Assembly (NCBI RefSeq): GCF_022985615.1
Contig: NZ_CP094965.1
Location: 90,001 to 122,000 of the forward strand
DNA length: 32,000 nt
Source of the DNA: Candidatus Karelsulcia muelleri
GTDB taxonomy: Bacteria > Bacteroidota > Bacteroidia > Flavobacteriales > Blattabacteriaceae
Direction: 5' to 3'
The position numbers were made by a program, and so were the translations under genes. Below, in pieces: positions 1 to 32,000 of this stretch; positions within the stretch are counted from its first letter, which is position 1, and the number at the start of each line of letters is the position of its first letter. The notes under the pieces were generated by a model. It searched no databases, was not told the origin of the DNA, and was given only the letters and a program-made list of their open reading frames with translations.

Positions 1-789
1 AAAAAAGATATAATAGAAATATATAATCTTTATATAAATAAAGAAAATTTTTTATTAAAAAGCGAGAAGATAAAAATTCATATAATATACGAAGATGAAT
101 ACTTATTAATAATTAACAAGCCATTTAATTCAGTAGTTCATCCCGGCACTAGGAATCCAAAAGGTACCATACTAAATGGTATAAAATTTTATTTACAAAA
201 AACCAAGCTAAAAAAACCTTACTTAGCCAATAGAATAGATAAAGAAACAAGTGGTTTAATTATAGTAGTAACTGATGAAAAAATATTAAAAAATATATCC
301 AAACAATTTACTTTAAATTTAATTAAGAAAAAATATATCGCCTTAGTAAATGGAAAGATAAAAAAGAATAATATAACTATATACTCAAATATTATAAGAA
401 ATAGAAAAACAAAATATAATATGGATATTACCAAATTTAGAGGAAAAGTTTGTATTTCAAGTTTTAAAGTAATAGAAAGATTAAAATATATAACAGTATT
501 AAAATGTCGACTTTATACTGGTAGAACACATCAAATAAGAGTACATTTAAAAAAAATAGGACATCCAATATTTAATGATAAAAAATATGGTGGGGATCAA
601 ATATTATGCGATAATATTCCATTATGCAAAAAAAAAATAATAAATCATATAATAAAAAATTCGCATTTTATTGCTCTACATGCTAATTCACTAGAATTAA
701 TACACCCAATTTTTCTAAAAACAATAAAATATAATTCTATAATTCCATATCAAATTTATCTTTTGATAAAGATAATGTCTACATTATGA
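1..789 (+). CDS. rluD: RluA/RluD-family rRNA pseudouridine synthase (5' end off-window)
   Basis: Frame 1 is open from nt 1 to the TGA at 787-789, so the track ORF 421-789 is only the distal part. My translation of 1-420 gives ...IIYEDEYLLIINKPFNSVVHPG...NRIDKETSGLIIV (catalytic Asp motif). The track part contains GRTHQIRVHL. Confidence 0.85.
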   Translation, partial: KKDIIEIYNLYINKENFLLKSEKIKIHIIYEDEYLLIINKPFNSVVHPGTRNPKGTILNGIKFYLQKTKLKKPYLANRIDKETSGLIIVVTDEKILKNISKQFTLNLIKKKYIALVNGKIKKNNITIYSNIIRNRKTKYNMDITKFRGKVCISSFKVIERLKYITVLKCRLYTGRTHQIRVHLKKIGHPIFNDKKYGGDQILCDNIPLCKKKIINHIIKNSHFIALHANSLELIHPIFLKTIKYNSIIPYQIYLLIKIMSTL

Positions 790-885
790 TTCTGATTATT
801 CTTTCTTTCATGAATTTTAGATAACTTAATAAATCTTCATTATTACTATAAAGTTGGATTTTTTATAATCAGCTTGTGCTATAAT

Positions 886-960
886 GGTAAACGTAGCTCA
901 ACTGGTTAGAGCATTAGATTGTGGTTCTAAAGGTTGTCGGTTCAATTCCGATCGTTTACC
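886..960 (+). tRNA. tRNA-His (anticodon GTG) with encoded G-1
   Basis: Hand-folded cloverleaf: G-1, acceptor gtaaacg/cgtttac, D stem gctc/gagc, anticodon stem ttaga/tctaa with loop ttGTGgt, T arm gtcgg-ttcaatt-ccgat, discriminator C pairing with G-1. Confidence 0.9.
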
Positions 961-1075
961 TTATTAAATAATCCGATATTTTATCAGAAGGAATAATTAG
1001 ATCACGAAAACGATATCTATCATTCTTATGAAAAAAAATAATTAATCTAGTTATTTTGTTTTTATAGTCTTCATA

Positions 1076-1282
1076 TTAAAGTTCTTTATGAAGAGTAATC
1101 CTTTTTAAAAAGGGATTAAATTTACGTAAATTCAATTTACGAGGAAATTTACGTAAATTCAATTTACGAGGAGTATTGATTCTGTTTTTAGTAGTGAAAT
1201 ATCGAGAGATACCATTGAGCCCATTTTTTTTTTGTTCTAGACATTCTAGAATAATTTTAATCCTATTTATTTTATTTCTCAT
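1076..1282 (-). CDS. rpmG: 50S ribosomal protein L33, with an internal 9-aa duplication
   Basis: 68 aa. RIKIILECLEQKK...GISRYFTTKNRINTP...LRKFNPFLKRITLHKE matches the Bacteroidetes L33 pattern. It lies directly downstream of rpmB. Confidence 0.85.
   Translation of the reverse strand: MRNKINRIKIILECLEQKKNGLNGISRYFTTKNRINTPRKLNLRKFPRKLNLRKFNPFLKRITLHKEL
1118..1171. repeat. Perfect 27-bp tandem duplication inside rpmG
   Basis: aaatttacgtaaattcaatttacgagg at 1118-1144 is repeated identically at 1145-1171. This gives PRKLNLRKF twice in L33. Confidence 0.95.
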
Positions 1283-1496
1283 ATAAGTAAATGTTCTTAG
1301 ATTTAAAGAAATTTTTATTAAGTGTTTTTAAACCTTTATTAGAAAGAAAAATAGTAATCCATTTGTTTTTATTAATAATAAAAAGACGTTTTCTAAAAAT
1401 ATTAGCCTTAAAAATTCTCCTACTTTTTTTGTTAGAATGTGAAATTTTTTTCCCAAAAATATTTGTTTTCCGAGTAACTTGACAAAATTTAGACAT
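1272..1496 (-). CDS. rpmB: 50S ribosomal protein L28
   Basis: 74 aa. MSKFCQVTRKTNIFGKKISHSNKKSRRIFKANI matches the L28 N-terminal consensus (CxVTGK..GN..SHSN..T.R.F.PN). Overlaps rpmG by 11 nt. Confidence 0.85.
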   Translation of the reverse strand: MSKFCQVTRKTNIFGKKISHSNKKSRRIFKANIFRKRLFIINKNKWITIFLSNKGLKTLNKNFFKSKNIYLYEK

Positions 1497-1519
1497 AATT
1501 TAATTATAATTAATTATAA

Positions 1520-2764
1520 TTAATTTAAATAAATTTTATTATCCATAAAATAGGGAATTAAAGCTTTAGGAATTTGAATATAATCGCTAAATTGATAATT
1601 TTCTATTAAAGCTGCAAACAAACGTGGAATAGCCAAAGAACTTCCATTTAAAGTATGACAAAAAGATTTTTTTCCATACTTATTAAGGAATTTTATCCCC
1701 ATTCTATTAGCTTGAAAATTTGTACAGTTAGAAACAGAACTAACTTCCAACCATTTATTTTGTCCTGGAGAATAAACTTCAAAATCATATGTCAAAGCTG
1801 AAGTAAAACCTAAATCTTTAGCTGAAATACTAATAATACGAAAAGGAATATTTAAAGAAGATAAAATTTTTTTTACATGTCTTATCATGTAATTAAAAGA
1901 TTTATAAGAATTTTTCTCAGAATTAATTTCTATTATTTCTACTTTATCAAACTGATGTAATCTATTTAAACCTTTAACTTTTCGTCCATATGATCCAGCT
2001 TCTCTTCTAAAGCAAGAAGTAAAAGCTGTAGCCTTAAAAGGTAAATCCAGAATTTTAAAAAGAGAATGTCTGAAAACATTGAGTAAAGGGACCTCAGCAG
2101 TAGGAATCAAATACAATTTATCTTTTTCTAAAAAATACATTTGCTTTTTTTTATCAGGCAGCTGTCCAGTCCCAAAAATAGAATTTTTATTTACTAAAAA
2201 AGGTAAAACATATTCAATATATCCTGCTTTAATATTTTGATCTAAACAATATTGAATTAAGGATCTTTGTAACTTAGCTCCTTTATCAAGATAAAGGTTA
2301 AAACCACTACCAGCCATATTAGAAGCGAAATTAAGATTAAACAGATTAAACTTTTTTCCTAATTCCCAATGTGGAAGTAATTTCTTTTTATAATATGAAG
2401 TAACATTTTGATAAACTAAAATATCTTTTTTTGAAGGAACTTTTTTATAAGGGATATTAGGGAGATTACTTAAAATTTTAAAGATTTTTTTAGAGAATAC
2501 TTTCAAAATAGCCTCTAAAATTTGCATTGTTTTTTTATAAACAGTAGCTTTTGGTATAAGATACCTATTATTAATATTAGAACCAATTAATACGGAAATT
2601 TTTTTAAGTTTAGCAAGTAAAGAGTTTTTTTTAAGGATTTTTTTTATTTTTTCTTTTTCTAATTTAAAAATAGAATCGATAATCTTTAAATTGCTAAATT
2701 GGCGTCTTTTTAATCCCAAAATGACTTTATTTTTATTTTTTCTGATAAAAGAAATCGGTAACAT
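1520..2764 (-). CDS. serS: Seryl-tRNA synthetase
   Basis: 414 aa. Class II motifs TAEVPL, FRREAGSYG, GLNRLHQFDKVE and NGSSLAIPRLFAALIENYQ. Confidence 0.95.
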   Translation of the reverse strand: MLPISFIRKNKNKVILGLKRRQFSNLKIIDSIFKLEKEKIKKILKKNSLLAKLKKISVLIGSNINNRYLIPKATVYKKTMQILEAILKVFSKKIFKILSNLPNIPYKKVPSKKDILVYQNVTSYYKKKLLPHWELGKKFNLFNLNFASNMAGSGFNLYLDKGAKLQRSLIQYCLDQNIKAGYIEYVLPFLVNKNSIFGTGQLPDKKKQMYFLEKDKLYLIPTAEVPLLNVFRHSLFKILDLPFKATAFTSCFRREAGSYGRKVKGLNRLHQFDKVEIIEINSEKNSYKSFNYMIRHVKKILSSLNIPFRIISISAKDLGFTSALTYDFEVYSPGQNKWLEVSSVSNCTNFQANRMGIKFLNKYGKKSFCHTLNGSSLAIPRLFAALIENYQFSDYIQIPKALIPYFMDNKIYLN

Positions 2765-2886
2765 TAAATATTTATTTGTTTAAAAAATTTTTGTATAACT
2801 AACTTAAAACTTTTAGAAATAGGACGATTTTGATTTTAGAAATATAAATAGAATAAATTGGTTTTAAAATAGAGAAATTCATAATT

Positions 2887-3020
2887 CCTAAGATAGATGG
2901 TACCATGGTACACTGGTACCCTGGTACCCTAAGATAGATGGTATTGTATGGTCCCGTCCCATTGTATATGGTACACTACACGAGGTACACTACACAACTA
3001 ACTAACTAACTAACTAAGAT
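2887..3020. repeat. GGTACC-core repeat patch plus an (AACT)5 microsatellite abutting tRNA-Phe
   Basis: cctaagatagatggta occurs at 2887-2902 and 2928-2943. ggtaccatggtacactggtaccctggtaccc follows, ggtacactacac occurs twice, and aactaactaactaactaacta runs from about 2996 to 3017. Confidence 0.85.
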
Positions 3021-3024
3021 GGTA

Positions 3025-3096
3025 TGGTACCTCCTGGAATTGAACCAGGGCCTAACGGATTTTCAGTCCGTTGCTCTACCTCTGAGCTAAGATACC
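3025..3096 (-). tRNA. tRNA-Phe (anticodon GAA)
   Basis: The reverse complement folds as acceptor ggtatct/aggtacc, D arm tagctcagaggtagagc, anticodon loop ctGAAaa, T arm cctgg-ttcaatt-ccagg, discriminator A. No encoded CCA. Confidence 0.9.
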
Positions 3097-3107
3097 TAAG
3101 TTGATAC

Positions 3108-5813
3108 CTAATAAATAACTAAATTAATAATTTTGTTTTTAACTAAAACCAAAGTTTTAATTAACAAAAAATTAAAATTATTATTACATAAAATCCTATT
3201 AAGAAGTTTTATAGTATTTAGTGATAAATCAGTCTTAAGTTTGAATTTTAATTTACCATTTAAAGTAATAGGATAAATAATATCTTTTTTTAAGAGAAAT
3301 TTTTCATTAATTTTAGGAAAATTAGCAAAAAATATAGATTTTTTATTACCTAATTTTTCCCAAATTTCTTCTGAAATATGCGGAGCATAAAAACCAATTA
3401 AGATGGTAAAAGGTTCTAAAATTTCCCGTTTATTACATTTAATTTCTTTGAGCTTATTTAATAAAATCATAAATTCACTTATAGGAATATTAAAATGATG
3501 TGACTCTAAATTTTTCTTAATTTTACTAATCGAAATATTCAAAATCCTTTTTTCTTTATCAGAAGATTTACTTTCATCAATTATAAATTTCTTTTTATAA
3601 TGAAATAGGTTCCAAAATTTGTTTAAAAAAATGTTAACCCCTTTAATAGATCTTAAATTACAAATTTTATATTTTTCTAGTGGACCAAGAAACAATTCAT
3701 ATAAACGCAGAGTATCTGCACCATATTCTTCGCAGATTGAATCAGGATTTATAACATTAAATTTAGATTTAGACATTTTTTCAAAGAAACGATAGCAAAA
3801 AAATGTTTTATTTTCATAAATAAATTTAGCACGTTTAAATTCAGGGAGCCATTTTCTTAGTTTATTAATATTAACCTCATTATTATTTTTTACTAATTTT
3901 ATATCTATATAAATTTTCTGATATTTATTTATATTGTCTTTTATTAAAAAATAAGAGAAAAATTTATTCTTTTTTTTAAAAATTATAGCCGATTTTGCTA
4001 AAATCATACCTTGATTTAAAATTCTTCTAAAAGGTTCTTTAGAACTGACCAAGCCACGATCATATAAAAATTTGTATATAAATCTAGAATAAATTAAATG
4101 TCCTGTAGCATGTTCAATACCACCAATATAGAGATCAACATTTCTCCAATAATTTTCTATTTTTTTATCGACTAACAAATATAAATTATTAGGATCCATA
4201 TATCTTAAAAAATAGAAATTTGAAGCAGCCCAACTTGGCATAGTACAATTTTCAAGTTTTAAAAGATTTTTATTATCTATTAAAGAAGTATAGACGATTT
4301 TTTTTTTCTTTTTATTCCATGCAAAATAAAAATCTTTTATTTTTTTTTTCACTTTAGGAAAGGATAAAGGTAGGTATTTCTCAGAAATTGGAATAGGTAT
4401 TTTATTTTTAAAATAAATTGGGATAGGTTCTCCCCAAGATCGTTGTCTAGAAAAAATAGCATTATTAATTTTATATTTGATACAAATAAAGCCTATTTTT
4501 TTTTTAAGCATATATTTAACTATTAATACATTTGCTAGTTTAATATCAAGACCATTTAACAAATTAGAATTTGTACAAATGGTTTGATTGTTTTTCTTTT
4601 GAATAATTATTGGAATATTTAAGTTAAATTTTTTAGCCAAGAAAAGACTTTCAAAGTTTACAGAAGGGATACAAGGGATAATTTTTTTATTAAACTTATC
4701 TTTTACAAAATTGCTAAAATATATAGGAATTTTCTTTTTATTTAAGTCGTTAACTGCATATAATCCAGAAAAAATTCCTATTCGATTTTTATTATTTAAA
4801 CTCAAGTTAGTATATTTGTTAGTATATTTGTTAATGAGAGAACTACCAAAAGGCAAACAAAAGAAAGAAATACCAAAAATTAAATATGGTTTAGTAGTAA
4901 AAATTTCAAATTTTTGATTGATGATTTTTTTATCTTTATATAGAAAGAAAACTATCTTTATTCCCTGAGTTTTACCAATCCATTTTTTTTGAATAGATTT
5001 TAGTTTATTAGTACATTTTATCAATTTTAAGTCTTTTAAGAGTCTTTTTAAGTAAGCCTTAATTCTAAGACTCCATTGAAACATTGTTTTTTTAAAAACG
5101 GGATAACCACCAATTTTACTAAGCTTGTTTTCAATTTCTTCATTTGCAAGTACAGAACCTAACTTTGGACACCAATTTACTGAACTTTTAGAAAGAAAAG
5201 CTAATCGATAGTTTTGTAAAATTCTTTCTTTTTCCGAAAAATTAAAACTTTTCCATTGCAATGAATTAAATTTTTTCTTAAATCTAGAATAAGCAATAAC
5301 GTTTAAGTTACCATTCTTATTAAAAATTTTAATTAATTTCTTAATATCTTTAGCCTGTTCCTTGTCTTTATCATACCATGAATTAAAAAGTTTAAGAAAA
5401 ATCCATTGTGTCCATTTAAAATATTCTTTTTTATGAGTATATATAGTTCTGTCCCAGTCATAAGAAAAACCTAATTTTAATAATTGTTTACTATATTTTT
5501 TTATATTTAATTTAGTAATTTTATGTGGAGATTTCCCAGTCTTAATAGCAAATTGCTCTGTTGGTAATCCAAAAGAATCAAAACCAATAGGATGTAAAAC
5601 ATTATAACCAAGACTTTTTTTGAAACGTGAATAGACGTCTGAAGCTGTATAACCCAAGATATGGCCAACATGTAATCCATATCCTGAAGGATATGGAAAC
5701 ATATCTAAAACATAAAATTTTTTTTTATTTAAAATGTTTTTAGTAAGATATATTTTCTTTTTCTTCCAAATTTTTTGCCATTTTTTTTCTATTTTTTTAA
5801 AGTTATACTTCAT
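3108..5813 (-). CDS. leuS: Leucyl-tRNA synthetase
   Basis: 901 aa. Class I HIGH-type motif (GLHVGHILGY) and KMSKS (EKMSKSKFN). MFPYPSG start region is typical of LeuS. Confidence 0.95.
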   Translation of the reverse strand: MKYNFKKIEKKWQKIWKKKKIYLTKNILNKKKFYVLDMFPYPSGYGLHVGHILGYTASDVYSRFKKSLGYNVLHPIGFDSFGLPTEQFAIKTGKSPHKITKLNIKKYSKQLLKLGFSYDWDRTIYTHKKEYFKWTQWIFLKLFNSWYDKDKEQAKDIKKLIKIFNKNGNLNVIAYSRFKKKFNSLQWKSFNFSEKERILQNYRLAFLSKSSVNWCPKLGSVLANEEIENKLSKIGGYPVFKKTMFQWSLRIKAYLKRLLKDLKLIKCTNKLKSIQKKWIGKTQGIKIVFFLYKDKKIINQKFEIFTTKPYLIFGISFFCLPFGSSLINKYTNKYTNLSLNNKNRIGIFSGLYAVNDLNKKKIPIYFSNFVKDKFNKKIIPCIPSVNFESLFLAKKFNLNIPIIIQKKNNQTICTNSNLLNGLDIKLANVLIVKYMLKKKIGFICIKYKINNAIFSRQRSWGEPIPIYFKNKIPIPISEKYLPLSFPKVKKKIKDFYFAWNKKKKKIVYTSLIDNKNLLKLENCTMPSWAASNFYFLRYMDPNNLYLLVDKKIENYWRNVDLYIGGIEHATGHLIYSRFIYKFLYDRGLVSSKEPFRRILNQGMILAKSAIIFKKKNKFFSYFLIKDNINKYQKIYIDIKLVKNNNEVNINKLRKWLPEFKRAKFIYENKTFFCYRFFEKMSKSKFNVINPDSICEEYGADTLRLYELFLGPLEKYKICNLRSIKGVNIFLNKFWNLFHYKKKFIIDESKSSDKEKRILNISISKIKKNLESHHFNIPISEFMILLNKLKEIKCNKREILEPFTILIGFYAPHISEEIWEKLGNKKSIFFANFPKINEKFLLKKDIIYPITLNGKLKFKLKTDLSLNTIKLLNRILCNNNFNFLLIKTLVLVKNKIINLVIY

Positions 5814-7065
5814 ATTTAAAATATAAAAGGTAAAAATTTTTTTTTCCTTTTTTTATAAGAATAAAATGCTTATGAAGAAAATCTTTTTTAGTTATTATAT
5901 AATCACTAAAGAAAGGCTTCATGTTTAAAAGTAATGACTGAAATTTAATTTTTCTTAAAGCTTCTGTTTTGGACTTACAAATAAAGTTATCAATAATCAA
6001 AATATCCAAAATTTTAAACTTTGTGTCATTTAATAGAATTTTTTTACAAGGAATATATTTTTTAATTAGTAATAATTTTTTTGGGCTTAAAAAAGTTAGA
6101 ATCTTATTAAGATTAGGATTAAATAAGATTTTGTTTATATTATATATATCTGTAAAAGTTTTTTTACTATGTACTAAAATAGTAGTAATTTTAGCTATTT
6201 TTTTTTGCAAAATTCTTAAAAATGGAGCTCGATCGTGTAAAGTAATTATTTTAGAAATAGATATTTTATTAGAAAAAGTAAAAATTTTTATTAATTTTTT
6301 AGCTTGTACATCTGAAAGATTAATCCAAAATTGATAAAACTTATAAGGTGAAGTTAATTTGGGATCAAGCCAAATATTTTCCCCATTTTCAGTTTTGCCA
6401 AATTTTGTGCCATCGGATCTAGTAAGGAGTGGATGAGTTAAACCATGTACTTGAGTTTTTTGTTTTTTTTTAATTAATTCAATGCCACAAGTAATATTAC
6501 CCCATTGATCTGAACCACCGATTTGTAAAACACATTTTTTATTTTTGTATAAATAATAAAAATCATAAGCTTGTAAAAGTTGATAAGTAAATTCAGTAAA
6601 AGAGAGACTTCGTAATCTTTTTTTAACGGAATCTTTATTTAACATATAATTAATAGAAAAGTATTTTCCAATATCTCTAGAAAATTCAATAAATTTTAGC
6701 TTTTTATTCCAATTATTATTCATAATTGGGATTTTAAATTTTTTTGAGAATTTAAATAATTGCTTTCTAATTTTTCTAGAATATAAATAATTTTCTTCAC
6801 TTTTAATTAAACTACGTTCCCCTTTTTTTCCAGATGGGTCACCAATTAAACTAGTACTAGTACCAAGTAAAAAAAAAACATTATGTCCATAATTTTTAAA
6901 ATGAATAGAAAGAATAATAGAAATTAAATTCCCAATATGCAAAGAAGAAGAAGTGGGATCAAATCCTGAATACAGGTTAACCTTTCTTTTCAAGATCTCT
7001 GAAGTCCCCTTAGTTTTATTACTAATTAAACCTCTCCATCCTATTTCTTTAATAAATTTAAGCAT
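5803..7065 (-). CDS. tyrS: Tyrosyl-tRNA synthetase (start re-set to an internal Met)
   Basis: Homology begins at MLKFIKEIGWRGLI (ATG at 7065-7063). FDPTSSSLHIGNL (HIGH-type) and KFGKTE (KMSKS-type) are present. The first 44 codons of the track ORF run through the (AATAT)n spacer and read as low-complexity hydrophobic junk. Confidence 0.9.
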   Translation of the reverse strand: MLKFIKEIGWRGLISNKTKGTSEILKRKVNLYSGFDPTSSSLHIGNLISIILSIHFKNYGHNVFFLLGTSTSLIGDPSGKKGERSLIKSEENYLYSRKIRKQLFKFSKKFKIPIMNNNWNKKLKFIEFSRDIGKYFSINYMLNKDSVKKRLRSLSFTEFTYQLLQAYDFYYLYKNKKCVLQIGGSDQWGNITCGIELIKKKQKTQVHGLTHPLLTRSDGTKFGKTENGENIWLDPKLTSPYKFYQFWINLSDVQAKKLIKIFTFSNKISISKIITLHDRAPFLRILQKKIAKITTILVHSKKTFTDIYNINKILFNPNLNKILTFLSPKKLLLIKKYIPCKKILLNDTKFKILDILIIDNFICKSKTEALRKIKFQSLLLNMKPFFSDYIITKKDFLHKHFILIKKGKKNFYLLYFKYEV

Positions 7066-7085
7066 AAGAATATTTTCAAAGCAAT

Positions 7086-7110
7086 AATATAATATAATAT
7101 AATATAATAT
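7086..7110. repeat. (AATAT)5 microsatellite in the tyrS-leuA divergent spacer
   Basis: aatat is repeated five times, read directly. Confidence 0.9.
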
Positions 7111-7196
7111 ACACAAAAAATGCAACATAAAAAAATAATAAAATAAAATAATAAAATAGGAGAGAAGGTTGACCAAAGTAGTAAATCTCAATATCA

Positions 7197-8357
7197 ATGC
7201 AACCTAAAAAAAGAAAAATAATAATTTTTGATACGACATTAAGAGATGGAGAACAAGTACCAGGTTGCAAACTAAACGAAAAAGAAAAAATTATAATTGC
7301 TAAAAATCTCGAACTCTTAGGAGTAGATGTAATAGAAGCAGGTTTTCCAATTTCAAGTCCCGGAGATTTCCAATCAGTTAGAGAAATTTCAAAACATATT
7401 TCCAATACTATAATATGTGGACTAACAAGAGCTAAAAAAAAAGATATAGAAATAGCTGCACTAGCCTTAAAAGATGCCAAACGTCCTAGAATTCAGACTG
7501 GAATAGGTACTTCTGAGTCTCATATAAAACAGAAATTTCAGAGCACAGAAGAAAAGATATTAGACATTGCATATGAGTCAGTAAAGTATGCCAAAAAATT
7601 TGTAGAAGATATAGAATTCTATGCAGAAGATGCTGGAAGAACCGAAAACTTGTTTTTAGCAAAAGTTTGTGAAAAAGTTATCCAAGCAGGAGCAACAGTT
7701 ATTAATTTACCAGATACTACTGGATATTGTTTACCAGAAGAATATGGGAAAAAAATAAAATTTTTAATAGAAAATGTACCGAATATAGACCAAGTAACAC
7801 TCTCAACTCATTGCCATGATGATTTGGGATTAGCAACTGCAAATTCAATAGCAGGTATTAAAAATGGGGCCCGACAAGTAGAAGGAACTATAAATGGAAT
7901 TGGGGAAAGAGCCGGTAATACACCATTAGAAGAAATAGTAATGATATTAAAAAAAAAGAAAGAATTAAATTTTTTTACTAATATTAATACAAAAATGTTA
8001 TATACGATTAGTAAATTTGTTTCTCAATATACTGGAATGTTTGTCCCCCAAAATAAAGCGATAATAGGAAAAAATGCCTTCTCTCATTCTTCTGGGATTC
8101 ATCAAGATGGAATGATAAAGAATAGGGGCACATATGAAATTATAAATCCTAAGGAAGTTGGATATAAAACCTCTTCCCTAATATTAACTGCTCGTAGTGG
8201 ACGATCTGCGTTAATATATAGATATAAAAAAATAGGTTATGTATTTACAAAATATCAAATTGATACAATCTATCAAATCTTTTTAATATATGCGGATAAA
8301 AAAAAAGAAATTTCTGATGAAAACTTAAAACAAATTATAAATAGTGTAAGAAATTAA
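7197..8357 (+). CDS. leuA: 2-isopropylmalate synthase, short form (catalytic TIM barrel only)
   Basis: 386 aa. [24 protein letters not shown] and GERAGN motifs. Heads the leuA-C-D-B operon. Confidence 0.9.
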
Positions 8358-8366
8358 GAAATTGAG

Positions 8367-9782
8367 ATGGCACTGACACTTTTTGAGAAAATCTGGAATT
8401 CACATGTAATAGATACAATAAATAAAAAAACAGATATTCTATATTTAGATAAACAATTTATTCATGAAGTAACTAGTCCACAAGCTTTTGAAACATTAGA
8501 AAAAAGAAACATTCCAATATTCAGGCCAGAAAAACTTATTGCAACTGCAGATCATAATGTTCCTACTAAAAATCAACATTTACCAATTAAAAATGCTTTA
8601 TCTAGGTTACAAATAAATTTACTTAAAAAAAATTGTCTAAAAAACGGAATTAAATTTTTTGGTTTAGGACATAAATATCAAGGAATTGTCCATGTAATAG
8701 GACCAGAATTAGGAATTACTTTACCCGGAATGACTATAGTATGTGGAGATAGTCATACTTCAACTCATGGGGCTTTAGGGTGTCTGGCTTTTGGAATTGG
8801 TACAAGTCAAGTAGCGATGGTAATGGCTTCTCAATGCTTATTGCTTAATAAACCTAAAAAAATGCGAATTATTCTAAAAGGTAACTTACAATTAAAATTA
8901 GGAGTGACACCAAAAGATATAATATTATATATAATATCGAAATTAGGTACTGGAGGAGCAACTGGATACTTTGTAGAATACTCAGGTCCAGTAATTGATG
9001 AGATGAAAATGGATGGCAGAATGACTATTTGTAATATGAGTATTGAAATGGGGGCAAGAGGAGGAATAATAGCACCAGACAAAACTACTTATAATTATCT
9101 AAAAGATAGAGCCTTTGCTCCGAAAAAAGAGAATTTCTTAGCAGCTAAATTATTTTGGAAAACTTTGAAAACGGACAAGAAAGCTCATTTTGATAAAGAA
9201 TATGAATTTGATGTCTCGAAAATAGAACCGATGATAACATATGGTACGTCTCCAAATATGTGTATAAAAATAGATGATTGTATCCCAAAAAATCTCCCAA
9301 AAAACTCTGAAAATTATTTTAATAAATCGTTAAAATATATGGGCTTTAAACCCGGAGAATATTTAATAGGAAAAACTATTAATTATGTTTTTATTGGTAG
9401 TTGTACAAATTCTAGAATTGATGATCTAAGGTTAGTATCAAAAATAGTAAAAGGAAAAAAAGTTGCTAAAAATGTACAGGCAATGATAGTACCAGGATCC
9501 ACACAAGTCTTTAAACAATTAATTAAAGAAAAAATAGATCTTATATTAAAAGAGTCGGGTTTTGATTTACGTCAACCTGGATGTTCTGCTTGTTTAGGAA
9601 TGAATGAAGATAAAATACCTTCTGGAGAATATTGTGTTTCGACCTCAAATCGGAATTTTGAAGGACGTCAAGGAAAGGGCTCACGTACGTTATTGACAAG
9701 TCCATTAGTCGCAGCTATTACTGCTTTAAAAGGTAAAATAGTAAGTATTAAAAAATATATGAAAAAATATGGAGAGATTTAA
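8367..9782 (+). CDS. leuC: 3-isopropylmalate dehydratase large subunit
   Basis: 471 aa. Aconitase-family motifs GDSHT, GSCTNSRIDDLR and CSACLGMN...STSNRNFEGRQG. Confidence 0.95.
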   Translation: MALTLFEKIWNSHVIDTINKKTDILYLDKQFIHEVTSPQAFETLEKRNIPIFRPEKLIATADHNVPTKNQHLPIKNALSRLQINLLKKNCLKNGIKFFGLGHKYQGIVHVIGPELGITLPGMTIVCGDSHTSTHGALGCLAFGIGTSQVAMVMASQCLLLNKPKKMRIILKGNLQLKLGVTPKDIILYIISKLGTGGATGYFVEYSGPVIDEMKMDGRMTICNMSIEMGARGGIIAPDKTTYNYLKDRAFAPKKENFLAAKLFWKTLKTDKKAHFDKEYEFDVSKIEPMITYGTSPNMCIKIDDCIPKNLPKNSENYFNKSLKYMGFKPGEYLIGKTINYVFIGSCTNSRIDDLRLVSKIVKGKKVAKNVQAMIVPGSTQVFKQLIKEKIDLILKESGFDLRQPGCSACLGMNEDKIPSGEYCVSTSNRNFEGRQGKGSRTLLTSPLVAAITALKGKIVSIKKYMKKYGEI

Positions 9783-10353
9783 GACCAGAATTAGTCAATG
9801 TCTTCCTTTAGATATAGATAATATTGATACTGATCAAATTATTCCAGCTAGATTTTTGAAAATTTCCTCTAGATTAAATTTATGCAAAAATTTATTTAGA
9901 GACTGGAGGTACTATAAAAATGGAAAAAAAACAAAATTTATATTAAATAATCCCAAATATACTGGAGAAATTTTAATTACAGGTAAAAATTTTGGGTGTG
10001 GTTCAAGTCGTGAACATGCCGTCTGGGCAATTATGGATTATGGAATTAAAGCAATAATTTCAAATTATTTTGCTGATATTTTTAAACAAAATGCATTAAA
10101 TAATGGGTTATTAGTCATAGAACTTAAACAAGATATTGTAAATTCTTTATTGAATAATATCTTAAAATTCCCTAAGAGTAAAATAAAAATTAATTTAAAA
10201 AAAGAATATATAGAATTTAAAAAAACAAAAATAAAATTTAAAATAAATTCTTATAAAAAAGAATGTTTTCTTAAAGGATATGATGATATCGATTTTTTAC
10301 TTAATTTAAAAAATAAAATAATTAAATTTGAAAACAAACTATTTTATAAATAA
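9769..10353 (+). CDS. leuD: 3-isopropylmalate dehydratase small subunit
   Basis: 194 aa. DNIDTDQIIPARFL and GKNFGCGSSREHA. Overlaps leuC by 14 nt. Confidence 0.9.
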   Translation: MERFKTRISQCLPLDIDNIDTDQIIPARFLKISSRLNLCKNLFRDWRYYKNGKKTKFILNNPKYTGEILITGKNFGCGSSREHAVWAIMDYGIKAIISNYFADIFKQNALNNGLLVIELKQDIVNSLLNNILKFPKSKIKINLKKEYIEFKKTKIKFKINSYKKECFLKGYDDIDFLLNLKNKIIKFENKLFYK

Positions 10354-10392
10354 AAAAAAGATTATATTAATTCCAAAGCCTAAGTTAGAATT

Positions 10393-11493
10393 ATGGTAAT
10401 GAAAATTGCAGTCCTTCCTGGTGACGGAATAGGACCAGAAATTTTGGTTCAATCATTAAAAGTTTTAAAAGCAATAAGTTTAAAATTTGGACATAAATTT
10501 ATTATATCAAATTGTTTAATAGGTGCAGAGTCAATTAAAAAAAACGGCTTACCAATTACTCAAGAAACTATAAATATTTGTAAAAGTTCTGATACTATTT
10601 TGTTAGGAGCAGTAGGGGATCCATTATATGATAATGACCCTCAAATAAAGATTCGACCTGAACAAGGTCTTTTAGAATTAAGAAAACATTTAGGATTATA
10701 TTGTAATATGAGACCGATAAAAACTTATAAGAAACTATTAAAAGTTTCTCCAATTAAACAATCATTTATAAAAAACGTAAATTTTGTTATTTTTAGAGAA
10801 TTAACAAGTGGAATATATTTTGGAAAAAAATGGAGATCCCAAGATGAAGCCTATGATACCTGTACTTATAATAAAGATATAATAAAAAAAATAGCTATTA
10901 AAGCTTTCGAAACTGCTAGACAACGCAAAAAAAAAATTACTTTAGTAGATAAAGCAAATGTCTTAGAAACTTCAAGATTATGGAGAGAAACAGTAAAAGA
11001 AATAGCTCAAAAGAACCAAGATATTAAAGTAGATTATATTTTTATTGATAATGCCAGTATGCAAATAGTTTTAAAACCTAGACAGTTTGATATTTTACTA
11101 ACTGATAACATGTTTGGTGATATTTTATCTGATGAAGCTAGTGTTATAACTGGTTCTTTAGGTTTATTGCCTTCTGTATCTTTTGGAGATCATTATTCAT
11201 TATATGAACCAGTACATGGTTCATTTCCACAAGCCAAAGGGAAAAATATTGCAAATCCACTAGGTTCTATTCTTTCAGTTTCTTTAATGTTAGAAAATTT
11301 TGGGTTAAAAAAAGAAAGTTTTTTGATCAATAGGGCAGTAAATGAATCAATAAATTTAGGAATTACTACTCAAGATCTAAATACTAAAAAGTCTTGCACA
11401 ACTAGTGAAGTTGGAGAATTTTTATTTACTTCAATTTTGAAGAAAAGAAAAAGAATAATAAAAAAAAATGATAATATCAAGTCTAAAAAATAA
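10393..11493 (+). CDS. leuB: 3-isopropylmalate dehydrogenase
   Basis: 366 aa. KIAVLPGDGIGPE, NMFGDILSDEAS and GSLGLLPS. The start could instead be the ATG at 10399 (MKIAVLPGDG). Confidence 0.95.
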   Translation: MVMKIAVLPGDGIGPEILVQSLKVLKAISLKFGHKFIISNCLIGAESIKKNGLPITQETINICKSSDTILLGAVGDPLYDNDPQIKIRPEQGLLELRKHLGLYCNMRPIKTYKKLLKVSPIKQSFIKNVNFVIFRELTSGIYFGKKWRSQDEAYDTCTYNKDIIKKIAIKAFETARQRKKKITLVDKANVLETSRLWRETVKEIAQKNQDIKVDYIFIDNASMQIVLKPRQFDILLTDNMFGDILSDEASVITGSLGLLPSVSFGDHYSLYEPVHGSFPQAKGKNIANPLGSILSVSLMLENFGLKKESFLINRAVNESINLGITTQDLNTKKSCTTSEVGEFLFTSILKKRKRIIKKNDNIKSKK

Positions 11494-11559
11494 TTTAATA
11501 AAATTTATTTACAAATTAAAAAAAAATATAGATAATATTTTAATTTCACCTTCATATTT

Positions 11560-11915
11560 TCTATTGAATATTTTATATTGAATATTTTCTATTGATCTTG
11601 GAAAATTTGTAAAAACGAATATTTTCTATTGATCTTGGAAAATTGGTAAAAACCAGGAAACATAGGAGCTAGCTATTTTATATGAGCTAGCTATTTTATA
11701 TGAGCTAGCTATTTTATATGAGCTAGCTATTTTATATGAGCTATTAAGAACTGCACTGCATCAGCTATTTTAAGAACTGCATCAGCTAGCTATTTAACTG
11801 CATCAGCTATTGGGGTTGATGCAGTGTTTTTCTGTGATGAAAAGATAGACTTATGATAGACATAGACTTAGATAGACTTACTTAGATAGATAGACTTAGA
11901 TAGACTTACTTATGA
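11560..11915. repeat. Composite tandem-repeat spacer downstream of leuB
   Basis: 37-bp unit x2 (11580-11616 and 11617-11653). 18-bp gagctagctattttatat x4 (11666-11737). aactgcatcagct variants (11748-11812). cttagatagactta-type units (11846-11915). Confidence 0.9.
11797..11831 (+). terminator. Hairpin plus T-run, a possible intrinsic terminator
   Basis: actgcatca (11797-11805) pairs with tgatgcagt (11817-11825) across an 11-nt loop. It is followed by g then ttttt. It sits about 300 nt after the leuB stop, so the assignment is tentative. Confidence 0.35.
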
Positions 11916-11940
11916 AAGACTTATATAATCCTAAGCCTCT

Positions 11941-12048
11941 GATATTATTCAAATTCCAATAAAAAATAAATATATAGATTCTCTAAATGTTAGTAATGCT
12001 ACTGCTATTATACTTTTTGAAATATATCGCCAAAAATGTTTTACTTAC
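11941..12048 (+). pseudogene. C-terminal relic of a SpoU/TrmH-family RNA 2'-O-methyltransferase
   Basis: My translation in frame 1 gives DIIQIPIKNKYIDSLNVSNATAIILFEIYRQKCF...*. This matches the SPOUT motif-3 pattern (IPM..x.SLNVS.AaaI.lyE). The same frame has stops at 11887, 11926 and 11932, and upstream sequence is repeat arrays. Confidence 0.6.
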
Positions 12049-12100
12049 TTACTTAAAAAACAGTTAGTTTTTGTATTTACTTAAAAAACAGTTTTTGTAT
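12049..12100. repeat. Duplication straddling the rnpA stop codon
   Basis: ttacttaaaaaacagttagtttttgtat (12049-12076) is followed by ttacttaaaaaacagtttttgtat (12077-12100). The second copy starts exactly at the rnpA stop. Confidence 0.85.
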
Positions 12101-12469
12101 TATATTTTCAAAACAGTTTTTTAGTTCATAAAAATTATGTAGTTTTTTTTTTAAATACATGAATATAATATAATATATTTTTTTTCTTTTAAATGGAATT
12201 ATTTTTTTATTCAATTGATAAGACCTTCTCATTAATCTTTTTATTCTATTTCTTTGATAAGATTTTATAATTTGTTTTTTTGAGACGAAGAAAGCTATTT
12301 TTACTTTAAAAGTAGAAGTAGAATTATATTTAGAAGTAGAAGTTTCTAGGTAGGCTACCTTCAATAAATTATTTTCTATTTTTTTACCATTACGAAATAT
12401 TGTATTTACTATTTTTTTTTTATTTATAATCTCTTTTTTTTTTAATTTATTGTTAGTAAAAAAATGCAT
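12077..12469 (-). CDS. rnpA: RNase P protein component (start re-set)
   Basis: KSYQRNRIKRLMRRSY is the RNR-type RnpA motif. The plausible start is MHFFTNNKLKK (ATG at 12469-12467). The upstream 34 codons of the track ORF read through repeats. Confidence 0.8.
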   Translation of the reverse strand: MHFFTNNKLKKKEIINKKKIVNTIFRNGKKIENNLLKVAYLETSTSKYNSTSTFKVKIAFFVSKKQIIKSYQRNRIKRLMRRSYQLNKKIIPFKRKKIYYIIFMYLKKKLHNFYELKNCFENIIQKLFFK

Positions 12470-12510
12470 GTTTTCTATTTTTATTCTTATTATAATTCTA
12501 ATAATTATTA

Positions 12511-12787
12511 GTAGAAGTAGACAAGTAGCACTTAAGTAGCAGTAGCAATTAATTATAAGTAGCAGTAGCAATTAATTAAAGTATTATTCTTCTACTTATG
12601 AGATATAGTATTTTAAGCCTAGATAGAAAAAAAAGTGTCTTAAGAAATTATTTGGTAGCTGGTAGTTGAAGAGTGTTATGTTATGAAGAGTGTTATGTTA
12701 TGAAGAGTGTTAATTTTGGAATTTTGGAATTGAGAGAGACAAGACAACAGAGAGAGACAGACAGACAACAGAGACAACAGACAACAT
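12511..12787. repeat. Repeat-filled rnpA/prfB divergent spacer
   Basis: 24-bp period taagtagcagtagcaattaatta x2 (about 12532-12579). tggtagc/tggtagt. 17-bp gaagagtgttatgttat x2.6 (12668-12712). attttgga x2. A 55-nt T-free A/G/C tract of gaga/caga/caac units (12732-12786). Confidence 0.9.
12598..12669 (+). pseudogene. Possible relic of the prfB 5' leader (pre-frameshift segment)
   Basis: A 23-codon ORF MRYSILSLDRKKSVLRNYLVAGS* ends in TGA. The ...VLRNYL resembles the ...LRGYL that precedes the +1 frameshift site of canonical prfB. It lies in frame 1 and the main prfB ORF in frame 2, the geometry expected for a +1 shift. Confidence 0.4.
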
Positions 12788-12802
12788 TGAGAGACTGATC
12801 TT

Positions 12803-13624
12803 ATGAAAACTATTGAAAATACATTATTTAATTTAGAATTAGAAAATTTGTTATTTAAAAAAGAAGATAAATTAGGAGCTATTATCCAAATAACAGCAGG
12901 ACCTGGAGGTAATGAAAGTTGTGATTGGGTATTTTTATTACATAGGATGTACACTCGGTGGGCTGAAAAAAATAATTTTAAAATTAAAAAGGTTTATTTT
13001 TTTCGAGGAGAATTAGGAGGGTTTAAAACGATTACTTTTAAAATTCAAGGAATGTATGCTTTTGGATACTTAAAAGGTGAAAATGGAATCCATAGATTAG
13101 TGAGGTTATCTCCCTACAAAAATAAATCTAAAAGACACACTACTTTGGCTTCAGTATACATATATCCTTTAAGAAAGAAAGAAATTAAAATATCTATTAA
13201 AGAATCAGACATAAAATGGGAAACTTTTAGATCCAAAGGATCTGGAGGGCAAAATGTTAATAAAGTAGAAACTGGTGTAAGACTGATTCATAAACCCACT
13301 AATATAATTATAGTAAATATGGAGACTCGTTCTCAATACAATAACAAAATTAAAGCCTTACGTTTACTAAAAGAGAAATTATTTTCTCTCGAAATTAATT
13401 CCCAAAGATATAATCTAGAAAAAAATAAATCTCAATCTCAAGAAAAAAATAAATCTCAATGGGGGACACAAATAAGAAATTATATTATGCATCCTTATAA
13501 ATTAGTAAAAGATATTAGGACGAATTATGAAACAACTGATGTAAAATCAGTATTAAATGGTAACATAAATATTTTTTTAAAAAAGTATTTAGATAAAAAT
13601 AAAAATAAAAATAAAATATGCTAA
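12803..13624 (+). CDS. prfB: Peptide chain release factor 2, N-terminally truncated (domain 1 missing)
   Basis: 273 aa. Starts about where canonical RF2 reads ...LDIQAGSGG (here IIQITAGPGGNES.DW). GGQ is present (SGGQNVNKVETGVRL). HRLVRLSPY occupies the position of HRLVR.SPF. Confidence 0.85.
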   Translation: MKTIENTLFNLELENLLFKKEDKLGAIIQITAGPGGNESCDWVFLLHRMYTRWAEKNNFKIKKVYFFRGELGGFKTITFKIQGMYAFGYLKGENGIHRLVRLSPYKNKSKRHTTLASVYIYPLRKKEIKISIKESDIKWETFRSKGSGGQNVNKVETGVRLIHKPTNIIIVNMETRSQYNNKIKALRLLKEKLFSLEINSQRYNLEKNKSQSQEKNKSQWGTQIRNYIMHPYKLVKDIRTNYETTDVKSVLNGNINIFLKKYLDKNKNKNKIC

Positions 13625-13628
13625 AAAA

Positions 13629-13823
13629 ATGAAATTGATTTTGAAATCCAAAAAAGGGGAAGATATAGAGAAAGTATTAAAAATGTATAGAAAAAAAATT
13701 GATAAATCAGCTTTAATCAAAGAAGTAAAAAAGCACCAAGAATATATTAAACCTTCACAAAAAAGAAGAAATAATTTGATTAAAGCGAGATATAAACAAT
13801 TTCTTAAATATTCTATAGATTAA
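13629..13823 (+). CDS. rpsU: 30S ribosomal protein S21
   Basis: 64 aa, basic. IEKVLKMYRKK...EYIKPSQKRR fits the S21 pattern (..alr.Fkr...r....yeKPs.krr). Confidence 0.8.
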   Translation: MKLILKSKKGEDIEKVLKMYRKKIDKSALIKEVKKHQEYIKPSQKRRNNLIKARYKQFLKYSID

Positions 13824-13829
13824 GATGTT

Positions 13830-14795
13830 TTATTTTAGGTGATTATATAAAACATTTTTTATATTTTTAATTTCTTTCGGATTGAAAAAAGAAAGAAAAA
13901 AAGTTTTTTCTTGTGTTGGAAATTTCTGAAGAATAATTTTTTTAAAACTTAAAATATCAGATTTAGAAATAAGAATAATTTTTTGTTTTAATAATAGACT
14001 ATTATCGTAATTCTTCAATTCTTCAAGAATTATATTATATTCCTGCAGAATATTCTTACTCTCAACAGAAAGAATAATTATAATAACTTTATTATATTTA
14101 GTATGTTTTAAAAAATTAATTCCTAAACCTTTTCCTTTATTAGAACCTTTAACTATACCAGGGAGTTCCAAAATAATAAAAGTATACCATTTATTGTACT
14201 TTACTATTCCTATATTGGGTAGAGTAGTGGTAAAAGAATAATCCTTGATCTCAGTATTTAGAGCAGCTAGTTTAGAAATTAAAGTTGATTTTCCAGAATT
14301 TGGAAATCCGATTATCCCAACATCAGCATAAATTATGAATTCTAATATTAGCCATTTAGATTTTCCAGGAGAACCCTTTAAATCAAGTTTACTTCTAAAG
14401 TTGTAATCAGAATTTCCTTTACCTCCTTTTCCACCTTTAAATAAAAGTTTGTTTTTATTATGTTTATGAATCTTTAATAAGATATTGTTATTAATATCTT
14501 TTATGGTGGTCCCTAAAGGAACTTCAATTAATAAATCTTTTCCATTTGAACCATTTTTACAATTAGAACCACCTATTTCACCATTTTCTGCAAAATTATG
14601 TTTTTTATGTTTTAAAGTATTAAGAGATTTGAGTCGTTTATTTCCTTTTATAATAATATTTCCACCATTTCCACCATTTCCACCATCTGAAAAACTTCTT
14701 TTAGATCTTCTGTTTTTAAAACAATGGATTTTACCGGCTCCTCCATCTCCACTTTTACAAAAGATTTTTAAATAATCTAAAAAGTTTGATGACAT
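13830..14795 (-). CDS. obg: GTPase Obg
   Basis: 321 aa. N-terminal FLDYLKIFCKSGDGGAG and a GGNGGNGGN glycine-rich Obg fold. G1 motif GFPNSGKSTLIS. Confidence 0.9.
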   Translation of the reverse strand: MSSNFLDYLKIFCKSGDGGAGKIHCFKNRRSKRSFSDGGNGGNGGNIIIKGNKRLKSLNTLKHKKHNFAENGEIGGSNCKNGSNGKDLLIEVPLGTTIKDINNNILLKIHKHNKNKLLFKGGKGGKGNSDYNFRSKLDLKGSPGKSKWLILEFIIYADVGIIGFPNSGKSTLISKLAALNTEIKDYSFTTTLPNIGIVKYNKWYTFIILELPGIVKGSNKGKGLGINFLKHTKYNKVIIIILSVESKNILQEYNIILEELKNYDNSLLLKQKIILISKSDILSFKKIILQKFPTQEKTFFLSFFNPKEIKNIKNVLYNHLK

Positions 14796-14804
14796 ATATA
14801 TTTT

Positions 14805-16196
14805 TTAAATATGTATACTTTTTCCATAAGCCTTTTCAATAGCCTCAACTATAGATTCATTAATTGAAGGATGAGGATGGGTACTTTCTAATACGTCAAT
14901 AGGTGTAGTTTCCAAGTTTCTTGCGATTATTACTTCTGTAATGAGTTCTGTCACACCTTTTCCAATCATATGACATCCTAACCATTCACCATATTTTTTA
15001 TCAAATATGACTTTAATAAATCCTTCTGTTTCTCCATTAATTTTTGCCTTTCCTAAAGCCGAAAAAGGAAACTTACCTACTTTAATTTCAAAGCCTTTTT
15101 CTAAAGCTTCTTTCTCAGAGTAACCTACAAAGGCTATCTCAGGATTAGTATAAATACACATAGGTATATTATTGTAGTTTAATTTTTTAGTATTTAATCC
15201 CATCATTTTTTCTACACAAAGTTTGGCTTCTTGAGAGGCTACATGAGCTAATGAAAATCCAGGAATTACATCACCTATCGCATAATAATTTTTTCTATTA
15301 GTTTCATAATATTCATTAACTTTAATATGTCCATTTTTAGTCAATTTTATTCCTACATTTTCTAAGCCTAAATTCTTGGTATTTGGAGCCACCCCAATAG
15401 CAGAAATAAGGTAATCTACCTTTACTCTAATAGTAGAGTTAGTTTTTCTATTCTCTATTTCAATATTTATTTTTTGGGATTTTAAGTATTCAATTTCTTT
15501 TATTATGGAATTAGTTAATAGCTTTATTCCTTTCTTTCTAAAAGTTTTGCTAATTTCGATGGATATTTCTGTCTCTGCATTAGGTAAAATGTGGGAATTT
15601 TTTTCTACTATTATTACATTGGATCCAATAACGTTATAAAAATAAGCAAATTCTAAACCGATAGCACCTGAACCAATAATTAAAATATTTTTGGGTATTT
15701 CTCTTATTGACATTGCCCCTTTATAATTTACTAAATTGGGTATTTTAGTAAAATATAATTTTTTAGGTTTTGCACCAGTAGCTATTATTAATTTAGAAAA
15801 TTGATATTTTTTTATATTTTTTTTATTCTTTACAGTAATTGTATTTTCTTTGCAAATTTTCGCAGTCCCATATATTAATTTTATATCATTTTTTTTAATT
15901 AAAAATTCTACTCCTTTTTGGAGTTCCTCAACTATTTTCCTACTTCTATCTAAAATCTTTTCCAATTTTAATTCAACCTTTTGAACCTTTATTCCAAATT
16001 GGTTAGAAGTTTTAAAAAGTTGGAATAAATTAGCACTTTTCAATAACGACTTTGTCGGAATGCATCCCCAATTCAAACAAACTCCTCCTAATTCTTTTTT
16101 TTCTACGATTGCCGTTTTTAAACCAAATTGGGCAGCTCTGATTGCTGCCGTATATCCTGCTGGACCACTGCCAATAACTATTAAATCAAAATGCAT
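14805..16196 (-). CDS. lpdA: Dihydrolipoyl dehydrogenase (E3)
   Basis: 463 aa. GSGPAGY FAD-binding motif, redox-active GGVCLNWGCIPTK, and C-terminal THPHPS interface motif. Confidence 0.95.
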   Translation of the reverse strand: MHFDLIVIGSGPAGYTAAIRAAQFGLKTAIVEKKELGGVCLNWGCIPTKSLLKSANLFQLFKTSNQFGIKVQKVELKLEKILDRSRKIVEELQKGVEFLIKKNDIKLIYGTAKICKENTITVKNKKNIKKYQFSKLIIATGAKPKKLYFTKIPNLVNYKGAMSIREIPKNILIIGSGAIGLEFAYFYNVIGSNVIIVEKNSHILPNAETEISIEISKTFRKKGIKLLTNSIIKEIEYLKSQKINIEIENRKTNSTIRVKVDYLISAIGVAPNTKNLGLENVGIKLTKNGHIKVNEYYETNRKNYYAIGDVIPGFSLAHVASQEAKLCVEKMMGLNTKKLNYNNIPMCIYTNPEIAFVGYSEKEALEKGFEIKVGKFPFSALGKAKINGETEGFIKVIFDKKYGEWLGCHMIGKGVTELITEVIIARNLETTPIDVLESTHPHPSINESIVEAIEKAYGKSIHI

Positions 16197-16222
16197 AAAA
16201 TATCAATTTAAAAGCCAACAAA

Positions 16223-16296
16223 TGCTCACGACTGGATTTGAACCAGCATAAACTACTACCTCAAAGTAGTGTGTATACCTCTTCCACCACGTAAGC
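16223..16296 (-). tRNA. tRNA-Leu (anticodon GAG) with a deleted long variable arm (74 nt)
   Basis: The reverse complement reads GCTTACG TG GTGGAAGAGGTATACAC A CTACT ttGAGgt AGTAG TTTAT GCTGG-ttcaaat-CCAGT CGTGAGC A. The D arm is Leu/class II type (TGGTGGAA..GGTA.ACAC) and the discriminator is A73. The variable region is only 5 nt. Confidence 0.7.
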
Positions 16297-16355
16297 TGAA
16301 ATGAAAATTAATAAATATCAAATCCCCTAACTTATCAAAAGTTAGAAGATAAATT

Positions 16356-16429
16356 GGTGTGATAGCTTAATTGGTAAGAGTATCGGATTCATAATCCGAA
16401 GGTCGAGGGTTCAAATCCCTCTCACACCA
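16356..16429 (+). tRNA. tRNA with CAT anticodon (elongator Met or lysidine-dependent Ile2)
   Basis: Acceptor ggtgtga/tcacacc, anticodon stem tcgga/tccga with loop ttCATaa, T arm gaggg-ttcaaat-ccctc. G1-C72 is paired, so it is not an initiator. Confidence 0.85.
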
Positions 16430-16692
16430 CTAAAAATAAAAATGAATAGCCAATGTGTTGTGTTGTGTTAGGAAATAATGTTGGTCATTTGGAGATTATT
16501 TTATGTTACAATTTTTCAAGGCTTGGCTTTTTTCAAGGGAATAAAGAAGATAATCTTTTGACAGTGACTATTGGAAGAAAAGGAAGAAAAAAAATAGATG
16601 AGAGTTTTTTGATAAAAAACATAATTTTTGGTAAAAACTTGGTCAAAACATCCTTTAGAGATAGAATTATGGAATATAGTTTTTATTCAATC

Positions 16693-16766
16693 AGATGGTA
16701 CCTTAGATGGTACCTTAGATGGTACCTTACATGGTACCTTACATGGTACCTTAGATGGTACCTTAG
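16693..16766. repeat. (AGATGGTACCTT)6 12-bp array
   Basis: Six contiguous 12-mers. Units 4-5 read acatggtacctt. Each carries GGTACC. Confidence 0.95.
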
Positions 16767-16806
16767 TTAAATTACCTACTTTGGAATGCCTACTTTTGAA
16801 TGGGTT

Positions 16807-16998
16807 GCTGATCTTGCTGATCTTATCTTATCTGATCTTGCTGATCTTATCTTATCTGATCTTGCTGATCTTATCTTATCTTGCTTATCATCTTGCTTAT
16901 CTGATCTTGCTGATCTTATCTTATCTTATCTTGCTTATCTGATCTGATCTATCTGATCTGATCTATCTGATCTGATCTTGCTGATCTTATCATCTTGC
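16807..16998. repeat. GATC-dense composite array (gctgatctt / atcttatct / gatctgatctatct)
   Basis: I count about 15 GATC tetramers in about 190 nt. The top strand is pyrimidine-rich. Confidence 0.9.
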
Positions 16999-17051
16999 AA
17001 AAAATATACTATTTGCTACTTTAGCTCAAAATACTAATAAAGTATATGGAG

Positions 17052-17330
17052 TCACAAGTAGATAAGTAGATATAATATCACAAGTAGATAAGTAAGTAGA
17101 TATAATATAATATCACATCACAAGTAGATACAAGTAAAGTAAAGTATCACAAGTATCACAAGTAAACAAGTATCACAAGTATCACAAGTAAAGTAAAGTA
17201 TCACAAGTATCACAAGTAAACAAGTAAACAAGTAAACAAGTAAACAAGTAAACAAGTAAACAAGTAAACAAGTAAACAAGTAAACAAGTAAACAAGTAAA
17301 GTAAAGTAAAGTAAAGTAGATATAATAGCA
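17052..17330. repeat. cacaagta-family arrays, including (CAAGTAAA)11
   Basis: caagtaaa x11 at 17213-17300. Flanked by gtaaa x3, tatcacaag units and cacaagtagataagtagatataatat copies. Confidence 0.9.
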
Positions 17331-17363
17331 GATCAGTAGTTTTCGCAATATATGATGGTATAA

Positions 17364-17452
17364 TTCCTTAAGGAAGAACCTTAAGGAAGAAGAACCTAAG
17401 AACCTTAAGGAAGAAGAACCTTCCTTAAGGAAGAAGAACCCTTCAAGAAGAG
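17364..17452. repeat. CCTTAAGG-core array (ccttaaggaagaagaa units)
   Basis: Five imperfect units, most carrying the palindrome ccttaagg. Confidence 0.85.
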
Positions 17453-17522
17453 AATAATCCTAATAGACTATATAAGCTATCATATAATAATAAAAAAAAT
17501 AGGAATCTGTAATTCTAAAAAT

Positions 17523-17697
17523 ATTAAGAATAGGAATAGGAAACTCTTAGGAGTAGATGTTAAAAATCTTAATATTAATATTAAGAATAGGAATAGGAAA
17601 CTCTTAGGAGTAGATGTTAAAAATCTTAATATTAATATTAAATGTTAAAAATCTTAATATTAATATTAAATGTTAAAAATCTTAATATTAATATTAA
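17523..17697. repeat. 57-bp unit x2 followed by a 28-bp unit x3
   Basis: attaagaataggaataggaaactcttaggagtagatgttaaaaatcttaatattaat at 17523 and 17580. atgttaaaaatcttaatattaatattaa at 17614, 17642 and 17670. Confidence 0.9.
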
Positions 17698-17990
17698 GAA
17701 TAAGAATCTTAATATTAATATTAAGAATAAGAATAAGAATAAGAATAAGAATAAGAATCTTAATATTAATATTAAGAATAAGAATAAGAATAAGAATAAG
17801 AATAAGAATCTTAATATTAATATTAAGAATAAGAATAAGAATAAGAATAAGAATAAGAATCTTAATATTAATATTAAGAATAAGAATAAGAATAAGAATA
17901 AGAATCTTAATATTAATATTAAGAATAAGAATAAGAATCTTAATATTAATATTAAGAAAATAAGAATAAGAATAAGAATAAGTTTAATAT
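17568..17990. repeat. Array of about ten copies of an 18-nt perfect palindrome separated by variable (AATAAG)n
   Basis: cttaatattaatattaag equals its own reverse complement; first copy 17568-17585, last 17939-17956. Hexamer spacer lengths are roughly 1.5, 5.5, 5.5, 5.5, 4.5 and 2.5 units. Confidence 0.9.
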
Positions 17991-17996
17991 TAAATT

Positions 17997-18225
17997 AGTA
18001 ATAGGAATAGTAATAGGAATAGTAATAGGAATAGTAATAGGAATAGTAATAGGAATAGTAATAGGATTAGTAATAGGAATAGGATTAGTAATAGGAATAG
18101 GATTAGTAATAGGAATAGGATTAGTAATAGGAATAGGAATAATATAGGAATAGGAATAGGAATAGAATAATAGTTAGTAATAGGAATAGGATTAGTAATT
18201 AGTAAGTAGGAATAAATATAGTAGG
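17997..18225. repeat. (AGTAATAGGAAT)n 12-bp array grading into an 18-bp aggattagtaataggaat variant
   Basis: Read directly: about 6 copies of the 12-mer, then about 4 copies of the 18-mer, then degenerate units. Confidence 0.9.
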
Positions 18226-18235
18226 AAATTAGAGT

Positions 18236-18650
18236 ATCAGTATTATAGTATAGAGGATATATAATATGATAATACTATATATGATAGTATAATATATACT
18301 AATAGGATAGGATAATATGAGATAGTATCATAGATATCATATGATAGTATCCTATCATATGATAGTCTAATATGAGTATACTAATACTAATAGGATAGGA
18401 TAATATGAGATAGTATCATAGATATCATATGATAGTATCCTATCATATGATAGTCTAATATGAGTATACTAATACTAATAGGATAGGATAATATGAGATA
18501 GTATCATAGATATCATATGATAGTACTATCATATGATAGTCTAATATGAGGATACTAAGAGAAGATACCTTAAGAGTTGATGATGAGATAGTATCATAGA
18601 TATAGAAGATCATAGTTGATAGTTAAAGATAAGATATCATAGAAGAGAAT
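18236..18650. repeat. 88-bp minisatellite (about 3.3 near-identical copies) with degenerate flanks
   Basis: aataggataggataatatgagatagtatcatagatatcatatgatagtatcctatcatatgatagtctaatatgag... recurs at 18301, 18389 and 18477. The unit contains the palindromes atcatatgat and ctatcatatgatag. Confidence 0.9.
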
Positions 18651-18693
18651 TGAGTATACTTATTGGCAGAAGATTTCAAATTCTTTTTGTTTA

Positions 18694-19152
18694 TCATAAG
18701 ATCTCATTAGGATTGAGCTTTTTGTGGAGTTTAAATCTTTTTTGGCTAAAAGGTTCTCTCTGATCGGATTTATTTTTACTTTTGGCTAAATGTATTACTA
18801 ATTTTATTAATCCTTTTTTATTAAGAAAAATCTTTTCAGGGATAATGTTTAACGAAAATTTTTTAACAGCTTCTGAAATTTTTATAATTTCTTTTTTTTT
18901 TAAAAGAAGTAAAATTTTACGATCTGTGGAATTTTTATTTTGATTATTATAACTTGACAGTTGCTTGATATAGAAATTGAAAAGAAAAATTTCTTTTTTT
19001 AAGACTTTGCAAAAGCTATTATTTAAATTAGCATTATTATTTTTAATAGATTTTACTTCGTGTCCTAATAATTTTAATCCGGCTATATATTTTTCGAGAA
19101 ATATAAAATTATATAAAGCCTTTTTATTTTTTAGATTAACATTTCTGAACAT
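18694..19152 (-). CDS. smpB: SsrA-binding protein SmpB
   Basis: 152 aa. NKKALYNFIFLEKYIAGLKLLGHEVKSIK matches the SmpB N-terminal consensus (NkkA.h.Y.i.e..eAGi.L.G.EVKS.R). Confidence 0.85.
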   Translation of the reverse strand: MFRNVNLKNKKALYNFIFLEKYIAGLKLLGHEVKSIKNNNANLNNSFCKVLKKEIFLFNFYIKQLSSYNNQNKNSTDRKILLLLKKKEIIKISEAVKKFSLNIIPEKIFLNKKGLIKLVIHLAKSKNKSDQREPFSQKRFKLHKKLNPNEIL

Positions 19153-19204
19153 TTTATATTTCTATTTCTTTTTTTCTGAACATTTTATATTTCTATTTCT
19201 TTTT
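19143..19204. repeat. Perfect 31-bp tandem duplication covering the smpB start codon
   Basis: ttctgaacattttatatttctatttcttttt at 19143-19173 and 19174-19204. The second copy creates a decoy ATG TTC AGA... mini-ORF upstream of smpB. Confidence 0.95.
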
Positions 19205-19259
19205 TTTAAAAAAAAAGGTATATATATATTATATACTCCCTGAGTTAAAATTCATAATT

Positions 19260-19670
19260 ATGGAGATAATTGGGACAGTAAAAAAAATCTTAGACTTGCA
19301 GGTCTATAAAAACAATTTTAAAAAAAGAGAACTTCTTATCAAAACTGAAGAACAATATCCTCAAATTTTAATAATAGAATTTATTCTTGATAAAACTAAA
19401 TTATTAAATTCATTGAAAAAAGATGACAAAATAAAGATATTTATTAATTTAAAAGGAAAAAAATGGACTACTAAAACAGGTGAAACAAGATTTTTCAATT
19501 CGATTCAAGGCTGGAAAATAGAAAACATTACAGAAAAGAAAAAAAAAGAAAAAAAAGAAAAAAAAGAAAAAAAAGAAAAAAAAGAAAAAAAAGAAAAAGA
19601 AGAAAAAAAAGAAAAAAAAGAAAAAGAAGAAAAAAAAGAAAAGAATGAATTTGATGAATTACCTTTTTAG
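19260..19670 (+). CDS. DUF3127-type OB-fold SSB-like protein with a (KKE)n linker and acidic LPF tip
   Basis: 136 aa. MEIIGTVKKIL...EEQYPQ...FNSIQGWKIE resembles the Bacteroidetes DUF3127 pattern (MEI.GK....E.QYPK...W..). The C-terminus NEFDELPF resembles the SSB tip DDDLPF. Confidence 0.7.
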   Translation: MEIIGTVKKILDLQVYKNNFKKRELLIKTEEQYPQILIIEFILDKTKLLNSLKKDDKIKIFINLKGKKWTTKTGETRFFNSIQGWKIENITEKKKKEKKEKKEKKEKKEKKEKEEKKEKKEKEEKKEKNEFDELPF

Positions 19671-20161
19671 GTAACCTAATTACCTTTTTAGGTACCTTAG
19701 GTACCAAGGTACCTTTTACCAAGGTACCTTTTACCAAGGTACCAAGGTACCAAGGTACTACCAAGGTACTACCAAGGTACTACCAAGGTACTAACTACCA
19801 AGGTACTACCAAGGTACTACCAAGGTACTACCAAGGTACTAACTACCAAGGTACTAACTACCAAGGTACTAACTACCAAGGTACTACCAAGGTACTACCT
19901 ACCAAGGTACTACCAAGGTACCTTTTACCAAGGTACTACCAAGGTACTACCAAGGTACCTTTTAAGGTAGGTACCAAGGTACCTTTTAAGGTAGGTACCA
20001 AGGTACCTTTTAAGGTAGGTACCAAGGTACCTTTTAAGGTAGGTACCAAGGTACCTTTTAAGGTAGGTACCAAGGTACCTTTTAAGGTAGGTACCAAGGT
20101 ACCTTTTAAGGTAGGTACCTTTTAAGGTAGGTACCAAGGTACCTTTTAAGGTAGGTACCTT

Positions 20162-20165
<4 letters not shown>
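19657..20165. repeat. GGTACC/GGTACT minisatellite block starting inside the stop region of the ssb-like gene
   Basis: aattacctttttaggta x2 (19657-19673 and 19678-19694). 11-bp ccaaggtacta units with 15-bp variants (about 19744-19935). 24-bp ccaaggtaccttttaaggtaggta x7 or more (about 19946-20160). Confidence 0.95.
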
Positions 20166-21899
<1,734 letters not shown>

Positions 21900-21914
<15 letters not shown>

Positions 21915-22172
21915 TAATATATCAGTTTGATGGAGAATTAAGTATTTTTTTTGCTTATAATTAATTTTAGTACCTGAATATTTTTTAAATAATACTTTTT
22001 CTCCAACTTTTTTTAGTAGAGGGTTTTTTACCTCATTTCCTACTGCTAAAATAATTCCTTCTTGGGGATTTTCTTTAGCGTTTTCTGGGATAATTATTCC
22101 TGATTTTGTTTTATTTTCTGCTTTTAATGGTTTAATTAATATTCTTTCTGAAATAGGTATTATATTTTCCAT
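21900..22172 (-). CDS. groS: Co-chaperonin GroES
   Basis: 90 aa. PISERILIKP...SGIIIPE...GIILAVG is the GroES pattern. Sits directly upstream of groEL. Confidence 0.95.
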
Positions 22173-22303
22173 TTTCCTAAATTATAGATTTAATTATTCT
22201 AAATTCTAGATTTTTTTTAATTATTATAATAATAATATTAGAAAACTATTTGTTTAAATAATTTAATTTAATTAATTATTAGTAATTAATAATTATAATT
22301 ATT

Positions 22304-23614
22304 TTATGGTATAATTTCTCCTATTAGTGTGGTAAAAGTAGAATTTATAATTTTTACTTTTTTATAAGAACCAATCTTACTTTTATTTTTAGGAAAAACT
22401 ATAATATCATTATTAGAATTTCTCCCATAATAATATTTTTCATCCTTTTTTGATATTCCTTCTATCAAAACTTCTTGTATTTTACCAATATTTTGTTTTA
22501 ATCGGTAAAAGGAATGCGATTTTTGAAGCATGATAATTTCATTTAATCTGCTTATTTTTAAACTATTTGGGACATTATCTTTTAATTTTCTATATGCATA
22601 AGTCCCTTGTCGAGAAGAATATTTAAACATAAATGAAAAATTAAATTTTATTAGATTCATAATTCTTATCGTCTCTCTGTGATCTGCTTGAGTTTCAGTG
22701 CAAAATCCTGTCATTATATCACTAGAAATTGAACAATCAGGAAGAATTTTTTTTATCCTTTTAATAATTAATAAAAATTCTTCAACTGTATATTTTCTCC
22801 TCATTAACGATAAAATTCTTGTACTACCTGATTGTAGTGGAAGATGAAAATGCTTACATATATTGGAATACTTCTTAACAACTTTTAAAAGATTTTTTGT
22901 GATATTAGAAGGATAAGATGTTAAGAAACGAATTCTCATTAACGGAACTGTTTTGGCTATTAATTCTAAGAGTTGGAAAAATTTCATTTTTTTCCAAAAA
23001 TACGCATCTACATTTTGTCCTAAAAGTATTATTTCTTTATAACCTTTTTTATAGAGTAGTTTGCATTCTTTTAATATACTGTTAGGATTTCTGCTTTTTT
23101 CTCTACCTCTTGAATAAGGTACTATGCAAAAAGTACACATCTTATCACATCCTCTAATAATCGAGAGAAAAGCTGATATTCCATTTCTTCCTCTATTAGG
23201 AATTATCTTTGTATATCTTTCTTTATTTGCTAAGCTTACATCAATTTCTTTGTTGTTATTTTTTAATTTGTTAATCATTTCTGGAAGCTTTTTATAAGAA
23301 TCTGGACCAACTATTAAATCTATAAACTTGAATTTTTCAAATAGTTTTTTTTTATAATGTGTCGCTAAACAACCTACTATTCCAAGTTTTAGTTTTTTAT
23401 TTGTTTTTTTAAAACATTTTATTTTAAGAAAACGATTAAATATTTTTTTTTCTGGTTTTTCACGTATTGAACAGGTATTTAATAATATTATATCAGCCTT
23501 TTTTAAATTAGAGGTTTTAATAAAACCTGATTTTAACAGAATTGAACATATTATTTCACTATCATATATATTCATTTGACAGCCATAAGTTTCTATATAG
23601 AATTTCATAGTCAA
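22304..23614 (-). CDS. miaB: tRNA i6A37 methylthiotransferase MiaB
   Basis: 436 aa. N-terminal YIETYGCQMN, radical-SAM CDKMCTFCIVP, and a C-terminal TRAM-like region. Confidence 0.9.
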   Translation of the reverse strand: MTMKFYIETYGCQMNIYDSEIICSILLKSGFIKTSNLKKADIILLNTCSIREKPEKKIFNRFLKIKCFKKTNKKLKLGIVGCLATHYKKKLFEKFKFIDLIVGPDSYKKLPEMINKLKNNNKEIDVSLANKERYTKIIPNRGRNGISAFLSIIRGCDKMCTFCIVPYSRGREKSRNPNSILKECKLLYKKGYKEIILLGQNVDAYFWKKMKFFQLLELIAKTVPLMRIRFLTSYPSNITKNLLKVVKKYSNICKHFHLPLQSGSTRILSLMRRKYTVEEFLLIIKRIKKILPDCSISSDIMTGFCTETQADHRETIRIMNLIKFNFSFMFKYSSRQGTYAYRKLKDNVPNSLKISRLNEIIMLQKSHSFYRLKQNIGKIQEVLIEGISKKDEKYYYGRNSNNDIIVFPKNKSKIGSYKKVKIINSTFTTLIGEIIP

Positions 23615-23658
23615 GGAAATCGGTTATGTATTATTAATATAATTTCTTAGAAATAAAA

Positions 23659-25104
23659 TTGAATAAAAAAAATAAAAATCTTTTATCTCATTCTAAATAT
23701 AAATATGGATTCAATTATAAAATTGAATCTGATAAGATTTCCAAAGGACTTAACAAAAATATTATTTTGGAAATATCAAAAAAAAAGAAAGAACCTAAGT
23801 GGTTATTAAATTTTAGATTAAGAGCTTTTAAATTATTAAAAAAAATGTCTCTTCCTAAATGGGGAAATGTAAAATATAAAAAAATTGATTTACAGAATTT
23901 AAGATATTATTCAGCTCCAAAAAATTATAAAAAGAATAAAATGGATCCTGAATTAAGAAAAACTTTAAAGAAATTAAAACTTCCCATAAGTCTTAAAAAT
24001 AAGACTCAGACTCAGAAATATCAGCTTTACAAAAAAATTATTGAAATAATAATTGATTCTGTTTCTGTAACTACTTATTTTAAAAAATTATTATTTGAAA
24101 AAGGTATAATATTTTGTTCTATAAGTAAAGCAATAAGATACTATCCTAAATTAGTTAAAAAATATCTTAGTAAAGCAATTCCGATAAATGATAATTTTTT
24201 TTCTACTTTAAATTCTTCAGTTTTTTCTGATGGCTCTTTTTGTTATATTCCCAAAAATATACGATGTCCGGTTGAGTTATCTACTTATTTTAGAATTAAT
24301 GAATCAGGTACAGGACAGTTTGAAAGAACTCTTTTAATAGCAGATAAAAATTCATATGTAAGTTATTTAGAAGGGTGTACAGCTCCACAAAGAAAAGAAA
24401 ATCAATTACATGCTGCAGTTGTTGAATTAATTGCTAGAGATAGTGCTGAAATTAAATATTCTACTGTTCAGAATTGGTTTCCTGGGAATAAAAAAGGATT
24501 TGGGGGAATATTTAATTTTGTTACCAAAAGAGGTATATGTGAAAATAAATCAAAAATTTCATGGACTCAAATCGAAACTGGCTCTGCTATCACTTGGAAA
24601 TATCCATCCTGTATTTTACAAGGAAAAAATTCAAAAGGAAATTTTTTTTCAATAGCAATTACAAAAAATTATCAACAATCTGATACTGGTACTAAAATGA
24701 TTCATATTGGAGAAAATTCAAAAAGTATTATAATTTCTAAAGCTATTTCTACTGGAAATTCTAAAACCACTTATAGGGGATTAGTTAATGTTTTAAAAGA
24801 GGCTTTAAATTCTAGAAATTATACTCAATGTGATTCTTTATTATTTGGTACTCAATGCAAAACTTTTACGATTCCAGATATTCAAGTAGAAAATTCTTCA
24901 TCTCAAGTTGAACATGAAGCTATAATTTCTTTGATTGAAAGCTCTCAAATATTTTATTGCAATCAACGTGGAATTATAAAGGAAAAAGCTTTACAGTTAA
25001 TAGTTAACGGATATAGCAGAGAAATAATTAATAAACTGCCTTTGGAATTTGCATTAGAGGCCAGAAAATTATTAGATTTAACTATAGAAAATTCTATTGG
25101 ATAA
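23659..25104 (+). CDS. sufB: Fe-S cluster assembly protein SufB (TTG start as drawn)
   Basis: 481 aa. RAFKLLKKMSLPKWG, SYLEGCTAP and TKRGICENKSKISWTQIETGSAITWKYPS are typical of SufB. Heads sufBCDS. Confidence 0.9.
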   Translation: MNKKNKNLLSHSKYKYGFNYKIESDKISKGLNKNIILEISKKKKEPKWLLNFRLRAFKLLKKMSLPKWGNVKYKKIDLQNLRYYSAPKNYKKNKMDPELRKTLKKLKLPISLKNKTQTQKYQLYKKIIEIIIDSVSVTTYFKKLLFEKGIIFCSISKAIRYYPKLVKKYLSKAIPINDNFFSTLNSSVFSDGSFCYIPKNIRCPVELSTYFRINESGTGQFERTLLIADKNSYVSYLEGCTAPQRKENQLHAAVVELIARDSAEIKYSTVQNWFPGNKKGFGGIFNFVTKRGICENKSKISWTQIETGSAITWKYPSCILQGKNSKGNFFSIAITKNYQQSDTGTKMIHIGENSKSIIISKAISTGNSKTTYRGLVNVLKEALNSRNYTQCDSLLFGTQCKTFTIPDIQVENSSSQVEHEAIISLIESSQIFYCNQRGIIKEKALQLIVNGYSREIINKLPLEFALEARKLLDLTIENSIG

Positions 25105-25133
25105 TTTTTTAGAAAATAGAAACCATTTTTTTA

Positions 25134-25877
25134 ATGTTATTAAAAATTATCGATTTATCAGCTTCAATAAATAATAAAATAATATTAAATAATATTAATT
25201 TAAATATTAATTATAATGAAATTCATGTAATTATGGGGCCTAATGGCTCTGGAAAAAGTAGTTTGTCTTCTATTATAGCTGGTAAAAAAGAATTTTCGAT
25301 TATTAAAGGGCAAATTTTATTTGAAAAAAAAAATATAACTTACTTATCTCCTGAAGAAATTGCACAGCGAGGTATTTTTTTATCTTTTCAATATCCTATA
25401 GAAATCCCAGGAATATCAATTATAAATTTTATTAAATATTCAATCAATGAAATTAGAAAAAGTAAAAATTTTAAAGAAATTTCTTCTAAAGATTTTCTTA
25501 AAAAAGTTTACAAAGTTTCTAAAATTATTGGTTTTAATAAAACTTTTTTATCACGATATATGAATTTTGGATTTTCTGGAGGGGAAAAAAAGCGTTGTGA
25601 AATTTTTCAAATGGGAATGATAGAACCTAAATTTGCAATTTTAGACGAAATTGATTCTGGGTTAGATTTGGATGCTCTTAAAATTATTGCTAATGGGATT
25701 TTGAGATTAAAGAAGAAAAAATCATCAATTTTAATTATTACTCATTATAATCGAATTTTAAAATTTATAAAACCAGATAAAATACATATTTTATATAAAG
25801 GCCAGATTATTAAATCTGGTTCTAAAAATTTAGCTCTAAAAATAGAAAAATATGGTTATGAAGGTTTAAAGAAATGA
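25134..25877 (+). CDS. sufC: Fe-S cluster assembly ATPase SufC
   Basis: 247 aa. Walker A GPNGSGKSS, ABC signature FSGGEKKR, Walker B AILDEIDSGLD. Confidence 0.95.
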   Translation: MLLKIIDLSASINNKIILNNINLNINYNEIHVIMGPNGSGKSSLSSIIAGKKEFSIIKGQILFEKKNITYLSPEEIAQRGIFLSFQYPIEIPGISIINFIKYSINEIRKSKNFKEISSKDFLKKVYKVSKIIGFNKTFLSRYMNFGFSGGEKKRCEIFQMGMIEPKFAILDEIDSGLDLDALKIIANGILRLKKKKSSILIITHYNRILKFIKPDKIHILYKGQIIKSGSKNLALKIEKYGYEGLKK

Positions 25878-27202
25878 CTTTAAAGGAAAAAATTTGGTTT
25901 TTCTTAAAAAACTTAAAAAACAAAAGCCCTAATAAATATATTGAAAGTCTTATTAATAAGTCAATTGGTTTTTTTTATAAAATCGGTTTTACCGAATTAA
26001 AGAAAACTTGTTTTAAGTCTGTTTTAAATTACGACTTTGATCTCCCCAATGGAAATAACGATATAGAATATTCTATTTTAAAAAAATTATCATTTAATAA
26101 TAAATTTATTTCACTTTATTTTATAAATGGGTTTTTTAAATCCAGCTTATCTAATTTATGGAAATTAAAAAAATATATTAAATTTTCTTCCTTAAAGAAT
26201 TGTTTATTCCACAAACTACCAACAATTCTACCAACAATTACTAAATATTTTTGTAATACTCTTTTTTCTAAAGATCATTTTTTTTTTCATAACTCTTTCA
26301 TTGCTATAAATATTTCTTTAACAACTGATGGAATATTTATAAAAATTCCAAAAAATACTAATTTAAAGATTCCAATAGAAATAATAAATATTTATTACCC
26401 TAAAAAATCTAGTATAATTAATTTGAAGAATATTATTGTAGTTGGAAAAAATTCTAAGTTAAAAATTATTGAAAGACATATTTCAACAAGCAAAACAACA
26501 AGCAAAAAAAGCAAAAATTACATTTTTAGCAATGTTTTTACAGAAATTTTTTCAAAAGATCAAAGCCAGGTAGAAGTTTTTAAGTTAGAAAATGATTTAC
26601 GAAAAACTTATTTAATAGATAATACTTTTATTAAGCAAAGTTCGAATAGTGTATGTAAAGTATTTACTTTTTCATCAAATATAAGAAATATTATTAATAA
26701 TATTAATTGTTTGAAAGTTGGAACAGATACTCAATCATTTTTTAATGGCCTTTCTTTTTTTAAGAAAAGTAATAACATAAGTAAAATATATAATAAGATC
26801 TTTATTAAACATTTATTTTCTAATTCTGTGAGTTACCAAAATTATAAAGGTATTTTTAGCAAAAATTCTTATGGAATTTTTAAAAGTAAAATTAAAATTA
26901 ATGAGAATTTATATAATATTAAGTCCAAACAAATAAATAGCAATTTATTATTATCTAATTCTTCTAAAGTTTTCTCTCGACCAGAATTTAAAACTGCATC
27001 AAGTAAAGTAAAATGTTCACATGGTACAAATATAGGAAAACTCGATAAAAAAACTATATTTTTTTTTCGTACTAGAGGAATAGAAAAAAAACAATCTATA
27101 AAATTGGCTATTTTAATTTTTGCAAACGAGCTAATCAAATTAGTAAATTTAAATATTTTAAAAACTCAAATTAGAAATTACTTGAAAAAGAATATTAATT
27201 AG
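25874..27202 (+). CDS. sufD: Fe-S cluster assembly protein SufD
   Basis: 442 aa. Positioned between sufC and sufS. The C-terminal half (SRPEFKTASSKVKCSHGTNIGKLDKKTIFFFRTRGI) fits the SufBD beta-helix family. The N-terminus is divergent. Confidence 0.8.
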   Translation: MTLKEKIWFFLKNLKNKSPNKYIESLINKSIGFFYKIGFTELKKTCFKSVLNYDFDLPNGNNDIEYSILKKLSFNNKFISLYFINGFFKSSLSNLWKLKKYIKFSSLKNCLFHKLPTILPTITKYFCNTLFSKDHFFFHNSFIAINISLTTDGIFIKIPKNTNLKIPIEIINIYYPKKSSIINLKNIIVVGKNSKLKIIERHISTSKTTSKKSKNYIFSNVFTEIFSKDQSQVEVFKLENDLRKTYLIDNTFIKQSSNSVCKVFTFSSNIRNIINNINCLKVGTDTQSFFNGLSFFKKSNNISKIYNKIFIKHLFSNSVSYQNYKGIFSKNSYGIFKSKIKINENLYNIKSKQINSNLLLSNSSKVFSRPEFKTASSKVKCSHGTNIGKLDKKTIFFFRTRGIEKKQSIKLAILIFANELIKLVNLNILKTQIRNYLKKNIN

Positions 27203-27220
27203 TTTTAAACTTTAATTTTA

Positions 27221-28429
27221 ATGTTTTCTTATGAAGAAATAAAAACAATTCGTAAGCAATTTACAATTTTTAAAAAAAAAAATATAATATATTTTGATAA
27301 TGCAGCAACTACTCAAAAACCTTTTAAAGTAATAAAGGCAATAAAAAAGTATTATTGTAATTTTAATTCTAATGTCAACCGAAGTTTTCATTTTTTAGGC
27401 CAATTTTCGAGTAATTGTTTAGAATTAAGTAGAAATAATGTTCAATCTTTTATTAATGCTAAATATAGAGAAGAAATAATATTCACTAGTGGAGCCACTG
27501 AAAGTATAAATTTAATAGCATTTTGTATTTATAAATTCATTAAAACTTCAGATAATATTATTATATCACATTCTGAACATCATTCAAATATAACTCCTTG
27601 GCAAGTTTTAAGCCAAAAGAAGAAGGCCAATTTAAAAGTAATTCCAGTTAATTCAGAAGGCGAATTAAATCTTAGAATTTTTAAGAAATTAATTACAAAA
27701 AAAACAAAATTGATTTCTATTAGTCATGTTACTAATACATTTGGAATTATTAATCCTATTAAAAGACTGATTAAAACTGCTCATAAGTATAATTCTTTAG
27801 TTTTAATTGATGGTTCACAAGCAATATCCCATATAACTATTGATGTGCAAAATTTAGATTGTGATTTTTATGTATTTTCCAGCCATAAAATGTATGGACC
27901 AACTGGTTTAGGGATTTTATATGGTAAAAAAAAAATCCTTGATAAGTTTCCTCCTTATAAATGTGGTGGGGGAATGATTGAAAAAGTAACTTTAAAAAAA
28001 ACTATATTTTATGGTCTTCCTTTTAAGCTAGAAGCTGGGACACCAAACATTGCTGGAATAATTGGAACTAATAAAGCTTTAAATTTTATTGTAAATTATT
28101 CTATTCGAAAAATAAATACTTATGAAACAAAACTACTTAAATATGCTATTAAAATTTTAAGTAATATAAAGGGAATTAAAATTTATTACAAGAATTCTAA
28201 GCTTACAAAGATTTTATCTTTTAATATAGAAAATATACATTCATTTGATTTGGGAAAATTATTAAATAATCATGGGATAGCTGTTAGAACTGGAAAACAT
28301 TGTGCTCAACCAATCATGAATTACTTAAAAATTAATGGAACTATTCGTATAAGTTTCGCAATATATAATACTATTGAAGAAATTGATATATTTTATAATT
28401 CTTTAATTAAATGTTTATATTTTTTTTAA
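27221..28429 (+). CDS. sufS: Cysteine desulfurase SufS
   Basis: 402 aa. YFDNAATTQKP, PLP-lysine region SSHKMYGPTG, and active-site RTGKHCAQP. Confidence 0.95.
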   Translation: MFSYEEIKTIRKQFTIFKKKNIIYFDNAATTQKPFKVIKAIKKYYCNFNSNVNRSFHFLGQFSSNCLELSRNNVQSFINAKYREEIIFTSGATESINLIAFCIYKFIKTSDNIIISHSEHHSNITPWQVLSQKKKANLKVIPVNSEGELNLRIFKKLITKKTKLISISHVTNTFGIINPIKRLIKTAHKYNSLVLIDGSQAISHITIDVQNLDCDFYVFSSHKMYGPTGLGILYGKKKILDKFPPYKCGGGMIEKVTLKKTIFYGLPFKLEAGTPNIAGIIGTNKALNFIVNYSIRKINTYETKLLKYAIKILSNIKGIKIYYKNSKLTKILSFNIENIHSFDLGKLLNNHGIAVRTGKHCAQPIMNYLKINGTIRISFAIYNTIEEIDIFYNSLIKCLYFF

Positions 28430-28506
28430 GACTACTTAATAATATTATATAATTATATATATTATATTATATAATATAATATAATATAATTATTTATTAA
28501 TTAAAA

Positions 28507-30234
28507 ATGAAAAAAAAAATAAGAATATTTAATTTAATAACTATAAAAGAGTTAGCATCATTAACTAATGTACGAAAAGAGGAAATAATAAAGATTTGTA
28601 GTTCATTAGGAATTAAAGTATCTTTTTATCAACGATTAGATTATGAATTATTGACTTTAGTAGCTTCAGATTTGGGATATGAAGTTGAATTGATAGATAA
28701 ACAAATAATAAAACGCAATAACAAGAAAGTAAGTCTATCAAGAGATCCAGTTATTATTCTTCTAGGTCACGTTGATCATGGAAAAACTTCTTTATTAGAT
28801 TACATAAAAAGAAGCCAAGTAAATTATGAAGAATATGGTGGGATTACTCAAAACATAGGAGTATATAAAGTAAATATTAATAAAAATAATAGTTTAACTT
28901 TTATAGATACTCCAGGACATGAAGCCTTTATGGCGATGAGATATAGGGGCACTCAAATAACTGATATTGCGGTAGTAGTAATAGCAACTGATGAAGACAT
29001 TATGCAACATACTAATGAAGCAATAAATAATGCAAAATCTGTTGGCATACCTATTATATTTGCTTTTAATAAAATAGATAAAAAAAATTCAGATATAGAT
29101 AAAATAAGGAGAAAACTAGCAGAAATAAATATTTTAGTTGAAGAATGGGGTGGGGCTTATCAATCACAAGAGATATCTGCAAAATATGGAATTGGAATAG
29201 ATAAACTAATAGAAAAAATAATTTTAGAAGCTGAATTATTAGATTTAAAATACTCTCCAGAGAATTTTGCGGTAGGTTCGATAATAGAATCCTCTTTAAA
29301 TAAAGAAAATGGATATACAGCTACAATAATTATTAAAGATGGGATTCTAACTTTAGGAGATTATATCTTAGTTGGAGAAATTTTTGGTAAAGTAATTAAA
29401 ATACTAGATGAAAGAGGTAATCAGCTTAAATATGTTCGACCTTCAAGACCAGTATTAATTTTAGGTCTTAATGGTACCCCAGCAGCAGGAGATATATTTC
29501 ATTCCTATAAGACTGAAAAAGAATTTCAAAAAATATTTAATTATAAAAATCTTTTAAAAAAAGAGCAAGAATTAAGATTCGAAAGTCATGAAAGTCATAC
29601 CTCAGAAAAACTAAACATAATAATTAAGGCAGATTTAAACGGATCTCTAGAAGCTCTTACTGAATCTTTAGAAAAAATTAATATAAATAATAAAAAAATC
29701 AATTTAATTTATAAAAGCATAGGAAATATTAATGAATCTGATGTTTTACTAGCAGATACGTACAAAGCTATGATAGTTGGTTTTAAAGTTAAAATTTCTT
29801 CAGCAGCCCAAAAATTAGCTAATAATAATAAGATACTTATTAAAGTATATAATTTAATATATAAAATGGAGAAAAATATAAAGGATTTTTTGAGCAATAA
29901 TTCCAAGAGAGAAGAGTTAATTTACGGTAGAGCAAAAATACAAAATTTTTTTACTATACGAAAAATTGGTATAGTAGCAGGTTGTATAGTTTTAGAAGGG
30001 AAAATGGTAAGAAATTCCACAATAAAATTAAAAAGAGATAATAAAATTCTTTATGTGGGGAAATTAAATTCTTTGAAAACTTTTAAAAAAGATGTCAATG
30101 TAGTAAAAAAAGGTTCTGAATGTGGAATAAATATTAAAAATTTTAATAATATAAAAATAGGAGATATTATAGAATCATATAAGGATTTAGGAGGGAGTTG
30201 GAGAATGGGAGGAGAATCTAAGGTAATTTATTGA
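28507..30234 (+). CDS. infB: Translation initiation factor IF-2 (short N-terminus)
   Basis: 575 aa. G domain GHVDHGKTSLLD, DTPGHEAF and NKID. C-terminal beta-barrel domains are present. Confidence 0.95.
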   Translation: MKKKIRIFNLITIKELASLTNVRKEEIIKICSSLGIKVSFYQRLDYELLTLVASDLGYEVELIDKQIIKRNNKKVSLSRDPVIILLGHVDHGKTSLLDYIKRSQVNYEEYGGITQNIGVYKVNINKNNSLTFIDTPGHEAFMAMRYRGTQITDIAVVVIATDEDIMQHTNEAINNAKSVGIPIIFAFNKIDKKNSDIDKIRRKLAEINILVEEWGGAYQSQEISAKYGIGIDKLIEKIILEAELLDLKYSPENFAVGSIIESSLNKENGYTATIIIKDGILTLGDYILVGEIFGKVIKILDERGNQLKYVRPSRPVLILGLNGTPAAGDIFHSYKTEKEFQKIFNYKNLLKKEQELRFESHESHTSEKLNIIIKADLNGSLEALTESLEKININNKKINLIYKSIGNINESDVLLADTYKAMIVGFKVKISSAAQKLANNNKILIKVYNLIYKMEKNIKDFLSNNSKREELIYGRAKIQNFFTIRKIGIVAGCIVLEGKMVRNSTIKLKRDNKILYVGKLNSLKTFKKDVNVVKKGSECGINIKNFNNIKIGDIIESYKDLGGSWRMGGESKVIY

Positions 30235-30442
30235 TATAAATCTGTATTTTTCTTTTTAATCTATTGGCTTTATTTTTATGTATAATTTTTTTTTTTGCTA
30301 ATTTATCTATTAAGGATGAAGTTAAACTAAATTTTAGTTGTGCTATTTTTTTATCTTTTACTGATTTATTCTTTTTAATTGCAGTTTTTGTGGATTTAAA
30401 AAAATATTTGTTGATTTTGGGAATTTTTTTATGTGAACCCAT
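30218..30442 (-). CDS. rpsT: 30S ribosomal protein S20
   Basis: 74 aa. The C-terminal KKIIHKNKANRLKRKIQIYINKL matches the S20 pattern GLIHKNKAAR.K..L...I.KL. Convergently overlaps infB by 17 nt. Confidence 0.8.
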   Translation of the reverse strand: MGSHKKIPKINKYFFKSTKTAIKKNKSVKDKKIAQLKFSLTSSLIDKLAKKKIIHKNKANRLKRKIQIYINKLP

Positions 30443-30459
30443 TCTTTCTTATTTTAAGA

Positions 30460-30531
30460 TAGCCCATAGGGGAATTGAACCCCTCTTTTCAGAATGAAAA
30501 TCTGATGTCCTAACCAATAGACGAATGGGCC
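30460..30531 (-). tRNA. tRNA-Glu (anticodon TTC)
   Basis: The reverse complement reads GGCCCAT TC GTCTATTGGTTAGGAC A TCAGA ttTTCat TCTGA AAAG AGGGG-ttcaatt-CCCCT ATGGGCT A. TTCGTCTA..AGGAC is Glu-like. The 1-72 pair is G-U. Confidence 0.85.
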
Positions 30532-30537
30532 CTTTTT

Positions 30538-30816
30538 TTAAATCTTTTTAACTCCATTTAAGAAATGTTTTTTGTAAAACACTCCTTTTTTATATAAAAA
30601 AGATTTAACAGTATTAGTAGGTTGTGCACCTTTTTCTAACCAATATATAGCTTTCTCTACATTTACTTCAACAATATATGGATTTTGAACGGGATTGTAA
30701 ATTCCGATTTTTTCAATGAATTTTCCATCTCTAGGAGAATTGGAATTAGCTATTACAATTGAATAAAAAGGTTGTTTTTTTTTTCCTTTTCTTTGTAGAC
30801 GGATTCTAAGAGACAT
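30538..30816 (-). CDS. rpsP: 30S ribosomal protein S16
   Basis: 92 aa. MSLRIRLQRKGKKKQPFYSIVIANSNSPRDGKFIEKIGIYNP is the canonical S16 N-terminus. Confidence 0.95.
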   Translation of the reverse strand: MSLRIRLQRKGKKKQPFYSIVIANSNSPRDGKFIEKIGIYNPVQNPYIVEVNVEKAIYWLEKGAQPTNTVKSFLYKKGVFYKKHFLNGVKKI

Positions 30817-30895
30817 AAATTGAATTGAGTAAATAAAGTATATATAACAAAATATACTTATATTGTAAAAAAAAACCTTTATATTTAATGTTAAA

Positions 30896-30966
30896 AGATT
30901 CGTAGTGTAATGGTAGCACAGCAGATTTTGGTTCTGTTAGTTAGGGTTCAAATCCCTGCGAATCTG
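30896..30966 (+). tRNA. tRNA-Gln (anticodon TTG)
   Basis: Acceptor agattcg/cgaatct, D stem gtgt/gcac, anticodon stem gcaga/tctgt with loop ttTTGgt, T arm taggg-ttcaaat-ccctg, discriminator G. Confidence 0.85.
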
Positions 30967-31223
30967 AAGAATCGAATATGAAGTAAAGAATGTAAAGAAT
31001 CATCTTCTAGAATCTGTATCTTCTAGAATCTAAATCTAAAACCCGTCAAAGAAGAAATAGCAAAAAGATCGAGATTATTAATCTATATAAAGATAAACAA
31101 TTTCATGTTTATCATAGAGGAATTTTAATTGATAAAACGATTTATTAGAAAGGGAGAGTCTTTAAAAGAAAGACTAATGACTGTAATAGCAATAATTAAT
31201 AATTATAATTAATAAAATTATAA

Positions 31224-31694
31224 TTAATAATTATTTTTAGCAGAATTTATTATTTTTTCTTTACTCGGGTACCAAAGTTTAATTAAGTTTTTGGCATAAG
31301 GAGCTGGAGTATCTTCTAAAGTAATTCTTTTGATTGGAGCATCTAAGTAATCAAAAGCATATTTTTGTACTAAATAAGTAATTTCAGATGAAATAGAACA
31401 AAATGGCCAAGCTTCTTCTAGAATAATTAATCTATTAGTATTGTTTTAATGATTACATCATTAATAGCTGATTTTAAAAGCCCTTTAGCATCATATGCAT
31501 TAGATGGAACTACTACTTTTAATCCAGGACAATGAGCATACAAATTCTCTAAAGATTGTGAATGTGTAGCACCCAATTGACCAGCAAATCCTGTAGGGCA
31601 TCGAAATACTATTGGTAGTTGACCTCCACTCATTTGTCGGATTTTAGCAGCATTATTTATTATTTGATCTATAGCTACTAATGAAAAAAGTCAT
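31224..31694 (-). pseudogene. pdhB: Decayed pyruvate/2-oxoacid dehydrogenase E1 beta subunit
   Basis: Three remnants on three reading frames. (1) MTF at the ATG at 31694. (2) [78 protein letters not shown] down to 31427. (3) IILEEAWPFCSISSEITYLVQKYAFDYLDAPIKRITLEDTPAPYAKNLIKLWYPS...* at 31445-31224. The N-terminal part of about 100 aa and a central part of about 100 aa from the E1-beta architecture are absent. Confidence 0.8.
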
Positions 31695-31720
31695 AAATTA
31701 ATTTTTTTTATCTTTGACTT

Positions 31721-32000
31721 TTAATATAAGAAAGAAATTAATTTTCGAAATTTAGAGGTATGTCTTAGTCTTTTTAAAGTATGGATTTCGATTTGTCTAC
31801 ATCTTTCACGAGTTAATTTTAAGATTTTAGCTATTTCTTCTAATGAATGAGGGTAACATCCTAGACCAAAATGAAGTTTAATAATTTTAGCTTCTCTCTC
31901 GGGTAGAGTTTTTAAAACGGATTGGATTTCTTCTTTAAGGGAATCCAATTCTAATTTTTCTTCTGCATTTTCACAATTTTTATTTGTTAAAATTTCATAC
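31721..32000 (-). CDS. rpoD: RNA polymerase sigma-70 factor, C-terminal region 4 (5' end off-window)
   Basis: LPEREAKIIKLHFGL...SLEEIAKILKLTRERCRQIEIHTLKRLRH is sigma region 4.1-4.2. The frame stays open upstream to the window end (my translation: YEILTNKNCENAEEKLELDSLKEE). Confidence 0.9.
   Translation of the reverse strand, partial: YEILTNKNCENAEEKLELDSLKEEIQSVLKTLPEREAKIIKLHFGLGCYPHSLEEIAKILKLTRERCRQIEIHTLKRLRHTSKFRKLISFLY

Follow-up and report, generated by a model that had tools for sequence, protein, structure and literature searches.

Local repeat expansion at gene ends as the probable source of GGTACC arrays in the Karelsulcia muelleri of a Pyrops planthopper

The window that we analysed, 32 kb of the 156-kb genome of Candidatus Karelsulcia (Sulcia) muelleri, carries three tandem arrays built on the palindrome GGTACC, each in a separate spacer (arrays 1, 2 and 3, Table 1). 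These arrays probably result from slippage and template switching that are specific to the lineage and occur at local hairpin seeds, with no sequence-specific enzyme being required. In the Pyrops lineage, spacers and dead genes would have been filled with tandem repeats after the split from the nearest sequenced outgroup. Short sequences at gene ends that can form hairpins would be the places where replication slips, or switches strand or template, and so creates the repeats; where the DNA is very AT-rich, a small palindrome that contains GC would tend to stall and misalign replication. Two unrelated gene ends may have chanced to carry AGGTA/TACCT arms, and GGTACC would recur because the joining of such inverted-repeat arms yields this hexamer.

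The window belongs to the Sulcia of a Pyrops planthopper: its GroEL is 99% identical to that of a planthopper Karelsulcia (P0001), and its LeuS 96%. Three genomes of Pyrops Sulcia, of 155.8-156.7 kb, have been described (PMC10333215). The sister genome L090 (CP094964.1) was assembled independently and is 99.4% identical to the window, with an identical LeuD. Its arrays 1 and 2 match those of the window at nearly every position, array 2 (16829-16902) being identical, and its array 3 differs in copy number, so that the arrays are not assembly artefacts. The site of array 1 was compared in L083, L084, L085 and L086 (L086 is the closest outgroup, L083 is more distant), and those of arrays 2 and 3 in L001, L002, L087, L088 and L089. 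Gene order is conserved across all the loci examined.

Table 1. Positions of the GGTACC arrays and of neighbouring features in the window.
Feature	Position	Strand	Basis or remark
tRNA-Phe(GAA)	3025..3096	minus	ARAGORN; Rfam tRNA, 73.2 bits
Array 1	2895..3024	minus	global alignment to L086; BLAST break; repeat families D1-D5
CCTAAGATAGATGGTA, two exact copies	2887-2902 and 2928-2943	plus	flank the 8-nt run
TGGTACCC, 8-nt x4.1 run	2898-2930	plus	TRF
Non-repetitive stretch left of array 2 (~240 bp)	16453..16692		open in one frame, ORF 16453-16770
Array 2	16693..16766		(AGATGGTACCTT)x6.2, 12-nt period, 96% matches (TRF)
leuA 19-mer copies	17542-17560 and 17599-17617	plus	inside 57-nt tandem unit (17542..17617)
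DUF3127 gene	19260..19670	plus	Pfam PF11325, E = 1e-23; translation
Array 3	19657..20165		TRF (11-48-nt periods across 19690-20159); word parse
TTATCTATCTTTGATAAG x2	20162..20197		duplicated remnant of second ancestral hairpin, AACGCATCTTATC-TTT-GATAAGGTGCGTT
groEL	20233..21879	minus	Pfam; convergent with DUF3127, bounds array 3 spacer
GGTACC clusters (copies)	2899-3026 (4), 16697-16757 (6), 19691-20154 (24)		
GGTACC singles	163, 29473, 31268		

The strings and coordinates that the initial annotation quoted for GGTACC repeats in three spacers were all verified. The window contains 37 copies of GGTACC, while 1.1, 1.3 or 2.9 are expected from order-0, order-1 and order-2 models respectively, and 33 of these copies fall within the three arrays, which confirms the initial observation. 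Among the hexamers with at least three G/C, GGTACC is the only one that clusters in three separate spacers, a cluster being defined as at least three copies within 40 nt. The independent events are nevertheless three, not 37, since the count is inflated by the amplification of three seeds. Outside the arrays, four copies are observed in the masked window versus 1.0-1.5 expected, and the relatives contain eight versus 4.9-7.8 expected (135 kb). The other palindromic hexamers with four G/C occur in 0 to 5 copies, a spread in which GGTACC outside the arrays is included, and the non-array GGTACC sites are isolated and lie in coding or tRNA sequence. The units of the arrays are contiguous, without the unique spacers between repeats that a CRISPR array has.

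The tRNA-Phe gene ends with GGAGGTACC followed by A. The acceptor 3' strand AGGTACC and the discriminator A terminate at 3025, and CCA is not encoded; such a 3' end places the GGTACC of 3026-3031 within the gene, which the repeats adjoin. The same end, ...GGTACCA, is kept in L090 and in L083-L086, but no repeats are present downstream of it in the latter four, where it is directly followed by TCTTTTGATAGGAATTT (L086), TCTTTTTT (L084), TTTATTTT (L083) or TATTTTT (L085). The comparison of this flank in relatives, which the initial annotation had suggested, reveals an insertion that is specific to the lineage of the window: in a global alignment with L086, array 1 is an insertion of about 131 bp exactly at the 3' end of tRNA-Phe (174 bp with respect to L083), and the BLAST alignment breaks at the same junction (L083 9912/9913). 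In the insertion, the tRNA end (GTACCA) and the ancestral flank ATCT..TAGG have been duplicated in a nested manner; on the tRNA strand, it reads GGTACCA-TACCA-TCTTAG-(TTAG)n ... TACCATCTATCTTAGG-GTACCAGG-GTACCAGT-GTACCATG-GTACCATCTATCTTAGG. The outermost copy of the insertion is GGTACCATCTATCTTAGGAATT, which aligns to the junction that the tRNA end and its flank form in the ancestral state. An origin of array 1 from the acceptor end of tRNA-Phe and its flank is what these alignments show; the last 7-8 bases of the tRNA and the first ~10 bases of the flank were repeatedly duplicated just beyond the gene. The self-folding of array 1 is not above that of shuffled sequences (z = -1.1), so that the hairpin argument is weaker for this array. 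The tRNA-Phe-derived flank sequence is ATCTTAGG.

Array 3 occupies the spacer between DUF3127 and groEL. We counted 24 GGTACC and 15 GGTACT in this region, for which the initial annotation had given more than 20 and many, respectively. The array starts with two copies of a 21-nt unit that contains the seed hairpin (TACCTTTTTAGGTAACCTAAG), followed by the words AAGGTACC, AAGGTACTACC and AAGGTACTAACTACC, and then by 24-nt units, TACCAAGGTACCTTTTAAGGTAGG; according to the word parse, all of these words are assembled from the arms AAGGTA and TACC(TT). The last codons of DUF3127, GAA TTA CCT TTT TAG (E-L-P-F-stop), provide the left arm TTACC(T) of a hairpin that is ancestral: in outgroups, the hairpin TTACC-TTTTT-AGGTAA spans the stop codon of DUF3127 and does not include GGTACC. 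L087, L088 and L089 read TTACCTTTTTAGGTAA(g/t)TTAA... at this stop codon; GGTACC is absent from the site in these three genomes and in L002, and present three times in L001, the closest outgroup at this site. There, ACCTTTTTAGGTAA(G/T)TTAA of L087-L089 is replaced with a perfect 24-nt palindrome, whose halves are ACCTTTTTAGGT and ACCTAAAAAGGT and whose centre is GGTACC. The bases gained, CCTAAAAAGGT, correspond exactly to the reverse complement of the local ACCTTTTTAGG next to them and not to the flank of the tRNA (ATCT..TAGG), which was not found anywhere in array 3. The predicted DNA fold of the L001 palindrome has an energy of -20.2 kcal/mol (z = -7.1), the ancestral spacer (L087) folds into two hairpins (-14 kcal/mol, z = -6.6), and the self-folding of array 3 is strong (z = -4.5 to -5.1). 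We call the seeds hairpins rather than terminators because no canonical intrinsic terminator was detected in the ancestral array 3 spacer.

These observations show, at the level of lineage comparison, that array 3 is of local origin and was seeded at the stop codon of DUF3127. The codons TTA CCT TTT TAG and the following GTAA would form a small hairpin; an inverted duplication would then turn ACCTTTTTAGGT into the palindrome seen in L001, which creates GGTACC; a mini-array of three copies, as in this closest outgroup, would follow, and growth to ~500 bp would have occurred in the window, with a copy number that is still shifting between sisters (24 cores in the window versus 17 in L090). Slippage is directly seen to continue in array 3 as well as in other arrays, while arrays 1 and 2 are unchanged between the sisters. 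Two resemblances were considered and rejected. The string ATCTATCTT, which is common to the tRNA-Phe flank and to the end of array 3, is not evidence of homology, the array 3 copy being a descendant of the second hairpin, CATCTTATCTTTGATAAGG. The strings AATTACCT and AGGTAATTTAA, shared near arrays 2 and 3, were picked post hoc, are AT-rich and are not significant by our estimate.

The GGTACC arrays are part of a larger repeat load. The share of sequence in tandem repeats is 9.9% in the window, 11.0% in the sister and 11.5% in L002, whose units are unrelated to those of the window, versus 0-3% in eight other planthopper Sulcia loci. Repeat periods lie between 5 and 88 nt, contiguous repeats reach 680 bp, one spacer of 2.3 kb consists almost wholly of repeats, and the spacers of the repeat-rich lineages are 5-10 times longer than those of their relatives. 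For other arrays of the window, too, a seed that is single-copy in outgroups can be identified, and several besides array 3 differ in copy number between the window and the sister. Among the gene termini from which the arrays are built are ends of tRNAs, the stop region of groEL and the C-terminal codons of a protein. L002 has an independent array (17 nt x5.8) that consists of the first 14 bases of tRNA-Leu and of its flank. The repeat-rich phenotype is present in one planthopper lineage, that of Pyrops, and, independently, in a second, GCA_053764215.1. Seven of 35 repeat families include a perfect palindrome that is 8 nt or longer and contains GC (for example AGCTAGCT, CCTTAAGG and CTATCATATGATAG), whereas shuffling the units predicts 1.5 (Poisson tail ~0.001). 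A tmRNA gene disrupted by arrays was considered for the long tRNA-Met/smpB spacer and rejected; neither Rfam nor ARAGORN detected one in the window or in any of five relatives.

The window also has a clear case of a fragment that was copied from elsewhere into a spacer. A 19-mer that is present twice at 17.5 kb is identical to positions 7312-7330 of the leuA coding sequence (self-BLAST, E = 0.006); the insertion has an AACT microhomology, is absent from the outgroup and has been re-amplified in the sister. It is an ectopic templated insertion and shows that copying between loci can happen in this genome.

Array 2, whose description as a six-copy array of a 12-mer was confirmed, includes two units with ACAT in place of AGAT and is absent at the orthologous site in L001, L002 and L087-L089. 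Neither BLAST searches of the relatives and of the window itself nor Smith-Waterman alignment to outgroup spacers found a local seed; the single-copy form of the array 2 sequence, as a local seed would have it, is AGATGGTACCTTAGTT. The stretch of ~240 bp on its left is also absent from outgroups. It has no Pfam match and no alignment to outgroup spacers above shuffles (Smith-Waterman), nothing usable came from BLAST searches of the relatives and of the window or from a multiple alignment, and it returned one weak, low-complexity match (E = 2e-4) among 1.84 billion proteins. The minus-strand unit of array 2, AAGGTACCATCT, contains AGGTACCATCT, which matches the ancestral tRNA-Phe end and flank (L086, L084) at 11/11 positions; TAGATGGTACC is found exactly in array 2 and array 1 (2894-2904), and GGTACCTTAG in array 2 and array 3 (19691-19700). 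These matches of 10-11 nt to the other arrays are not above background. Pure coincidence is nevertheless uncomfortable, since the composition gives a chance of only about 1% that one more of ~35 arrays would carry GGTACC. We infer that array 2 began either as a third such seed or as a short piece copied ectopically from the locus of array 1 or 3, and that slippage between AGAT/AGTT microhomologies would later have amplified it.

The closest competitor of the local-seed model, to which we give somewhat less than an even chance, is that only arrays 1 and 3 are local: a template switch mediated by microhomology would have brought a short ectopic copy of the tRNA-Phe 3' junction, or of the beginning of array 3, to the site of array 2, where it was then amplified. 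The 11/11 match, the two strings that array 2 shares with arrays 1 and 3, and the leuA insertion as an instance of ectopic copying argue for it, as does the probability (~0.01) of a third GGTACC array by composition alone. On the contrary, dozens of unrelated coding loci of the window have 10-11-mers of equal or greater rarity in common, the homology ends with the repeat unit, and, given the bias towards palindromes, a palindromic hexamer core with four G/C is GGTACC in about 1 case in 24. Neither candidate donor can be assigned, as the fit is about as good for one as for the other. A broader proposal, which we consider unlikely, makes GC palindromes hot spots both for slippage and for microhomology-driven copy-and-paste between loci: fragments of 15-30 nt of gene ends and coding sequence would be moved between loci that are 3-14 kb apart, from leuA to the spacer and possibly from the tRNA-Phe end or array 3 to array 2. 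The initial annotation had proposed copying between loci in general terms; the leuA fragment is one such case, but array 3 is local and the matches of array 2 are limited to 10-11 nt. It had also derived the whole family from the 3' end of tRNA-Phe, which holds for array 1, inserted at the junction, and fails for array 3. That a single tRNA-Phe-derived family was copied to both other spacers is indeed very improbable. A GGTACC core in three spacers, a distribution that no other GC-rich hexamer has, and the presence of AGGTACCA in both the tRNA end and array 3 agree with it, but the array 3 site has the seed AGGTAA and zero GGTACC in three outgroups, the new bases of L001 are the reverse complement of a local sequence, and the flank of the tRNA is missing from array 3.

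The initial annotation also considered a sequence-specific process acting on a palindromic site. The core, which is the palindromic restriction site of KpnI/Acc65I, recurs at three loci, as would be expected if a restriction-modification enzyme of this type, a nuclease or a recombinase, from the symbiont or from the host, created or spread the arrays. However, GGTACC is neither avoided nor enriched outside the arrays, other arrays are built on other palindromes, and L002 has a single GGTACC in 21.6 kb despite an equal repeat load. The ORFs of the window, of which all the sizeable ones are housekeeping genes, gave no domain of a restriction-modification system, a nuclease or a recombinase, and no such enzyme gene is present among the called genes of the relatives' loci, which are housekeeping genes too. 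We regard the participation of such an enzyme as extremely improbable, and the idea is not supported in this form. It survives in a weaker one: palindromic cores, whatever their sequence, are over-represented in the repeat units, and the leuA insertion is an ectopic copy between loci. A small mobile or dispersed repeat (REP- or MITE-like) with a GGTACC core has the same negligible probability; short GC-containing palindromic units in intergenic spacers are reminiscent of such elements, but the consensus between loci is no longer than 10-11 nt (self-BLAST), the copies are head-to-tail rather than dispersed single units, the relatives have no such units elsewhere, and local sequence accounts for the precursor states. 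It is also very doubtful that selection maintains the arrays for a function, for example as terminators, as RNA-processing signals downstream of tRNA-Phe or as protein-binding sites. They are located at gene ends, array 3 stands in a convergent spacer in the place of ancestral hairpins and has a strong fold, and arrays 1 and 2 are identical or nearly so in the sisters, but this identity is uninformative about selection, because the sisters are 99.4% identical overall. Against a function, the outgroup spacers are only 50-90 bp long, the copy number of array 3 varies freely, unrelated arrays occupy the same spacers in L002, and no T-tract terminator was detected.

The local-seed model has precedents. 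Portiera aleyrodidarum of Bemisia tabaci, another ancient, tiny, AT-rich obligate insect symbiont, has expanded spacers filled with microsatellites (Sloan and Moran 2013, PMC3673631). In both symbionts, short repeats proliferate in one lineage only, in spacers that are compact in the sisters of this lineage, and the indels are mostly associated with repeats. As in Portiera, the units found here are short and head-to-tail, they are absent or shorter in outgroups, and the copy number differs between close relatives (array 3); the unit can be derived from local ancestral sequence for arrays 1 and 3. Portiera differs in that it has a sharp class of 7-bp repeats and large rearrangements, whereas Pyrops Sulcia has periods of 5-88 nt and a conserved gene order; the loss of dnaQ and of other repair genes is documented in Portiera, while Pyrops Sulcia is compared here from 32 kb of a 156-kb genome. 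In Sulcia, most indels are expansions or contractions of microsatellites (PMC7952229; PMC13345377). The Sulcia of leafhoppers is the same species and its indels at existing repeats are likewise attributed to slippage (Waneka et al. 2020, PMC7952229; PMC13345377). It has few and short arrays (for example 6-bp units in 8-11 copies), whereas repeats reach ~10% of the sequence in the Pyrops lineage.

The proposed creation of GGTACC at the array 3 site resembles the quasipalindrome-templated mutation, or strand-switch inverted duplication, of the model attributed to Ripley, which Lovett and colleagues reportedly studied in E. coli. The imperfect hairpin TTACCTTTTTAGGTAA would have been corrected to a perfect palindrome whose new half is an exact reverse complement (L001). 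Quasipalindrome correction is known from mutation assays and is not known as the seed of a 500-bp array; here the step is deduced from the comparison of lineages. In organelle genomes, tandem duplications can include tRNA termini (control-region/tRNA duplications in animal mitochondria, tRNA-flanking repeats in plastids). As in these cases, array 1 and the tRNA-Leu array of L002 consist of a partial tRNA end and its flank, head-to-tail beside the intact gene; unlike them, the copies include 5-17 nt of the tRNA, are not pseudo-tRNAs, and occur in a bacterial symbiont.

Sulcia is a textbook example of a frozen genome. The mechanism that we propose is ordinary, and the tRNA-derived GGTACC family has little importance as a new kind of element, because it mostly dissolves into local repeat expansion, but the genome-instability phenotype is mildly interesting. 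Neither a repeat load of ~10% nor arrays at gene ends are mentioned in the literature that could be searched on these genomes. If copy-and-paste between loci did operate, there would be a growing, fast-turnover repeat compartment in a symbiont genome that is regarded as the most stable among insects. Repeat-rich and repeat-poor lineages, compared for lost replication and repair genes, bear on the stability of Sulcia, and what maintains this stability is a question that has been left open (PMC7952229).

GGTACC occurs 37 times in the window (32 kb, G+C ~25%), where 1.1-2.9 copies are expected (order-0 to order-2 models). Except for three isolated sites, the copies lie in arrays 1, 2 and 3, three GGTACC-rich tandem blocks (table), and among the hexamers with at least 3 G/C in the window, GGTACC is the only one that clusters in three separate spacers. 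The strings and positions quoted in the initial annotation were all found on re-reading the window. The arrays are not artefacts: they recur in a sister genome, L090 (CP094964.1, 99.4% identical), which was assembled independently. There, arrays 1 and 2 match those of the window at almost every base, and array 3 has 17 cores versus 24 in the window. The genes around them serve housekeeping and leucine biosynthesis (serS, leuS, tyrS, leuACDB, rnpA, prfB, obg, lpdA, smpB, the DUF3127 protein, groEL, miaB, sufBCDS, infB and six tRNAs); GroEL and LeuS are 99% and 96% identical to those of planthopper Candidatus Karelsulcia (Sulcia) muelleri, whose genomes are ~145-160 kb.

Repeat arrays and associated features in the window and in relatives (each in its own coordinates)
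Feature	Sequence	Position	Strand	Details
tRNA-Phe(GAA)	window	3025-3096	minus	3' end ...GGAGGTACC-A
GGTACC cluster, array 1	window	2899-3026		4 copies
GGTACC cluster, array 2	window	16697-16757		6 copies
GGTACC cluster, array 3	window	19691-20154		24 copies, with 15 GGTACT
Array 3	window			about 500 bp, between DUF3127 and groEL stop codons
TPP-enzyme gene	L084	9129-9971		intact
TPP-enzyme gene	L085	~9250-9990		pseudogene
TPP-enzyme gene	window	2765-3024		deleted
DUF3127 gene	window	19260-19670		in-frame 9-nt x12 repeat at 19534-19642
DUF3127 gene	L002	11822-12370		in-frame 6-, 9-, 12-, 18-nt arrays
groEL stop region	window	20205-20238		ATGTTTTTGCTTTTAC x2.1
groEL stop region	L002	11631-11690		GAATGATGTAAA x5
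19-mer in leuA	window	7312-7330		coding
19-mer in tandem unit	window	17542-17560, 17599-17617
leuA fragment	L090	17665, 17831-17920		31-nt unit
Non-repetitive stretch	window	16453-16692		adjoins array 2
tRNA-Met/smpB spacer	window	16431-18693		2.26 kb
tRNA-Met/smpB spacer	L090	16576-18421
trmH/SpoU-type methylase	L001	17179-17985		two ORFs, intact
trmH/SpoU-type methylase	window	11494-12076		degraded
tRNA-Leu(GAG)	L002	13454-13527
tRNA-Leu array	L002	13366-13464		17-nt x5.8

The serS/tRNA-Phe/leuS region of the window was compared with that of five relatives. In 5/5, the tRNA-Phe 3' end ...GGTACCA is followed by plain AT-rich flank; the junction reads TCTTTTGATAGGAATTTATCTATTTTAAAAC in L086 (the closest outgroup at this locus), TCTTTTTTAAA in L084, TTTATTTTTT in L083 and TATTTTTAAAA in L085. 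Alignment to L086 places a 131-bp insertion in the window exactly between GGTACC(A) and ATCT, and the BLAST alignment with L083 ends at the last base of tRNA-Phe. On the tRNA strand, the insert reads GGTACCA-TACCA-TCTTAG-(TTAG)n-...-TGTAGTGTACC x2-...-ATACCATCTATCTTAGG-GTACCAGG-GTACCAGT-GTACCATG-GTACCATCTATCTTAGG-AATT, its outermost copy aligning with the ancestral junction GGTACCATCTTTTGATAGGAATT. The insertion site, the composition of the insert and this alignment identify array 1 as nested duplications of the last 7-8 tRNA-Phe bases and ~10 flank bases, which bears out the proposal that it derives from the tRNA-Phe 3' end and its flank. Between tRNA-Phe and serS, L084 has an intact TPP-enzyme gene (PF02775, korB-like), of which L085 retains a pseudogene; in L083, L086 and the window it has been deleted. 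Together, these states show that the gene was lost in steps at the place where array 1 later formed.

The same origin had been proposed for array 3. In three relatives (L087, L088 and L089), the DUF3127/groEL spacer is ~35-45 bp long, contains no GGTACC and reads ...GAA TTA CCT TTT TAG GTAA(g/t)TTAATAAACGCATCTTATC..GATAAGGTGCGTT; this sequence folds as two hairpins, one of TTACCT/AGGTAA spanning the stop codon, the other with a 13-bp stem (z = -6.6). L001, the closest outgroup here, has ACCTTTTTAGGT followed by ACCTAAAAAGGT-ACCTAAATTAGGT-ACCTAATTACC, the first 24 nt of which are a perfect palindrome centred on GGTACC; exact reverse complementation of the ancestral first half gives the second. 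The site has expanded in the window into array 3, whose words (AAGGTACC, AAGGTACTACC, AAGGTACTAACTACC, AAGGTACCTTTT, AAGGTAGGTACC) all come from the two hairpin arms; the L002 spacer holds unrelated arrays. This outgroup history shows that array 3 arose locally, independently of tRNA-Phe. GGTACC is found in it as the product of joining AGGTA to its own complement, TACCT, a property shared by the tRNA-Phe acceptor stem (GGTATCT/AGGTACC). The proposed tRNA-Phe origin holds for array 1 and fails for array 3, which has a local seed. The palindrome-forming step fits quasipalindrome-templated strand switching, a known model.

The DUF3127 protein ends in ...NEFDELPF, similar to the acidic tip (DDDIPF) at the C terminus of bacterial SSB, and its in-frame repeat encodes a K/E-rich tract where the SSB linker would be. 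The PDB sequence search yielded no more than a weak match to SSB (E = 0.38). The L002 protein has 182 aa versus 101-116 aa in other relatives. At the groEL stop in the window and in L002, the last codons and flank are duplicated, a further gene-end-seeded array.

A shared sequence-specific process acting on GGTACC had also been suggested. With arrays masked, the window has 4 copies versus 1.0-1.5 expected and the relatives 8 versus 4.9-7.8 (~135 kb, eight loci, seven relatives), inside the range shown by other 4-GC palindromic hexamers. These counts lend no support to such a process, nor does the gene content, with no restriction-modification, nuclease or recombinase domains in the window or in the relatives' locus gene lists. 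The common factor among arrays is structural: GC-containing perfect palindromes 8 nt or longer (AGCTAGCT, CCTTAAGG, CTATCATATGATAG, AAGGTACCTT and others) are present in 7/35 repeat families versus 1.5 expected (shuffled units).

Copying between loci is possible in this genome. A 19-mer, AACTCTTAGGAGTAGATGT, is identical in leuA and in a tandem unit of the tRNA-Met/smpB spacer (E = 0.006). Relatives also have it in leuA; at the insertion point, the outgroup spacer is GGAAACT-ATTATGG, which places an insertion of ~15 nt at an AACT microhomology. L090 also has a leuA fragment there, amplified in a different unit. Array 2, (AGATGGTACCTT)x6, is identical in L090 and absent from L001, L002 and L087-L089. 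Three short strings in its unit recur elsewhere: TAGATGGTACC in array 1, AGGTACCATCT at the ancestral tRNA-Phe junction and GGTACCTTAG where array 3 starts; these matches cannot assign a donor, since a k-mer census found dozens of equally rare 10-11-mers common to unrelated coding loci. From composition alone, we calculate a chance of about 1% that one more of ~35 arrays contains GGTACC. Seeding of array 2 by an ectopic copy is a tentative reading, to which we give slightly less than an even chance, the remainder going to a local seed that was not seen. The adjoining ~240 bp are open in one frame and absent from all outgroups, and the search for DNA- and protein-level homologues detected none.

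Tandem repeats account for 9.9% of the window, 11.0% of L090 and 11.5% of L002, whose units differ, and for 0-3% of eight other planthopper Sulcia loci. The tRNA-Met/smpB spacer, 245 bp in L001, is almost wholly made of tandem arrays in the window, several of which trace to single-copy L001 seeds (e.g., gatctgatcttgctgatct, tcacaagtagat). Its right half (about 17.6-18.6 kb) is 73-79% identical between the window and L090, versus 99.4% elsewhere, which implies very fast array turnover. In L002, which represents another lineage, the array of TCAGCTTACGTGGTTGA joins 3 flank bases to the 14 bases with which tRNA-Leu(GAG) starts; it is independent of array 1, so tRNA termini are recurrent seeds in the clade. 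The trmH-like gene is also intact in L086, likewise as two ORFs; its remains in the window are overrun by arrays, including a AGCTAGCT-core 18-mer x4.6 and a unit that comes from one hairpin arm (ACTGCATCA...TGATGCAGT). smpB is intact in the window, L001, L002 and L087-L089. Searches of the window, and of the spacers that flank smpB in five relatives, with ARAGORN and Rfam detected no tmRNA gene; such a gene could be located in another part of the genome or have diverged beyond detection.

The explanation that we favor, and consider fairly likely, is that slippage and template switching, specific to this lineage, act at gene ends that form hairpins; GGTACC would recur because two unrelated ends carry AGGTA/TACCT arms. 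In leafhopper Sulcia, where the mechanism matches, microsatellite expansion and contraction account for most indels (PMC7952229; PMC13345377). A closer match is Portiera of Bemisia tabaci, one lineage of which shows microsatellite proliferation in expanded spacers (PMC3673631); unlike it, the lineage of the window lacks a dominant repeat period, and the loci seen are not rearranged. Searchable papers on planthopper Sulcia genomes do not mention these repeats.

Follow-up and report, generated by a model that had tools for sequence, protein, structure and literature searches.

A tRNA-Leu(GAG) gene of Candidatus Karelsulcia (Sulcia) muelleri has lost the long variable arm of class II tRNAs and, judging from how its sequence is conserved, it most likely remains a functional, arm-less tRNA-Leu rather than a dead gene. 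The gene lies in a stretch of 32,000 nucleotides that we analysed as a whole (referred to here as the window). The case contradicts a textbook generalisation, against which biochemistry and a bacterial precedent have already been published. What is distinctive about it is that the affected gene is a core gene of a symbiont with a reduced genome, in which a type I tRNA-Leu was born by in-place deletion and has been conserved since.

A tRNA-Leu(GAG) gene with a five-nucleotide variable loop

Six tRNA genes were detected in the window by ARAGORN, one of them being the 74-nt tRNA-Leu(GAG), whose features are the following.

16223..16296, minus strand: tRNA-Leu(GAG) gene, 74 nt, type-I-like (ARAGORN; Rfam RF00005; Sulcia orthologs)
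16248..16252, minus strand: variable loop UUUAU, 5 nt (covariance-model alignment, ortholog alignment, per-position table)
16260..16262, minus strand: anticodon GAG, reading CUU and CUC, followed by G37 (ARAGORN, anticodon position 35; sequence)

The Rfam model RF00005 matches 16223-16296 over its full length (model positions 1-71 of 71) with 53.3 bits and E = 6e-9 for the window. As this score is above the gathering score of 29 and ARAGORN agrees, the gene belongs to the tRNA family. Its RNA can be written as GCUUACG-UG-GUGG-AAGAGGUAUA-CAC-A-CUACU-UUGAGGU-AGUAG-UUUAU-GCUGG-UUCAAAU-CCAGU-CGUGAGC-A. It has an acceptor stem GCUUACG/CGUGAGC, U8, the discriminator A73 and a leucine-type D arm with a 3-bp stem (GUG/CAC), G13/A22 and the D loop AAGAGGUAUA. 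The anticodon loop, UUGAGGU, provides G34, A35, G36 and G37, the T loop is UUCAAAU, and CCA is not encoded in the gene. A preliminary description of the window, made from its letters only, had proposed a tRNA-Leu(GAG) with a Leu-type D arm, G37 and A73, all of which are borne out by ARAGORN, Rfam and direct reading. [quoted passage not shown] The last base of the variable loop, U48, is still able to pair with A15.

A class II tRNA has a variable region of more than 10 nt that forms a stem-loop, and the 5 nt (UUUAU) of the 74-nt gene fall short of this. In its structure the gene is a type I tRNA-Leu, with a variable loop in the range of 4-5 nt and a leucine anticodon (NAG or YAA) followed by a purine at position 37, here GAG and G37. 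As a length control we used 115 metagenomic tRNA-Leu(GAG) genes chosen by the same 39-nt 5' half. All 115 are 81-87 nt long, in agreement with the earlier statement that a long arm is normal in bacterial tRNA-Leu.

In-place deletion of the arm

The G+C content of the window is about 25%. Its Lpd shares 98% identity with the protein from a Candidatus Karelsulcia (Sulcia) muelleri genome of 152,970 bp and 76-93% with its counterparts in other Sulcia of 138-160 kb, against only about 60% for Sulcia of 190-287 kb. Planthopper Sulcia genomes span 137,729-180,379 bp (bioRxiv 10.1101/2025.05.16.654412), and we infer that the small-genome clade corresponds to the planthopper (Fulgoromorpha) Sulcia, an assignment that rests on size range and naming, not on host labels. 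Orthologs of the tRNA gene were found through its neighbour.

14805..16196, minus strand: lpd (dihydrolipoyl dehydrogenase), starting 26 nt downstream of tRNA-Leu; used to find orthologs

In all Sulcia loci retrieved via Lpd, lpd is closely preceded by a tRNA-Leu in the same orientation, next to a divergent tRNA-Met. The length of the tRNA and of its variable region differs among them as follows.

L003 and L004, 268-kb genome: tRNA of 85 nt; variable region of 16 nt, U-AUCU-AUUUA-AGAU-AU, with a 4-bp stem-loop
L131, 189.8 kb, leafhopper-type: tRNA of 87 nt; variable region of 18 nt
L127, 190.8 kb, Sulcia-MSEV: tRNA of 76 nt; variable region of 7 nt, UAGAUUU
Window, L001, L125, L126 and L002, small-genome clade: tRNA of 74 nt; variable region of 5 nt

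The aligned Sulcia tRNA-Leu orthologs have zero gaps outside the variable region. Since the alignment with the class II ortholog is gap-free, the 74-nt gene is the direct descendant of that ortholog, with the arm deleted in place. The loss of a class II long arm, which had been proposed from the window only, is thereby upheld: the ortholog at lpd in the 268-kb Sulcia carries an arm of 16 nt and otherwise aligns with the gene, and among related symbionts the gene is 74 nt long in five of the five small-genome lineages and has arms of 16-18 nt in L003, L004 and L131.

Two further origins were considered and ruled out. A different tRNA that gained a GAG anticodon would be incompatible with the gap-free alignment to the class II Sulcia ortholog. 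Horizontal acquisition of a phage-type arm-less tRNA-Leu is incompatible with the alignment to the type II Sulcia ortholog and with the conserved position by lpd. It is also extremely improbable that the arm is missing from the sequence record only, as an artefact of assembly or annotation, because the 74-nt length is found in five independently assembled genomes. Nothing specific speaks for such an artefact, the nearest point being that the Sulcia-MSEV genome was assembled partly from nanopore reads (PMC7952229).

We also compared the predicted folds of the different forms, using nearest-neighbour folding, which leaves out tertiary contacts and modified bases. For the 74-nt RNA, a rod of -27.8 kcal/mol comes out as the minimum-energy fold, compared with -20.0 for the cloverleaf. 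The rod is thus favoured by 7.8 kcal/mol in the 74-nt form, and by 4.3 kcal/mol in the 76-nt form; the 85-nt form is predicted to fold as a cloverleaf. According to these models, the arm may normally help the RNA to fold correctly.

Constraint on the short gene

The gene is exactly 74 nt long in all five small-genome lineages, with no further indels. Pairwise identity of the tRNA among these lineages is 90.5-96%, rising to 100% for the window against L001, and in the diverged pairs the third codon positions of lpd are 72-80% identical and the Lpd protein 75-85%; as tRNA genes are slow-evolving in general, a high identity is in itself less strong evidence than it might appear. Within the clade the tRNAs differ at positions 13, 34 and 38, in the D and variable loops and at a single base of the T loop, and the sole stem defect in the five lineages is A5.G68 in L002. 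Between Sulcia clades, both sides have changed in pairs 1-72 (G-C versus A-U) and 31-39 (U-A versus C-G), and pair 4-69 has gone from C-G to U-G. The discriminator A73 is present in the window and in eight of the eight related sequences, and U8, A14, A15, U48 and G18G19 are likewise invariant in these nine sequences. The tertiary elements U8-A14, A15-U48, G18G19, A20a and U54 U55 C56 A58 are all present and invariant in the tRNA-Leu compared. We do not find here the pattern of a tRNA pseudogene, that is, broken stems, lost invariant bases, indels and divergence at the neutral rate. The pattern appears to be that of a constrained, working tRNA; a gene dead since the base of the clade would look different.

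The preliminary description had left the choice between a rare structural reduction of a bacterial tRNA and a dead gene. We consider it unlikely that the gene is dead or dying and that CUY codons are read by another tRNA, either imported from the host or, for example, a tRNA-Leu(UAG) whose unmodified U34 would read all CUN codons. A neutral stretch of 74 nt would be expected to diverge about as far as the third positions of lpd, whereas the tRNA is far closer to identity than these in the five lineages, its identity elements are intact, and its length is the same in five of five without additional indels. In favour of a dead gene, Sulcia is losing genes (an alaS remnant lies in the window and is deleted in the closest relative), the predicted minimum-energy fold of the 74-nt RNA is not a cloverleaf, and the anticodon has mutated to AAG in L126. 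Redundancy with a UAG isoacceptor is also possible, our view being limited to the window and part of the closest relative. Of the two readings first proposed, that of a reduced but working tRNA fits better with five lineages in which stems and identity elements are intact, and that of a dead gene is disfavoured.

A34, as found in the AAG anticodon, is unusual in bacterial tRNA-Leu. In the 153.8-kb Sulcia genome that carries it (L126, 9901-9974, GCA_053764195.1), the change of G34 to A34 is accompanied by U38 to G and U44 to G.

A second loss, in leafhopper Sulcia

L127 corresponds to Sulcia-MSEV, the symbiont of the leafhopper Macrosteles sp. nr. severini (CP060020; PMC7952229). Its tRNA-Leu(GAG) (9904-9979) is identical to that of L131 (1393-1479) at all stems and conserved positions compared, except for an 11-nt deletion, AUCUUUUAUUA, by which the arm has lost its loop and its 5' strand, so that UAGAUUU remains. 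By this comparison, the loss in Sulcia-MSEV appears to be recent and independent of the planthopper event. It is too recent for conservation to be a guide to function in that lineage. Arm deletions in Sulcia do arise, and last for at least some time.

Among the other class II tRNAs, tRNA-Tyr(GUA) of the closest relative is 82 nt long, with a 13-nt variable arm, and tRNA-Ser(GGA) of Sulcia-MSEV is 84 nt long. Since both stay long, the loss of the arm is not a general collapse of class II structure. The bacterial tyrosine enzyme uses the long arm. Arm size is also important for serine identity (PMC9976931). Of the class II families, the one affected is that in which the synthetase of bacteria makes no use of the arm.

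LeuRS, CUY codons and isoacceptors

The window encodes the following synthetase.

3108..5813, minus strand: leucyl-tRNA synthetase, 901 aa, bacterial type (homologs, alignment, PDB matches)

The full-length LeuRS of 901 aa that had been noted near the tRNA gene is confirmed at this position, and comparison with homologs indicates that it is intact. It matches PDB entries 3ziu, 1h3n and 4aq7 up to residue 900, and its similarity to the enzymes of Mycoplasma mobile, Thermus thermophilus and E. coli extends as far as the C-terminus. The motifs HVGH and KMSKS are retained, as are the leucine-specific and C-terminal domains. In the planthopper clade, LeuRS lacks some 20-25 residues that other Sulcia and Blattabacterium have, which makes it shorter by this number than the enzyme of other Sulcia; most of the missing residues belong to the editing-domain region (alignment columns ~340-380 and 450-465), and about 10 aa are missing at 548-558. 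We considered these deletions as a counterpart of the arm loss and saw no convincing link: as the arm-less leafhopper lineage does not have them, they cannot be tied to the change in the tRNA, and none of the enzymes compared has lost the leucine-specific or the C-terminal domain. The NCBI name for the planthopper-clade LeuRS is only 'class I tRNA ligase family protein'.

The usage of CUY codons was checked in 18 window genes, where CUU and CUC account for 138 of 730 leucine codons (19%), or about 19 per 1000 codons. A change of identity, with the arm-less tRNA charged with another amino acid and CUY codons ambiguous or reassigned, is very unlikely. Loss of a class-defining element could in principle alter acceptance or rejection by synthetases, and the LeuRS of the clade does have lineage-specific deletions in its editing-domain region. 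However, the CUY codons of LeuRS (n=23) coincide with leucine in six outgroup sequences as often as UUR codons do (48% and 45%, respectively, with 59% for CUR), and 6 of the 23 are located in columns that are leucine in all outgroups. The comparison of window LeuRS codons with these six sequences therefore gives no sign of CUY reassignment. A73 and the Leu-type D arm are also retained. G-U at 3-70 marks alanine identity, whereas pair 3-70 of this tRNA is U-A.

No second tRNA-Leu was found when the window was taken together with some 45 kb from the genome of the closest relative (GCA_053764315.1). The approximately 23 kb added around the LeuRS and RpoB genes of this relative contain tRNA-Ala, Ile, Thr, Tyr, Gly, Thr and Trp.

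Proposed function of the arm-less tRNA

In an ancestor of the clade, the class II variable stem-loop was lost through a short deletion, which left a loop of 5 nt. The resulting 74-nt tRNA probably folds to an L shape, with contacts U8-A14, A15-U48, G18-U55 and G19-C56 all possible. The transcript would then be processed, and CCA would be added post-transcriptionally, given that CCA is not encoded and that a gene for the RNase P protein, which is required for 5' tRNA maturation, is present in the window.

12077..12571, minus strand: RNase P protein (rnpA; Pfam PF00825, E = 2.1e-12; context only)

[quoted passage not shown]

The key elements for E. coli LeuRS are A73, which is crucial, A15-U48, G18G19, A20a and the contacts G18:U55, G19-C56 and U54:A58; the anticodon and the long arm are not needed, and arm-less variants stay active (PMC9976931). 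From what is related of Larkin et al. 2002 in PMC9976931, E. coli-type LeuRS aminoacylates and edits arm-less tRNA-Leu provided that A73 and the D/T-loop contacts stay. The Sulcia tRNA keeps exactly the features that this account names as required (A73 and the D/T-loop contacts). As described there, the E. coli variants are laboratory constructs assayed in vitro, whereas the Sulcia tRNA is encoded by a natural gene with long evolutionary retention. Tolerance of arm-less tRNA-Leu is not universal among bacterial LeuRSs, since the E. coli enzyme and one Streptomyces LeuRS fail to charge the type I tRNA-Leu of S. coelicolor, a reaction for which residues of the leucine-specific domain matter (PMC6614811).

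Comparison with known arm-less tRNA-Leu

The preliminary description had regarded class I-like tRNA-Leu as known from animal mitochondria and foreign to the bacterial norm. The norm holds, but mitochondria are not the sole precedent, as such tRNAs are found in S. coelicolor, in phage tRNA clusters and in bacterial tRNA arrays.

S. coelicolor has a type I tRNA-Leu(CAA) that is charged by its own LeuRS (Fan et al., Nucleic Acids Res 2019, PMC6614811). The length of its 5-nt loop counts more than the loop sequence, and removal of all long-loop base pairs from the type II tRNA-Leu(UAA) of the same organism leaves charging unharmed (PMC6614811). This tRNA resembles that of Sulcia in being bacterial, in its 5-nt variable loop and in being served by a single bacterial LeuRS. 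It differs in that its actinomycete host is free-living and has four type II isoacceptors beside it, whereas the Sulcia gene is a vertical descendant of a type II gene, has a GAG anticodon and belongs to a genome of only some 140-160 kb. For the Streptomyces tRNA charging is demonstrated, and the Sulcia tRNA is known here from its sequence.

Animal mitochondrial tRNA-Leu also lost the arm in a strongly reduced, AT-rich, maternally inherited genome, and retains A73 and A14 as identity elements (PMC9976931). In animal mitochondrial tRNAs, however, the conservation of the D and T loops is often lost too, and a dedicated mitochondrial LeuRS is used, whereas in the Sulcia tRNA the D and T loops are still canonical (G18G19, UUCAAAU) and no stem is missing.

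Arm-less tRNA-Leu genes are abundant in phage tRNA clusters. We searched the viral contigs of IMG/VR with two anchored patterns (loci L132-L367, for example L134 and L135), and ARAGORN detected at least 330 tRNA-Leu of 73-79 nt, at 233 of 236 loci among the matches listed. On bacterial genome contigs, arm-less tRNA-Leu were found, among the matches listed, in arrays of 10-31 tRNA genes (L014, L019, L055, L064, L072, L073, L096 and L121), whose hosts include Chryseobacterium, other Flavobacteriales, Acidobacteriota, a cyanobacterium and a Haliangiales metagenome-assembled genome. Otherwise the matches listed from the pattern scan of genome contigs were mostly normal tRNA-Leu of 84-90 nt, and no Sulcia was among them. 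The arm-less tRNA-Leu of phage clusters and arrays share with the Sulcia gene the Leu-type D arm and a short variable loop (4-5 nt), and have NAG or NAA anticodons; tRNA-Ser and tRNA-Tyr beside them in the same clusters retain long arms. Unlike the Sulcia gene, which is a core chromosomal copy, they are accessory genes of mobile or viral DNA, often encode CCA, and are of putative function. The Sulcia gene is not derived from this type, given its alignment with the type II ortholog of Sulcia and its unchanged genomic position. In the part of the literature covered, we found no report of arm-less tRNA-Leu in symbionts, endosymbionts, reduced genomes or tRNA arrays, and no paper on their abundance in phage tRNA clusters.

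Possible dispensability of the long arm

These observations can be read as showing that the long arm of bacterial tRNA-Leu is dispensable for decoding and is repeatedly lost where selection is relaxed or compactness is favoured, a generalisation to which we give an even chance. It would bring together one deep loss in planthopper Sulcia that has been kept since, a recent loss in leafhopper Sulcia and a wide loss in phage clusters, as well as the retention of the arm by tRNA-Ser and tRNA-Tyr, whose synthetases use it. The symbiosis of planthoppers with Sulcia is about 263 million years old, an age that belongs to the symbiosis and not to the arm loss.

If this is true, Sulcia offers a natural before-and-after series (85, 76 and 74 nt) on the role of the arm in bacteria. 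The three versions of the gene are natural substrates for testing whether the arm is required. A core, vertically inherited tRNA-Leu has passed in place from the class II to the class I form and has then been conserved, in parallel with mitochondria. It provides a polarised case of a tRNA whose structure was reduced as the genome shrank, and evolutionary support for the conclusion from biochemistry that the arm is not required by bacterial LeuRS. In practical terms, pipelines and classifiers that expect a class II tRNA-Leu may misscore or misname such genes in symbiont and phage genomes.

Other observations in the window

Between the divergent tRNA-Met and tRNA-Leu genes, at 16322-16350 on the minus strand, there is an AU-rich hairpin of 12 bp and, after it, a T-rich tail. 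The consensus scan describes it as terminator-like; it is conserved in L001, though not in lineages at a greater distance.

The 2.2 kb from tRNA-Met to smpB (16431-18693) is without an intact gene. Frameshifted remnants of alaS are found at 16482-16780 on the plus strand, 37-50% identical by tblastn to the truncated AlaRS of about 430 aa of L002 and L125. The small ORFs at 16453-17998 gave no match in a Pfam search, and tblastn led to the alaS remnants. In L001, the closest relative, nearly the whole counterpart of 16431-18693 has been deleted. From these sequences, alaS in the small-genome clade appears to have been truncated, then pseudogenised and then lost.

Finally, the release factor ORF at 12803-13624 (plus strand) encodes 273 aa, in which the PCRF domain is matched from profile position 74 onward, and its N-terminus looks shortened with respect to the versions of 348-367 aa in L125, L003 and L127.

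What the first reader, a model, noticed from the sequence alone, without database searches (positions are those of the whole stretch)
16430..18693. 2.2-kb gene-free spacer built entirely from at least eight distinct tandem-repeat arrays
Elsewhere in the window genes overlap or sit less than about 130 nt apart, which fits a deletion-biased, reduced symbiont genome. Between tRNA(CAT) and smpB lie about 2.26 kb with no recognisable coding remnant. Almost all of it from 16693 onward resolves into back-to-back arrays. Unit sizes are 12, roughly 9-24 (composite), 8, about 16, 57, 28, 18+6n, 12/18 and 88 bp. Copies within an array are identical or nearly so, which implies recent or ongoing expansion, or homogenisation. 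Adjacent arrays share k-mers (aataggaat, cttaatattaat), as if one array spawns the next. Retaining and expanding non-coding DNA in such a genome is unexpected. It points to a replication-slippage or template-switch regime with weak repair, or to a function such as origin, terminus, nucleoid organisation or a structured RNA.
Basis: partly seen in the sequence, partly recalled or inferred. Interest (0 to 1): 0.85.

Follow-up and report, generated by a model that had tools for sequence, protein, structure and literature searches.

The report
Decayed alaS gene overgrown by repeats
The 2.26-kb "empty" stretch in this insect-symbiont genome is the wreck of a lost alanyl-tRNA synthetase gene whose leftover pieces have been copied head-to-tail many times, so a dead gene has grown instead of shrinking in a bacterium known for genome stability.

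Summary

The interpretation needs correcting. The window is Sulcia (Karelsulcia) muelleri from a Pyrops planthopper. More distant planthopper Sulcia carry alaS exactly between smpB and tRNA-Met. The window's spacer holds about ten collinear alaS relics (E down to 1e-19; none in shuffles). The arrays are local multiplications of alaS sequence. For example, array 1 is the codons D-G-T-L repeated six times.

Relatives outside Pyrops have reduced this pseudogene to 38-509 bp. The three Pyrops strains have inflated it to 1.5-2.26 kb, which is longer than the intact gene interval (1.34 kb). The tRNA-proximal half is identical between strains. The smpB-proximal half differs by hundreds of bp at only 0.4% neutral divergence, and in this strain it has damaged the smpB tail.

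Two other spots in the window behave the same way, one of them a second dead gene. The best explanation is neutral tandem duplication by replication slippage in unselected DNA, resembling Portiera of whiteflies. An origin, terminus or RNA role is not supported.

The parts
16356..16430 (+). tRNA-Met (CAT), left boundary
   Evidence: ARAGORN; Rfam 77.6 bits
16431..16692 (+). Non-repetitive alaS pseudogene block: relics of alaS codons ~95-217 with internal deletions, frame shifts and stop codons
   Evidence: blastn to intact Sulcia alaS of L088/L089: nt 283-304, 371-412, 475-502 and 603-649 map to 16482-16691 at 89-96%. Conserved in all three Pyrops strains and deleted in L001. The ORF 16453-16770 is spurious: it has no homologues.
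16693..16766 (+). Array 1: AGATGGTACCTT x6.2, a multiplication of the alaS codons GAT GGT ACC TTA (D-G-T-L)
   Evidence: TRF. alaS 'FFRKSDGTLVKLPT' versus the relic 'SDGTL DGTL DGTL HGTL HGTL DGTL VKLPT'. The AGAT/ACAT variant order is identical in L083 and L084.
16767..16804 (+). alaS relic linker (codons ~225-240, VKLPTF..GMGF) containing a 14-bp x2 duplication
   Evidence: alaS nt 663-692 maps to 16753-16782 at 90%; TRF 16775-16802; matches the L001 skeleton at positions 57-93
16805..16991 (+). Array 2: composite CTGATCTTGCTGATCTTATCTTAT (period 24/14/9/5, ~7.8 copies)
   Evidence: TRF. A single-copy seed 'gatctgatcttgctgatct' is present in L001. L083 has the same 184-bp array apart from a 5-bp shift.
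16992..17064 (+). alaS relic linker (codons ~265-276, ..IAQ.T...YGVT)
   Evidence: alaS nt 794-828 maps to 17022-17056; L001 positions 93-144 map to 17007-17064 at 90%; weak PF01411 hit for the conceptual translation, E=0.006
17056..17320 (+). Array complex 3: ACAAGTAA x18, a 28-bp unit x3.8, and AAGTA x5, seeded on 'gtcacaagtagata'
   Evidence: TRF; a single-copy seed is present in L001; L083 has one 8-bp unit fewer; L084 has a different derivative (TACTT x22 and 19/37-bp units)
17314..17369 (+). alaS relic linker (codons 285-304; RSVVFAIYDGIIP versus intact RSVVFAISDGIIP)
   Evidence: alaS nt 853-910 maps to 17322-17369 at 92-95%, E=2e-12 to 4e-14; also conserved in L001 and L002
17366..17451 (+). 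Array 4: AAGAACCTTAAGGAAG-type units (13/24/20 bp) around the palindrome TTCCTTAAGGAA, seeded on the alaS codons IPSKNK
   Evidence: TRF; palindromes. Its length differs in every strain: 67-86 bp in WIN, ~107 bp in L083, and 164 bp in L084 (32 bp x5.0, 100% match).
17446..17491 (.). Displaced copy of the ancestral spacer end plus the old smpB stop and last codons ('agaagagaata..ctaatagactatataagcta|tcatataata')
   Evidence: In L084 and L001 this sequence abuts the smpB stop codon. In WIN it lies 1.2 kb from smpB.
17506..17549 (+). alaS relic (codons 310-324, KSGYVIRKILRR), lying inside the first 57-mer copy. It is the seed of the palindrome and AAGAAT arrays.
   Evidence: alaS nt 930-971 maps to 17508-17549 at 79%. 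The intact gene reads 'aaaaatcttaagaagaataata' where WIN reads 'aaaaatcttaatattaatattaagaataagaata'.
17520..17724 (+). Arrays 5-6: 57-bp unit x3.3, then its 28-bp sub-unit x4
   Evidence: TRF. L083 has a different derivative (31-bp x2.9 and TAACATC x13); L084 has none.
17695..17975 (+). Array 7: higher-order unit made of the 20-bp perfect palindrome TCTTAATATTAATATTAAGA plus (AATAAG)n. Palindrome spacings are 27, 51, 51, 51, 45 and 33 bp, that is 21+6n.
   Evidence: TRF 51-bp x4.9 at 93% match; palindrome positions; inverted repeats; specific to WIN
17994..18199 (+). Array 8: ATTAGTAATAGGAATAGG, 18 bp x11.5 (with 12-bp sub-units)
   Evidence: TRF. L083 has CTATTA/TAATAG x16.5 at the homologous place; L084 has only ~4 copies.
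18260..18558 (+). Array 9: 88-bp unit x3.4 containing the palindromes CTATCATATGATAG and TATCATATGATA
   Evidence: TRF score 511; palindromes. L083 has 70/43-bp units and L084 has 17/59-bp units built from the same motifs.
18559..18667 (+). Degenerate, partly repetitive tail that includes a second partial copy of the ancestral spacer end ('gatatcatagaagagaat')
   Evidence: L001 positions 191-215 map to 18628-18655
18668..18688 (-). Relic of the ancestral smpB C-terminal codons (KKEFEIF), now lying after the stop codon
   Evidence: DNA alignment with L083, L084 and L001; protein alignment
18694..19152 (-). smpB, right boundary. Its last ~20 codons (18694-18753) are a WIN-specific replacement unrelated to the conserved tail.
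   Evidence: NCBIfam SmpB, 118 bits, just under the cut-off of 130; alignments A2
11554..11923 (+). Sister phenomenon: arrays (14, 37, 18, 21 and 10/14/28 bp units) built from fragments of a dead SpoU-family methylase gene between leuB and rnpA
   Evidence: The gene is present in L001 and L084. In WIN and L083 it carries two large deletions, and the surviving fragments are tandemly multiplied.
19534..20300 (.). Sister phenomenon: AAAAGAAAA x12 inside the DUF3127 tail; GGTACC-bearing arrays (11/24/26/48 bp) between DUF3127 and groEL; 18-, 16- and 15-bp duplications running into the groEL 3' end
   Evidence: TRF. The gap is 103/117 bp in L002/L001, then 299, 449 and 568 bp in L084, L083 and WIN. 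The seed is one partial copy in L002 and three copies of 'aggtaccta' in L001.

Best explanation
The interval is the remains of alaS (alanyl-tRNA synthetase), on the + strand and convergent with smpB. The gene was lost in the Fulgoridae/Dictyopharidae branch of planthopper Sulcia. In most of those lineages the dead gene has been whittled down to 38-509 bp. In the Pyrops lineage the surviving fragments were repeatedly duplicated head-to-tail in place, in units of 5-88 bp and often around short palindromes. The pseudogene is now 1.5-2.26 kb, longer than the intact gene interval.

The proposed process is replication slippage or short-range template switching in DNA that is under no selection. Point substitution stays very slow, so copies remain nearly identical. 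The arrays have no function.

Shown: the pseudogene identity, the in-situ origin of the arrays, the lineage specificity, and the turnover by unit-sized indels. Inferred: slippage as the enzymatic cause, that slipped loops of 5 nt or more escape MutS-type repair, and that replisome decay (holA is a pseudogene in two of the three strains) contributes.
For: 1. Source. SmpB is 100% identical to UOQ38182.1 on a 156,326-bp Karelsulcia genome. The strains were identified from the supplement of Deng et al. 2023.
2. Intact alaS (PF01411, E=2.7e-142) sits between smpB and tRNA-Met in L088 and L089. The paper lists alaS as lost in Pyrops and Dictyopharidae Sulcia.
3. About ten collinear alaS relics lie on the + strand, with E down to 1e-19. 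Twenty shuffled controls gave no hits.
4. Each of arrays 1-7 starts on a sequence that is single-copy in alaS and/or in the 244-bp spacer of L001.
5. Spacer length by strain: 38 (L086), 244 (L001), 452 (L002), 509 (L087), 1340 with intact alaS (L088), and 1506, 1846 and 2263 in the three Pyrops strains.
6. The tree from 4-fold sites is (((WIN,L083) 0.39%, L084) 1.1%, L001) 3.6%, L002 ~15%. So the expansion is a derived Pyrops trait.
7. Between WIN and L083 the left 930 bp has 0 substitutions and 4 indels, all of unit size (9, 5, 5 and 8 bp). The right halves are 1354, 954 and 552 bp long.
8. The same process acts on a second pseudogene (SpoU methylase) and on a convergent intergenic hairpin.
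9. Tandem-repeat load of the syntenic ~18-20 kb is 15.2, 12.2 and 9.3% in Pyrops against 3.3 and 2.5% in the outgroups. All arrays have a period of 5 or more.
10. [quoted passage not shown]
Against: - No read-level data were available here, so slippage, length heteroplasmy and the exact copy numbers are unverified. The assemblies are Nanopore (N50 3-5 kb) polished with Illumina.
- The trigger is unknown. Arrays are already present in P. clavatus Sulcia, which keeps holA, so holA loss cannot be the initial cause.
- The mutS, dnaQ and recA status of these strains could not be checked.
- Arrays 8-9 and the last 130 bp cannot be traced to alaS with confidence.
- GGTACC-bearing units occur at three separate places (37 sites against 1.1 expected). 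Pure local slippage does not obviously predict that.
- The tRNA-proximal 560 bp shows 1 substitution between WIN and L084 where about 6 are expected at the 4-fold-site rate. It is compatible with the all-site rate of 0.38%, which predicts about 2.
Confidence: 0.85

Rival explanations
1. The arrays are a functional cis-element, such as a replication origin or terminus, nucleoid-organising or host-protein binding sites, or a structured RNA, that was recruited in a genome lacking dnaA.
For: - The left ~900 bp, including arrays 1-3, is perfectly conserved between WIN and L083 and nearly so in L084.
- Units are rich in perfect palindromes of 12-28 bp.
- There is strong strand asymmetry, with GC skew up to 0.64.
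- Sulcia replication initiation is not understood.
Against: - The arrays are absent from L001, L002, L086 and L087, which share the gene order.
- The conservation is no more than expected at 0.1-0.4% overall divergence.
- The right half differs completely between strains.
- Equivalent arrays occur at two or more other places in 32 kb.
- There is no Rfam match at E<=1. Fold z-scores are -1.15 and +0.43.
- There is no promoter excess: 26 sites against 24±5 in shuffles.
Confidence: 0.05
2. The arrays are an assembly or polishing artefact, that is, long-read mis-assembly of a low-complexity AT-rich region.
For: - The assemblies are Canu Nanopore with medaka and Pilon polishing.
- WIN-specific features rest on a single assembly: the 51-bp higher-order array, the 88-mer x3.4, and the rearranged smpB tail.
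Against: - Three independent assemblies from three host species give the same array order. Arrays 1-3 are base-for-base the same, including the internal variants.
- The authors report even long- and short-read coverage without breaks.
- The array seeds exist as single copies in the outgroups.
- Short-read fragmentation is itself what real repeats would produce.
Confidence: 0.05
3. The arrays are maintained or expanded by selection as spacer DNA, for example to separate the convergent transcription units tRNA-Met and smpB, or groEL and DUF3127, and so limit read-through or collisions.
For: All three expanded gaps are convergent (3'-3') junctions. Divergent and co-directional gaps keep the same length to within a few bp across the five genomes. 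The second hotspot grows out of a terminator-like palindrome, TTAGGTACCTAA.
Against: The same pattern follows from simple tolerance, because insertions at 3'-3' junctions do not separate promoters from genes. Relatives function with gaps of 38-117 bp. In WIN the growth has damaged the smpB tail, and in WIN and L083 it accompanies the loss of a gene.
Confidence: 0.05

Closest known systems
Portiera aleyrodidarum of Bemisia tabaci (Sloan & Moran 2013, PMC3673631; Santos-Garcia et al. 2020, PMC7821994)
   Same: It is an ancient obligate insect endosymbiont in which one lineage, unlike its relatives, shows enlarged intergenic regions filled with tandem repeats, no deletion bias, indels that are repeat-unit changes, and loss of replication and repair genes.
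   Different: - Portiera BT repeats are mostly 7-bp microsatellites spread genome-wide, with 69% coding density. They are accompanied by a raised substitution rate, dnaQ loss, large identical repeats and rearrangements.
- Here the units are 5-88 bp with higher-order structure, concentrated in a few hotspots.
- Substitution stays extremely slow (0 in 930 bp), gene order is intact in the 20 kb compared, and dnaQ status is unknown.
Hypervariable microsatellites and the 72/79-bp tandem repeat in leafhopper Sulcia-MSEV and Nasuia-MSEV (Waneka et al. 2020, PMC7952229)
   Same: It is the same bacterial genus. [quoted passage not shown]
   Different: There the loci are four small ones (about 54-141 bp, one of them a 6-bp microsatellite at 67046-67105) in a 190-kb genome. 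Here nested arrays of kilobase scale occupy 15% of a 20-kb region and are built on pseudogene DNA.
Classical bacterial pseudogene decay under deletion bias (Mira, Ochman & Moran 2001; from my own knowledge, also cited in PMC3673631)
   Same: It starts the same way: a gene made redundant (alaS, SpoU methylase) accumulates stops, frameshifts and internal deletions. The sister lineages L001, L002, L086 and L087 follow the textbook path down to 38-509 bp.
   Different: In Pyrops Sulcia the net length change is positive: 2263 bp against 1340 bp for the intact interval.
Tandem-repeat (VNTR) fields of animal mitochondrial control regions (from my own knowledge)
   Same: These are organelle-like, recombination-poor genomes in which slippage around hairpin-forming sequence builds species-specific, length-variable arrays in the main non-coding region.
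   Different: The control region is functional (origin and promoters). Here the substrate is a dead gene and no function is indicated.

Membership tests
alaS pseudogene | Lies at the position occupied by intact alaS in relatives with the same flanking genes | tested here: met
   L088 and L089 have the order smpB - alaS - tRNA-Met. The window has smpB - 2.26 kb - tRNA-Met.
alaS pseudogene | Collinear sequence similarity to the intact gene on the expected strand, above chance | tested here: met
   10-11 collinear plus/plus HSPs with E from 1e-5 to 1e-19; 0 hits in 20 shuffles. Weak PF01411 hit of one conceptual fragment, E=0.006, below the gathering score.
alaS pseudogene | Reading frame destroyed by stops, frameshifts or deletions | tested here: met
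   The tblastn alignments carry stop codons, frame changes between blocks, and large gaps.
alaS pseudogene | No intact alaS elsewhere in the genome | not testable with these tools
   Only 32 kb of the genome is available. Deng et al. 2023 report alaS as lost in Pyrops Sulcia.
Slippage-generated tandem repeats (micro/minisatellites) | Head-to-tail copies far above chance | tested here: met
   TRF coverage of 1531 bp against 13 bp in shuffles
Slippage-generated tandem repeats (micro/minisatellites) | Differences between close relatives are gains or losses of whole units | tested here: met
   WIN versus L083: 4 of 4 indels are of unit size, with 0 substitutions. Copy numbers differ for arrays 4-9.
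Slippage-generated tandem repeats (micro/minisatellites) | Length polymorphism within populations or hosts | not testable with these tools
   No reads are available.
Portiera-BT-type genome instability | Lineage-specific enlargement of non-coding regions by tandem repeats | tested here: met
Portiera-BT-type genome instability | Accelerated nucleotide substitution | tested here: not met
   4-fold-site divergence is 0.4-1.1% among the three strains, and there are 0 substitutions in 930 bp of pseudogene. There is no sign of acceleration, although no rate test against the outgroup branch was run.
Portiera-BT-type genome instability | Loss of dnaQ and other replication and repair genes | not testable with these tools
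   Only the holA pseudogenisation in two of the three strains is known, from the paper. The supplements held no gene table.
Portiera-BT-type genome instability | Gene-order rearrangements or structural polymorphism mediated by repeats | tested here: inconclusive
   Gene order is identical over 17 genes in five genomes. There is one local rearrangement at the smpB 3' end in WIN.
CRISPR array | Repeats separated by unique spacers of similar length, with cas genes nearby | tested here: not met
   Units are contiguous and the neighbours are housekeeping genes.
Known structured RNA (Rfam) | Covariance-model match, or thermodynamic signal above shuffles | tested here: not met
   Only the two tRNAs match at E<=1. 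Fold z-scores are -1.15 and +0.43 for the unique block.
Chromosomal replication origin | Element conserved at the same place in related genomes | tested here: not met
   The arrays are absent in L001, L002, L086 and L087. DnaA boxes are irrelevant because Sulcia lacks dnaA (my own knowledge). A whole-genome skew analysis was not possible.

The most novel reading that the evidence does not exclude
Pyrops Sulcia may have switched from the deletion-biased, static mode typical of Sulcia to a net-insertion mode, in which any DNA released from selection inflates by tandem duplication while point mutation stays almost frozen. The switch might have been triggered by decay of the replisome (holA and possibly other factors). 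If so, array lengths should be heteroplasmic within single insects, and these strains would be a natural experiment that separates slippage rate from substitution rate in an organelle-like genome. A further possibility, not excluded, is that some of the palindrome-bearing arrays have been co-opted as binding sites for imported host replication proteins.
Probability: 0.3. Interest if true: 0.7.

Novelty: new member of a known kind. Interest (0 to 1): 0.5.

Why it matters
Sulcia is the textbook case of endosymbiont genome stasis, and bacterial pseudogenes are expected to shrink. Here a dead gene has become longer than the live one, and it changes by hundreds of base pairs between strains that differ by only 0.4% at neutral sites. 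This shows that indel and substitution processes can be uncoupled.

The source paper calls these genomes 'gene-dense' and does not discuss the arrays. There are also practical points:
- The arrays explain why short-read assemblies of these genomes break.
- They are ready-made hypervariable markers for host and symbiont population studies.
- They can damage neighbouring genes (the smpB tail; in-frame insertions in groEL and DUF3127).
- They give a testable link to the loss of replisome parts such as holA.

Tried and rejected
- **Exact-sequence look-ups of the window's own SmpB.** The source genome is not indexed. Relatives were reached through cluster members instead.
- **ORFs inside the spacer.** Pfam found nothing for 16453-16770, 16628-16942, 17642-17998 or 17670-17963. 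A full HMMER scan of 1.8 billion representatives with the 79-aa unique part gave one marginal hit to a 2052-aa protein matched in six stretches (E=1.5e-4). These are spurious frames; the true relic frames are the alaS ones.
- **The 236-bp block as a duplication.** No source was found in the window or in any locus outside Pyrops, and no exact match in the metagenome collection. It was later explained as alaS codons ~95-217.
- **tmRNA or another RNA next to smpB.** ARAGORN and Rfam were both negative.
- **Pfam on a stitched conceptual translation of relic block A.** No hit, because it is too degraded.
- **mutS, mutL, dnaQ, recA and holA tables in the paper supplements.** Nothing was held.
- **CRISPR, origin and structured-RNA readings.** All rejected; see the membership tests.
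Full report
**Observation**

The interval 16431-18693 (2263 bp) lies between tRNA-Met(CAT) at 16356-16430 (+) and smpB at 18694-19152 (-). Tandem Repeats Finder reports arrays with periods 12, 24/14/9/5, 8 and 28, 13/24/20, 57, 28, 51 (with an embedded 6-mer), 18 and 88.

At score >=50 the arrays cover 67.7% of the interval and 82% of 16693-18558. Shuffled sequence gives about 13 bp. So the arrays are real and far beyond chance.

- The interval is not built entirely of arrays. The first 262 bp, the last ~135 bp and five linkers are unique sequence.
- It is not the only large gap in the window. leuB-rnpA (583 bp, 57% arrays) and 19534-20300 (93% arrays) are of the same kind.
- It is not free of coding remnants, as shown below.

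**Source**

The flanking genes are leuA/C/D/B, rnpA, prfB, obg, lpdA, smpB, a DUF3127 gene, groEL/ES, miaB and sufBCDS. GC content is about 24%.

SmpB is identical to UOQ38182.1 of Candidatus Karelsulcia (Sulcia) muelleri, on a 156,326-bp genome. Two sister genomes were fetched:
- CP094964 (L083) is Sulcia-PYRLAN from Pyrops lathburii.
- CP094963 (L084) is Sulcia-PYRCLA from P. clavatus.

By elimination the window is Sulcia-PYRVIR from P. viridirostris, CP094965.

The source paper (Deng et al. 2023, PMC10333215) calls these genomes gene-dense. It says nothing about the arrays beyond noting that Sulcia was fragmented in short-read assemblies and closed only with Nanopore reads.

**Comparative anatomy**

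Eleven genes (12 kb) give these 4-fold-site divergences from the window:

| Genome | Divergence |
|---|---|
| L083 | 0.39% |
| L084 | 1.1% |
| L001 (GCA_053764315.1) | 3.6% |
| L002 | ~15% |

Gene order is identical, and most gaps agree to within a few bp. Three gaps stand out:

| Gap | L001 | L002 | L084 | L083 | WIN |
|---|---|---|---|---|---|
| lpdA-smpB (bp) | 517 | 715 | 1779 | 2119 | 2500 |
| DUF3127-groEL (bp) | 117 | 103 | 299 | 449 | 568 |

The third gap, leuB-rnpA, holds a SpoU-family methylase gene in L001 and L084. In L083 and WIN it holds arrays instead.

Tandem-repeat load of the syntenic region is 15.2% (WIN), 12.2% (L083) and 9.3% (L084), against 3.3% (L001) and 2.5% (L002). 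The expansion is therefore a derived trait of the Pyrops lineage.

**What used to be here**

In two more distant planthopper Sulcia (L088, 159.7 kb; L089, 158.6 kb) a 432-437-codon alaS lies exactly between smpB and tRNA-Met. It matches PF01411 with E=2.7e-142. The paper lists alaS among the synthetase genes lost in Pyrops and Dictyopharidae Sulcia.

Aligning intact alaS to the window's interval gives about ten collinear matches on the + strand:

| alaS nt | Window coordinates |
|---|---|
| 283-304 | 16482-16503 |
| 371-412 | 16500-16558 |
| 475-502 | 16608-16635 |
| 603-649 | 16645-16691 |
| 663-692 | 16753-16782 |
| 794-828 | 17022-17056 |
| 853-910 | 17322-17369 |
| 930-971 | 17508-17549 |

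Identities are 79-96% and E-values reach 1e-19. Twenty shuffled queries gave no hits. The protein-level alignments carry stops and frame changes.

The spacers of L002 and L087 keep other pieces of alaS (nt 9-90, ~790-950 and 1108-1278). L001 keeps only a short piece, and L086 has 38 bp left. The interval is thus an alaS pseudogene.

**Origin of the arrays**

Every array that can be traced starts from a sequence that is single-copy in alaS and/or in the 244-bp 'skeleton' spacer of L001.
- **Array 1.** It is the alaS codons GAT GGT ACC TTA multiplied. The intact gene reads ..FIQFFRKSDGTLVKLPT.. and the relic reads ..FIQ SDGTL DGTL DGTL HGTL HGTL DGTL VKLPT...
- **Array 2.** It grows from 'gatcttgctgatct'.
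- **Array 3.** It grows from 'gtcacaagtagata'.
- **Array 4.** It grows from the IPSKNK codons around CCTTAAGG.
- **Palindrome and AAGAAT arrays.** They grow from 'aaaaatcttaagaagaataata' (KILRRII), by internal duplication inside the natural CTTAAG palindrome.

This explains why neighbouring arrays share k-mers. Many unit cores are perfect palindromes: a 20-bp one recurs 8 times, and others are 12-28 bp.

The same process is visible 5 kb away. In WIN and L083 the dead SpoU methylase gene has two large deletions, and its surviving fragments are multiplied. For example, 'ggagctatttt' became (ATATGAGCTAGCTATTTT)x4.6 in WIN, but a 13-bp unit x4.8 in L083. 'gatagactta' became a ~7-copy array in WIN only.

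The DUF3127-groEL hotspot grows from a terminator-like palindrome. There is one partial copy in L002, three copies in L001, and dozens in Pyrops.

**Tempo**

Between WIN and L083 the tRNA-proximal 930 bp shows 0 substitutions and 4 indels of 9, 5, 5 and 8 bp, all whole repeat units. Arrays 1-2 also keep the same internal variant order in L084. So these arrays were inherited from the Pyrops ancestor. They look 'young' only because Sulcia substitutes so slowly.

The smpB-proximal part is 1354 bp in WIN, 954 bp in L083 and 552 bp in L084. Each has different units made from the same motifs. Turnover there is fast relative to substitution.

Net change is growth. The interval with intact alaS is 1340 bp, against 2263 bp in the window.

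**Collateral damage**
- **smpB.** The last ~20 residues of WIN SmpB are unrelated to the tail conserved in all relatives. A relic of the old tail codons (KKEFEIF) lies just beyond the new stop, at 18668-18688. The old junction of spacer end and smpB stop lies at ~17470-17489, 1.2 kb away. This implies a duplication and deletion event specific to this strain, or a local assembly error.
- **groEL.** It carries a 15-bp in-frame tandem duplication in all three Pyrops strains, giving 548 aa against 543 aa.
- **DUF3127.** Its tail is lengthened by AAAAGAAAA x12.

**Mechanism**

Shown:
- The arrays originate in situ from unselected DNA.
- Change proceeds by unit-sized indels.
- The trait is specific to the Pyrops lineage.
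- Growth is confined to places where insertions are harmless: two pseudogenes and 3'-3' junctions. Divergent and co-directional gaps are unchanged.

Inferred:
- The cause is replication slippage or short-range template switching, probably helped by hairpin-forming palindromes.
- Slipped loops of 5 nt or more escape MutS-type repair. All arrays have a period of 5 or more. In a leafhopper Sulcia, indels are almost all repeat-unit changes, 1-bp indels are rare and mutS is retained (PMC7952229).
- Replisome decay may contribute. holA is a pseudogene in the two strains with the heaviest repeat load and intact in P. clavatus Sulcia. That is a single contrast, and the arrays predate it.

**Rivals**
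- **Function (origin, terminus, nucleoid, RNA).** The arrays are absent from relatives outside Pyrops. The right half is not conserved. Similar arrays occur elsewhere in the window. There is no Rfam hit, no fold signal and no promoter excess.
- **Assembly artefact.** Three independent assemblies agree, and the authors checked read coverage. Exact copy numbers and WIN-only features remain unverified.
- **Selected spacer DNA.** Relatives manage with gaps of 38-117 bp, and the growth has damaged neighbouring genes.

**Comparison and verdict**

The closest known case is Portiera of Bemisia tabaci. It shows lineage-specific intergenic enlargement by tandem repeats, no deletion bias, and loss of replication and repair genes (PMC3673631). 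This case differs in several ways:
- Units are larger and nested.
- The arrays sit in a few hotspots rather than genome-wide.
- Gene order is intact.
- There is no sign of faster substitution.

It is a new member of a known kind, found in the bacterium usually cited for genome stasis. Interest is moderate at 0.5.

Noticed in passing
window 18694-18753 (-), 18668-18688 and 17470-17491: The SmpB of this strain has a C-terminal ~20 aa (REPFSQKRFKLHKKLNPNEIL) unrelated to the tail conserved in six relatives (RELIKKKEFEIFSKRK...). Relics of the old tail codons and of the old stop lie on either side of 1.2 kb of arrays. The SmpB tail is needed for trans-translation (my own knowledge), so smpB may be impaired here, or this end of the assembly may be wrong.
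   Followed up: partly
window 11494-12076; L084:16314-17120; L001:15024-15830: A SpoU-family methylase gene between leuB and rnpA is present in L001 and in P. clavatus Sulcia, where it is called as two ORFs of 148-150 and 97 aa. It is destroyed in the window and in P. lathburii Sulcia, and its fragments are turned into arrays. The main text of the source paper does not list this difference.
   Followed up: yes
window 20263-20298 (groEL 3' end) and 20162-20238: A 15-bp in-frame tandem duplication (ATTTTCAGGAAGATT x2.4) lengthens GroEL to 548 aa in all three Pyrops strains, against 543 aa in L001. Perfect 18-bp and 16-bp duplications lie at and just past the gene's 3' end.
   Followed up: partly
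window 19534-19642 (DUF3127 gene 19260-19670): AAAAGAAAA x12 lies inside the 3' end of the DUF3127 gene and gives a long lysine/glutamate-rich tail: 136 aa, against 116 aa in L001 and 106 aa in L002. L083 and L084 have 10 and 9 copies.
   Followed up: partly
window 2898-3030, 16693-16766 and 19690-20164: GGTACC occurs 37 times in the window, where base composition predicts 1.1. Nearly all copies are in arrays at three separate places. The site at 2898-3030 lies just downstream of tRNA-Phe, whose 3' end itself reads GGTACCA, and it shares 'agatggtacc' with array 1. Whether this reflects independent seeds or template switching between sites is unresolved.
   Followed up: partly
L085 (CP138191.1, 117,708 bp): A Sulcia genome of only 118 kb has smpB in a different context (dnaN - smpB - proS). 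So this neighbourhood has been rearranged in at least one lineage.
   Followed up: no
window 12502-12795: Several short arrays (23, 17, 8 and 17-20 bp units) lie in the divergent gap between rnpA and prfB, and may overlap the diverged 5' part of prfB. Pyrops rnpA is also more variable than its neighbours: 83-95% aa identity, against 96-100% for adjacent genes.
   Followed up: no
window 16453-16770 and 16628-16942; L083:11818-12132; L084:11441-11767: The spacer contains ORFs of about 104-108 aa. The gene calls on record for the two sister genomes include an ORF here with no Pfam family, corresponding to 16628-16942. These ORFs run through arrays and out-of-frame alaS relics, so they are almost certainly spurious.
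   Followed up: yes
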